A DNA stretch of 43,848 nucleotides from a virus (lineage: Duplodnaviria; Caudoviricetes). Shown here one piece after another: positions 1-43,848 of the stretch; the stretch's first letter is position 1; each line of letters begins with the position of its first letter. The stretch is taken from the IMG/VR virus record IMGVR_UViG_3300010361_000018, positions 1 to 43,848 of that record; one strand, 5' to 3'. The position numbers and the translations under genes are program-made. The notes under the pieces were generated by a model. The model was not told where the DNA came from, made no database searches, and worked only from the letters and a program-made list of their open reading frames with translations.

Positions 1-123
1 ATGTAGGACTGCGCGCCTACTGGCTGACTTGAAGTACCGCCCCCGCCGCCGCCTCCGAACAACCCCCCCGGCATCTACATTGCCCTCATCCAGCCCTGAC
101 CGTCGCTCTTGAAGCCCAAACGA
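1..123. repeat. Terminal direct repeat (identical to 43726..43848); circular assembly overlap
   Basis: The first 123 nt are identical to the last 123 nt; the ORF starting at 43799 also starts at 74. Confidence 0.97.
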
Positions 124-629
124 CGGAAGAAGGCGCCTGCGCTCACTCCGGGGGCAGTGGCAACGAACGTCAGATCAACACCTCTATCTTTAATCTCTTT
201 CAAAAGCGTTTTCCATATCCGGTAACCTGCCCATCCCTCACGGCCCCAAGGCGCCACAAAATGAGCAATCACCCAAGCAACTTTCTTCCCTCTGAACATC
301 AGATGATGATCAATTTGCACGAAAAATGCTGCCGTAATCCTGTCATCAAGCCGGTAAACCAGAACCACTAGCCGACCGATCTCGTTTTGCCAAAGCGCTC
401 TCGGCCAATCAGGAGAAAAATCCGGATAAGGCTTTGACATTGCTTGGCGATAGGACTCAGCAAAAGACGGCCAACTAACATCGGCCAGAAGCTCTTCCAA
501 CTTTTCCCAATCTAGGTAAGATGGACTGGCTAGCTCCGGTCCGGCTTGATGAGGTCCGGCGAGGCTGGCTTCGGTAAGGTGCGGTCTGGTTGGCCCAGAC
601 GAGGTAAGGTATGGTTCGGTGAGGCTCAC
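75..629 (-). CDS. GNAT-family N-acetyltransferase, virion-operon associated
   Basis: GNAT-like motifs HFVAPWGREGWAGYRIWK and AGAFFRRLGF. Likely GTG start at 629 overlaps the endolysin stop (GTGA), with GGAGG 7 nt upstream. The Pro-rich N-terminus is the antisense translation of the 523-627 array. Confidence 0.75.
   Translation of the reverse strand: MSLTEPYLTSSGPTRPHLTEASLAGPHQAGPELASPSYLDWEKLEELLADVSWPSFAESYRQAMSKPYPDFSPDWPRALWQNEIGRLVVLVYRLDDRITAAFFVQIDHHLMFRGKKVAWVIAHFVAPWGREGWAGYRIWKTLLKEIKDRGVDLTFVATAPGVSAGAFFRRLGFKSDGQGWMRAM
495..522 (+). promoter_or_regulatory. Candidate sigma70 promoter for the orphan pentamer array
   Basis: TTCCAA (495-500), 16 nt, TAAGAT (517-522), directly before the array. 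The -35 is weak. Confidence 0.4.
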
Positions 630-640
630 CCCTGAGCCTC
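523..640 (+). ncRNA. Orphan G(G)Y-NN pentamer array (array C), putative guide RNA of the Cas7-like protein, with 3' hairpin
   Basis: 21 consecutive 5-mers all start with G and 15 start with GGY (ggact ggcta gctcc ggtcc ggctt gatga ... ggttc ggtga ggctc). Ends in a perfect 8-bp hairpin GAGGCTCA-cccc-TGAGCCTC (621-640). Confidence 0.85.
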
Positions 641-1426
641 CCATGCCTCCAGCGCAGCCCGCGTCGCCGGGCCAGCAATGCCGTCAAGCATGCCTGAATA
701 CAGCCCCAGCGCCTTCAGGTAGCCCTGAAGCGTCTTGATGGCATCAGCCATTTGTGCTTCTGTAGGCCGGATGGATCGGCCCTGGGTATCAGGTACTCCT
801 GCCGGGACTTGGGGAGCTTGAGAGACAGCAGGCTCCCCCACCTTCCATCCCCCGAAATCATCCACCAGACTCTCGTCCGTATCGACGGACATCCCTTTCA
901 GAACGATCTGCGTCGTCGATCCCTGCTGGATGTGATGCCCCTCAAACCCGGCAGTCCCACGCCAGCCACGCGACTGAGCAAGCCATCCGTGCTCCACAAG
1001 CGCACGCACAGCATTCAGCACCGCGCCCGAGCCATAGACACCCACATTGAACTTTGGCGGCTGCAGCACCGCACGAACCGCTTCAAAGTACGGCAGCACA
1101 CCATTGGTGACCTGCTCCTCAGTGGCATCAAAATCCACGGCAAAGTAGATCGTCGAACCGTCCGGCTGCCCAACCTGCCAAGCCTGTACCAGAGCCGCCT
1201 GCGCATGCATCTTACCGTGCGCGTCATCAAACGTGTCGGGATTGTCCCCCGTCGATTCCCACACGGTAACGATCTGGAGACCATTATCCGAGAGCGCCTT
1301 GGCCTCCCCCGGCGTCAGATCCTTCGCCGCCGATCCACCGTAGTACCGGCAGGCGAAACCAAGTCCGAGATCCGGTAACCTTGAGGCATAAGCCGTCAGG
1401 CTAAAGGCGCAATCGATCCCCTTCAT
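626..1426 (-). CDS. Endolysin: DUF1906 (GH25-like TIM barrel) plus C-terminal peptidoglycan-binding domain
   Basis: GFACRYY...KDLTPGEA...IYFAVDFD...GVYGSG...WLAQS, then LQGYLKALGLYSGMLDGIAGPATRAAL (PG_binding_1). Confidence 0.9.
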   Translation of the reverse strand: MKGIDCAFSLTAYASRLPDLGLGFACRYYGGSAAKDLTPGEAKALSDNGLQIVTVWESTGDNPDTFDDAHGKMHAQAALVQAWQVGQPDGSTIYFAVDFDATEEQVTNGVLPYFEAVRAVLQPPKFNVGVYGSGAVLNAVRALVEHGWLAQSRGWRGTAGFEGHHIQQGSTTQIVLKGMSVDTDESLVDDFGGWKVGEPAVSQAPQVPAGVPDTQGRSIRPTEAQMADAIKTLQGYLKALGLYSGMLDGIAGPATRAALEAWEAQG

Positions 1427-1434
1427 GTGCTTCT

Positions 1435-1668
1435 TTATGGCTCCATCCCAGGCGATACGTTGACCGTCAAACCGGCATCGCCCGACCCGATGGAATGCGC
1501 ACCAAGCGTGTATTGCTGGGTCGTCCCGTCGTCCATCGTGACCAGAATATGATCGCCAGTCCGCTTGCCAGCTTTCATGGCGTGCAGAATTGCGTCCGCC
1601 GCATGACTCATTGCCTTACGACCAACCGTATCGTTGTTCGGAAAAGTGATTGAAGAAATAACAGCCAT
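1435..1668 (-). CDS. Hypothetical protein (77 aa)
   Basis: AAGGAAGGAG-type RBS before ATG 1668; fills the operon gap. Confidence 0.65.
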   Translation of the reverse strand: MAVISSITFPNNDTVGRKAMSHAADAILHAMKAGKRTGDHILVTMDDGTTQQYTLGAHSIGSGDAGLTVNVSPGMEP

Positions 1669-1717
1669 AACCTGACTCTCCTTCCTTAAAGCCGCGAGAA
1701 GCCAGTCGCGGCACTGG

Positions 1718-2680
1718 TTAATTAGGTGCCCACACCTGAACTTTACCGAAAATCCCCGGCGTTGACCCGGCGCCCGCCGCCAAGGCAAGGCAATACTGAT
1801 TGGTATTTATATCGGTAAGTGTGATCCCAGAGGTCGAGCCGTCGCAGGTCGCCAGCGCCGTCCCGGTAGACGTGCACGTACTGTGAGCCACCAGGACATC
1901 ATTCAGATAGCGCTCAACCTTGTTCGTCCCGCTGTTAAAGGCTGACGGCACTTGCAGGAGACCAACAGTATCGCCTGGATTGGGGGACAAGAATGGAGTG
2001 CCATAGGAGTTGTTGAAATTAACCGTGCTCCCCGAACCAGACCAGTCGTGATAGGCAAAATCGAACCCGGTTCCGTTAAACCACTCCAAGATGTCCGGCT
2101 CAAAGACCAGCCAATTAGACCCCACGCCCCCGTTGAGCATCGTCGTCGGCACGCCCCAGGCAATGTTCCAAGTGCCAAACGGGCTATCGGTCGAGAACTG
2201 AATGAACTGCACATCAGCATAGAAGCCAGGCCCAAAAACGGTCCCCACAAGTCCCGTACCAGTCCCTATTTGGGCACAGGACATAAACATGACCGGCAAG
2301 CCATTGTAGTTGCCAATGGTCGAGCCATTTGGCGACATACTCACCTGCCCCGGCGTCGAGAAAGACCAGTCACCGCTCGGAGTAGGCTGGATCAGTCCAA
2401 AGGCCCATCCGCCAGCGTTAACCGTCCCCGGTGGGGTCTGCGTATCGCCGTTATGTGTGTACCAATTGAACCCAGGGTTCCGCGTATCACTGCCATCAAT
2501 GACCGAGGATGAAGGCCACGTTTCATAGATGACCAGACAGTTGAATCCCGCAGCAGCCGCCGGGGCTGGCTGGGTAACGCCTTGAATGCAGCGACCGTTA
2601 GACGGCGGATTAAGAACCGTCATCCCTGACGCAACGGGTATCGCCAACAGCAGGCATATCGCAATCAACAGCCGAATCAT
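1718..2680 (-). CDS. Signal-peptide-bearing beta-rich protein, lectin/GH16-like fold candidate
   Basis: N-terminal hydrophobic signal; EPDILE resembles the GH16 ExDxxE motif; G/S/T/W-rich. Confidence 0.55.
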   Translation of the reverse strand: MIRLLIAICLLLAIPVASGMTVLNPPSNGRCIQGVTQPAPAAAAGFNCLVIYETWPSSSVIDGSDTRNPGFNWYTHNGDTQTPPGTVNAGGWAFGLIQPTPSGDWSFSTPGQVSMSPNGSTIGNYNGLPVMFMSCAQIGTGTGLVGTVFGPGFYADVQFIQFSTDSPFGTWNIAWGVPTTMLNGGVGSNWLVFEPDILEWFNGTGFDFAYHDWSGSGSTVNFNNSYGTPFLSPNPGDTVGLLQVPSAFNSGTNKVERYLNDVLVAHSTCTSTGTALATCDGSTSGITLTDINTNQYCLALAAGAGSTPGIFGKVQVWAPN

Positions 2681-3408
2681 TTAAACGTCGCAATCACTGC
2701 GCTGCCATTGGTAGAACCCCCGGTGGTTCCTGCCCAAGCTGGATTTTCTGCCCCGGCGGTGGTTTGAATTTTATACGCCATCGCACCGCCGATCCCGCCC
2801 GATGTATTGAAGGCGAAGGCATCGGTCACGATAAAACTCGAGCCAACCGTAGGCGTTCCAGAACTGCTTTGCGGCGGTGAATAGCCTGTCACTAACAACT
2901 CATTGTTGACCCCTGGCGTAACCGATCCCGGCGTGGCTGAATTGCCCGTCTCGCTATTCTGATCCACCGTGCTCGGCGCTGAGCCATCGCTAAAACACGC
3001 GCCCTCGATCGCGCCGAAGGCGATCGCATTCGCGGTCCAATGAAAGCTCGTCGTGCCCGTCACGTTGGTCCACCAGATCGCGACTGAGTTATGGCTGCTA
3101 TCGCCGACCTGGGTTCCAATCTGCACATAGGTTGAACCAGACGTATCGCTCGGCTGCGGATTGACGGCAGGACTAGTGAAGGTATTAATGATCACCACCG
3201 CCATCGTCGCACCAGTACAATTGACCGGCGTCGAGATCGTGCTGACGCTGGCGCTGCCAGCATGGGCAACAAGAGCAAACGGCCCGGCAGGCGAGCCGCC
3301 GCTGCTGTGCGCCGTTCCGGGACCGGGCCATGGAAGCCCTACCTGCGCATAGGCAATGCCAGCGCAAAACAGCAGCGCAAGCGCTGCATGAACGGCCCGG
3401 ATTATCAT
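2677..3408 (-). CDS. Signal-peptide-bearing tail-fibre-associated beta-sandwich protein
   Basis: Signal peptide ending AYA; G/S/T-rich; SVTPGVNNELLVTG motif typical of fibre-tip modules; overlapping start/stop with neighbours. Confidence 0.6.
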   Translation of the reverse strand: MIIRAVHAALALLFCAGIAYAQVGLPWPGPGTAHSSGGSPAGPFALVAHAGSASVSTISTPVNCTGATMAVVIINTFTSPAVNPQPSDTSGSTYVQIGTQVGDSSHNSVAIWWTNVTGTTSFHWTANAIAFGAIEGACFSDGSAPSTVDQNSETGNSATPGSVTPGVNNELLVTGYSPPQSSSGTPTVGSSFIVTDAFAFNTSGGIGGAMAYKIQTTAGAENPAWAGTTGGSTNGSAVIATFK

Positions 3409-4460
3409 CGCACCACGCGCCAGTTCAGCGTGATAGCGCCAGGAGTAATCGACGACGTGGTGTTGTTGCAGACCTTAAAATTAACGTTGTTCGCAGTCGG
3501 GTAAGAGATGATCGTCAGCATCCCCGCCGTGGCTGGGATGTATCCGGTAACCGCCGTCGGATCACCGTTAAAGGACGCCGTGACCACATCCGTAGTCGCC
3601 GTACCCGTCGCTGTTGTGGTAACCACCGTGGCGCAAGTTGCCGACGAGATCGCGCCGGTTCCAAGCGCCGACGTGCCTGCGGCGATGGTCTGGGTAGAGC
3701 CGGCACTCGTTGCGCCACCCAACGCCTGACAGTCCATCGTCGTGCTGGTCGAGTTTCTAATCACGCAGGGCGCCGTCGCACCGACCACGGTCGTCGTGCC
3801 AGGGGTTATCGAGGTTGCTGACCCGCCCGATGCGGTGATCACGCCCGCAGAGGCCGTAATTGTCGTGCCATCAGGCTTGCAAAGGCCAAAAGTAGACGCG
3901 CTACACTGCGGCGCAGCAGGCGCCGCATCCGATCGCATGAAGGTTCCGGCAGAGCCGTTCACTGCGCTGGTCCCAATAGTCGCGGTCGGGTTGCCAGGGC
4001 TCCCGCTACCGGCGGCATTAGTAAAACCGATCTGCAAATTCACCGCTGCCGTCCCGCTGGCAACGGTCGCCAAGGCCACGCCGAGCACCTGATTGGTCGT
4101 TGGCCTAGTCGCGGTCCCGTCAGCACAGTCCCCCGCAGTTACCGAGGAGTTGATAACAAAGTGGCCTGCCGTTACACCGCTCGCATCAAACGTACAGTTG
4201 GCAATGCCCAGCACAGCGATCTTGGCGTTTCCGGTTGTCGCCGTGGCGTCCTGAGCCACAACAATACCGAGAATATGATCCGTATCCGACGTTCCCGTAA
4301 TGATCGCAGTCGAAGGTGCGCCAGTGGATTTGGCTAGCTTGCCAACCGTCGTTCCGGTCGTACCCTCATTAGCTAAACTGATCGCCTCCTGGGCAGAGGC
4401 GTGCGCCGATCCTGCCAACACCCCTAGCAAGAACAACAACAGCGCGAGATGCTTCTTCAT
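3405..4460 (-). CDS. Tail fibre-like protein with signal peptide
   Basis: MKKHLALLLFLLGVLAGSAHA; fibre motifs such as AVNGSAGTFMRSDAAP; T/A/G-rich. Confidence 0.65.
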   Translation of the reverse strand: MKKHLALLLFLLGVLAGSAHASAQEAISLANEGTTGTTVGKLAKSTGAPSTAIITGTSDTDHILGIVVAQDATATTGNAKIAVLGIANCTFDASGVTAGHFVINSSVTAGDCADGTATRPTTNQVLGVALATVASGTAAVNLQIGFTNAAGSGSPGNPTATIGTSAVNGSAGTFMRSDAAPAAPQCSASTFGLCKPDGTTITASAGVITASGGSATSITPGTTTVVGATAPCVIRNSTSTTMDCQALGGATSAGSTQTIAAGTSALGTGAISSATCATVVTTTATGTATTDVVTASFNGDPTAVTGYIPATAGMLTIISYPTANNVNFKVCNNTTSSITPGAITLNWRVVR

Positions 4461-4471
4461 GTCGGGTCCCA

Positions 4472-4633
4472 TCAATTAAGGACGATCAGCACGTTGTTAA
4501 GGATCGTGAGATTAGGCTGTGCTGTAACTACAGGCGGGGCAGAGGGCGCAGGCTGAAGCGGAAGATAAATCTGACCCACCTGAGCGCTGGCCGCGATCGG
4601 CAGCATCACAAGCGCTGCTATCAGCCACCTCAT
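4472..4633 (-). CDS. Small signal-peptide protein (53 aa)
   Basis: MRWLIAALVMLPIAASA-Q; ATGA overlap with the upstream gene. Confidence 0.6.
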   Translation of the reverse strand: MRWLIAALVMLPIAASAQVGQIYLPLQPAPSAPPVVTAQPNLTILNNVLIVLN

Positions 4634-5835
4634 GCCCCATCCCCCGTAAGATACGCCGTCGCCGTCGAGGAGACCGTCGTCAGAATCAGCCCTATCGCCG
4701 CCCCCTGCGTGCCGTTCGTGCCTGTATAGGAATGCGCGCTGATCAGGCTTGCTGGGCTTACCGCGCTGCCATTGACGCTGACCTTGGCCGTCCCGCCCTG
4801 AACCACCGTCACATTGCAGGTCGTTCCAGCCGCCGGAGCAATAGCCGCCGGAATCGTCAGCGTGACCGCCGTCGAGCCGTTCGCGACCAGGATCGTCTTG
4901 CCGCAATCGGCTGCCACCAGTGTATAAGCCGAGGTGGTTACCGAGGTGTTCGAGCCACCCTTGACCGCGGCAAAGGTCTGTGCCGCTGTGAAGGTGCCGG
5001 CCGTCGCGTACTCGGCCACGACCGTCGTATCGACGTTGATCGGCGCTGTGCCACTCGAGCCATTCGTCGTCAGCAGCCCCGCCCCCAAGCTAGCTGAGGT
5101 CGTCGAGGTCTGAGTGTGCGTCCCGTCCGTAACCTGAATGATGCCCGAGCTTGTCGCCGTGCCGCAGTCAGCGCCCGTCGTCGAGACCACACCGCTCGAG
5201 TTCATGTGCAGGCATGCCGTAGACCCAGGCGCAGCCGGCAACGTCGTATTGGCATTCAAAGTAAGCGTGTTGCTATTGGCTATCCCGGTACCACCGTTAG
5301 CCGCCGGCAGAATCCCAGTCACCCCCGTTGTCAGCGGCAAACCAGTCAGGTTCGTCGCCGTACCGGATGATGGCGTCCCAAGCGCGCCGTTCAATAGGAC
5401 AACAGCTCCCGCGGATCCGGTATTGACCGCAAGCGCCGTAGCAACGCCCGTCCCCAATCCACTGACGCCAGTCGAGATCGGCAGACCTGTGCCGTTAGTC
5501 AGGACAACCGCCGAAGGCGTGCCCAGCGCTGGCGTAACCAAGGTCGGAGACGTCGCCAGAACGGCATTGCCCGTGCCCGTGGTCGAGAGCGGCCCTACCG
5601 TGACCGAGGAAGCGCCCTGATACTGCGCGATCTGCGGGTTGTTGCCAACGTTGATCGTACCAGTTGCCGTACCCGTCCCGCAGACCAGTGCCTGCCCATA
5701 GGCTGGATACTGAGTAACTGAACTACCCCCGACCGTGCATGTCGTCGGAAGCGGCCCCGGAGGATTGACCGGACCGCCGGCAAAGGCGGTGCCGATGCCG
5801 AACACTGCGGCCAGGACTATGAGAAACCGGCGCAT
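4630..5835 (-). CDS. Tail fibre protein with signal peptide
   Basis: Repeats SPTLVTPALGTPS, LTNGTGLPISTGVSG and GVTGILPAANGGTG typical of phage fibres; C-terminal SAYTLVAADCGKTI domain. Confidence 0.8.
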   Translation of the reverse strand: MRRFLIVLAAVFGIGTAFAGGPVNPPGPLPTTCTVGGSSVTQYPAYGQALVCGTGTATGTINVGNNPQIAQYQGASSVTVGPLSTTGTGNAVLATSPTLVTPALGTPSAVVLTNGTGLPISTGVSGLGTGVATALAVNTGSAGAVVLLNGALGTPSSGTATNLTGLPLTTGVTGILPAANGGTGIANSNTLTLNANTTLPAAPGSTACLHMNSSGVVSTTGADCGTATSSGIIQVTDGTHTQTSTTSASLGAGLLTTNGSSGTAPINVDTTVVAEYATAGTFTAAQTFAAVKGGSNTSVTTSAYTLVAADCGKTILVANGSTAVTLTIPAAIAPAAGTTCNVTVVQGGTAKVSVNGSAVSPASLISAHSYTGTNGTQGAAIGLILTTVSSTATAYLTGDGA

Positions 5836-5837
5836 CG

Positions 5838-6173
5838 CTACCAGAGGATCGTAACGGCAGTCGATGTGCCGCTGGAGATGCAGTTGATCGCATCCGAGGG
5901 GATCAGCCCGTTATCCCAGACAAAGCCAGCCAACGGAGGCAGCGTCTGTGAGCCAGCCCCATTAACCACCGCAGTCCCACCAAAGTTGCAGGCAACCGTG
6001 TCCGCAGTGCTATCGTTCAAGATCGCCAGATACTGACGCTGGTTAGCCGTCAGCTTCGTCGCCGAAGTGCCGGTCACCGTAACGGCGACCTTGTTGACCG
6101 GGCGACTGGTCGTCTGCGCAAAGGCGGGGGCAGCCAATGCGATCAGGCACAGTGCCCCATATAATGTCCGCAT
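5838..6173 (-). CDS. Small beta-sandwich virion-associated protein with signal peptide
   Basis: Signal ending AFA; RQYLAILND motif seen in phage spike-base-like proteins. Confidence 0.6.
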   Translation of the reverse strand: MRTLYGALCLIALAAPAFAQTTSRPVNKVAVTVTGTSATKLTANQRQYLAILNDSTADTVACNFGGTAVVNGAGSQTLPPLAGFVWDNGLIPSDAINCISSGTSTAVTILW

Positions 6174-6196
6174 CCCCCATCCCCCACAGAATACCC

Positions 6197-6439
6197 CTAG
6201 TACATCTTCTTGCGCTTCAGCATGCCCTTGTCGCGCTTCGACTGACCGCTCTCCGACAACCCGATCGCGATCGCCTGCTTCGGGCTCTTGACCTTTTTGC
6301 CAGAACCGCCCGAGCGTAGCTTCCCCATCTTGAACTCATCCATGACCTTCGACATTTTCGCCCGCTTGCCGGCCATGGACTTTGGCTTCATGCGCATCTT
6401 CTTCCCCCCGGAAATCGCCTGATACGCTCCGCTATTCAT
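6197..6439 (-). CDS. DUF6496-like basic protein
   Basis: KVMDEFKMGKLRSGGSGKKVKSPKQAIAIGLSE matches the family motif. Confidence 0.75.
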   Translation of the reverse strand: MNSGAYQAISGGKKMRMKPKSMAGKRAKMSKVMDEFKMGKLRSGGSGKKVKSPKQAIAIGLSESGQSKRDKGMLKRKKMY

Positions 6440-6440
6440 A

Positions 6441-6674
6441 TCACTTGACCTCCGATGTTTCCATCGGCTTGACCCAGTGATCCAAGACCCACTTCAGCCG
6501 GCTCTCAACCTCCGCTCTCTGCGCCGCAGCCTCGTCCATCATCATCTGAACCGAGAGCCCAAGCTGGCTATACGCCGTCGCCAGCGATCGCTGCGCCGTC
6601 GTCCCCTGCGGCTCCTCAGCCATCGCCGAGACCGCCAACATCGCAAACGTTATCGTCAACAACAGCCTGATCAC
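6441..6674 (-). CDS. Small helical protein with signal peptide
   Basis: Signal ending AMA; coiled-coil C-terminus; overlaps the fibre stop. Confidence 0.6.
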   Translation of the reverse strand: MIRLLLTITFAMLAVSAMAEEPQGTTAQRSLATAYSQLGLSVQMMMDEAAAQRAEVESRLKWVLDHWVKPMETSEVK

Positions 6675-8326
6675 TTTGCCTCCAAAGTCTTAACCCGCGC
6701 GTTCAACTCCTGAACGGCCTTAACCAACGGCGCGATCAATCCGTCATAACTCAATTCCAGCGTATCATTCTGGCTTGACACCAACTCCGGGAATACCCGC
6801 TCCACATCCTGGGCCACAAAGCCCAACTCTTTCACGCCGGGCCGCGCCTTCATCTCAAAAGCCACAGGCTTCAGGCGATCAATAGCCGCGGTCATCGATG
6901 GCAATGCCGCGATATCCCGCTTCAGCCGGCGATCCGAGGAGCAAGAGAATGTAGATCCCCCGGCGTAGGTGCATTGCCCACCGCCCGCCTGCAGGAACAC
7001 ATCCGCCGTCTGGATCGCCCCGTTATTGCCGACCTGAACAATGTGGTCCGAGTACATCTGAAGCTGAGAATTGCCCCCTCCGGTAGAAGTCGCCGTAACC
7101 ACCACGAAACCGGGAGTGCCTGCCGTCCCCACGGCAAACGCCTGCAGCGTGTTCCCCGTCGTCTGCTCAATCGCGCAGCAGTTCGCCGAGGGATTGCTGC
7201 TGAACTGGTAGCCGTTAAGCCCGCTACCAGTCGTCGAGCTGACATATCCAGTCAGCTGAGTAAGACCCGCATTGGTTATCGTGGCAAAGTTCGTGCTCCC
7301 CGCCGCGTTTCTAAACACATGCGTCGTGTTACTATTATAGTTAGTTGGATCACCGCTATTTCCCAAAACCAAAGCAGCATACGCTCCAGCACCATTATAT
7401 ACACTTCCATACGTACTCCCTCCAGTAAGTATATTAGAACCCCCTTGCTGGTACGCACCCGTAATATTAAAATTCCCACTCGGAAACAACTGACCTAGCA
7501 CACTTCCACTATTGCTTTGTACTTCAAAACCATTAGATCCACTAGGCAATTTGTTGACAATCGTACTTCCATCGGCATAGATACACGGACCCCCCGTGCT
7601 GTTGACCGTACAGTTCGATCCTGAAGCGTTCAGATAAATGTAATTCCCCCCCACCACGAAAGTGCCAGAAACCTTAACGTTACCGCTACCCGCCATGATG
7701 TCAGCCGTATACGAACCAGACTGATGATCAAGCAACGTCCATGACCCATCACTGCCAGGATTTAGAGCAAACCCTGGTTGCGAAGAGCTAAATGGCGCCG
7801 CAATGGCAGTCGTATTTGAGCCAGTCAGAACAACCTGAAGCGTCGGGACCGTTCCAGAAACTGCGGAGGTATCTCCAATTAACAATCGTTTGTTGGTATT
7901 ATCATAAAACAGATTTGAATTATCCTGAGTGAGGTTGGTTGAACCTTGAAACGGAATAGAACCAGTCGTTAGACCAAGCGCCAAGTTGGTAATACTAACT
8001 GACGTTACCGTCAAAACGTGCGTGCTGCCATTGTAGCTAAAATTGGCATTATCCTGTCCCAAGGCAGAAGAGCCAGCAGCAAAGATGACGGAACCTCCCG
8101 TAAGAGAGGTGATCCCTGTACCACCCCTGCCAACCGGCAGCGTGCCCGTGGTGATCTGCCCCGCATCAATGTTATTGATACACGTCACCAAAGCCGCAAA
8201 GTTGGAATTAACCTGAGATGACTGGATCGTGGTATTCGGCACAAACGTATTCGGCACCGAGGAACAAGTAGCGTGGGCTGCACCACACCACAGAAACGGC
8301 AGCAGCCATAACAGCTTCCTCATCAC
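6671..8326 (-). CDS. Tail fibre with C-terminal peptidase S74 intramolecular chaperone
   Basis: N-terminal anchor TFVPNTTIQSSQVNSNF; GTLPVGRGGTG; C-terminal SSDRRLKRDI...ELGFVAQDVERVFPELV...LIAPLVKAVQEL. Confidence 0.9.
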   Translation of the reverse strand: MMRKLLWLLPFLWCGAAHATCSSVPNTFVPNTTIQSSQVNSNFAALVTCINNIDAGQITTGTLPVGRGGTGITSLTGGSVIFAAGSSALGQDNANFSYNGSTHVLTVTSVSITNLALGLTTGSIPFQGSTNLTQDNSNLFYDNTNKRLLIGDTSAVSGTVPTLQVVLTGSNTTAIAAPFSSSQPGFALNPGSDGSWTLLDHQSGSYTADIMAGSGNVKVSGTFVVGGNYIYLNASGSNCTVNSTGGPCIYADGSTIVNKLPSGSNGFEVQSNSGSVLGQLFPSGNFNITGAYQQGGSNILTGGSTYGSVYNGAGAYAALVLGNSGDPTNYNSNTTHVFRNAAGSTNFATITNAGLTQLTGYVSSTTGSGLNGYQFSSNPSANCCAIEQTTGNTLQAFAVGTAGTPGFVVVTATSTGGGNSQLQMYSDHIVQVGNNGAIQTADVFLQAGGGQCTYAGGSTFSCSSDRRLKRDIAALPSMTAAIDRLKPVAFEMKARPGVKELGFVAQDVERVFPELVSSQNDTLELSYDGLIAPLVKAVQELNARVKTLEAK

Positions 8327-10164
8327 GCAACCTGCTGCTGATAACCAAGACGCTGATAGCGCAAGGACGTGTTCCCGATCCGAAACACCGGATCACAATT
8401 TCCCGTGATCTGCATATACCCTTGCTTAAAGACCAGTGGGACATGCCAATCGACGCGGCGCTGACGATAGACGCTGCCCGTATTATCCCACGTTGACTGA
8501 TCCCACGTCGCGACATCCCACAGAGATGCCGTTCCGCCACTAATAAACACCTGGTCCAACAACACGTTGTTGTCGTCGTAAAATGCGACGGTGACTCCAG
8601 CCGCACCCGGAGCAAGGGTAATTGTCGTCTCGATCACCGCCGTCATCATCATGTCCTGATCGTCAGGCAAGAGAACGGTCTGATACGATAACGACATCTG
8701 AGTGCCATTCTCGACAAACGTATTGACCGAGGACGGCACAGCGTCCGACTGCCACAGCTTCGCATTGATCCCCGTCGCCACCCCGACGAAGGTATCCATC
8801 CAAGGCTGCAACTGGCTCATCGGAAAAGTGTGCGGACCAGACCAGACCTTCCGGGTCAGGTCGAACCACCATTCCTGCGTCGGATTACCCCCAACATCGC
8901 CTCGCTGAACCGAGAAGCGCATCGTATCCGCGTTCGATGCCCCACACGTCCGCGACGGATGAAGGGCATTCAGGAATGGCACCGAGACCCCTGTCCCGGC
9001 ATCGCCGATCGGATCAGTGACCTGACCCGATGGATTGATCAGCCTTAGTCCCTCTGGCGAGATAAACGCGAGACCCTGGTTCGTGGTGGTGATCGACAGC
9101 GGCGAGAGCGTCCCCGTGTTGACTGGCAGAACACTCGTGGTGAGATTTGACAGCGCCGGATCACCCTGAATTTGAATAATATTGCTGATGCCTTGGAACG
9201 CATACAACGCCGCCACCGAACCGCCCGTCAGCGGAATACCCAGGTAGGTTGGCCCCAAAGCAGTCACCGCCAATCCATTACTCGGCGTGATCGCCTGTGA
9301 CGCATTCGTTCGGTTCGTCGGCAAGCCAGAGTCCGAAAACACAATGCCGTTGATGCCGCAGGCGTAGTAGGCCCGCTCATTGAAGTTCGCGACGGCTACA
9401 GGGACCGAGGGGAGATTGTTGAGATTCAGATCCCCGGCACCCCATAGCGGCGCCGTAGCCGTCCCGCCCGTCACCGTGAATGTCGTTCCCGTGCTACCGC
9501 CACCAGTCGCGGCCACCGAGAGCACCAGAGACAACCCATTCGAAGCGATCGAGACGATCGTCGTCCCAGCCGTTATATCCCCCGCAGAGTCAATGATCGT
9601 CATCCCAGGCTGCCAGCCGGCCTGAAGGACATTGGCCGAGAGATTGTCTACCGTCGTCGTGCCGTGCGTGTTGCCGGTGTGCGTGTTGTCCGAGAACCCG
9701 GAGATGTCCAACCATCCAATCTTGGTGGCTCCCCCCGGAAATCCGGGATGCGTTACCATGATCCGCGAATTGAAAGCCGCTAAGATCGGAGGCGTCCAAT
9801 CACCTGTCGTCGCCGGGCTCGTCGGCACATTCGACGACAGCACCCCGCTGATCGTCTCAAAGGTGTTGGTCAGAATATTGTAAGCATAAGGCTCGTCCTT
9901 GCCGGAATTGCGCGCGGACGCGATCATCCCATACGCGATATTCCCCACGATCAGCTCGGCCGAGACAAAGCCCGGAGTCGAGAAGCCGGTGAAATTGGTA
10001 AGTTGAACCGCGTTCGGGCGACTGACCCAGCTATCGTTCGTACTCGGATCCGGGATCAGATTGACCAACTGCGCCATCGCCCCCGGAAACGAGTTATTGG
10101 CGTCGAGCGAGTCCGAACACCCCTTCGGCTGCCACCGCAGTCGCTGCGACCTCGGGATCGGCAT
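8323..10164 (-). CDS. Tail nozzle / DNA stabilisation protein (P22 gp10- or T7 gp12-like)
   Basis: 613 aa, beta-propeller-like, directly after the adaptor in podovirus gene order. Confidence 0.7.
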   Translation of the reverse strand: MPIPRSQRLRWQPKGCSDSLDANNSFPGAMAQLVNLIPDPSTNDSWVSRPNAVQLTNFTGFSTPGFVSAELIVGNIAYGMIASARNSGKDEPYAYNILTNTFETISGVLSSNVPTSPATTGDWTPPILAAFNSRIMVTHPGFPGGATKIGWLDISGFSDNTHTGNTHGTTTVDNLSANVLQAGWQPGMTIIDSAGDITAGTTIVSIASNGLSLVLSVAATGGGSTGTTFTVTGGTATAPLWGAGDLNLNNLPSVPVAVANFNERAYYACGINGIVFSDSGLPTNRTNASQAITPSNGLAVTALGPTYLGIPLTGGSVAALYAFQGISNIIQIQGDPALSNLTTSVLPVNTGTLSPLSITTTNQGLAFISPEGLRLINPSGQVTDPIGDAGTGVSVPFLNALHPSRTCGASNADTMRFSVQRGDVGGNPTQEWWFDLTRKVWSGPHTFPMSQLQPWMDTFVGVATGINAKLWQSDAVPSSVNTFVENGTQMSLSYQTVLLPDDQDMMMTAVIETTITLAPGAAGVTVAFYDDNNVLLDQVFISGGTASLWDVATWDQSTWDNTGSVYRQRRVDWHVPLVFKQGYMQITGNCDPVFRIGNTSLRYQRLGYQQQVA

Positions 10165-10364
10165 CAGTCAGCTTTGCGCTCGCCGCGCTCGTAAGCAACG
10201 CGCCCATCCTTGGCCTTGTGGACGAAAATCAAAACCCGACAATCATCCTCTTCATACATGCCACAAGAGCACTCAGGCGCACTATGCTCCATAAGATCAT
10301 CGTCCGGTACGACGTGAACACCACCCCCCGGCAAATGACGAAGATCGTGAACGCTCCACGTCAT
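10164..10364 (-). CDS. Hypothetical His/Cys protein (66 aa)
   Basis: VHVVPDDDLMEH...CSC...FVHKAKDGR motif common in phages; translationally coupled to neighbours. Confidence 0.65.
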   Translation of the reverse strand: MTWSVHDLRHLPGGGVHVVPDDDLMEHSAPECSCGMYEEDDCRVLIFVHKAKDGRVAYERGERKAD

Positions 10365-11392
10365 CACCAACCCACGATCTTCGTGTTGTTCAGATTGTCG
10401 AATTTCGACCCGAACCACCGCAGGTCCATCTGAACGGTCTGACCCCGGTTGCCACGATCGTCAGCCAAGGCGATGTGATCGGCCATCTCCTGCTTGTAGA
10501 AAGCATTCCACTGCGCCCTGCGGCTATCGTCGGAATACCCCATCAGCCGCTCTGCCAAGAGATCAATCAGAACCTGATCGTCCTGAAACCACGGCAGCAC
10601 CCCATTATTGACCTGCGTCACAGTCAACCGAGGCATCAACCGCTGATACCGGATCATTGCGTTGTATGCCCCGGAGGGCGGCGGGTACGGCAAGCCAATC
10701 CCCGGATAACCGATCCGCAACGAGGCTCCGGCGAACGTCGGCGGCGTTGTCTGTCCGGGACTCGCGAGGCTCGGCACCTGATTCAAGACCAGCGATGACG
10801 CACCACTGTTGACCGATTGAATTAGCGTTCCAGGCGTAATCAACGACAACGGCCCGATCCCGCCCGAGATCGACATGCCGGCAACGATGTTGGTCGTGGA
10901 CGAGAGATTGGCGATGCCCTGATTGCCGATGGTCACATCGCCCGTGACCTCCGCCATCACCGAGTAAGGCGAGAAGTCCTTCGCCCAATAGTAGGGATAA
11001 CTCTGCGTCCCTGCCTGCTGAACCTGATCGTCGAACTGAGAAATGTCGATCTCGATCATGTCACGAGGGACGCCCAGCAAATACCACTTCGACGAGCGCT
11101 GCGCTCCCGTCGCCCCCTGGGCAACACTCACCCGCAGATAATCCATCGGCAGCGGATTTGGCCCTGCTTGGCTGATATTGCCACCAGCGGTCACGGTCAG
11201 AGCGGTATTAAAGGTAAAGTTCCATGTCCCCATCGCCGCGGCAAAATCGAGCGTGCGGCAAATGTGATCGAGAACGGCATTCAGTTCCGTCAGCGCGATC
11301 GGTTCAGTCTGACCCGGCGCCGTACCCGCAGATCCCGAGAACTTCGCTTGATAAGCAGCAAGCCGGATGATGTCTGCGGCGCTGTATGGCAC
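10364..11392 (-). CDS. Head-tail adaptor protein
   Basis: Helical N-terminus (ALTELNAVLD), PLPMDYLR and YPPPSGAY motifs; position before the nozzle. Confidence 0.65.
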   Translation of the reverse strand: MPYSAADIIRLAAYQAKFSGSAGTAPGQTEPIALTELNAVLDHICRTLDFAAAMGTWNFTFNTALTVTAGGNISQAGPNPLPMDYLRVSVAQGATGAQRSSKWYLLGVPRDMIEIDISQFDDQVQQAGTQSYPYYWAKDFSPYSVMAEVTGDVTIGNQGIANLSSTTNIVAGMSISGGIGPLSLITPGTLIQSVNSGASSLVLNQVPSLASPGQTTPPTFAGASLRIGYPGIGLPYPPPSGAYNAMIRYQRLMPRLTVTQVNNGVLPWFQDDQVLIDLLAERLMGYSDDSRRAQWNAFYKQEMADHIALADDRGNRGQTVQMDLRWFGSKFDNLNNTKIVGW

Positions 11393-11395
11393 TGC

Positions 11396-11923
11396 TCAAT
11401 CAGCCGCCTCAGCGACCACCTTCAACTTCATAGACTCGGCACGATCAAGACCATCCAGAATCGCACGACAACGCGCTATCTTCGCCGGCATTGTCGGCAG
11501 CGTAGCCTCGGCAATCTGCTTCTCATTATCTATCGCCCGCAGCAGCTTACGTGTCTCCACATCGTATGTAGCAATTTCCTGCTGCTGCGGAGCACTAGGA
11601 ACCCATTCGCCACGACGCGGATTCCTGATATGACGGATTTTATCCATCTGCTCAAAATCCGCGATTAGCGTAGCACGCCCCTCAAGACGCCTCTGCGTCG
11701 TGCCCTCAATCAACTCCTGATGACGTTCAACCTTTTCTAACGCCATCATCTCATCATGAATCGCCTCAATCAGTTCCTGCTTGGCACGGACCTGTTCCAT
11801 GACATGCATCGCCATCAAGCCAAGCTGCTTAGGATCTTCATCCCCCTTGAGGTAGAACTTGAAGGCTACCTGCATCCCCGGCAGCCAGCCGGGATCGGAG
11901 CAAATCGAGAACTCATGCGGCAT
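11396..11923 (-). CDS. Hypothetical coiled-coil protein
   Basis: Long ORF within the operon; overlaps the upstream stop. Confidence 0.7.
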   Translation of the reverse strand: MPHEFSICSDPGWLPGMQVAFKFYLKGDEDPKQLGLMAMHVMEQVRAKQELIEAIHDEMMALEKVERHQELIEGTTQRRLEGRATLIADFEQMDKIRHIRNPRRGEWVPSAPQQQEIATYDVETRKLLRAIDNEKQIAEATLPTMPAKIARCRAILDGLDRAESMKLKVVAEAAD

Positions 11924-12620
11924 GGGCCGGCTCCTCAAGCAGGATACGCGGCATCGTCCGAGCCAGCACCTCCTTCGCCGACCGACCAGGCTTGTCCTGA
12001 TTGTTCAATTCAAACATCAGTTCCGACAGATGCGCCAAGTACATCGTACGCGCCAAACTATCGTAGACATGCCGCGGCCGGGTGTACTCAACACCATTGC
12101 GATACATGAAACCGTTGACCACGATGCCTTCCTTCCCCTCAGGCATCGAACCCAACGGAACATCGACGATGAACCGGATCGGCTCGTTCATCCGCTTCAA
12201 CTCAGCTTCCGTCCTGAGCACCTCCGCCGGGATCAGGCCAGCCGCGACCCTGGCGTGCTGCGCCGCCGTCTCGCGCGCCTCGTCCAGCGCCTGCTTCAAG
12301 AGCGTATCTTCCGCCCGCTGCTTCGCCTTTAGCTCAATCTCCTCAAGCTGCTCATCGGTGATCCGCGCTGCTAAGGCCGGATCAAGATTGGGCAAAAGCC
12401 GGCGACGACGCTCCGCCGCAGCCGTCTCCCCAGGATCGGCTACGGAATCGCCCCCCAGCTCTTCCAACGGCGGAGCGTCGTTATCCGCCGGACCGGGCGG
12501 ATCCTGTAAATGATCGTCAGATCCTCGCGCTTCCGCCGCGCGACGTTCGGCAGCAAGCCGTCGTCCTTCTACGACACGCTCACCATGGGTCATATCATCC
12601 CAAGGCTTCTCATCACTCAT
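11913..12620 (-). CDS. Hypothetical morphogenesis-region protein
   Basis: Long ORF; acidic N-terminus; GIVVNGFMYRNGVEY motif. Confidence 0.7.
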   Translation of the reverse strand: MSDEKPWDDMTHGERVVEGRRLAAERRAAEARGSDDHLQDPPGPADNDAPPLEELGGDSVADPGETAAAERRRRLLPNLDPALAARITDEQLEEIELKAKQRAEDTLLKQALDEARETAAQHARVAAGLIPAEVLRTEAELKRMNEPIRFIVDVPLGSMPEGKEGIVVNGFMYRNGVEYTRPRHVYDSLARTMYLAHLSELMFELNNQDKPGRSAKEVLARTMPRILLEEPAHAA

Positions 12621-12634
12621 CAGGGGGCTCCAAT

Positions 12635-13213
12635 TTACGTGTAGGTCCAATCACTGCCTGAATAGGCAATCGCAGCCGCCGATACCAAGATCGGCCAGCC
12701 GGTCGAGTCGATCGCGATCACATCACCCGGCTTCACAGTCACCCAGCCGCGCCCGCCCGGAAGCTCAAGCCGTCCCTCAAATGACAGGCGCCCACCCATC
12801 CCCTTGGCACCGGGATTGATAAAAGCGATCTTCCGCAGCGTCGTAGACGAGACCGCATTCACGGATATGTGAACCGAGGTGCCGGAAACGATGTCGGTAA
12901 CGAAGGTGCCCGGCACGATGTCGGCCTCCGTCCCAACCACCAGCGCACCAACCTGTATAGTCCCCAATCCCATCCCGGCGGTATGCACCAGCGCCGTCAG
13001 CGTCTTCGTTCCCGCCGTCGTCGCCGTCGCCAGAATGCCGGTCGGATTGGTCGCGGCAAAGTTCACGTCACCGACGATCCCATTCGAGATAGAGGCCAAA
13101 TCAGCGGCATTCAGATTGCCAGTTCCCGCAGTCGCACCAACGGGAGTAGCCGCACCGAAGGTTATCGCCGAGAGCTGGGTCGTCCCTTTGGTACCTAAAG
13201 TGTGCAAAGAAAT
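12635..13213 (-). CDS. Virion structural / capsid decoration protein
   Basis: T/G/A-rich ORF. AAGGAG lies 7 nt before an in-frame ATT at 13213; the alternative start is TTG at 13207. Confidence 0.65.
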   Translation of the reverse strand: MSLHTLGTKGTTQLSAITFGAATPVGATAGTGNLNAADLASISNGIVGDVNFAATNPTGILATATTAGTKTLTALVHTAGMGLGTIQVGALVVGTEADIVPGTFVTDIVSGTSVHISVNAVSSTTLRKIAFINPGAKGMGGRLSFEGRLELPGGRGWVTVKPGDVIAIDSTGWPILVSAAAIAYSGSDWTYT

Positions 13214-13317
13214 GGCTGGTCTCCTTACTGATATACGCCAAGCGCACCTATCGATGGGGTCGTCAAAGCGGATACGCGAACCACTGACCCTTTACCTCTC
13301 GACGTGTGCAGCGCCAT

Positions 13318-13512
13318 CTATCTTCGCCTCAACATGAGCCGGATGCTGTGAGGCCCCAAAGCCGGAACCACCACCACATTCCCGGTCTTGTCCGTGTAAG
13401 CGACCTCCCCAGTATCATCGTCCGCCAAGGTCATAAGGCCCTTATTAATCGTGTCGAACGATGAAAGGCTGATCGCGTCGTAACGTGCTGCCTCGTCCTC
13501 AAATATGCGCAT
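13318..13512 (-). CDS. Hypothetical protein (64 aa)
   Basis: ORF in the operon with AAGGGTGA upstream. Confidence 0.5.
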   Translation of the reverse strand: MRIFEDEAARYDAISLSSFDTINKGLMTLADDDTGEVAYTDKTGNVVVVPALGPHSIRLMLRRR

Positions 13513-13518
13513 TCACCC

Positions 13519-13845
13519 TTACGCGCCTCCCGTCGCCCAACCAGAAACCAGGTTAAACAGCTGACCACTGGTGAACCCAGGCACGTCGTTGTTCGTGGTG
13601 AACTGCGTGTAAAGGTCGGTCGCAGCACTGTTCAACGCCGTTTGAAAGTTGGTGTTCACGGGCGTATCCCCACCGGGAACCACTTCAAACACGTAGTCGC
13701 TCGCCGACTGCGCAAAGGCGATGGGACCAGGGTTCGCACCCGCCGCACCAACGCCCGGCCAGCCAGACTGCCGCTGCCCCAAGGCGGCGCCACCAGCACC
13801 GTCCGGCAGAAGGAAGTATTCGACCGTTACCTTAAGACCGTACAT
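13519..13845 (-). CDS. Virion structural protein downstream of the major capsid gene
   Basis: Strong RBS AAGGAG; position after the MCP. Confidence 0.7.
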   Translation of the reverse strand: MYGLKVTVEYFLLPDGAGGAALGQRQSGWPGVGAAGANPGPIAFAQSASDYVFEVVPGGDTPVNTNFQTALNSAATDLYTQFTTNNDVPGFTSGQLFNLVSGWATGGA

Positions 13846-13856
13846 CGCGCTACTCC

Positions 13857-15224
13857 TTACCCGAAGGTCCCGGTATTGCTGACGCTCGATTCAATGCGGC
13901 AGCCGAATTGCTGGTTGAGGATCAGATACCCCTCAAAAAATTTGTACCCAACCACCCGCAACTGATTGAGCGGATCGGACTTGTCAGCATCACCGAGGAA
14001 CGTATAGCTGATATCCTCCAGCATCGTCTGGGCGAAGTACTCACGACCAAACACGAAGGTCGGATAAACCGTGACGCCGGTCGTCGGAGCCGCCGGCGGG
14101 ATCTGGAATAGCCCAATCGCGGTAACCGTGACGCTGGCACCCGGGGCAATCTGAACCGCCTGACCGGAATAGAGACCGCTGGTCGGAACGCCCGTCGCCG
14201 TCGCCAAAGCCAGATTGGTGATCGTGGTCGAACCGGCTGCCGAAATGTAGACGTTGTACGTGTATCCCGCTGTCGATGGCGCCGTCAGCGTGATCGAGCC
14301 AGCGCCCGAGCCACCGACTGTAACGCCAGTCTGCACCTGATAAACGAGGCTCTCCCCGAACTGATTGAGAGTGTCTGTCGCGGTAACCTGTAGCGCGTAA
14401 GTCGCGTTCGCCAAAGCTCCGCCCGTAGTCTGTCCAGTGCCGGTTACAGATGCCACACCGGTCCAGTGCGGCACCATGTTCGATTCGGTGAAATGAATGC
14501 CACCGAAGTAGCCAACCTCATTGTTGTAGAGGCGCGTTACGTCACTGTAACTCCAAGCCAGGACCAGCGTCGAGTTCTGCCGCAGATCGTTGGTAACCAG
14601 CGGGCTACAGATCGCCGCGTAGTGCGGCGCCCGCATCGGGCCCATCTCACTGGTCCGAGGCCCGGTCTCCGGTCCCGAACGCGGGTTGGTATCAGAGGCC
14701 GAGCCATTCCACGGAAACGCACCCTCATTCCGGAGGTTAGAATAGGTGCGGTTGATGGTGGTGGTATCGAGGACATTGCCGGCAGTCAGCGCCGAGCGGG
14801 AACCGGCCTGGGCAACATAGTTAACCTGCGTCGCCCCCATCAGGATCGCAAAGCCATTGCGTTCCCGCAGTTCCTTGATGCTGATCCCCAGCATGCGCTT
14901 GGCCTGCTGAAGAAGATCGTACATCGTCGTCGTAACGGCGACATCCGAGAGCGTGATCTTATCGCCCCACTGAAGTGCCACACCCGTAACCTGGGAAATC
15001 TGCAAGATATTCCCGGTGGGCTGCACCCCTTCCGAGAGCGGGGCTTGAGGAAGCGCAACGCGATTGAAGCGCGTGGCAGTCCAGGTGACCCCCGCGCCCT
15101 TCTCCATCTTCTTCTTATCAGCGAACTGGTCGAGCGTGATGTCCCGGTAGACAACCGGAAGCACTTCCTTAGCAAGCTGGCGCCTAAACGCCGCTTGATA
15201 ATTCGTGGAATTGAGTGTCGCCAT
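13857..15224 (-). CDS. Major capsid protein, N4-gp56 family
   Basis: PLSEGVQP, QWGDKITLSD, NEVGYFGGIHFTES and DKSDPLNQLRVVGYK motifs. Confidence 0.92.
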   Translation of the reverse strand: MATLNSTNYQAAFRRQLAKEVLPVVYRDITLDQFADKKKMEKGAGVTWTATRFNRVALPQAPLSEGVQPTGNILQISQVTGVALQWGDKITLSDVAVTTTMYDLLQQAKRMLGISIKELRERNGFAILMGATQVNYVAQAGSRSALTAGNVLDTTTINRTYSNLRNEGAFPWNGSASDTNPRSGPETGPRTSEMGPMRAPHYAAICSPLVTNDLRQNSTLVLAWSYSDVTRLYNNEVGYFGGIHFTESNMVPHWTGVASVTGTGQTTGGALANATYALQVTATDTLNQFGESLVYQVQTGVTVGGSGAGSITLTAPSTAGYTYNVYISAAGSTTITNLALATATGVPTSGLYSGQAVQIAPGASVTVTAIGLFQIPPAAPTTGVTVYPTFVFGREYFAQTMLEDISYTFLGDADKSDPLNQLRVVGYKFFEGYLILNQQFGCRIESSVSNTGTFG

Positions 15225-15240
15225 AGTTCCCCCTCACTTA

Positions 15241-15264
15241 CGGGGGTCTATGGCTAGACCCCCG
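15241..15264 (-). promoter_or_regulatory. 10-bp hairpin between scaffold stop and MCP RBS
   Basis: CGGGGGTCTA-tggc-TAGACCCCCG perfect inverted repeat. Confidence 0.6.
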
Positions 15265-16041
15265 CTACATGCCCACCACATCACCGACCGTGATGCCCCG
15301 AAGGAGCGCCGCGTCGGCGTCGTCTTGACTCTGGCGGCGCCCCCCGGCGCTACCCTCACCGCGGCCAGAAGCCGCTCGTACCGTCTCTCGAGCCACATTG
15401 CGCGCGCCCGTCCGACGCTGCTGCTGCGTGTCCCGCTCCCGCCTCAGCCGCTGCTCGCGACCGGCGAGGAAATCCAACACATCCATCCGAGACATTTGGT
15501 AAAGACCCTGCTGCCGCATCTGCGCCAGCCCAGCCTCAACCTCCTGCTCCTTGTCGCGGGCAAACTTGCTCCGCGCCATCTCGGCCGCGTAATTCGCCTT
15601 GTCGGAACGGTCGAAGCCCCTGATCTCGGAAGCCGCCAGCGCCATTGCGTTCTGCCGCTGCAACCGATCCGAAATCGCCTTGGCCTGCTCCCGCGGCGAC
15701 ATCATCTCGAGCGAATCGTAGAACCGGTTCTCTTCCTCTTGCGCCGCCTGCTGCTGGACTCTCGGATCAGGCAAATTCTGCCGACCCTCTAGGGCAGCCA
15801 ACCGACGCTGAAGATCGACGGTCCGCGCCTCTGCCTGCTGCGCCCGGCTCCGTAGCGCGGTAACCGTCTCGCTACCGCGACGCCTAGGTGCTACTTGCGG
15901 TTCCGGCTCAGAATCTTCCGATTCCTCACGCAGATCAGGTTCGTCCAGATCATCATCTGGCTCGTCTATCTGATCTTCTGCATCAGGGAGTTCGGGGTCA
16001 TCAGCCGGCGGATCGCTCGGCAGATTGCGCTCGTCGCTCAT
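15265..16041 (-). CDS. Capsid scaffolding protein
   Basis: Acidic N-terminus and coiled coil; between portal and MCP. Confidence 0.8.
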   Translation of the reverse strand: MSDERNLPSDPPADDPELPDAEDQIDEPDDDLDEPDLREESEDSEPEPQVAPRRRGSETVTALRSRAQQAEARTVDLQRRLAALEGRQNLPDPRVQQQAAQEEENRFYDSLEMMSPREQAKAISDRLQRQNAMALAASEIRGFDRSDKANYAAEMARSKFARDKEQEVEAGLAQMRQQGLYQMSRMDVLDFLAGREQRLRRERDTQQQRRTGARNVARETVRAASGRGEGSAGGRRQSQDDADAALLRGITVGDVVGM

Positions 16042-16050
16042 ACTTCCCCC

Positions 16051-16110
16051 ACCGGCGCCTTACGGGTCGCCACTCGGTTTAGTGCCTTACGGGTCACCAC
16101 TCGCACTAAA
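16051..16110 (-). repeat. Tandem 20-bp near-identical repeats, each within a hairpin, in the scaffold leader
   Basis: GCCTTACGGGTCGCCACTCG (16057-76) and GCCTTACGGGTCACCACTCG (16084-103); the second is closed by TTTAGTGC/GCACTAAA. Confidence 0.75.
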
Positions 16111-16136
16111 TACGCTCTAACAAATGTAACCGATTG

Positions 16137-18344
16137 TCAAGCCCGTCGCGGTGGAACTGGGGCGCCCATTCGTGGCATCTGATCCTGGTGCATCATGCCA
16201 GGCGGACCCTGTGGGCGCGGTAACGCAGGGATCGCGCCCGGTCGCGGCGTACCTGCAACACCAGGACCGGCGCCACCCGGTACTCCTGGAGCGCCTTGCG
16301 GCCGGGCCATCGCCCCTGTAGCGGCAGCGTTCTGCTTTGCCAGATCCATCATGTGCTGCCGGATGTGAATATCAAAGCACCCGGCCGGATCACCCATCTG
16401 CTGCTTTGCCATCATGTGCGACTGCAGATGCTTCTGATGGTTATCAAATGGACTGGTGGGAACCACGAAAGCCGCGCCCAGGATCTCGTTCTCCTGCTCC
16501 GGCGGGATCGACATGTGATGCCGCTTGTCCCGGATCGATTGCGCCGCCAGCGTCGGACCAAAAAGATTTGCCGCCTGCTGTTCGATGAATGGCGCTAGGG
16601 ACAACTCCATCCCCTCAGCCATCAACTGCTGACCCATGCCCCGGAGTAGGTTAAAGAATGCCGTGCCCTGCTGCGCCATCGCGACGCTCTGCCGCGCTTG
16701 CTCAGCCCCGATCCAGCGGAAATGATAGTGCATCCCGTTCTGGATCGGCGGCACCTCAATCATGTTGGCCTGCAGGCCCATGTACCCATAGGCTCTTACC
16801 GTCAGATCCCGGTCGCGGAACTGGTGATCCAAATCGACAAACCACCCCAGGACTTGATTAAGCAAGTCTTCCATGACGGTCACATTGACTGCTACGGTTA
16901 AAAGATCGACCTGCTGCTCCATCGCAATTTCAGCTTGATTCCGCTTTGATCCCGGCCTCCCGGTCTGCTGCGGAATCATCGAGGGATTGACGTTCAACCC
17001 CTGGAAAATCAGTTGAATGCCATCCAATACCCGCGCCTTGGCCCGCTGGCTCAGATCCGGGAACTGCATGAACTCGTAAGTCCCGGCCGCGCCATCCCAC
17101 ACCGCACCCGGAGCAATGATCGCCGGCCGGTTTCCAGCCAGCGCCGCATCCCGGCGCACCAACGGCATCGCCGACATATGATCAACGTCGGCCCGCTCAT
17201 TGGCCGCGTCGTTGATTTCATATTGTATCGGCGCCAAATGCTCGATCGCCGAGGCTCCCTTGAACACCCCCGGCAGCTTCTTGCGTGCCTTCGACAACAG
17301 CGGACAGCGGTCATTCCAATACGGGTTGCGCTTCAACCCAAGCGGAGTTCTCTGCAACTCCCACCACAGCCGACAGAGCCGCGGCCGCGCCTTCTCGCTG
17401 AAGCCCTTCTTCGGATCGTAAGGCACCATCAGCCACGTCTCGAAGGCGGTCATGAAAGTGTCGTCGCCGTCCCTGACGCCGACCGCTTTAGCGAGTGCTT
17501 TTCCGACATTGACCAAGCCGTTCGCCTGCGTGTCGGAACCACGCATCAGTTCTAGGTCTTCAACCTCGGCCTCGATCTCGCCGTCCTCGACCATCGCTTC
17601 GGCCTTGGACTTGGACCAGCGCCGAACAATCGTGGCGGAACCGCCGTTCTGTAGCGCCCACAGCACGCTGGGACTATGTGCCGGCAGAACCAGAACGTCA
17701 GAGTCGTGAAGGACCTCGATGCCAGGAAAGCCGACCTCTATTTCCTCCTCGGTGATGTCGATGATCTCGCCGTCCGGCCCCTCGCCCCGCGTCTCCCGCG
17801 AGACCACATCACGGGTCAGACTGTTCCAATCGACGTAAAGATTGGACTGACCCTCGACGTCGGTGCAGACAAAGAGCGGCTCTACCACATTGACCTTGAA
17901 TGATTCTTCCGACTCGCTGCCGATGATGTAGTGGTTCAGGAGAGCCAGCAGCTCGAACGGCTGCACCCCGTCCGACGACGTGCAATCAACGTGGCGCCCG
18001 GAATTGGGGAACAGCTGATTGGTAAACCGCGTCGCTCTGGCATCGACGGCATCCCGGATCGCTGGGATAAACACCTCAGCCGTGCCGTTGTAATACTGAT
18101 TGCCGCCAAGCTGGCAGTTATACAAATCCCATAGTTCGCAGAGTTTATCTGAGCGGTCAGCCTGCTTTTCAAAGCCCCGCGCGATGGCGTCGATCTTCTT
18201 CGCCAGCCACTTGCGGCACTTGGAGTTCTCGCGGCCCAACAAATCCTTGTCGCGCCGCAGCTTCTCGCTGGGGCGCTCGCTAAGGTCTAAGTCATCATCG
18301 TCGTTGGCGGGGGAAGCCTCGGACTCAACCCGCGGATCTAGCAT
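16137..18344 (-). CDS. Portal protein
   Basis: 735 aa between TerL and scaffold; IQYEINDAANERAD helix; Pro/Gln-rich C-terminus as in P22-like portals. Confidence 0.85.
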   Translation of the reverse strand: MLDPRVESEASPANDDDDLDLSERPSEKLRRDKDLLGRENSKCRKWLAKKIDAIARGFEKQADRSDKLCELWDLYNCQLGGNQYYNGTAEVFIPAIRDAVDARATRFTNQLFPNSGRHVDCTSSDGVQPFELLALLNHYIIGSESEESFKVNVVEPLFVCTDVEGQSNLYVDWNSLTRDVVSRETRGEGPDGEIIDITEEEIEVGFPGIEVLHDSDVLVLPAHSPSVLWALQNGGSATIVRRWSKSKAEAMVEDGEIEAEVEDLELMRGSDTQANGLVNVGKALAKAVGVRDGDDTFMTAFETWLMVPYDPKKGFSEKARPRLCRLWWELQRTPLGLKRNPYWNDRCPLLSKARKKLPGVFKGASAIEHLAPIQYEINDAANERADVDHMSAMPLVRRDAALAGNRPAIIAPGAVWDGAAGTYEFMQFPDLSQRAKARVLDGIQLIFQGLNVNPSMIPQQTGRPGSKRNQAEIAMEQQVDLLTVAVNVTVMEDLLNQVLGWFVDLDHQFRDRDLTVRAYGYMGLQANMIEVPPIQNGMHYHFRWIGAEQARQSVAMAQQGTAFFNLLRGMGQQLMAEGMELSLAPFIEQQAANLFGPTLAAQSIRDKRHHMSIPPEQENEILGAAFVVPTSPFDNHQKHLQSHMMAKQQMGDPAGCFDIHIRQHMMDLAKQNAAATGAMARPQGAPGVPGGAGPGVAGTPRPGAIPALPRPQGPPGMMHQDQMPRMGAPVPPRRA

Positions 18345-18625
18345 CAGCCAGGCTGCTGCCCACCCTCCGATTGCGGCGCATTAGGATCAGTTTCGGCGGG
18401 CGAAGCGTCGCCGGATGGCGCTGAATCCCCAGAGGGCCCTGGGTCGGTCACGGGTAAAGGGGCAGGCGATTCCTGTGGCGGCGAGATCATGTCCCGCAGT
18501 GCCGCCACGTCCTGCGTCAGCGTGCGGGCAATGCTCCACAACCCGGAGGTTTGCGGCTGGTCGGCGATGTGCCGGAACCCGGCAGCAATACCCTCCAGAA
18601 TCTTCAGCAGATGATTCTCGTCCAT
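18344..18625 (-). CDS. Hypothetical protein
   Basis: ORF coupled between TerL and portal. Confidence 0.65.
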   Translation of the reverse strand: MDENHLLKILEGIAAGFRHIADQPQTSGLWSIARTLTQDVAALRDMISPPQESPAPLPVTDPGPSGDSAPSGDASPAETDPNAPQSEGGQQPG

Positions 18626-18626
18626 A

Positions 18627-20699
18627 TCATCCCCTCGTCGCTAAGGCACTTCGGTAAGCCACCCCGGAGCGAGTGTAACTCAAGGGCTGCTGCTCGTCAT
18701 TCTCTTCCGCTCCTGCCCCAATCGCAGCAAAAGCCTCTAACCCTTCAAAAAGCAGTCGATATATGCCGGCGTCGGCTTCTCGTCCTGCCATCCCCCGATC
18801 GCCCACGGGTCGCGCGTATCCTCCGGCAAATCCCCGCAGAGTCCAACGGGCGTAGGGAGAGACCAACAGTCGGGGTCGTCCATTTGCACCGCGACGCGCC
18901 AGCATCTCGGACACGGCGGCGCGCCCACGCTCAAGGTCGCCACCAATGGCAGGTGTCGTAGGCACTGCGCGTATGGACTGGACCAGTCCGACATTCCGGT
19001 AAGTCTCCTTGTGCCACGCCGGTACCACCCACGTCACTGGACGGCGGTTCACGATCTGCCGCGTCACCGGCACCTTATATATATCACTCCCCTCGCCATA
19101 CTCGGTCACCGTCCTCAAAACCGTGGTCCCCGCTGCTAGACAGGCTTCCGTGTGGATATCAGCTATTACCTCCTGCGGACTGCCCTCCCGCACCCAGTCC
19201 GCAAGGATCCTTAACTCGCCATCGGTCCTTTGTACCAAGGCGGCAACCACCAATGCGCCATCGGAATTCGCCGCCAGGAAAGCTGGCCTGCCGATGTCCG
19301 GCGCGAGTGTCGGCGAAACATGCGCCTCATCGAACGCTTCATAGATCGGAGCACCTGGCCTGAGTAGGAGTGCGTAGGCACAAGCGTTGGGCGCGTCGAT
19401 ACGACCAGACGGAAACGAGAGGAACTGATCGAAGACATCCTTGAACTCCGGTTCTGACCCCGCAAACGTGATCTCCCCCGCCGTCATCCAGTGCTGCAAA
19501 CCCCGAATAAAATCCAGCTTCCCCTTCGGCGCTCTAACAGGCAGCAGCGGCAGCATAACGCGGCGCTTGAGCATCTCCGCCCGAATCGGCTGCCGCGCCC
19601 ACTCGTTCAGCCCGTCCTCCTCAAAGCCCTCCCAGGTCAACTCATACTCAGCATGCGTCGCAAACAGATCGTCAATGATCTGGTCCGGCATCCACTCATG
19701 AGCCGAGGCGTGCCAGAACACGATGCGGTTCCCAATGTACGACCACACCGCCTTACCCGTCGTCGCCGCCTTCCGTCCCACTGTACGCGCCGGATCGTAC
19801 ATGGCATAAACCGCCTGCCATGAACGCACCTTGGGCTCGCACCTAAGTAACGATCGCGAAAAGATGCGAGCCCCCTCCGCCGCCGGCTCGCACATCATCT
19901 CCTCGTTCCACCCCTGCAAATCCCCGGCGTACTCGTCCCGCTTTAAGGCGTCGATCGCCCGGAGCGAAAACTTCGCCGGCCACGTCGCGTTACGATCTCC
20001 GTTATCGTCCAGATACTCGATGGGCAGTTTAAGGGTGGGCCAGCGAGCCTTCTCGCACCGCTCGGGGAGAGAACCCACACCTCTTCTGGTTCCGAGAACA
20101 CGTACCCAGGAGAGGTGGGGGTTATCCAACGCGAGAAGGAAGGTCCGCGTGAACCACCGCCACGTGCTCTCCCGCTCCGCATCCGTCCTTATCTCCTGCG
20201 GATCCTCAACGTCGTCCACTAAGGCCGCATCCGGCCGGTGGTCCAGATACTTCAGGCCGGTGATCGACTGATCCCGCCCAATCGCCTCTAGACAACAGCC
20301 GTTCGCCAGTACAATCCTGGTCTCCTGCCAGGTCTTGGATGCAGCCTTCAGCATGCCAAAGGTAGAAATCAGCTGGTCGTTGATCACGAACTCGTTCTTG
20401 ATCGAGGCCAGACGCGCCTTCGCCAGCTTCTCGCTCGCGGAGACGATGACCATGTAGCGGAACTCGTGGAGACACGCCCGGAGGACCGCCGCCTCCTCGA
20501 GATACGTGCTCTTCCCCAAGCCCCGGAAGCCCTCGATGACCTGCCGGGGATGCGCCTTATATATAGCCTCTATCAACTCGGCATGCGCCTTACACGGCTC
20601 ATCGGTGTGCCGGTGCGCAAACAACTGCTGATGCGCCAGCCAGCGGTTCTCGCTGAAAATAGCGATCAGGCTCTCATGCGCAGGTGGCTTACGGGGCAT
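18627..20699 (-). CDS. terL: Terminase large subunit with long C-terminal extension
   Basis: Walker A-like GFRGLGKST, Walker B ALVDDVED, coupling motif VLGT, nuclease YAMYDPA and FPSGRIDAPNA. Confidence 0.92.
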   Translation of the reverse strand: MPRKPPAHESLIAIFSENRWLAHQQLFAHRHTDEPCKAHAELIEAIYKAHPRQVIEGFRGLGKSTYLEEAAVLRACLHEFRYMVIVSASEKLAKARLASIKNEFVINDQLISTFGMLKAASKTWQETRIVLANGCCLEAIGRDQSITGLKYLDHRPDAALVDDVEDPQEIRTDAERESTWRWFTRTFLLALDNPHLSWVRVLGTRRGVGSLPERCEKARWPTLKLPIEYLDDNGDRNATWPAKFSLRAIDALKRDEYAGDLQGWNEEMMCEPAAEGARIFSRSLLRCEPKVRSWQAVYAMYDPARTVGRKAATTGKAVWSYIGNRIVFWHASAHEWMPDQIIDDLFATHAEYELTWEGFEEDGLNEWARQPIRAEMLKRRVMLPLLPVRAPKGKLDFIRGLQHWMTAGEITFAGSEPEFKDVFDQFLSFPSGRIDAPNACAYALLLRPGAPIYEAFDEAHVSPTLAPDIGRPAFLAANSDGALVVAALVQRTDGELRILADWVREGSPQEVIADIHTEACLAAGTTVLRTVTEYGEGSDIYKVPVTRQIVNRRPVTWVVPAWHKETYRNVGLVQSIRAVPTTPAIGGDLERGRAAVSEMLARRGANGRPRLLVSPYARWTLRGFAGGYARPVGDRGMAGREADAGIYRLLFEGLEAFAAIGAGAEENDEQQPLSYTRSGVAYRSALATRG

Positions 20700-21456
20700 A
20701 GACAGCCGCGATATGACGGGCGAGCGGCAGCGGTATCTTCGCAATCATCGCCGAGGCTTGCTTGCGAGTTAACGACTTACTGCCGGACGAGGTCAGCGAT
20801 TCAGGTGTACGCGTCCCATCGTTGAACCATCGCGTCCCATCGTTGAACCATCGCGTCCCATCGTTGAACCATCGCGTCCCATCCGGCGCCTTAATGACAG
20901 CCGGGCGATGAGGGACGCCCTTGTATCCTCCCCCAGCAGCACACCGCGTAAAATCCTGCCCCCGCTTCTCCCTATCGGACCAATTCATACCCGGCGCCTT
21001 CACACCTTTAAATGTAAAGGGCATCAGCGCCGGCACATCACCCCACAGATAATAGCTCCCGTAGTTCCATCGCGCGCGACCAACCCACTTCTGCGCTCCC
21101 CTGACGTTCTCCACCACCATCGGAATCTTCCGTCCTGCCGCCTCAGACGCCTCGCGCTGTATCCTGAAGCACGCCTCGAACAAGGTGTTGTCCGGCGGCG
21201 GCAATGCCTTCGCCCGCTTCCACGGCATCGCCCGGTAGCTGTACCCCTGACACGGCGGACTCGCCACGATCAGATCCACATCACGGAACTGTGAGCCGTG
21301 CAGCGTCAGCACATCCTGAATCACCATCGTTGTCGGATAGCGGTGCTCACCATACTCATGCCGCTCGATGTCGAAGCCGATGACATCCCACCCCTCAGCC
21401 AACAGCCCCTCGGCCCATCCCCCAAGCCCGCAGAACAGATCAATCGCCAGTGGCAT
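20689..21456 (-). CDS. DNA cytosine-5 methyltransferase
   Basis: Motif I DLFCGLGG, motif IV SPPCQ, motif VI ENV, C-terminal AKIPLPLA. Confidence 0.85.
   Translation of the reverse strand: MPLAIDLFCGLGGWAEGLLAEGWDVIGFDIERHEYGEHRYPTTMVIQDVLTLHGSQFRDVDLIVASPPCQGYSYRAMPWKRAKALPPPDNTLFEACFRIQREASEAAGRKIPMVVENVRGAQKWVGRARWNYGSYYLWGDVPALMPFTFKGVKAPGMNWSDREKRGQDFTRCAAGGGYKGVPHRPAVIKAPDGTRWFNDGTRWFNDGTRWFNDGTRTPESLTSSGSKSLTRKQASAMIAKIPLPLARHIAAVYAP
20810..20883. repeat. 21-bp tandem repeat, 3.5 copies (DGTRWFN) within the methyltransferase
   Basis: CGCGTCCCATCGTTGAACCAT at 20810, 20831 and 20852, plus a partial copy at 20873. Confidence 0.95.
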
Positions 21457-21737
21457 TACTGGGGCTGTCCCCCGCCCTTCTGCTGCTGGTACAAGTACCG
21501 CTGCCAGTACTCCAGTTGCTTCGTCTGCTCCGCTATCATGTCCACCCGCGCGCTCACCGCCGCCAAGCGGCTCTCCAGCGCAGACACAGCGCCGTTAAAC
21601 TGCAGGATCAGCGTGATCACCGCAGCCACCAGGATACCCGCATTGATGACGTTCCCAGCCGTCACCTGCGCCCGCCATATGCCGCGGCCGTTAGAAGATT
21701 CTCCGGTCCCATTCCCCATCGCTAGCACACCAAGCAT
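21456..21737 (-). CDS. Single-TM coiled-coil protein (lysis-associated candidate)
   Basis: TM segment AGILVAAVITLIL followed by a coiled coil. Confidence 0.6.
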   Translation of the reverse strand: MLGVLAMGNGTGESSNGRGIWRAQVTAGNVINAGILVAAVITLILQFNGAVSALESRLAAVSARVDMIAEQTKQLEYWQRYLYQQQKGGGQPQ

Positions 21738-21746
21738 AAGACCCCG

Positions 21747-22055
21747 TTAATCCCCAGATGCCTCTCGCTCCATCAATTCCAACTCCCGCGTCCACTTGTA
21801 ACGATGCCCCGGCTGCGAGGCACACTCCGCCAAAACCCTGTCCATCCTCGCATGCAAGGCATCCAGACGCTCAGCCATACTCGTCCGATGCTTCTTAAAT
21901 ACCCTCGTGCACAGCCCAGCCCGGTACAGATACCCACACGCCTGATTCTTCGTGATCCCCAAAATCCGCGCAATCGCACCAGGACCATGCCCCAACCGAA
22001 ACTGCGCTATGACCGCCGCCCGCAGCTCAGGACGCGCCTGATTGAACCTCGACAT
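21747..22055 (-). CDS. GcrA-like helix-turn-helix protein
   Basis: AIARILGITKNQACGYLYRAGL resembles the GcrA N-terminal HTH (IAxxLGxTRNAVIGKxxRLGL). Confidence 0.65.
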   Translation of the reverse strand: MSRFNQARPELRAAVIAQFRLGHGPGAIARILGITKNQACGYLYRAGLCTRVFKKHRTSMAERLDALHARMDRVLAECASQPGHRYKWTRELELMEREASGD

Positions 22056-22071
22056 CCACACCCCCAAAAGT

Positions 22072-22185
22072 TCACCAACTCACCACCGCTAACGCTATAC
22101 CAATAAGCACCAACACCATCACAATAGGCGCCAACGCACCTCCCAACTCCTCCCTAACCCATTCCTCCCGCCCAAACTCAAACAT
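22072..22185 (-). CDS. Small membrane peptide (37 aa)
   Basis: MFEFGREEWVREELGGALAPIVMVLVLIGIALAVVSW; TGATG coupling; not in the ORF track. Confidence 0.55.
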   Translation of the reverse strand: MFEFGREEWVREELGGALAPIVMVLVLIGIALAVVSW

Positions 22186-22262
22186 CACTGGCTCACCACA
22201 AAAACAACAATCGCAATCAACACAAGAAACAAGAAACTAATCGTGATTAGGTCGAACCTCAT
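22185..22262 (-). CDS. Small membrane peptide (25 aa)
   Basis: MRFDLITISFLFLVLIAIVVFVVSQ; starts immediately after the upstream TAG. Confidence 0.5.
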   Translation of the reverse strand: MRFDLITISFLFLVLIAIVVFVVSQ

Positions 22263-22394
22263 CTACAACGGTAAGCCATGAACCAATTTGTACAACTCAA
22301 TCCCGATCCACCCATGCAAACAACATATGTCCAAACCCGCGCCACCGGTAACAACACCCAATGCAACAATCACCCCCAAAGGTACTACAATCAT
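22263..22394 (-). CDS. Small membrane peptide (43 aa)
   Basis: MIVVPLGVIVALGVVTGGAGLDICCLHGWIGIELYKLVHGLPL. Confidence 0.5.
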   Translation of the reverse strand: MIVVPLGVIVALGVVTGGAGLDICCLHGWIGIELYKLVHGLPL

Positions 22395-22412
22395 AACGCT
22401 ACCCCCCAGCAA

Positions 22413-22640
22413 CTAATTTTTCGGTACCTGCCCCCGGTCATATACTGAGACCCCACCATCCAACGATTGAATCGCTTTTCCTAAACGCATACTCGCGTCC
22501 TCAAGATGACGATACGCCAACATCATATTCGCCACCGATTCAGCCGGACCATCCAAACCACGCTCCTTCAAACCCCACAAATTCTCCGCCAACACCTTGA
22601 TCTCTCGACGCAACTCCTCACAATCAGAAACCTGAATCAT
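22413..22640 (-). CDS. Hypothetical helical protein
   Basis: MIQVSDCEELRREIK...ANMMLAYRHLEDASMRLGKAIQ; ATGA overlap with the upstream gene. Confidence 0.65.
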   Translation of the reverse strand: MIQVSDCEELRREIKVLAENLWGLKERGLDGPAESVANMMLAYRHLEDASMRLGKAIQSLDGGVSVYDRGQVPKN

Positions 22641-23044
22641 ACCGCTATCCCCCTCGCCCCAGCCAACGCTTTCACCGTCCCTATCAACTGCCCTACCCAC
22701 TGCACCCCCGTCGGGCTCGCCGCCAACTGCGCCAGACCCTCCGCCGTCGCACACCCCGCATTAATGTACGGCACAATCGCCCCTACCCCAGGCACCAGAC
22801 CCGCCACGTTCGCCACAAAAAGAGCCTCATAGCAGGCCGACCGTAAGTCAGATGCTACCGTGTTGATCGTCGTCGCCAAGCCGGGCGGAGGCTGTGCCGG
22901 TACCACGGCCGGTGCCATGCATCCAGAAAGAGACAGCCCCACCGCCCCTATATATAATGCAACCAATGCCGGGGGGCTGAAACGCCGCGGACGAGGCCCA
23001 GCTCTGTAAGCGTAACCAATGACTCCGCTAACCCCGGCAGTCAT
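22637..23044 (-). CDS. Putative lipoprotein / membrane protein
   Basis: Hydrophobic stretch ending in lipobox-like LSGC. Confidence 0.6.
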   Translation of the reverse strand: MTAGVSGVIGYAYRAGPRPRRFSPPALVALYIGAVGLSLSGCMAPAVVPAQPPPGLATTINTVASDLRSACYEALFVANVAGLVPGVGAIVPYINAGCATAEGLAQLAASPTGVQWVGQLIGTVKALAGARGIAV

Positions 23045-23289
23045 AACACCAAAGCCAAAAGATCACTCAACCGATCCTGCTCCGCACGAATCCACTCCCG
23101 TACCCGCTCCATCCGTACAAAATCACCCCGGATCTGACCAGCCTCAAACAACACCCGCGCATCCTCCCGCGCCTGCCAATCCTCCTTCTCCCGCCAAGTC
23201 GACACCTGCACCTGCGCAGGCTGCTCCAAAGTCAACCGCCCCACCTGCTCAGCCTGCCGCGCCCGCCACAACTCTTCCTCGCCCATCAC
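23041..23289 (-). CDS. Hypothetical protein
   Basis: ORF coupled to both neighbours. Confidence 0.6.
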   Translation of the reverse strand: MMGEEELWRARQAEQVGRLTLEQPAQVQVSTWREKEDWQAREDARVLFEAGQIRGDFVRMERVREWIRAEQDRLSDLLALVL

Positions 23290-23456
23290 CCCTGACCCCC
23301 ATGCGGCGTGAAATACGTCGCCGCCGTCGCTATCAACGTCGTAATCGAACTCGCTACCTCACTCGGTATCGAGACCTTCGCAAACGTCTCCACCGCCCAA
23401 CACAATATCACCGTCACCGCTCCCGCAGCTCCCGCCGCCACAGCCTTGTTCGGCAT
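23286..23456 (-). CDS. Holin-like two-TM protein (56 aa)
   Basis: MPNKAVAAGAAGAVTVILCWAVETFAKVSIPSEVASSITTLIATAATYFTPHGGQG; not in the ORF track. Confidence 0.6.
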   Translation of the reverse strand: MPNKAVAAGAAGAVTVILCWAVETFAKVSIPSEVASSITTLIATAATYFTPHGGQG

Positions 23457-23480
23457 CCCAAAATCCCCCTCTAAAAGTCC

Positions 23481-23891
23481 TCAGTCCTTACCCTTCAACT
23501 CCGCCCGACGTCGACGCGCCCACTCCCGCTGCCGCTCACGTCGACGCTCCTCACCGGAAATCGTCGACACCAATGCCTCAGGCGTCGACAAATCCACACC
23601 CCACGTCGACGCCCGCTGGCGACTCAACAACTCCGTCGACGTCAAACACTCCCCCTCATACCTCACAAAACCACCCGGCGACGCCTGCAAAACCCGCCCA
23701 TCATCCAACAAATGAACCGCCCCACCGTCCGGCCGAAACCGCGTCACAGGCTTCGCTCGCTTCCCAGCCCTCACCTCCGTCGACGCCACACAACTACACT
23801 CCCACCACACCGTCGACGCCCCACAATACAAACACCTGACAGACTGCCCACGCGACCACTCCATGCTCGATCTGCTCACAACCCGTTCCAT
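23481..23891 (-). CDS. Hypothetical protein with CxxC-x7-CxC motif and basic C-terminus
   Basis: CLYCGASTVWWECSC and EERRRERQREWARRRR; start uncertain. Confidence 0.5.
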   Translation of the reverse strand: MERVVSRSSMEWSRGQSVRCLYCGASTVWWECSCVASTEVRAGKRAKPVTRFRPDGGAVHLLDDGRVLQASPGGFVRYEGECLTSTELLSRQRASTWGVDLSTPEALVSTISGEERRRERQREWARRRRAELKGKD

Positions 23892-24241
23892 TCCCTTACT
23901 TACCACGTCGATGCGTCGATGTAAATCCCCAGGCCGCGCAGTTTCCGAGGGGGAAGAGCAATTTTTCGACCCCCCCGTCCGGCGACCCGGTTTTCCCCGA
24001 GTTACCCTGTGGATAACTCCCAAAAGCCTAGCGTTTCTGCGGCTCATGCGGCGCTGACACGGACCCCGTCGGGACCCCAGGAGGCGACGCCTCCGCAAGC
24101 TATTGAAATCATTGATGACGTTCACGTCTACATGGCGTGCAACGAGCGGAGCGAGGCTGCTTCAGGTGCGCGGTAACCTGCCTCGCTCAACCGCGCTTCC
24201 GCCTTGAAATATATCACAAAAAGGCTTATTTGCAGCCAATT

Positions 24242-24832
24242 ATGTGGCAAGGGCTTTCGCTGTTGCCGTGCGGTGCGTATTCGCGGCGCACGGGTTTACC
24301 GTGCACTCAGCCGCGGGTAAGAGGATCGCGTCGCTGTAAGCAGCACGGTGGTTTATCTACGGGTCCGCGTAGGGCTGCGCTTAATTCGGATGAGGCTAAG
24401 CGGATTCAGGCATTGCGCGTAAACAGGCGGGGCGGACCTAAGCGTAAGGGGTGGAGACAGGAGGATATGGCGAAGCGCATGAGGGTGGTAGCGGAAGCGA
24501 TACGATCGGCGCCGGGCGCCTCGGGATTAGGGCAGGAGCTAGAGCGGCGCGTCGAAAAGCATTTCGGCCTCGTCGAACATCTGCAAGATGAAGCCCTGGC
24601 GATCATGCGACAGCGGCGCTCGGCAAAATCCGAGGGCGCCGTGCTCGAGATACTCACGCCACAAGAGCTTGCTATCATAAAGGCTGCCGATGAGAGCGGC
24701 TGGAAAGGCGCCGCGATCCTGGAACGCGTAGGCGCCGCAGCTCTGGCAAGCCAGCATGGTTCAGAGGAAAAAATCAACGCCATCCTCGCCAATGTACGAA
24801 AATTGATAAAAAAAGGCAAGCCGAAACAGTAG
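24242..24832 (+). CDS. HGGxSTG-domain protein, terminase small subunit candidate
   Basis: CGAYSRRTGLPC...RCKQHGGLSTGPR. Confidence 0.75.
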   Translation: MWQGLSLLPCGAYSRRTGLPCTQPRVRGSRRCKQHGGLSTGPRRAALNSDEAKRIQALRVNRRGGPKRKGWRQEDMAKRMRVVAEAIRSAPGASGLGQELERRVEKHFGLVEHLQDEALAIMRQRRSAKSEGAVLEILTPQELAIIKAADESGWKGAAILERVGAAALASQHGSEEKINAILANVRKLIKKGKPKQ

Positions 24833-24916
24833 CTTGCTATAAATCTGCGCCCTGTTACACTTTTATTCTTTACAAGCGATCGCTTGCATCCTATCTTCCT
24901 TGCATCAGCAAGGGAG

Positions 24917-25114
24917 ATGGAAATGGCGTGGATCGAAAGCGAACCGGTTCTAACTTGTGATTGCTGCGGCTATCCCTACCAAGGATCCAGCTGCCCAAAC
25001 CCTGGATGCGATCTTAACCTTTCCGCAGAACAGAAAGAGCGCAATGCTGAGCGCAAGCGTCTAGACGACGAATGGACGGCCAATTTCCGCCGCTTCTATC
25101 ACCGCAAACACTAA
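24917..25114 (+). CDS. Small Cys-rich hypothetical protein
   Basis: AAGGGAG RBS; CDCCG...CPNPGC zinc-ribbon-like motif. Confidence 0.6.
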   Translation: MEMAWIESEPVLTCDCCGYPYQGSSCPNPGCDLNLSAEQKERNAERKRLDDEWTANFRRFYHRKH

Positions 25115-25153
25115 GCGGCCTAACCCTCACATTCAGACATAGGGAGACAGCCG

Positions 25154-25447
25154 ATGACCATCGGCGGACACGAACTAGCACTCACCATCATCAATGATGG
25201 CAAAGGCTACCAGAGACGCAGAGAACTCGGCGAATATCTATATCACGGCAACCGTAGTGGCATCGCCGCACGCGCAGAAGCGCAAGAGTGGATCACGATC
25301 GCTCGCCAAGGTGCTCTACAATACGATAAGGAATTCGGCTCTGCTGGTGCCTCATCCTTCACAGTGCATGATATTCTCTGCGCCGCTGTCGAACTCGCAG
25401 AATACTACGAAGAGCATGCCAGAGACAGCGCAAATGTCGCTGCTTAA
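25154..25447 (+). CDS. Hypothetical protein
   Basis: AGGGAG RBS; clean ORF. Confidence 0.7.
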   Translation: MTIGGHELALTIINDGKGYQRRRELGEYLYHGNRSGIAARAEAQEWITIARQGALQYDKEFGSAGASSFTVHDILCAAVELAEYYEEHARDSANVAA

Positions 25448-25889
25448 ATCCTTCATCGCAGCCGGTGCCCTCCTCATCGGGGGCGCCGTCTATGCCCAAA
25501 CCTTCCAAGGCAATGGGCCAATGTGCGCAGCCGGCCAATACCCGGCAGACCTAGGCGAAAAGCGCCTAACCTGCATTTCCGAGCGCATGCCCTATGCCGA
25601 TAGCCATGCCATCAAACTGGAAATGATGGCGCATCAACACCCCGGCGAACCCCTCAGCGCATACGAACTGGACCACATCATCCCACTCTGCCTCGGCGGA
25701 TCCAACGACCGATCCAACCTCCAACTTCAGCCCATCGACGAGGCACGCGCTAAGGACGATTTGGAGGCCCAGGCATGCCATGAAGTGAAAACAGGTAGGG
25801 TACCCTTAGCCACCGCCTTAACGTGGTTCAGAGGCGATTGGAGAGGCCCCTACTGCCATCTCATCGGCGCCAAACCCATTTGCCCATAA
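25434..25889 (+). CDS. HNH-motif protein with signal peptide
   Basis: MSLLKSFIAAGALLIGGAVYA-Q; ELDHIIPLCLGGSNDRSNLQLQP. Confidence 0.75.
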   Translation: MSLLKSFIAAGALLIGGAVYAQTFQGNGPMCAAGQYPADLGEKRLTCISERMPYADSHAIKLEMMAHQHPGEPLSAYELDHIIPLCLGGSNDRSNLQLQPIDEARAKDDLEAQACHEVKTGRVPLATALTWFRGDWRGPYCHLIGAKPICP

Positions 25890-25906
25890 CCAAGGGAGCA
25901 AATCAG

Positions 25907-26095
25907 ATGAAAATACGCATAACGTATTTTGATACGATCACTGGCGATGTTATTGATCGTATCGACACCGATTTGCACCGGTACTGCGAGGAAAACAACA
26001 CACCTGCTCAATATGTTATTCGCGAGGAAATCAGAACAATCGGCGCATACATCACACAAGGAAACAATGTGCGGACTGAGGTAACCAAACAATGA
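25907..26095 (+). CDS. Hypothetical protein
   Basis: AAGGGAG RBS before ATG 25907. Confidence 0.6.
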   Translation: MKIRITYFDTITGDVIDRIDTDLHRYCEENNTPAQYVIREEIRTIGAYITQGNNVRTEVTKQ

Positions 26096-26325
26096 CACAT
26101 GATGAAAAATCTTTGTTAGACGCCGGCAATGATCCCATAAAATTGCGCGCGCTCTTGCAAGAGGCCGAGAATCGCATGAGCCTTAGCAATGATGCTCTTC
26201 GCACGCATGGTCATCAACGATCGACATGGGCAATTCAAGCGCTGGATGCCGATTTCCGCTGTCAGGTACTTACCAAAATTGCAGAATTGCCCTTGCTGAT
26301 TCGCGTTGCCAACGATCTACCGTAA
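26092..26325 (+). CDS. Hypothetical protein
   Basis: GAGGT RBS; ATGA overlap. Confidence 0.6.
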   Translation: MTHDEKSLLDAGNDPIKLRALLQEAENRMSLSNDALRTHGHQRSTWAIQALDADFRCQVLTKIAELPLLIRVANDLP

Positions 26326-26344
26326 GCCATAAATGTGGGCTAGG

Positions 26345-26683
26345 TTACAAATCTGCTGGCGCACCCAACGCGAAATTTGGGCCGGCTTCCAGTTCTTTGA
26401 CGGCTTGGGCGCCTACCTCATTATCGGCGCCCTTGCCTGCATCGGCGCATATCTGCTGCACCTCGGCGCGTACCTGTAACAACATCGCCGGTAGCCTCTC
26501 AAGCCACCGCTGCCGAATCTCGGCCTCATTCCCAAAATAGTCACAGGCCACCGACAGACCATCACCGACATAGTGATACACGCACGATGGGGCACATCCA
26601 ATCTGGCTGGCTATCCTGCCATACCCCCACCCCTTACCCCTTAACGACCTCATGATCGCAACGTGCTCTGCTAGGATCTTCAA
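26345..26683 (-). CDS. Helix-turn-helix protein
   Basis: LRGKGWGYGRIASQIGCAPSCVYHYV HTH pattern. Confidence 0.65.
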   Translation of the reverse strand: MKILAEHVAIMRSLRGKGWGYGRIASQIGCAPSCVYHYVGDGLSVACDYFGNEAEIRQRWLERLPAMLLQVRAEVQQICADAGKGADNEVGAQAVKELEAGPNFALGAPADL

Positions 26684-26973
26684 GGTTCCCTCCCAAATCC
26701 AGCAACCAACTTAGCCCGTATCGCCTGCTTCTGCGCCATCTTCCGGGCTATCTGCGCTTCAACGTGCGCCCGGGCCCGATCCTTGACCCACTGGACTACG
26801 GCTTGCGCCGCCTCCGGCGCCGGTTGCATCCAACGACCGAACTCGGGCCACCGGCCGGATAACTCCCGGTACTGATTCGCCGCCCACCCCCGCCGGTATC
26901 CCTTCGCCTCGCCGATCGTTAACAGGCTGCGGTACACGTCCACCTCGGCTATTTCCGTTCCCTCGATGTCCAT
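26680..26973 (-). CDS. Stand-alone domain resembling the C-terminus of phage SF2 helicases
   Basis: EAKGYRRGWAANQYRELSGRWP resembles the RGYKxGWA...FGxWP helicase tail motif; GAGAGG RBS. Confidence 0.6.
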   Translation of the reverse strand: MDIEGTEIAEVDVYRSLLTIGEAKGYRRGWAANQYRELSGRWPEFGRWMQPAPEAAQAVVQWVKDRARAHVEAQIARKMAQKQAIRAKLVAGFGREP

Positions 26974-27366
26974 TGTCCCCTCTCAAAGATTCTATCAGCG
27001 CGCCTACCATCAGGCTTGCTAGCCAGGTTGCACCGTCCTTCGCCTGAATGTTCTCCTCCCCATCAAACCCACTGCCTTTACTGGCAGCAAACAACCTCTC
27101 CGCGCCGCCTACGCTCGCCATGCTCGCTCGCTGGCTCCGAGGAGCGGAGCGCTGCGCGCAGTAGGTGCCCCCTTCCTAAAAAGGTTTCCCCCGTTAGGAT
27201 TTCGTTACGGCCATTACAGGGTCCGCATATGACGCGATGGGATGGAAAACGCCTGCCGCAGAGGTGCCGTTTCGGACTGGGCTAAGCACGGAGCCATTTA
27301 AGGCTATCGCTTAACCATGCCACCAATAGGCCGTGTTACAGTTAGGCGCGCGACGATCCCCCCTGT

Positions 27367-27786
27367 TTACACCTCGCCTTTTATTCGGCGGACAGCTTCG
27401 TGCGCTCGCTCTGCAGCCTCGCGCTCGGCAAGGAGTTGCCCCTGTCGGCGCACCTCTGCACGTCGCTTTGTGGCATCTGCTTTGAGACGAATACGCGCAG
27501 TCTCTTGAATGCGAAGAATCTCGGCCGATGGCTTGGTCGGCCGTAGCGGAAGAATCTCAATCAGCTGCCGGCGCTTCGGCGGTTTGATCTTCTTTCGCTT
27601 TAGGTATTTTCTGGCTGAGCCACGGATGCCGAGTTTCTTCAAATCAGCGATCCGATGGGCAACTTCCTGCTTGGAGGAGTAGAAGCCGATATAGTCGGCA
27701 GCATTACGGGAATCAGGCCGAAGCCCGAGACGATGCAGTGCGCCGTCGTATGACCGGCCACCGCGAACCTTGATGTACCAAGGCAC
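27367..27786 (-). CDS. Basic hypothetical protein
   Basis: 139-aa ORF, K/R-rich. Confidence 0.55.
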   Translation of the reverse strand: MPWYIKVRGGRSYDGALHRLGLRPDSRNAADYIGFYSSKQEVAHRIADLKKLGIRGSARKYLKRKKIKPPKRRQLIEILPLRPTKPSAEILRIQETARIRLKADATKRRAEVRRQGQLLAEREAAERAHEAVRRIKGEV

Positions 27787-28167
27787 AGCGGCAATCCCCC
27801 GAAAGTGAGAAAACCTTCGAGGCGGTTGACGTTCTAGCTAAGAGCCGCTATGTCTCTAGCAGGAACCCCAGCGCGGCAACGCAGGTTTCCAGAAGGGCCG
27901 GTAGAGGATCAACCCTCCCGGCCTTTCGCCCTTTATGGATGACGCTTCTGCGACATCCCGTCAAGAGCCATTCAATCCATGTTAACGAAAAAGGTGGGGA
28001 GGGCACATGCCCGCCCTCCCCAGTCTGCCGGCAGCGGTTACAGGGAGACACAAGGCTGCCGGGGTCTCAATTCCTAATATGGGCAAGGAGCAATTGAATG
28101 GCTACCAGTGCACAGGACAACGCCACGCCGGTCAGAATGCCCCAGCCGAAAGCTGCATCCGAACAGG

Positions 28168-28956
28168 TCATTCCTCCTCACCGTAATGATGGTGATGGTG
28201 GTGGATATGCTTATGATCACCGACCGGCGGCAAGGGCCGTGGCAATGGCTTAGGCCCGAAGTGCTTCGTCTTCCTGCCCCGCCAGTTGCCCCCCATCGTC
28301 TCGCGCTTCTCACTGTCTAGATGGATCGCAACCACCTCCGGGATCATCCCCCGATGCTCGCGAGGCCAATTGCGCGCAAACTTCAAATCGCTCCGGTCGC
28401 CATTCCCTTGGTCAGGGTAAGCCGCGTGCCCCGAACCACTCGGATGCCATAGTTGAAAGAAACCGATGGGAGCCCAGCCGTCCTCGTCGAGATGCCCGAC
28501 CCTGGTGCCGAGCTCAAAGTCCGTTGCCTGGACAAAGAGATTGCAGGAGTGCTGTACCTCGGGCCACGACTGATAGCGCGCCCAGTCCTCATAGGAATAG
28601 CACATCACCCGATCCACACCGTATATCGTCCTGGGATCTGGTTTGGTCTGCTCGATCAGCTGGCGCGCCCTCGGCGGCAACACGATGTCCGCATCAAGGT
28701 GCGCAAACCATCCGTCGCCCTGAAGGTGCGATAGCCCGAAATTGATACCGCAGGCTTTCGCGAAAGCCCTGTCACCGGAATAGAACGAATCGGTGGTCAC
28801 GCATTCAACGTGATGGTGCTCGCAGATGTCCCGCGTGCGCTGATCCTCACTGTCGGTCACGATAACCCAACGATCAAAACAGGGCTTGTTCCAAACAATC
28901 GTATGCGCGAGGAAATCGGCATAATTAACGCATACCGTGACCGCCTCGATTTTCAT
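28168..28956 (-). CDS. Glycosyltransferase, GT-A fold (GT2-like)
   Basis: VTVCVNYADFL...VIVTD...FAKACGIN...HLDADIVLP (DxD)...GFFQL; poly-His C-terminus. Confidence 0.8.
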   Translation of the reverse strand: MKIEAVTVCVNYADFLAHTIVWNKPCFDRWVIVTDSEDQRTRDICEHHHVECVTTDSFYSGDRAFAKACGINFGLSHLQGDGWFAHLDADIVLPPRARQLIEQTKPDPRTIYGVDRVMCYSYEDWARYQSWPEVQHSCNLFVQATDFELGTRVGHLDEDGWAPIGFFQLWHPSGSGHAAYPDQGNGDRSDLKFARNWPREHRGMIPEVVAIHLDSEKRETMGGNWRGRKTKHFGPKPLPRPLPPVGDHKHIHHHHHHYGEEE

Positions 28957-29069
28957 CCCCCACCCCCTGACTCCAAACGTACGTCAAAACGATAATTCTC
29001 CCTGTTCGGTAGCTGCGCGAATCGCTCGAACCCACTCCTCTACCTCAGCTAACGTCTTGCGCTTTTGCA

Positions 29070-29450
29070 TCACTTTATCCCCCAAATGGTTACTGAACAG
29101 CGACCGCTTTCAATCGTTGGATCACGGCGTACCCGCAAATCCCATGCCCACCGATCGTCAGGCGTTAGGCCAATCCCGTGCTTCCCCGGCTTCAAGAGAT
29201 CCAGGATCGCTTTAAGCCCGTTGTCGATGTCCATCGATCGCTCGGGCATTCTGATGTCGATCGCATAGGGTCCGCAGGAGAGCGGCTTAATGCGCTGAAC
29301 AAAGACCAACTCCTGCCCCGTCGTCTTGGCCCAGGAACGCAATAGCTGAGTTCTGACCCGGCCCTTGCCCGGCACGTTGGTGAATGCCATATTTATGGAT
29401 GGCGGTTGGTCAATATCAAATGTGATGGCACCCTCCGGAGGCTCAATCAT
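29070..29450 (-). CDS. rusA: RusA-like Holliday junction resolvase
   Basis: PPSIN and DIDNGLKAILDLL...DD motifs. Confidence 0.8.
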   Translation of the reverse strand: MIEPPEGAITFDIDQPPSINMAFTNVPGKGRVRTQLLRSWAKTTGQELVFVQRIKPLSCGPYAIDIRMPERSMDIDNGLKAILDLLKPGKHGIGLTPDDRWAWDLRVRRDPTIESGRCSVTIWGIK

Positions 29451-29640
29451 CCGGAGCTGCCAACTTAATTATCGCGTTTACAAACTGACGAGAGGCTTCC
29501 CAGTTATGAAATGTCCAAGCTACCTTAAATGGCTTGGCAAGGTTTCCCTCAAACTCGGACATATGCTCTAGAGCCAGCCGTAACTCGGCGACGGCGGCAT
29601 GCACGGCATCATCGTCCAGCATCAGTCTCGCGTTAGTCAT
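29443..29640 (-). CDS. Hypothetical protein
   Basis: ORF coupled between the Cro-like gene and RusA. Confidence 0.55.
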   Translation of the reverse strand: MTNARLMLDDDAVHAAVAELRLALEHMSEFEGNLAKPFKVAWTFHNWEASRQFVNAIIKLAAPDD

Positions 29641-29854
29641 CACTCGCCATCCCCTTCAGCTCAGCAATCTCGCGCGCGATCACCGCCTTACGGATCGCCT
29701 TTGGCAGCCGCGGAATCATCTCTCGCGGTAACGGTCGCCGACCGCTCTCAATCTGATGAATGAACTGCTGATTGCATGCCAGCGCTGCGGCCAATTGTGC
29801 CTGAGTTAGATCAGCCTCCTTGCGGGCCGCACGTAACGTCTCGCCAAGTGTCAT
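29633..29854 (-). CDS. XRE-family HTH regulator (Cro-like)
   Basis: LRAARKEADLTQAQLAAALACNQQFIHQIESGRR. Confidence 0.88.
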   Translation of the reverse strand: MTLGETLRAARKEADLTQAQLAAALACNQQFIHQIESGRRPLPREMIPRLPKAIRKAVIAREIAELKGMASDD

Positions 29855-29900
29855 GCTGACACCCTATCGCAAAAATCTAGCGGATGCTATCTTTTTTCTG

Positions 29901-29931
29901 TTGACACTGGATCACCCGTGAACTAGCTATA
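29901..29931 (+). promoter_or_regulatory. Sigma70-type promoter in the divergent intergenic region
   Basis: TTGACA (29901-06), 17 nt, TAGCTA/GCTATA (29924-31); AT-rich upstream element. Confidence 0.6.
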
Positions 29932-29998
29932 GCATGTTGACAACGAAAGGGAGCGGTAGCCGGGCGGTTCAGAGAGCGCCGTCCGGCGCCGATCGGGG

Positions 29999-30223
29999 AT
30001 GATCCAATACAAGGTTGAGAAGAACGTGCCGCCGCCGGTTGATCTTTGGCCGAGGGGGCGCAAACGCGTCTATCCCTTTGCTGACATGCTACCCGGCGAC
30101 TCGTTTGTTGCGGACAGCCGCAACGCGATGGCTGCCGCATATGCCTGGGGGCGGGTTCACGGCGGCACCTTTACCGGGCGCCTGCTTGAGGACGGTAATT
30201 ACCGGATATGGAGGCTCAAGTGA
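29999..30223 (+). CDS. Small phage DNA-binding-like protein
   Basis: VEKNVPPP...YPFADMLPGDSFV...YRIWR, a motif common in phages. Confidence 0.7.
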   Translation: MIQYKVEKNVPPPVDLWPRGRKRVYPFADMLPGDSFVADSRNAMAAAYAWGRVHGGTFTGRLLEDGNYRIWRLK

Positions 30224-30408
30224 TGCCCGATTTCCTATCGGTGGCCAGAGACATCTGCAGCCCCACGGTACAGAGGCCGCTGCGGTCACGCGAGCGGGCG
30301 GCGCTGGACATGGCGGTTGCCGAGTTGCGCCGGCAGCGGGATAAGGCCCCCGCCTTCATTGACGAGACGCTGCGCCGCATACGAGCAATCATCCCGGACA
30401 TCGACTGA
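30223..30408 (+). CDS. Hypothetical protein
   Basis: TGATG coupling at both ends. Confidence 0.55.
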   Translation: MPDFLSVARDICSPTVQRPLRSRERAALDMAVAELRRQRDKAPAFIDETLRRIRAIIPDID

Positions 30409-30842
30409 TGGCATTGACTCCCGAGCAGCGTAAGGCTCTTACCGAACGAATCACAACAAAGTTTGTGATCGCTGACAGTGGTTGCTGGGAATGGGTTGCT
30501 GCAAAGTACCAGACCGGTTATGGCGCGCTGTACCGAAATGGGGGCACTAGATTCGCGCATCGGATAATTTACGAAATCTTGGTCGGCGAAATACCGCTAG
30601 AATTGCAGCTAGACCATCTTTGCCGAAATCGTTTGTGCGTAAATCCTGCACACTTGGAGCCGGTTACTTGTGCTGAAAACCTACGTCGGGGCATAGGCCA
30701 ACTACCCCATACACATTGCAGGCGTGGTCATCCTATGACCGCGGATAATTTAATTTGGGATACTCCAAAAATACGGCGTTGCCGAGCATGCTCCCAAGCG
30801 CGGAATGCCGCTGCATATCGGAGGAAAAATGCTCACGCCTGA
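30408..30842 (+). CDS. HNH homing endonuclease
   Basis: GCWEW...GYG...AHRIIY...LDHLCRNRLCVNPAHLEPVT..EN and THCRRGH; lower GC than flanks. Confidence 0.92.
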   Translation: MALTPEQRKALTERITTKFVIADSGCWEWVAAKYQTGYGALYRNGGTRFAHRIIYEILVGEIPLELQLDHLCRNRLCVNPAHLEPVTCAENLRRGIGQLPHTHCRRGHPMTADNLIWDTPKIRRCRACSQARNAAAYRRKNAHA

Positions 30843-31620
30843 GCAACGACTAGCGCGGCAGGGTGCTTTTAATGCTTCATTCGCTCCAAAACTTATGTCT
30901 GGGGACGAGCAAGCGATATTAAATGAATGGAAAGGGTGTGTTGGAGATCCAGGATACATTGAAGAAGATTTGTCAGAGTCATGGCCTGTACAGTTAGGGT
31001 CATTTCTTGAACCTCTAGTTTTAGATTGGCATGAGCGCAAGACCGGACATGCCCTTACCCGCCGTGGTGAGCGGGTGGTGCATCCTGAACGCCCTTGGTG
31101 TGGAGCTACACTGGACGCATACCGGGCGCACGATAACTGGGTGCTGGACGCCAAAGTAGTTGGCAGATGGCGCAAGATAGATGAGGTCTGCGCCTACTAC
31201 GCACCGCAAATCTTGGTGCAGCGCGATTGCGTGACTGCCGCTGGCGGCAGTCTCTTGGTCGTCCTTGGATCAGACGAGCCGGTGGAGTATCCCATCCATC
31301 TGCCCGATGATTACTGCGCCCGTGTCTGGGAGCGCATTGACTGGTTTTGGAATTGCGTTGAGTCGTTGGCTCCGCCCTACGAGGTTGCCCCGATCGTCGC
31401 GCCGCCCGCTCCCGTCGTCGAATACGACATGCAGACAAACAATTCCTGGGCGGATCAGGCGCTGCACTGGCAGTCGAACAAGATCAACGCGAAGTGGTTT
31501 AAGGACGCCGAGGCGGAGCTGAAGAAGCTAGTCCCGGCCGATGCCAAGCGCTGCTACGGCCACGGCATCGAGATCGTCAGGAGCAAAGCGGGCAGTCTTA
31601 CTATCAAGGAGCTGAAATGA
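30829..31620 (+). CDS. YqaJ / lambda-exonuclease family recombination nuclease
   Basis: R...FNAS, GSFLEP, HPERPWCGATLD, DAK and YYAPQ motifs. Confidence 0.85.
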   Translation: MLTPEQRLARQGAFNASFAPKLMSGDEQAILNEWKGCVGDPGYIEEDLSESWPVQLGSFLEPLVLDWHERKTGHALTRRGERVVHPERPWCGATLDAYRAHDNWVLDAKVVGRWRKIDEVCAYYAPQILVQRDCVTAAGGSLLVVLGSDEPVEYPIHLPDDYCARVWERIDWFWNCVESLAPPYEVAPIVAPPAPVVEYDMQTNNSWADQALHWQSNKINAKWFKDAEAELKKLVPADAKRCYGHGIEIVRSKAGSLTIKELK

Positions 31621-31781
31621 CCGAGTGCGTGATCCTGTTCCGCAACGCCGACGGCAAGGTCGAGATCGCTAAAACCGTCAACGGCGATGTCCTGGTGTTC
31701 CCCAACCTCGACGCCGCACTCCACGTCGCCGAGACCGAAATCTTCGACGTCTTCCAGATCGTGGAACTCGACGAGCTATAG
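31617..31781 (+). CDS. Small acidic hypothetical protein (54 aa)
   Basis: MTECVILFRNADGKVEI...; AGGAG RBS; flanked by 19-bp direct repeats. Confidence 0.65.
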   Translation: MTECVILFRNADGKVEIAKTVNGDVLVFPNLDAALHVAETEIFDVFQIVELDEL

Positions 31782-31789
31782 GAGCTGAA

Positions 31790-32635
31790 ATGACCGAGCA
31801 GCTTTTGTACGCAGACCCTGATACCGGCGAGATTAAGCCATTCAACACGATGATGCCTCCGGCAATCGCTGCCGCCATCGTTGCTGTTAAAAAAGACGTG
31901 AAGCAGATCGGCGCCGACGATCAGAACAAGTTTGGCGGCTATGCCTACGTCTCAGTCGATAAGATCTACGACAAGATCGGGCGCCTGATGGCAGCCAACG
32001 GCCTTGCCTTGATGATCGACGAGATCGCCAGTGAGATCAGGGGCGGCGAGGCTAGAGAGGGCGGCAAGGCTCCGAGCCCCTGGCTCTTTGTCCGCTACTC
32101 TCTCGCCTTTGTCCACGAGTCCGGCGCGATGGCGACGCCCGTGCATCGCTCCCTCGCCATGCCGATCAACGGGCCGCAGACCTACGGCGCCGCCCAGTCC
32201 TACGTCGAGAAGCAATTCCTGCGGCAAATCTTTAAGATCCCGACCGGCGAGAAGGATGCCGATGAGACTGAGCAGCGGGAAGGCACTGCCCCTGTAAGCC
32301 GTCCTGCGGCCCGTCAGCGAGCGGAAGCCAATTGGGGCGGGAATGGTAGCCAGGAGCCCGTTCAGCGCGCTACAGCGCTTCCTGATAGCCCTGTGGCCTA
32401 TGTTGCTCCTCATGCCGTGGACCGCAGCCTCAACACCGTGCCATGGGGCAAAGAGTTCTGCGCCGGCATCAGAACTTCACGGGATCGGGCCGACTATGAG
32501 AACTGGCTGACTTGGAACCAGGACTGGCTCGACGAGATCAAGGAAGCCAATCCGATGACATGGCGTCGGATCGAGCCGGCCATCCTTGAGACCAACGCCC
32601 GCCTCGGGCCTGAGGACGTGGTGGAGGCTGAGTGA
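31790..32635 (+). CDS. erf: ERF-family single-strand annealing protein
   Basis: NKFGGYAYVSVD...HESG...PQTYGAAQSYVEKQFLRQIFKIPTGEKDAD. Confidence 0.88.
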   Translation: MTEQLLYADPDTGEIKPFNTMMPPAIAAAIVAVKKDVKQIGADDQNKFGGYAYVSVDKIYDKIGRLMAANGLALMIDEIASEIRGGEAREGGKAPSPWLFVRYSLAFVHESGAMATPVHRSLAMPINGPQTYGAAQSYVEKQFLRQIFKIPTGEKDADETEQREGTAPVSRPAARQRAEANWGGNGSQEPVQRATALPDSPVAYVAPHAVDRSLNTVPWGKEFCAGIRTSRDRADYENWLTWNQDWLDEIKEANPMTWRRIEPAILETNARLGPEDVVEAE

Positions 32636-32778
32636 TGCATGGCTTGATCGCGCTGCACTGCGCCGAGACCACGATAGAGCGGCGCGTCAACAAGCCTTGG
32701 TCATGGGCCAATGGTAGCCGCCTCATCCTCGCCCTCTCCCTCGTCCTGTGGGCTCTGATCCTGTGGCGGTGGCTGTAG

Positions 32779-33069
32779 GTGAATTGGGAAACGAGGATAC
32801 GGGCAGGACTATGGGCTGTAATAGCGGTCCTTTTGTTCACAACCGCCGGATTCTTCGGATACCGCGCCATGTATCCACCTGACCTGCAGGCTGCTTTGAA
32901 ACGTGCTTGCTGGAAAACCTATGACTTCACGCCGCAGCCAGACATCACAGCTTACGAGACCGCAGAAATCCTCTCAAAGCTGAAGGGGCCGTTGGGAAAC
33001 GTTGTCTGCGTCAACGAGAGCAAGCCTATTCCGCCTGATCTACTGCGGCATTTCACGGAGATAAAATGA
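32779..33069 (+). CDS. Membrane-anchored hypothetical protein
   Basis: N-terminal TM; FTPQPDITAYETA motif. Confidence 0.6.
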   Translation: MNWETRIRAGLWAVIAVLLFTTAGFFGYRAMYPPDLQAALKRACWKTYDFTPQPDITAYETAEILSKLKGPLGNVVCVNESKPIPPDLLRHFTEIK

Positions 33070-33491
33070 CCTTTACGGCCAACATCTACACAGTCCGGCA
33101 CGATAGCCAACGGTACAACACGGCCGGCGACTGGATGGTGCTTGGCGATATGGAGGGTGCTCCCCGCTTCGCCGTCACCGTCTCGTACCTAGGCGACTGG
33201 CGCATGGAGGCGCTGATCGCAGTACACGAACTCATCGAATGCCTCCTGTGCCATCATGCCGGCATTACCGATGCCCAGGTCACCGGCTTTGACAAAGCCT
33301 GGGAAGCCGCCAGGGACAAACTCCAAAGTGAGACCGGGATTGTTGATTTGGCACCGGCAGAACCCGGCAATGATTATGCCTGCCCCTACAAGCACCAGCA
33401 CGCCATCGCCAGCGCTGTAGAGCGGTTATTGGCTGCCGAGTTGGGGGTCTCATGGGAAGCCTACGAGCAGAAGGTCAACTCGCTTGCCTGA
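33066..33491 (+). CDS. Putative metal-dependent hydrolase
   Basis: RYNTAGDW...LIAVHELIE...EPG...PYKHQH. Confidence 0.6.
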   Translation: MTFTANIYTVRHDSQRYNTAGDWMVLGDMEGAPRFAVTVSYLGDWRMEALIAVHELIECLLCHHAGITDAQVTGFDKAWEAARDKLQSETGIVDLAPAEPGNDYACPYKHQHAIASAVERLLAAELGVSWEAYEQKVNSLA

Positions 33492-33930
33492 GACGATCAT
33501 CGTGCGCCGCTTCGATGGCCTGGGTGTGGGCATCTGCCTCCATCCCGCCGACAACGATGCCCTCAACAAGATGGCGATGCTGCCGAAGGACGAGGACATC
33601 GAGATCCGGGTGGTGCGCGAGCGCAGCCTGCCGCAGCTGAGGTTGTTCTGGCAGGTGCTGGATCACGTCGCTAATAACAGCAAGTACGAGAGCGCGGAAA
33701 AGCTTCTGGCGGCGCTCAAAGTCCGCCTCGGCCGCTACGACATCGTTCAGCTCTTCGATGGGCGCCGAGTCGTGGCACCGCAGTCCATCGCCTTCGCTCG
33801 CATGGAACAGGGCGAGTTCCAGCGATTTATGGACGAGGCGCTGAAGGTGATCTGCGACGAGGTGCTAGGTGGTTATGACCCCGATCGGTTGATCAGAGAA
33901 GCAGAGGGATGGCGTGAAGCGGTCGGCTAA
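33484..33930 (+). CDS. DUF1367 / NinB-like recombination-associated protein
   Basis: RSLPQLRLFW...PQSIAFARMEQGEFQRF. Confidence 0.75.
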   Translation: MPETIIVRRFDGLGVGICLHPADNDALNKMAMLPKDEDIEIRVVRERSLPQLRLFWQVLDHVANNSKYESAEKLLAALKVRLGRYDIVQLFDGRRVVAPQSIAFARMEQGEFQRFMDEALKVICDEVLGGYDPDRLIREAEGWREAVG

Positions 33931-34189
33931 ACATCTTGCGTGGCTCCGGCGACAGCCTTGTGTCGTGCCCGGTTGCATCGCCTCCCCATGTGAGGCATCG
34001 CATCTGCGGACCGCGGCCAACTCAGGCATGGGCATCAAACCCGCCGATGATTACGCAGTGCCTATGTGCGCGTATCACCACCGCACCGGCATGTGGGCCT
34101 ATCACACCATCGGCCACAGAGCCTTTGAGGAGCACTTCAAACTTAATCTCTTTGAGTTGGCTGCCAAATTTGCCGGGAGAGAGAAATGA
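33914..34189 (+). CDS. DUF968 / HNH-like putative nuclease
   Basis: RSAKHLAWLRRQPCVVPGC...ASHL...GMGIKPADDYAVPMCAYHH. Confidence 0.8.
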   Translation: MKRSAKHLAWLRRQPCVVPGCIASPCEASHLRTAANSGMGIKPADDYAVPMCAYHHRTGMWAYHTIGHRAFEEHFKLNLFELAAKFAGREK

Positions 34190-34500
34190 CCGACACCACC
34201 GCGCCGCGCGATCCGACTTGGGATGACGCCGTGAAGGCGCTGCGAGACGAGGTAGAGCGCGGCGATAAAAGTATGTACGGCTTACTTGCGGTTGACTATC
34301 TAGCGCGGACAGCCGACTGGCTCACCGCCAACAAGCCACCATCGCCAGGCCATGACGCCGCGCAACGGGTGATCGAGACGGCGCGACACGCTTGTGACAC
34401 GCTAAGGCGCACGGGCAATCCCGCAGAAGTGTATCTCGGCGATGTGCAGCGCGCTCTTGCTGAATACGACGCAGCACAGAAGGAGGAACAAAATGACTGA
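34186..34500 (+). CDS. Hypothetical protein
   Basis: Coupled ORF with GGGAG RBS. Confidence 0.6.
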   Translation: MTDTTAPRDPTWDDAVKALRDEVERGDKSMYGLLAVDYLARTADWLTANKPPSPGHDAAQRVIETARHACDTLRRTGNPAEVYLGDVQRALAEYDAAQKEEQND

Positions 34501-34846
34501 GCAACCTAAGCTGAAGCTGTATCTCGTATCCATCGGCTTTGCCAACAACGTGCTTGGGGTGACTATGATCCCGGCAACAAATGCCCCGGCAGCCTCGGCA
34601 ATAGCCGTCGTGCAGCAACTCAACAGCAATCCCAAGCCGGAACCGCCGATGACACACCTCTTTGTCGAGGAGGTGACTGCAGATCAGCTGAAGATGCTGC
34701 TGCGTGTCCTGGAGACCGGCAAGACCGATGCAGAGATCGTGCCTCTTTCCATCGTGCCACCTGCACCATCTGAAGCACCGATCAATACTGTTCCACCACA
34801 CCAGATCCTGCAAGACATGCCGCGATGGCCTGATGGAGCGGCATGA
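34493..34846 (+). CDS. Hypothetical protein
   Basis: AAGGAGG RBS before ATG 34493. Confidence 0.65.
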   Translation: MTEQPKLKLYLVSIGFANNVLGVTMIPATNAPAASAIAVVQQLNSNPKPEPPMTHLFVEEVTADQLKMLLRVLETGKTDAEIVPLSIVPPAPSEAPINTVPPHQILQDMPRWPDGAA

Positions 34847-35034
34847 TGACCCCTGAGCAACGGATGCTGGATGTCATTGCCGAGGCTATCGCTATGATCT
34901 GCCTGCGGCTCGCGATAGACGATCCGCTGAATAACGGCAGAGACATGCTTGAGCGTGCTCAGTTGACACGGCTGGAGATTGAAAAGTTCAAGCGCGACAT
35001 CGGCCAGCACGCGCCTCTCGTCAGGCTTCTATGA
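34843..35034 (+). CDS. Hypothetical protein
   Basis: Coupled ORF. Confidence 0.55.
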   Translation: MMTPEQRMLDVIAEAIAMICLRLAIDDPLNNGRDMLERAQLTRLEIEKFKRDIGQHAPLVRLL

Positions 35035-35525
35035 TAACTCCCCTCGGTTGGCTGGATACATGGTCTCTTGCCGCCTCCCTGATCCGCAAAGAGCGCCGGG
35101 AGGAGTTGAAGAAGGCCAATGGGCGTCTCGTGGTACGCGAGGGCAAATGGCAGCATCCCGGTACCGTCAAGGATGGTCCATGGGCAGCAATGCGCCAGGC
35201 TATCCAGAAGGCCAATCGCGCCATCCTTGAACGACAGGCCGATCTGGAGATCGCTGAAGTGGTTGTAGAGGAGTTATCCCCCGGTGACTCTTTCCCCTGG
35301 ACCCGCGGCAACGAGGGCGAGGTTTCGTGCTCGGTATTTGTTGTTACGAACCCGAAAGTCGTTATCCTGGTCGGTCAGGCTCGGCCACAAATCCCGTGTG
35401 TTCATATCCCGACAGGCGATGTGGTCGTTTGGGATTCGGGGTTATGGCATAGCAAGATCAACGGCGGTGAAACGACGAGCATTTCACTGAACATGAGATT
35501 GACTAAACGAATAGTCGAAATATGA
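35031..35525 (+). CDS. Cupin / Asp-Asn beta-hydroxylase-like protein, probably degenerate
   Basis: LSPGDSFPW...VVTNP...HIPTGDVVVWD...WHSKINGGET double-stranded beta-helix pattern; the first HxD metal ligands are missing. Confidence 0.55.
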   Translation: MITPLGWLDTWSLAASLIRKERREELKKANGRLVVREGKWQHPGTVKDGPWAAMRQAIQKANRAILERQADLEIAEVVVEELSPGDSFPWTRGNEGEVSCSVFVVTNPKVVILVGQARPQIPCVHIPTGDVVVWDSGLWHSKINGGETTSISLNMRLTKRIVEI

Positions 35526-35526
35526 T
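35499..35526 (+). promoter_or_regulatory. Sigma70 promoter for array A and the Cas7-like gene
   Basis: TTGACT (35499-504), 16 nt, TATGAT (35521-26); the array starts 9 nt later. Confidence 0.75.
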
Positions 35527-35534
35527 GATCCTGA

Positions 35535-35649
35535 GGCAGGCTAAGGTTCGATCGGGATTGGTAAGCAGCGGCCGGATGCGGCTTGCCAAGCCTTGGCAAG
35601 GCTCGGTTGGGTGAGGTAAGGTTTTGTTACCCCGGCAGCTACCGGGTAA
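35535..35649 (+). ncRNA. G(G)Y-NN pentamer array A (putative guide RNA) with 3' hairpin
   Basis: 18 consecutive 5-mers start with G (11 GGY) over 35535-35624, followed by the hairpin TTACCCCGG-cagcta-CCGGGTAA (35627-49). Confidence 0.85.
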
Positions 35650-35671
35650 GAACGCAACATCTTCCACAGAA

Positions 35672-35742
35672 TCCTCTGCGGCCGGTGTTGCGATATCGCA
35701 ACCCCTGATGCGTTCCGGGCGTAGCTGGCCGGCCGCAGAGGA
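35672..35742 (+). promoter_or_regulatory. Structured leader sequestering the RBS of the Cas7-like gene
   Basis: Perfect 14-bp inverted repeat TCCTCTGCGGCCGG / CCGGCCGCAGAGGA enclosing the 16-bp palindrome GTTGCGATATCGCAAC. Confidence 0.7.
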
Positions 35743-35748
35743 CTGAAC

Positions 35749-36393
35749 ATGGCAAGGAAATCTACAGCAGAGGTTATCAGTATCGGCGGCAGCGTCCCAA
35801 CATCGGGCGCCGACGAGATCATAGAATTTTCCGAACCCTACACCGTTGAAGTCGTCATCGAGGGTTCGGCCGACATTCTGTTCCATCGGTGGAACGCGGA
35901 AGCGGTAGACGAGAAGGCGAAAGCTGCCAAAGGCAGCAAAGCCAAAAAGACCGATGATGTTGAGAACTACGTCTATCGTGACGACGCTGGCTTCATCTGC
36001 GTCCCCGGAGAATACCTGCGCGGTGCTATCATCGGAGCAGCTAAGTTCAGGCAAGACCCGCGCTCGCCTCGCAAATCAGCGATGGACTTGTTCAAAGCTG
36101 CTGTTGTCAGCCTGACCCCGCTAGCCTCACTCGGGGTCAAGAAGTGGGATTATGAGGACCGTAGGCGGGTCGTTGTGCAGCGGGCTGGCATCAACCGGAC
36201 GCGGCCGGCAATGCGCGTTGGCTGGAAAGCCACCTTCCTCCTGATGGTGACTTTGCCGGAATACGTCAGCCCTCAGGTGCTGAACGAGGTTATCTCTATG
36301 GCCGGTCGTATCGGTGGCCTTGGAGATTTCCGGCCAACGTATGGACGCTTTAACGTGATTTCATATGGCGTGCTCGGCCGGGACGGGGCATGA
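35749..36393 (+). CDS. Solitary Cas7-like RAMP protein (Vipr-like RNA-guided effector)
   Basis: RAMP signature order: beta1 VEVVIEGSADILFH, YRDDAGFICVPGEYLRGAI, thumb RVVVQRAGINRTRP, W..TF, and G-rich loop AGRIGGLGDFRPTYGRFNV. No other cas genes in the genome. Confidence 0.85.
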   Translation: MARKSTAEVISIGGSVPTSGADEIIEFSEPYTVEVVIEGSADILFHRWNAEAVDEKAKAAKGSKAKKTDDVENYVYRDDAGFICVPGEYLRGAIIGAAKFRQDPRSPRKSAMDLFKAAVVSLTPLASLGVKKWDYEDRRRVVVQRAGINRTRPAMRVGWKATFLLMVTLPEYVSPQVLNEVISMAGRIGGLGDFRPTYGRFNVISYGVLGRDGA

Positions 36394-36501
36394 TTTGGAG
36401 AGGCGAGATGTGACGAGGCGAGGCTGGTAATGATGTGGTGCGCTGGGGACGGGTTTGGCACGACGCGGTATGCATCGGTGAGGTAAGGACGGGCAAGGCT
36501 T
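36367..36501 (+). ncRNA. G(G)Y-NN pentamer array B1 (putative guide RNA)
   Basis: 27 consecutive 5-mers start with G (13 GGY); the first five overlap the end of the RAMP CDS. Confidence 0.85.
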
Positions 36502-36503
36502 CC

Positions 36504-36563
36504 GGCATGATCAGGCTTGGAGGGGTCCGCCAGGTCTCGGTATGGTGGGGCAAGGTACGGTTT
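36504..36563 (+). ncRNA. G(G)Y-NN pentamer array B2 (putative guide RNA)
   Basis: After a 2-nt phase shift, 12 more G-initial 5-mers (8 GGY). Begins GGCATGAT, as B1 does at 36387, and ends at the PurD-like stop codon. Confidence 0.8.
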
Positions 36564-37886
36564 CTAGCTGTACCTCATCCCCATTGCGTAACCGCTCCGC
36601 TGCAACTGAGGCAACTGCCGAGCCAGACGAGAACCTATGTCCGGGCGATGGAAATCATCGGCCGGCATCTTAACGGAGTCCACACGTGAATAGGCGCGTT
36701 GCCTCGCTTCTTGCACAGTTTGCCCGCAGCCGCTCACGATGCAAACATAAGAGCCTGCTGTCGCGAGCCCGGTGGGTCGTTGCACACGACCGTTCTCAAT
36801 TGCAGGCACAGGCGCCGTCATCGCGTTGGCATAGTGTACGTGATCGGATCTACCCCGGTCCTGTATGGGAACCCCCACGACCTCCCCTGGACGCTCGTGC
36901 CCGTATGGAAAGGGCGGAAGCGCCATCACCACCCCCACCGCCACCTCATCCAGTCTACGATGTGCAGCCAATGGCCGCCCCTTTGCTACACTGGCTAGAA
37001 ACTCAATTGGATCGCCATCCCAAAGACTGAGCTCGATGTTGGTAGATGGCCACCCCAAGCGACAGGTCCACTCTAGGGGCCAAGGCTGGCCGTCCTCATC
37101 AATGATACAGTTAACGTCAATATTGGACCTGAACCCAGATGAAACGAGCATATCCTCGAACGGTGCGAGTACCTGTTTTGCCAACTTCGAATGTCGAGTT
37201 AGTCGCAGAACGGTTCCTAATTCGCCAGTATTTGGACCACCTCCTCCAGGAAACATCCGCTTCTCTTCCCAGTTCTCCTCCCACCCCGGCGCAAAGCCGT
37301 GATCCGTCACCCAAGCGCCGACCGCGAACTCGACGCCCTCAACGAGATCCTGCACGATGAACCCTTCAGGAAAGGTCTTGCCTTGACGCTTCCAACTCTC
37401 CAATCGCCAGATGACCCCCTCCGCGGTCTTGCCGACGAAACTGAGAGACTTGTCAGCCATATCCCCGCACGGTTTACAGGCGAAACCCTCACCACGCTTT
37501 GCAACGTAATCAATAGCCTCGTTAATGTTTTGACAGTGGCGATAGGGCGCGACAGGGATTCCCTTCCGGCGGAATGCTGCCATGCCTTGGAGGCGATTGA
37601 GTTCAAGATGAGTTATCTCTTGGGACCCACCAATGACCGGAACTCCCGCGGCTCGTAGCGCGTCAAGCTCGCGCATCCACCTCGTCGAGCCGCAGATGAT
37701 CAAGTCAGCCCAACGGCCTGAAGAACGCCAGTCCGACACACGCTCGACCAAGCCCTTGCCGGTAGGACTCTTGATCGGATCAAACGAGCCACTGAAGTAC
37801 TTAACGGAATGGCCATGCTGCTTGGCCCGGATGGCTAAGTCCAGAAGCCCATCAGAAGCACTCTCGATCAGCAGGATTTTTGCCAT
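36564..37886 (-). CDS. PurD-like (phosphoribosylamine-glycine ligase-like) ATP-grasp protein
   Basis: LELNR..G, ACKPCG, FIVQDLVEGVEF, EEKRMFPGGGGPNTGELG, IDVNCI, PLEWTCRLGWP and RPDIG motifs; divergent from cellular PurD. Confidence 0.85.
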   Translation of the reverse strand: MAKILLIESASDGLLDLAIRAKQHGHSVKYFSGSFDPIKSPTGKGLVERVSDWRSSGRWADLIICGSTRWMRELDALRAAGVPVIGGSQEITHLELNRLQGMAAFRRKGIPVAPYRHCQNINEAIDYVAKRGEGFACKPCGDMADKSLSFVGKTAEGVIWRLESWKRQGKTFPEGFIVQDLVEGVEFAVGAWVTDHGFAPGWEENWEEKRMFPGGGGPNTGELGTVLRLTRHSKLAKQVLAPFEDMLVSSGFRSNIDVNCIIDEDGQPWPLEWTCRLGWPSTNIELSLWDGDPIEFLASVAKGRPLAAHRRLDEVAVGVVMALPPFPYGHERPGEVVGVPIQDRGRSDHVHYANAMTAPVPAIENGRVQRPTGLATAGSYVCIVSGCGQTVQEARQRAYSRVDSVKMPADDFHRPDIGSRLARQLPQLQRSGYAMGMRYS

Positions 37887-37924
37887 AACTTAGGTTATGG
37901 CTATTGACATAATTTTACTTGAAG

Positions 37925-38057
37925 GGCGAGGGGGCGCCTGACTATTTACCGGCGGTGGACAGCAACCACCTCCGGCGGGGGCACCCGGTGCCTGTGTCTC
38001 AGACACGCTAGGGGCTGCACCTAATCCCCCCGCGGCTCGTGCCGGGGCGCCCTCGCC
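37925..38057 (+). ncRNA. Candidate structured RNA or structured 5' leader
   Basis: Closing stem GGCGAG(GG)GGCGCC / GGCGCCCTCGCC encloses several hairpins; an AT-rich promoter-like tract (37901-37920) lies just upstream. Confidence 0.5.
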
Positions 38058-38098
38058 GGAATGGTCTTGTACGACAGAAGCCTTAAACATGGGTTGAC

Positions 38099-38203
38099 AT
38101 GTTGGTCTTGGACATTCTCGGGTGGATCGTTTGCGGATGGGCCGCAATCATGCTCTTCGGAGTGTTCTGTTGGATCATCGGTACAGTAGGCGGCTCCGAC
38201 TAA
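38099..38203 (+). CDS. Small hydrophobic membrane peptide (34 aa), antisense to the late operon
   Basis: MLVLDILGWIVCGWAAIMLFGVFCWIIGTVGGSD; converges on the stop of 38200..39726. Confidence 0.5.
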   Translation: MLVLDILGWIVCGWAAIMLFGVFCWIIGTVGGSD

Positions 38204-39726
38204 GGCGACTGATCGCGCGTCAGCGATCGGACAGCCGTAACACGCCCACCGTTCGGACCACGATCACCAACCCGGACCTTTTCGGCCTCAGCACCGAGGG
38301 GAGCGGCCGCATATGGCGTCGCAGCTTTCGCCGATCTACCGAGACCGCCGGCGCCCTCTCTCAGAAGGGTCTGCGGTAGACCATGACGGCTGAAAACGTC
38401 TAGCGCTGCGGCAGGAGTAATCTTCCGCGACATCATTTCCGAAGCCGCCCTGCTGTACCCTTGCAACGCCGCATCGCCCCTGACAAAAGCGGATTCACCC
38501 TCCTGCCTACGAATTGACCGCAAAAGATCATCAGGAGTGAATTCGCCTCCCTTCGTAGCGCCAGATGCTGCAGAACGCATCCGGGTCCACATCCGCCACG
38601 CCTCATTGGCACGACGAAGTTCAGGGGCAAATTGCGGGTTTTCTGTTGCCAGCGCCTCTTTAATGTCGCTCAGCGTATGCAGAACAGCGTGCCCATACTC
38701 CTGATGCGTAGGGTCCGCAGAGCCAGCGTACCGTGCCCCCTCATATCCCAGCTTCCTCTCGATCTTCTTGTAAACCTCACCGGGAATTATCTCGTGGTCA
38801 GTCAGCGGCTTGATCAGATCGGTCTTCATGGTCCGCTCGAACTTGGCCCCCATAACCGGATCAAGCTTGGCAACCATATCTTGAGTGTCTTCCGAGGCTG
38901 CATTGATAACTCCCTCTCGACTGATTGATAGTTTCGGCAGCACCCGGTCATAAGCATCCGAGAGCCTATCCTCGACATAGTTATCGAGACGATGACCGGA
39001 CAAATTGCGTGGGACATCTCCACCAATAGGATCCAGAACCTGACGCGCGATCGTGCGGTCAAATCCCGCGTTGGTACGCTCCTCCGCCCCTGACACGAAA
39101 TTCCATAAGGGGCGAAAGGCTCGCTGAATGCCCCTAGGATCGGACATCGCATTGCCAACAGCAGAACTCAGCAACCGAGGTGCCAGCGCAGACCCAGCCG
39201 CCGGAAGAGCCCCGCCAGCGGCCATTCCAAAGCCCACCTGCTTAGCCTTCTCGCCCCAGTAATCACCAGAGGTCGCCGGCTGCATAGCAGCCCCTGTGGC
39301 CCCCAGTGCGGCTCCACGACCGATCATACCGGCAACAGAGCGTGCCCCCACCCCCGCAGCACCTAAGCCTGGCACAGCAGCTAAGGGCAGAGTACCAGCG
39401 ACATTGCCCCCGATCCTGCCAGCACCGGCAAGCATTGGATGCGCCCGTACCGAGGGATCAGCCTGAAAAGCGGCCTCACTACCCCGCATCGCTTGCTGGA
39501 TCTGCTGTGGACGCTGGGCCAACTCGGCAGGACTAGCAAAAGCCGCTCCACCCTCGTCAGCACCCATCCGGGCACCGATCTGTGCACCGCCTTCCAACAA
39601 GTCACGACCGCCGCGAAGAAGACCCTGCCAAACCGCATCCATACTCGACGGCTGTTTCTGAGGCTGCGGTTGCTGATCGCGCTTTAGAGGCGTTACCGGA
39701 GTAGGATCACGTGTCAAATCGACCAT
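38200..39726 (-). CDS. DNA transfer / ejection protein
   Basis: G/A-rich TM-like N-terminal half, helical C-terminal half; last of the ejection cluster. Confidence 0.7.
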   Translation of the reverse strand: MVDLTRDPTPVTPLKRDQQPQPQKQPSSMDAVWQGLLRGGRDLLEGGAQIGARMGADEGGAAFASPAELAQRPQQIQQAMRGSEAAFQADPSVRAHPMLAGAGRIGGNVAGTLPLAAVPGLGAAGVGARSVAGMIGRGAALGATGAAMQPATSGDYWGEKAKQVGFGMAAGGALPAAGSALAPRLLSSAVGNAMSDPRGIQRAFRPLWNFVSGAEERTNAGFDRTIARQVLDPIGGDVPRNLSGHRLDNYVEDRLSDAYDRVLPKLSISREGVINAASEDTQDMVAKLDPVMGAKFERTMKTDLIKPLTDHEIIPGEVYKKIERKLGYEGARYAGSADPTHQEYGHAVLHTLSDIKEALATENPQFAPELRRANEAWRMWTRMRSAASGATKGGEFTPDDLLRSIRRQEGESAFVRGDAALQGYSRAASEMMSRKITPAAALDVFSRHGLPQTLLREGAGGLGRSAKAATPYAAAPLGAEAEKVRVGDRGPNGGRVTAVRSLTRDQSP

Positions 39727-41663
39727 TACTGACCTACCGGAACGATCTGATCCCCGCGCTTCACGTAGGCACCGTTGTTGTACGTCGTGCCATCTGGATC
39801 ATTCGCCTGATCGGGAGAGACAGGAATAGCACCCGTATCACCACCACCTAATCCCTGTCCTCTCGCAAAATCCGAGATCGTCTTCTCATCAGGATTGCTC
39901 GCAAGCTTGATCACATCCTCAACCGTATAGGGGATTGCCTTACGAATGCGATCCAGAGTTACCTGCATCTGCTTTTTCTGATCAGGACTGATCCTGTCAC
40001 TCTTTCCCATCACTTCATAAGCGCCCTCGACGATCTGGCGCATGTCTGCCAGCTTCGTAAGGATCGTCAGATTACTGTCACCCTCGGCCGGCAACTCACC
40101 GATCATCTGCTGAGACAATCCAACCAGACCTTGAGCGGCACCAGCTGCTTCAATCGTAGCCAAACCACGGGAAAGGCCGCGCGTAACCGCCGCCATCGTC
40201 TGAGTCGATTGCGGAGAGGCTGTATTCGCAAGAGTGCGTTTCACAGCCTCTGACAAAGCATCGCCACGCTCCTGTCCCAATCCTTGGAAGATGCCCAGAG
40301 TGGCGCCCTCTGGCATTTCAGACAAATTCCTCAACGCTAAGCTGACCTGATTGCCACCAATCATCAGCCTCTGATTCTGGGTCTCGCTAAGCCGTCCTGC
40401 ACCCTCGCCACTCTTAGATGCAAGCGTGACCGTTCCTTCAGGTAACGCAGAACCGTCAGGCTTCCTGAATGATCCATCCGGCTGAGGTTGTGCGGCCCCC
40501 GAATAGAGAACCTTTCCACTGTCGTCCGTTACCTTGACATTGGTAGGCGTCTTAGCGGCGCCGCCGGTAAGCGGCTTAATTCCGCCAATCACGTTCCCTG
40601 ACTCATCTCTGATTGGATGACCAACCCCTCGTCGATCCACATCAAAGCTACGTCCTTCAGCATCAGTAACAATCCTCCCAGCAGTACCACGTTCACCAAT
40701 GAGCGCTTCGCGCATTTCCAGCATCCCCAGCTGAATCTCTGCACGGTTCTGCATCATGTACTGCTGGGTCCGAAGCTGCTCCTCCGGTGCCAACAGCTTC
40801 ATCCCCCGCTCAAGAGCCAGCATCTTAACCGTGGGATCAGCGCCCGGATTGGCCTTCTCGATCTGCTGCGCCAAGGCCGAGACCGAGAGACGGCCGTAGA
40901 GCGAGGGATCGACGGGCTGCATAGCCTTCTGCAGCATGGCCATGCCGTTCTGGTACATCTTGCCAAAGCCAGCATCGCCACCAGCGGCACCACCCCCTGA
41001 ACCTACCGTTACTCCTCTACCAAGATCAGCCGCCAGCTTCGGGTTAAAATCGGACCAGGGCTGGGTTCCGCGATCCTTTAGCAACTGAGCCGCAACTGAC
41101 CTTTGTACGTCATAAGGTGCCGACATGGCGTTTGGATACTGGGATAAGTCCACCCCAGCCTTTGGTGCAGTTTCACGCCAAGTTGTATTAGTGATCTGAA
41201 AGTAGCCTTGCGCTGTATGTTGTGGATCGTAGCGAAAATTCCGAACATTCCCGCCAGGACTCTCATCACGCTGAATCAAATCCAACGTACTATCGTCTCG
41301 GCCATACAGGTTTCGTCGAATCCTACCAAGACCACTTCCAGGCGGAGGAACGAGTGGCGCAGAAGGCGGTGGCGACGCCGAGGGACCGGTGAATGGCAGG
41401 TTACCACCGCCAGCCGTCATCGGCACCGAGGACGCGCCCGGCATAGGCGTCTGGGGCGAGGGTACGTTTCCGCTTAATTGACCAGAGGCAAAAGCGGGAA
41501 ATAGTAGCGCGTCGGCAGCTTCTTGCTGCTTCTGAAGCCGTAACTGATTTAGCTGCTGCTGCCGATAGAGTTGCGCTAGCGCCTGCCGTGCCGCCGCCTG
41601 CTGCTGGTCGTTATACCCCTGGAAAAACCCTCCGAGACCAACGCCAAGGTTCGTCAAGTTCAT
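39726..41663 (-). CDS. Ejection protein with lytic transglycosylase (Rpf/SLT-like) domain
   Basis: IQRDESPGGN...TAQGYFQITNTTW...APYDVQRSVAAQLL...GTQPW. Confidence 0.8.
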   Translation of the reverse strand: MNLTNLGVGLGGFFQGYNDQQQAAARQALAQLYRQQQLNQLRLQKQQEAADALLFPAFASGQLSGNVPSPQTPMPGASSVPMTAGGGNLPFTGPSASPPPSAPLVPPPGSGLGRIRRNLYGRDDSTLDLIQRDESPGGNVRNFRYDPQHTAQGYFQITNTTWRETAPKAGVDLSQYPNAMSAPYDVQRSVAAQLLKDRGTQPWSDFNPKLAADLGRGVTVGSGGGAAGGDAGFGKMYQNGMAMLQKAMQPVDPSLYGRLSVSALAQQIEKANPGADPTVKMLALERGMKLLAPEEQLRTQQYMMQNRAEIQLGMLEMREALIGERGTAGRIVTDAEGRSFDVDRRGVGHPIRDESGNVIGGIKPLTGGAAKTPTNVKVTDDSGKVLYSGAAQPQPDGSFRKPDGSALPEGTVTLASKSGEGAGRLSETQNQRLMIGGNQVSLALRNLSEMPEGATLGIFQGLGQERGDALSEAVKRTLANTASPQSTQTMAAVTRGLSRGLATIEAAGAAQGLVGLSQQMIGELPAEGDSNLTILTKLADMRQIVEGAYEVMGKSDRISPDQKKQMQVTLDRIRKAIPYTVEDVIKLASNPDEKTISDFARGQGLGGGDTGAIPVSPDQANDPDGTTYNNGAYVKRGDQIVPVGQ

Positions 41664-42028
41664 GCGCCACCAGGGTCTTGCGAGTACGGCATGGTCACGC
41701 TCTGCCGCATACTGGGATCAGGATTAAACAGGCCAAGGGCATGCAGCATCCCGGTCAACCCATACGTATCACCAACAGCTAGAGACGGGTTGCCCAGAAG
41801 CCCGCGCCCGAGGAGAGCGCCATACTGCGCCGATTGTGGCTGCCCCTGCCCCCACTGCATCAAGGAAGGTGTCGATAGGTTCATCCCCATCATCGCACCC
41901 GTGCCGAAGTTGCCGGCACCGCTGAGGATCTGCTGCAACAACTGCTGGAGACCAGCCCCAGCAAAGGGCGACCCTCCCATCGGATCATAGGGCGAGTAGA
42001 GCCCGTATGGATCATCCCCGCGTGGCAT
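41660..42028 (-). CDS. Gly-rich hypothetical protein (ejection cluster)
   Basis: G/L/Q-rich ORF coupled to its neighbours. Confidence 0.55.
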   Translation of the reverse strand: MPRGDDPYGLYSPYDPMGGSPFAGAGLQQLLQQILSGAGNFGTGAMMGMNLSTPSLMQWGQGQPQSAQYGALLGRGLLGNPSLAVGDTYGLTGMLHALGLFNPDPSMRQSVTMPYSQDPGGA

Positions 42029-42029
42029 C

Positions 42030-43799
42030 TCACCACAGCGCGCGAGCGTAATCGACCATCTTGTACCCGCTCGGATGGTACAGAACCGCGTCCGGATTTA
42101 TCCGCTCAACCTCATCGGCCATCACGCCGATAGAGCCAAGGCCAGTGCCCTTGTATCGGTAGGCGTAGAGCGGCAATCCATTCATCGCCATCCCGATCGG
42201 CTCAACGTCAGTCTTCAGACGACGGTCGGAGAAGATTGAGAATATGCTAGGCAAGACGCTAGCAGCCACATCGCCGCCACCCCCGAAGTCACCGCCAAGA
42301 CCAGCCAACAATCCCATGTCGCTGGTCCCAGCATCACCAAGCCCCGCGAGCCCGCCCGTCAGCCCAAGCCCGGAACTGGTGAATGGATTGAGACCTACTT
42401 GCCCCAGCAAGCCGCCGCTCCCGCCGCCCAAACTATTTCCGAAAAGCGTGCTGGCAAGACCACCTAGGCCCTGACCGGAAAGCAGGTTGGTCGCGTTGTT
42501 AAGATACTGACCACTGATCGCACTACCCGTCGCCGACTGACCGAGCCCCAGATAATCCTCTAGGTTGTTCAGCGTCTGCTGCGGCACCGTGTACTGCTGG
42601 TTGCCGAGATTGATGCCCTGGCCCAACGTTGACAACTGGTTGCCGATATTCTGGTTAAAGACATTGTACGGGAGTTGCGAGTACTGAGAGCCCAAATTCA
42701 GCCCAGTACTCAGACCACCCGCGCCCTGCGTCAGCGCATTGCCAGCACCACCCAACAATCCCTGCGCCGTCGTCGCCCCGACATTGCCAGCTTGGTTCCG
42801 CGCGTTCAGCGCCTGAATGATGCTCTGTAGGTTGTTACCATACTGCGCCGACGGCAGCGACTGCGCACCTGCCATCAGACCAGTCGCGCCCTGCCCAAGC
42901 CCTAACCCTGTATTGAAGAGACTGCCTGCCGCGTTGGCTCCCAAGACGTTGGCTTGCAGACCGGACCCGATGAGACCGCCCAGCGTGTTTTGCACGCCCT
43001 GAGCCCCTTGCGCAGCTGCCAACTGCCGATTTTGCAAGTTGTTCTGCCAATCAATGTTGAAGTTCGAGAGCGTCTGATCCGTGACCCCGGCCCCATACGG
43101 CGTCCCCGACAGACCAGACGCCGCGTTGACCGCATTGGCTTGGTCCAACACCTGCTGTTGCGTCCGGTTATAGAGCGCCTGCTGTGGATCAAAGCCGGTG
43201 TTAATCAACGAGGACGCCAGACCCTGCAACGGCGATCCCAACGCCGTGATCTGTTGCCCAGCTTGCGCTCCCAGACCCGGAAGTTGTGCCGCTACTCCAC
43301 CTAGCTGAACGCCACCCTGCGCCGCCTGATCGGCTGCCGTCCGGCCCAAGCCGGCAGCCCAAGACGCCCCCTGCTGCGCCTGCTGCAGATAAGGGTTGGT
43401 CTCAGACAATGAGACGATGTTGGAATAATCCGGGGCAAAGCCACCAGCCAATGCCAACTGAAGATCGGATAGCGGCAGCGCCCCGCCGGCAACTAGATTC
43501 GTGCCCCCGGAGGTAATTCCCGGTACAGCGCCTTGTGCCAACGCATCGTAATTGACCGCAGCTGACTGTGCTCCCGGTGCATAGGGATTATTGTACCCCG
43601 CCGCAACCGATGACTGGACCTGTGGATAATAGGCCTGACCCGGTGTCGTCCCCGCTATCGAGGGGTCGTAAAACAGATGGGCAATGTTCTGAAAGCCCTG
43701 GTCCGCCGTGGCCTGAGCCTGCGGAATGTAGGACTGCGCGCCTACTGGCTGACTTGAAGTACCGCCCCCGCCGCCGCCTCCGAACAACCCCCCCGGCAT
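42030..43799 (-). CDS. Pilot / DNA ejection protein with C-terminal S74-like domain
   Basis: Gly-rich N-terminus, Q/G/A-rich body, C-terminal FSDRRLKTDVEPIG...GVMADEVE...GYKMVDY; follows the GNAT across the circular junction. Confidence 0.75.
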   Translation of the reverse strand: MPGGLFGGGGGGGTSSQPVGAQSYIPQAQATADQGFQNIAHLFYDPSIAGTTPGQAYYPQVQSSVAAGYNNPYAPGAQSAAVNYDALAQGAVPGITSGGTNLVAGGALPLSDLQLALAGGFAPDYSNIVSLSETNPYLQQAQQGASWAAGLGRTAADQAAQGGVQLGGVAAQLPGLGAQAGQQITALGSPLQGLASSLINTGFDPQQALYNRTQQQVLDQANAVNAASGLSGTPYGAGVTDQTLSNFNIDWQNNLQNRQLAAAQGAQGVQNTLGGLIGSGLQANVLGANAAGSLFNTGLGLGQGATGLMAGAQSLPSAQYGNNLQSIIQALNARNQAGNVGATTAQGLLGGAGNALTQGAGGLSTGLNLGSQYSQLPYNVFNQNIGNQLSTLGQGINLGNQQYTVPQQTLNNLEDYLGLGQSATGSAISGQYLNNATNLLSGQGLGGLASTLFGNSLGGGSGGLLGQVGLNPFTSSGLGLTGGLAGLGDAGTSDMGLLAGLGGDFGGGGDVAASVLPSIFSIFSDRRLKTDVEPIGMAMNGLPLYAYRYKGTGLGSIGVMADEVERINPDAVLYHPSGYKMVDYARALW

Positions 43800-43848
43800 C
43801 TACATTGCCCTCATCCAGCCCTGACCGTCGCTCTTGAAGCCCAAACGA
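43726..43848. repeat. Terminal direct repeat (identical to 1..123)
   Basis: Exact duplicate of the window start. Confidence 0.97.

Follow-up and report, generated by a model that had tools for sequence, protein, structure and literature searches.

Array C, a GGY/NN pentamer repeat in a phage genome, is in our reading (probability about 0.7) a VIPR guide lying 7.9 kb from vipr, which loads Vipr and silences GNAT in closely related phages that infect the same cell, with mismatches at the guide's 3' end letting the resident allele escape. The evidence comes from the anatomy of the array, from its gapped match to two GNAT alleles, and from a survey of other Vipr loci.

Results

A VIPR system in a circular phage genome

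The window (the whole stretch of DNA analysed, 43,848 nucleotides) is a circular phage genome of 43,725 bp with a 123-nt terminal repeat (1-123 = 43726-43848), and carries terminase, major head, tail fibre and DNA-ejection genes (Table 1). Its vipr locus is a VIPR system: Vipr, GGY/NN arrays and the one-base skip are all present, and the locus belongs to VIPR by every feature open to computation. The product of ORF 35749-36393, a RAMP homologue with a G-loop standing outside CRISPR, matches SUSP1 Vipr (PDB 36PP) by phmmer (E 1.1e-5, residues 72-203), and matches to the SUSP1 family were also obtained by tblastn. Three arrays (A, B1 and B2) flank this gene, and tandem GGY/NN units are found again in array C, with 16 guide units and further tail units at 523-627. 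Searches of this genome and of the 2.3 Mb of loci retrieved gave no target for arrays A, B1 or B2. No vap gene was recognised beside vipr, no nuclease gene adjoins array C or vipr, and the window contains no CRISPR-like repeat family and no match in an Rfam scan. The leader of 125 nt between array A and vipr (35624-35748) has several short complementary stretches, and the phage gene at 36564-37886 (minus strand), with GARS-like ATP-grasp domains, ends the ejection-gene operon and is convergent on the VIPR locus. Elsewhere, a perfect 21-nt tandem repeat of 3.5 copies lies within a DNA methylase ORF (20810-20883).

Table 1. Coordinates of array C, its target gene and the VIPR locus in the window.
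Feature	Position	Strand	Remarks
GNAT-fold gene, virion module	75..629	-	phrog_1249, E 9e-10; conserved body from ~518
Self copy of the target footprint	381..428	-	GNAT codons YPDFSPDWPRALWQNE; 24/32 read bases
Candidate -10 hexamer TAAGAT	517..522	+	just ahead of unit 2; by eye, weak
Array C, GGY/NN pentamer repeat	523-627	+	units and NN pairs read from the sequence
Degenerate first unit GGA CT	523..527	+	probably not part of the functional guide; matches self by half and L014 not at all
vrRNA guide, units 2-17	528..607	+	putative 3' limit, from the hairpin and the end of the L014 match
Predicted 3' tail hairpin, units 18-21	607..648	+	607-614 with 641-648; 621-628 with 633-640
Endolysin gene	626..1426	-	Rv2525c-like hydrolase and peptidoglycan-binding domain; last codons form the hairpin 3' arm
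Array A	35535..35624	+	18 units; sigma-70-like promoter in front at 35499-35526
vipr gene	35749..36393	+	214 aa, G-loop GRIGGLGDFRPTYGRF; separated from array C by 7,860 nt of the circular genome
Array B1	36367..36501	+	27 units
Array B2	36504..36563	+	12 units; tail hairpin (36540-36590) pairs with last codons of the convergent neighbour
Virion/DNA-ejection protein gene	42030..43799	-	phrog_6121, phrog_4287; starts immediately past the GNAT stop in the circular genome

Array C at the endolysin-GNAT junction

The GNAT gene has two candidate starts, GTG 629, which has GGAGG 7 nt upstream and overlaps the endolysin stop, and TTG 500. In a structure model of the product the first beta-strand is encoded at about 518-504, upstream of TTG 500, and translation probably begins at GTG 629. 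The initial annotation had placed array C inside the GNAT gene; the frame is indeed open from GTG 629, also across some 110 extra bases at the junction, and the extent of translated overlap depends on which of the two starts is used. Because this frame is open and the modelled strand lies ahead of TTG 500, guide C is probably antisense within the translated 5' end of the gene. The open frame in itself says little, since few units of an antisense array could form a stop. Among viral folds, the best matches of the GNAT product are phage GNATs, and PADLOC gave no match for it. According to the accessible part of PMC6775973, podoviruses usually have a GNAT gene next to those for internal virion proteins, and a comparison with T7 gp13 has been made for it.

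The working guide is most likely limited to units 2-17, because units 18-21 pair into the predicted 3' hairpin. We chose this 16-unit window when the homologous allele described below was already known, and the hairpin bounds it independently. Eleven of its 16 scaffold triplets are canonical GGY, the five degenerate ones being GCT, GAT, GCT, GCC and GAC. The hairpin, a prediction from a single copy, has a z-score of -3.18 and was equalled in stability by 1 of 200 shuffles; its 3' arm (633-648) is antisense to the last codons of the endolysin gene, and the tails of arrays A and B do not share its sequence. In both C and B2, two of the genome's four arrays, the closing hairpin takes its 3' arm from the antisense of a convergent neighbour's last codons: the endolysin gene for C and the ATP-grasp gene for B2. 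A promoter scan of positions 300-800 found no site. A perfect TTGACA at 434-439 (plus strand) precedes array C by 90 nt, lacks a good -10 at suitable spacing, and does not occur in L014. Templated birth of the guide, by which the scaffold Y would be left over from the skipped base of the target, was rejected (59 matches against 48 mismatches, p 0.33).

A gapped match to the phage's own GNAT gene

The initial annotation had read the array as a code that skips every third base of the target and spells codons of the GNAT gene, and this observation is confirmed. Its units and NN pairs proved correct, as did the counts: for the minus strand starting at 428, exact matches number 10 of 14 (with 2 half matches) for units 2-15 and 11 of 17 for units 2-18. 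When all 20 units are aligned with the minus strand from 431, 27 of 40 bases agree, and the next best site of the 43,725-bp circle scores 22. With the order of the units shuffled, 27 bases were reached in 1 of 1000 arrays and 11 exact units in 2 of 1000. Free choice of a 14-unit window gave 22 bases in 1 of 300 shuffles and 10 exact units in none of 300, and for units 2-17 the self score of 24/32 bases, with 10/16 units exact, was reached by none of 1000. Only a skip of one base exceeds the background: skips of 0 and 2 bases stay at it (22/40) and a skip of 3 returns the array itself. The target site, roughly 100 nt away from the array, is in register with the GNAT codons, so that the skipped base is the wobble base, and this phase is kept in both the resident allele and that of the relative.

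The further interpretation, that the guide targets the GNAT gene of kin and that the resident allele has diverged, is partly supported. An exact gapped search of IMG/VR with units 2-15, and with a 3' part of the guide, gave 0 hits, so the near-perfect target foreseen there did not appear, and no perfect target for guide C was found. At a match of 75%, the self footprint may still be bound by Vipr.

An array-less relative

The nearest GNAT homologue (73%) lies on a contig, L014, that has the same order of endolysin, GNAT and ejection genes and lacks the array at the junction, where the window carries the extra bases. Per 100 nt, the two sequences are 83-96% identical downstream and 66-76% over most of the GNAT gene. 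Over 75-900, in the GNAT gene and the end of the endolysin gene, identity falls to 60-79% per 100 nt; this island of divergence adjoins DNA of 83-96%, as if by a cassette swap.

Guide C fits L014 better than self. Over units 2-17 the relative scores 27/32 bases (84%) with 13/16 units exact, against 24/32 (75%) and 10/16 for the resident allele, and none of 2000 shuffles reached 27/32 in L014. This is also the top site for guide C in the 2.3 Mb of fetched loci, the next scoring 22. Over units 2-17 only, the non-self target has at least 80% of its NN bases matched and self falls below; over all 20 units the scores are 28/40 for L014 and 27/40 for self (13 and 11 exact), neither reaching 80%. The seven 3' units (11-17) are perfect in L014 and have 3 mismatches in self, while units 4, 6 and 10 miss both alleles alike. 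Thus the expectation that homologous GNAT genes of array-less phages would match better than self is borne out by this one allele, though not as a near-perfect match.

The informative differences between the two alleles (R/K, N/E and E/K), all at the 3' end of the guide, favour L014 in 3/3 cases, as would be expected had the resident allele diverged to escape. The footprint, however, shows no excess divergence from L014 (5/32 read positions, against 61/256 in the rest of the GNAT gene), and divergence in order to escape guide C is weakly supported in this genome. L014 is the only close allele available for comparison (n=1). There were no GNAT relatives in IMG/VR and one weak match among GenBank phages, and a metagenome scan returned L014 and the window's own record only. 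One metagenome run (X2) gave pieces about 95-98% alike in or beside the endolysin gene and near 1-161, and a contig with loose ends at 460 and 494 that by eye reads as the L014 allele. Positions 201-400 and 501-700 have no cover in this run, a gap that proves nothing, and the run is not independent of L014 because it may be the source of that contig.

These comparisons bear on the view that array C is a relic, a real guide that no longer works or whose true target is a third, unsampled allele, its likeness to self being leftover homology. The five degenerate scaffold triplets, the three units that miss both known alleles and the lack of a promoter detected by the scan would all suit such a relic. 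Against it, the arrays beside vipr are equally degenerate (11/18 and 13/27 canonical units in A and B), internal degeneracy is frequent in VIPR (10.64898/2026.04.26.720920), the tail hairpin is intact, and the seven 3' units are perfect in an existing relative. We regard a relic as quite unlikely.

Nearby self-matches across Vipr loci

GGY/NN arrays were found beside the gene in 13/13 Vipr loci first fetched, and an initial scan, covering 38 arrays from 13 records, revealed further self-matches near arrays. The survey was extended to 137 Vipr loci (52 from cellular genome contigs) with 366 arrays, 242 of them non-redundant; duplicate records L004, L050, L108 and L109 were removed before the clade count, and P0004, a repeat artefact, was left out of alignment A1. 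With a skip of 1, 12/242 arrays have a self-match within 500 nt at p<=0.01, as compared with 1 for skip 0 and 0 for skip 2 (p-values from 200 shuffles for skip 1 and 100 for the controls; 2 of the 12 strongest cases, L003 and L013, had prompted the test). Self-matches of at least 16/20 number 20 within 500 nt, where 1.0 is expected, and 30 beyond that distance, where 30.1 are expected; the skip 0 control gives 2 against 1.7. When the longest open frame was taken by a blind rule, the skip fell on the third codon position in 14/19 top cases (p 0.0004). Partial self-matches therefore pile up within 500 nt of arrays, mostly in wobble phase, and the signature marks roughly 5-8% of the arrays of this Vipr clade. 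The genes matched, with functions judged by motifs, we take to be vipr itself, DNA-metabolism genes and virion genes.

Homologous alleles were present in the panel for 9/19 top cases, leaving 10/19 with no allele for comparison. Some allele scores above self in 6 of these 9 cases (for example 22 to 17, and 22 to 18, of 24) and most alleles do so in 4, whereas none does in 3; in two cases the better alleles are a minority (2/17 and 5/18), and three of the nine come from one contig, L150. In the spelled residues, the G001 guide reads GAL where self has GSI, and GAL occurs in 4/4 homologues; the L013 guide reads Y where self has F, and Y occurs in 15/23. Against the guide of L055, 44/70 other vipr alleles score higher than the self allele.

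Some individual loci deserve mention in their own right. L150 carries three separate arrays (5368, 6771 and 12957), each partly matching its adjacent gene. In L055 the guide (10597-10671) sits directly behind vipr and matches its own vipr G-loop codons at 18/20. A guide of L011 (8645-8734) matches its own ejection-like gene 5.9 kb away (2776) at 21/24 and in wobble phase, above the published self threshold of 80%. The match of L072 is out of wobble phase with vipr and probably due to chance.

Chance gapped matches do arise in large collections; the G001 guide has an exact gapped match of 22 bases in IMG/VR, at an unrelated antisense site, which we attribute to chance. That array C matches nearby sequence merely by chance is, however, extremely improbable and refuted by the shuffles in the genome (0/1000 reaching 24/32) and in L014 (0/2000 reaching 27/32) together with the clade distance count, the site being adjacent, in frame and better in the homologue.

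The adjacency of the match, the self score of 24/32, and the recurrence of nearby partial self-matches in the clade (in L055 in vipr itself) also raise the question of cis-regulation, in which guide C would bring Vipr to its own neighbouring gene by partial pairing and tune or repress it, like the CreA/CreR RNAs. CRISPR-like guide RNAs of CreTA/CreR do repress, in the accounts of that system available in part, and an antisense transcript could add to such an effect. Self-regulation does not, however, predict that the mismatches to self should spell residues of real homologues; the targets lie in coding regions and in wobble phase, and the GNAT gene looks like part of the virion module rather than a toxin (phrog_1249, no PADLOC match, phage GNAT folds). 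We consider cis-regulation unlikely and favour the targeting of kin.

Discussion

If guide C is directed at kin, array C would be transcribed and loaded onto Vipr, and the complex of Vipr with vrRNA C would bind the GNAT gene of closely related co-infecting phages. Since GNAT is the first gene ahead of the ejection genes, bound Vipr could block transcription into them, and the block at GNAT may cripple the virions of the rival. The phage itself would be spared through the mismatches at the 3' end of the guide. The placement of the guide may also be accounted for. A guide against a gene shared with kin would harm recombinants lacking the resistant allele, and a guide would persist only if it were in close linkage with that allele, as in the case of free-standing homing endonucleases. 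The steep fall of self-matches with distance fits this argument, in which the guide survives recombination only together with the resistant allele. More tentatively, and we doubt it more than we believe it, kin-directed VIPR guides may be RNA-guided, nuclease-free allelic drives, lodged at the target locus, or even within the target gene, with the neighbour's end as their tail, which silence or block the rival allele during mixed infection so that recombinants carrying both guide and resistant allele are favoured. Such a drive would amount to intronless homing by silencing.

The code, the argument that wobble changes cannot escape it, and lower self-scores are already published for VIPR. In the parts of the VIPR reports available (10.64898/2026.04.26.720920; 10.64898/2026.04.26.720927; 10.64898/2026.10.15.759431), targets are read with a one-base skip in wobble alignment and repressed on either strand, and Vipr filaments read the NN pairs, apparently assembling 3'-to-5' from the tail end. 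Arrays typically have 9-16 GGY/NN units. Guides aimed at rival vrRNAs score lower against self than against non-self (10.64898/2026.10.15.759431), and a further paper, as far as its text is accessible, merely recovers VIPR arrays. The present locus shares with VIPR the GGY/NN repeats, the one-base skip, the wobble alignment, a small RAMP-like Vipr carried by a phage, and predicted targets in competing phages; a structured 3' tail, found in VIPR, is predicted here. It differs in the position of guide C, which lies far from vipr and antisense at the 5' end of the resident homologue of the target, in having no recognisable vap beside vipr, and in its tail, a hairpin on the neighbour's last codons where that of SUSP1 is a pseudoknot. 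No self-hits of at least 80% are reported in the accessible portions of bioRxiv 10.64898/2026.04.26.720920 / 10.64898/2026.04.26.720927; self here is at 75%.

Solo or orphan vrRNAs (10.64898/2026.10.15.759431) are likewise stand-alone guides against relatives with self scores below non-self ones. Their targets, however, are vipr, vrRNAs, satellites and REP elements, whereas guide C has as its target a core gene of the virion module, situated at its own locus. Their definition requires that the contig carry no Vipr, or have none within 20 kb, and array C falls outside it, vipr being 7,860 nt away. With the free-standing homing endonucleases and marker exclusion of T-even phages, as described in the part of PMC2988022 available, it shares the attack of an element on a co-infecting relative's DNA near its own locus; the cleavage sites given in the same part lie hundreds to thousands of bases from the endonuclease gene. 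With PhiPA3 gp210 (PMC11620839, likewise in part) it shares interference with the progeny of a rival. Unlike both, as far as these sources go, the present locus relies on RNA for recognition and shows no evident nuclease, and array C at most works alike without being a member of either group. CreTA/CreR, going by the portion of its literature at hand, resembles it in a small guide that partly matches a nearby gene and an effector encoded elsewhere, and differs in effector and code, in that the neighbouring gene cannot be recognised as a toxin, and in that this guide fits a relative better than self. A guide lying beside its own copy of the target was not found in the accessible text of the VIPR literature, the data tables of which could hold cases, and no publication linking vrRNA to homing was found.

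What this case adds is a direct comparison of a natural guide with its resident allele and with the allele of an array-less rival, and a clade-wide count in which guides cluster within 500 nt of their own copy of the target. Data on mismatch tolerance or seed position in VIPR were not found in the published text as far as it is accessible, and natural pairs of sensitive and resistant alleles such as this one are supplied for measuring both. If real, the arrangement would explain how an RNA guide can target genes shared with kin without harm to its own phage, and why such guides lie where they do.

Follow-up and report, generated by a model that had tools for sequence, protein, structure and literature searches.

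What is a guide array doing antisense inside the start of a phage gene, and at which DNA is it aimed? VIPR guides consist of GGY/NN repeats whose NN pairs read DNA while skipping one base (10.64898/2026.04.26.720920). An array of this pattern lies where the endolysin gene of a soil phage meets a gene for a GNAT-family acetyltransferase. The window, that is, the whole stretch of DNA analyzed, comprises 43,848 nt and represents a complete circle of 43,725 nt with a 123-nt terminal repeat. Its late genes on the minus strand run across the circle join, from the endolysin through GNAT and the gene at 42030-43799 to further genes.

Table 1. Coordinates of the features discussed (positions in the window)
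Feature	Position	Strand	Remarks
Endolysin	626..1426	-	Stop (628-626) overlaps the GNAT start as GTGA
GNAT-family acetyltransferase	75..629	-	PHROG 1249; weak Pfam PF00583; 184 aa from GTG629
Gene directly downstream of GNAT, across the circle join	42030..43799	-	
-35-like TTCCAA, weak	495..500	+	TTCCAA-16-TAAGAT matches 7/12 of the promoter consensus
-10-like TAAGAT	517..522	+	5 nt ahead of the first GGY unit
Degenerate 5' unit	523..527	+	Extends the array to exactly 105 nt
Distal GGY/NN pentamer array, vrRNA pattern	528..627	+	20 units, 15/20 with perfect GGY
3' tail of the distal array	607..648	+	Perfect 8-bp hairpin 621-640 within a 16-bp bulged stem
N-terminal extension antisense to the array	522..629	-	36 codons; predicted disordered; missing in L002
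Shine-Dalgarno GGAGG	637..641	-	7 nt ahead of GTG629; paired in the mRNA-side hairpin
Own near-target of the distal guide	381..428	-	GNAT codons 73-88; skipped base is the wobble base
Array A, upstream of vipr	35535..35624	+	Sigma70-type promoter 35499-35526 ahead
Vipr protein, Cas7-like RAMP	35749..36393	+	214 aa; profile match 36pp_D, E 6.2e-9
Array B, downstream of vipr	36387..36501	+	
Array C	36504..36563	+	Tail hairpin and stop of the convergent gene 36564-37886 overlap

A vrRNA-type array at the endolysin-GNAT junction

A scan of the genome for a 5-periodic GGY pattern recovered four arrays only, all on the plus strand: the distal array at the junction (about 528-627) and arrays A, B and C. 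Elsewhere the top 20-unit score was 6, and the maximum among 30 base-shuffled genomes was 8. Five of the 20 units of the distal array have a degenerate GGY. Once the degenerate 5' unit is counted, the length of 105 nt given in an earlier sequence-only reading of this DNA is reproduced. Units 1-16 (528-607) form the guide part and units 17-20 pair within the tail stem, in keeping with the about 9-16 GGY/NN units of VIPR guides.

The tail stem at 607-648 is more stable than its shuffled counterparts (z -4.85; 0/200 shuffles). Its 5' arms are the last four array units, and its 3' arms are antisense endolysin codons. The perfect terminal hairpin was found where it had been described, over the endolysin stop and the ribosome-binding site and start of GNAT; it spans the stop codon, GTG 629-627 and most of the Shine-Dalgarno site (641-637). 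No U-tract follows the hairpin, which therefore counts as a tail rather than as a scored terminator. The structured 3' tail of VIPR guides is thus present here as a hairpin, not as a pseudoknot of the SUSP1 type. An Rfam search of the whole window gave 0 matches.

The -10-like hexamer was indeed found directly upstream of the array; the promoter that it would form is weak (7/12, versus 10/12 for that of array A), and a consensus promoter scan of 300-900 found 0 promoters. Among sampled loci, a TAnnnT hexamer stood just ahead of the first array in 26/166, compared to 4/166 control positions, and this hexamer occurs at 5% of positions in the phage genome. We consider the -10 element of the distal array a plausible but modest candidate.

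The phage encodes its own Vipr

The RAMP protein with which the guide had been proposed to act in trans was identified as Vipr. A profile built from the ORF at 35749-36393 and 39 homologues matched 36pp_D, the SUSP1 Vipr (E 6.2e-9), as the sole match up to E 10. The top structural matches of the predicted model (pLDDT 82) in a VIA search were Cas7/Cas5-type RAMPs (Z 10.9, rmsd 3.2, 155 aligned). Residues D193, R195 and R152 are invariant across 40 homologues and align with D177, R179 and R138 of SUSP1. An Atlas search with Vipr named no family. The ORF upstream of vipr (35031-35525) had no Pfam or PHROG match, and no vap gene was recognized.

Around the circle, the distal array lies 7,689 nt from the nearest Vipr-flanking array, as the earlier estimate of about 7.7 kb had it. 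The label "orphan" given to it does not hold under the published definition, by which a solo vrRNA has no Vipr on its contig or lies >20 kb from it (Lopez et al.), since 7,859 nt of the circle separate Vipr from the array.

Arrays A, B and C gave no match in their own genome above shuffles by local score. Array B decodes in an open frame, and it borders array C in a different register, as in staggered arrays; its decoded frame presumably resembles excisionase or HTH C-termini. Array C decodes to a Walker-A-like peptide that differs from the phage's own terminase; we take this peptide to be terminase-like. The gene over whose stop the array C hairpin lies, at the end of the late operon, encodes GARS-like ATP-grasp domains, and this overlap parallels that of the distal guide with the endolysin stop. 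In the vipr leader (35650-35748), the ribosome site is enclosed in a long predicted helix (z -4.81; 0/200 shuffles). A C-5 methylase ORF holds a perfect 21-nt tandem repeat of 3.5 copies at 20810-20883.

The distal guide decodes to the neighboring GNAT gene

Decoded with a 1-nt skip, units 1-16 matched the phage's own GNAT allele at 24/32 read bases. In a genome-wide search with units 1-17, a one-base skip gave 26/34 at 428-378 on the minus strand, in GNAT codon phase, compared to at most 23/34 for 500 unit shuffles and at most 21 for skips 0 and 2. Only skip 1 yielded an outlier among the three skips compared; the code and its wobble skip are thus those of VIPR. A boundary-free local score gave 18 in the phage's own genome versus at most 16 in 200 shuffles. 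When all 20 units were scored at full length, the own match was 26/40 and was equalled by 4/150 shuffles; this score is weaker because the tail units do not match, and a clean self-match signal requires either dropping the tail units or using the local score. The GNAT site is the best site in the phage genome for the distal guide. The guide therefore does stand next to its own target site, as had been proposed: the decoded target is the homologous GNAT site, 99 nt from the array.

An array-less relative matches the guide better

The relative L002 has the same order of endolysin, GNAT and next gene, and it has neither the array nor the N-terminal extension, as predicted for relatives without the array, which were expected to lack some 35 residues. 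Its GNAT is 149 aa long and 72% identical, with a start within an 11-nt overlap. The two phages differ at the junction by a net 112 nt, and the GNAT start stands in another frame relative to the endolysin; the notion that the insertion preserved the frame applies to a hypothetical ancestor and does not apply with respect to L002. By parsimony, insertion of the array would be preferred to loss, with breakpoints that two alleles cannot fix exactly.

The homologous site of L002 (355-402) matched units 1-16 at 27/32 (5 mismatches), with a local score of 22 versus at most 18 in 2,000 shuffles. Over the tail-proximal units 10-16, L002 matched at 14/14 and the own allele at 11/14. The own match (75%) and that of L002 (84%) fall below and above the 80% cut used for natural targets in the published VIPR work. 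Cryo-EM pairing intermediates are described as resolving from the 3' tail end (10.64898/2026.04.26.720927), and the own mismatches, being tail-proximal, hence fall where pairing is reported to begin. We infer that these mismatches may render the own allele immune. The available texts of the VIPR preprints give no data on mismatch tolerance.

Units 3, 5 and 9 are mismatched by both the own allele and L002. What the guide specifies at units 3 and 5 is the residue most frequent among 26 distant homologues (P in 14/26, D in 15/26). This suggests that the true target is a third allele, or an ancestral one, and that the guide may have been written against a real allele of this kind. The own N87 differs from the E of the guide, of L002 and of the family, in which E is commonest (11/26 homologues). 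A perfect target was sought in viral contigs by exact-pattern scans with two segments of the decoded guide, with 0 matches. GNAT relatives were found neither in the viral contigs searched nor among GenBank phages, and only three GNAT alleles above 40% identity are known. One sequencing run, X2, contains pieces identical to L002 as well as window-like pieces, so phages of both types can share one sample; the contigs of X2 do not cover positions 501-696 of the window. A further run, X1, possibly gave rise to the window itself and does not count as independent.

The divergence from L002 changes in steps along the region. Third-position identity is 0.51-0.72 in the endolysin end and most of GNAT, 0.94 in the last 18 GNAT codons and 0.74-0.84 in the next gene, whose product is 98% identical to its L002 counterpart over 347 aa.

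GNAT is probably translated through the array

The GNAT ORF at its greatest length (75-644, minus strand) is open across the array and encodes the peptide that the sequence-only reading had quoted for the extension. An open frame as proof of dual coding was rejected, since open antisense frames are common: resampling gave a chance of 0.42-0.58 for an open frame over the array, and antisense frames were open in 214/312 cases among natural arrays of at least 17 units.

The only in-frame starts are ATG644, GTG629 and TTG500, with Shine-Dalgarno energies of -2.1, -10.2 and -3.3 kcal/mol, respectively. The GTGA overlap form occurs twice more in the late region. The GNAT core fold begins at 521; in the predicted structure, residues 42-47 form strand 1 (pLDDT ~94), whereas residues 1-40 reach ~52. 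The predicted mRNA fold places both the Shine-Dalgarno site and the UG of GUG629 in base pairs, and initiation at GTG629 would therefore depend on coupling. Antisense-array motifs gave 0-1 hits across 27 homologues versus 4 in the phage GNAT, and none of the 27 shows the full signature; conservation of the extension as protein, which would have refuted the sequence-only reading, is thus not seen among these homologues. We consider translation through the array from GTG629 fairly probable, and dual coding of the array and the GNAT leader likely, if not proven.

The competing view, on this point alone, leaves the array untranslated and takes GNAT either to be decaying or to have its start at TTG500 (141 aa). 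One source calls the 141-aa form, and both the frequency of open antisense frames (214/312) and the pairing of the GTG629 site would fit. The Shine-Dalgarno sequence of TTG500 is, however, weak, and a start there would remove residues 42-48 with the first strand, including a glutamate kept in 20/26 homologues, at a cost of 6.6 bits against the family profile; the ORF is, moreover, intact, contrary to decay. An untranslated array is thus unlikely, though a serious contender. That the region is a low-complexity protein extension only, with incidental DNA periodicity, is extremely improbable: Pro/Ala-rich leaders do occur in 4/26 distant homologues, but each of them has 0 antisense-array motif hits versus 4 here, a period of 5 is impossible from codons, and the variable array bases decode to the neighboring gene.

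Neighboring near-targets are found for a small minority of viral arrays

Two scans yielded 137 array-bearing viral stretches from 3 of the 64 collection parts and 132 from 12, out of an estimated 2,900 such stretches. Identical arrays were excluded, as were arrays with a score <8, fewer than 6 distinct NN or one NN at >40%, and arrays of >30 units or with <150 free flanking bases. The filters left 471 arrays from 183 loci, in which relatives were counted without dereplication. For 11/471 arrays, on 11 different contigs, a near-target lay no more than 600 nt away at p≤0.005, with 2.4 expected; the wrong-skip controls gave 2 (skip 0) and 1 (skip 2). Thirteen arrays passed 0.01 in both the shuffle control and the cross-locus control. 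A looser first pass had given 8/354, and in the genome_contigs sample 0/34 arrays reached p≤0.005. Guides sharing the layout with a neighboring target would therefore be a small minority, about 2%. The target distance was 13-126 nt in several matches.

Of the 19 top candidates, tallied by hand, 11 had a PHROG-named gene as target, and in 9 of the 11 the skip falls on the wobble base; these nine targets are a resolvase, an integrase, DnaB, a major head protein, a clamp loader, a glycosyltransferase, a Hoc-like protein, an exonuclease and one vipr-like gene. In two vipr-like target genes the skip does not fall on the wobble base. An automated wobble test on the longest stop-free frame (6/12 versus 138/403) is uninformative, since shadow frames are often the longest. 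Near-targets were found at 9/242 for loci without Vipr versus 2/229 for loci with Vipr, a difference that is not significant (Fisher p 0.063) and that includes loci classed as without Vipr that do have vipr nearby in their record.

Array-less relatives fit the guide better in 3/4 cases tested, with unit ranges picked after viewing the matches. Units 1-10 of the L059 guide matched the own gene at 17/20, compared to 20/20 for the array-less L397 and 18/20 for L398. Units 5-14 of the L069 guide matched the own gene at 17/20, compared to 18-20/20 in 75/79 array-less distant relatives; the target is a conserved motif in genes <50% identical. Contrary to the model, L211 matched its own guide at 21/28, and its array-less relatives matched this guide at 18/28.

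Several layouts deserve separate mention. In L059 (526-1176), guide and vipr directly follow the clamp-loader gene, and L397 has no array there. L069, a 105-kb phage (93% complete) in which no Vipr was found, carries two guides (569-638 and 1244-1318), each directly behind the gene that it nearly matches (UvsX-like and RusA-like). In L033 (1501-1636), the guide is convergent with the major head gene, from which a hairpin separates it, and nearly matches its last codons 24 nt off. In L127 (array 301-370, reversed locus), the upstream ORF and the array overlap in sense by a few codons, and the guide nearly matches the final codons of this ORF, which makes the guide a second possible dual-coded one.

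What the distal guide may do

We favor, with a probability of about 0.68, the reading that a transcribed, Vipr-loaded guide silences the GNAT of sibling phages and that the phage's own copy is spared by mismatches. The distal guide would likely be transcribed on the plus strand from its weak promoter, and Vipr from the phage's own gene, 7.9 kb off, would likely load it in trans. The Vipr-guide complex would then act as a roadblock at the GNAT of siblings, where expression of the downstream late genes would also drop. A recombinant with the guide but without the mismatched allele would silence itself, so the guide is likely kept beside this allele. GNAT itself would probably stay intact through translational coupling from GTG629, and the leader encoded antisense to the array would be disordered, tolerated and without a function of its own. 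A point against sibling silencing is that GNAT would act in trans, so that in a coinfected cell the loss could be complemented.

An improbable alternative is homing without a nuclease: bound Vipr would block replication or provoke a break at the sibling GNAT allele, and the genome with the guide, serving as the repair template, would pass on the mismatched allele together with the guide 100 nt away. The short distance to the target, here and in the survey, would suit such a process, and the endolysin end and most of GNAT have diverged from L002 beyond their flank, as would a block inherited together; this step is explained equally well, however, by ordinary phage mosaicism or faster gene evolution. 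Free-standing T4 endonucleases are described as cutting the neighboring genes of relatives (PMC2988022), but no nuclease gene adjoins the guide or vipr in the Pfam and PHROG annotation of the window, the HNH genes at 25194 and 30408 are unlinked to either, and SUSP1 VIPR was shown to be a repressor. The homing-endonuclease logic of the sequence-only reading is therefore retained in part. The target does lie in the neighboring gene of an element-free relative (L002, 27/32), as for free-standing homing elements, but the element is a 112-nt insert and encodes no site-specific nuclease. Since true homing needs a break and gene conversion, the comparison describes the layout only.

Less probable again is a local origin, in which a guide-making process used the ancestral GNAT of this phage as its source and the allele later drifted or escaped; proximity would then reflect origin and not selection for linkage. 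Three observations agree with such a relic: the guide reads the family-consensus residue at two positions at which neither living allele does, GGY is degenerate in 5/20 units, and L211 fits itself better than its relatives do. The perfect match of the seven tail-proximal units to the living L002, the 20/20 fit of L397 to the L059 guide and the lack of self-matches above shuffles for arrays A-C all argue against it. Self-tuning, by which Vipr, at a 75% match, would lower expression of GNAT and the downstream late genes in the phage itself, is very improbable: the own site is the best in the genome, but the relative fits better, the own mismatches sit at the tail-proximal end, and the published clades, in the portion of text available, hold no self-match above 80%.

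Returning to sibling silencing, the guide resembles the VIPR of SUSP1 and of the P. fulva prophage (10.64898/2026.04.26.720920, 10.64898/2026.04.26.720927) in its Vipr homologue, GGY/NN repeats, structured 3' tail, 1-nt-skip code with wobble skip and target in a related phage. Unlike those systems as far as their available text describes them, it lies 7.9 kb from vipr, within a coding region rather than an intergenic one, its tail is a hairpin made partly of antisense endolysin codons without a pseudoknot, its decoded target is a homologue of its host gene, and no vap gene was recognized. Solo or orphan vrRNAs of F5 satellites and vipr-null phages (10.64898/2026.10.15.759431) are likewise stand-alone guides that match self less than rivals, and they are used in trans, as the present guide would be. 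The published solo guides, in the text available, reside in elements without Vipr and are aimed at REP decoys, vipr, other vrRNAs and satellites, whereas Vipr is encoded by this phage itself and the likely target is a sibling allele of an adjacent structural-region gene.

The T4 seg and mob free-standing homing endonucleases, known for intronless homing and marker exclusion (PMC2988022), also sit beside the gene targeted in relatives and overlap neighboring stop and start signals; here, by contrast, specificity resides in RNA, the effector is encoded elsewhere, and cleavage or gene conversion would be hypothetical. Prophage TldR-gRNA with the adjacent fliCP (PMC13418256) likewise links an RNA-guided repressor to its own version of the silenced gene, but has a TnpB-derived protein, contiguous pairing and a host flagellin target, with protein, guide and replacement gene lying together. 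The word "homing" is absent from the main text of the three VIPR preprints as available. We found no paper on guides beside their own target allele; most subscription journals lay outside the scope of this search, and the supplements of the VIPR preprints could hold cases.

A wider generalization, which we regard as doubtful, is that VIPR guides are mobile, allele-specific drive elements that spread with an immune allele by nuclease-free homing and borrow Vipr in trans. A 100-nt RNA gene would insert beside or inside the gene whose sibling alleles it attacks. The present guide would be an extreme form, with host-gene codons as its tail and a gene forced to translate the guide as its leader.

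We conclude that the evidence for the distal guide as a genuine variant of VIPR is good; it is embedded in antisense at the 5' end of GNAT and is likely aimed at the alleles of this gene in sibling phages. The targets in print for VIPR comprise satellites, prophages, decoy repeats and rival VIPR loci. That a guide stands next to a mismatched version of its target points to a different use, in which sibling phages are told apart and attack and protection are linked genetically. Pairs of guide and mismatched allele are natural experiments on the number and identity of mismatches that VIPR tolerates, and they are also informative on how new guides arise and move.
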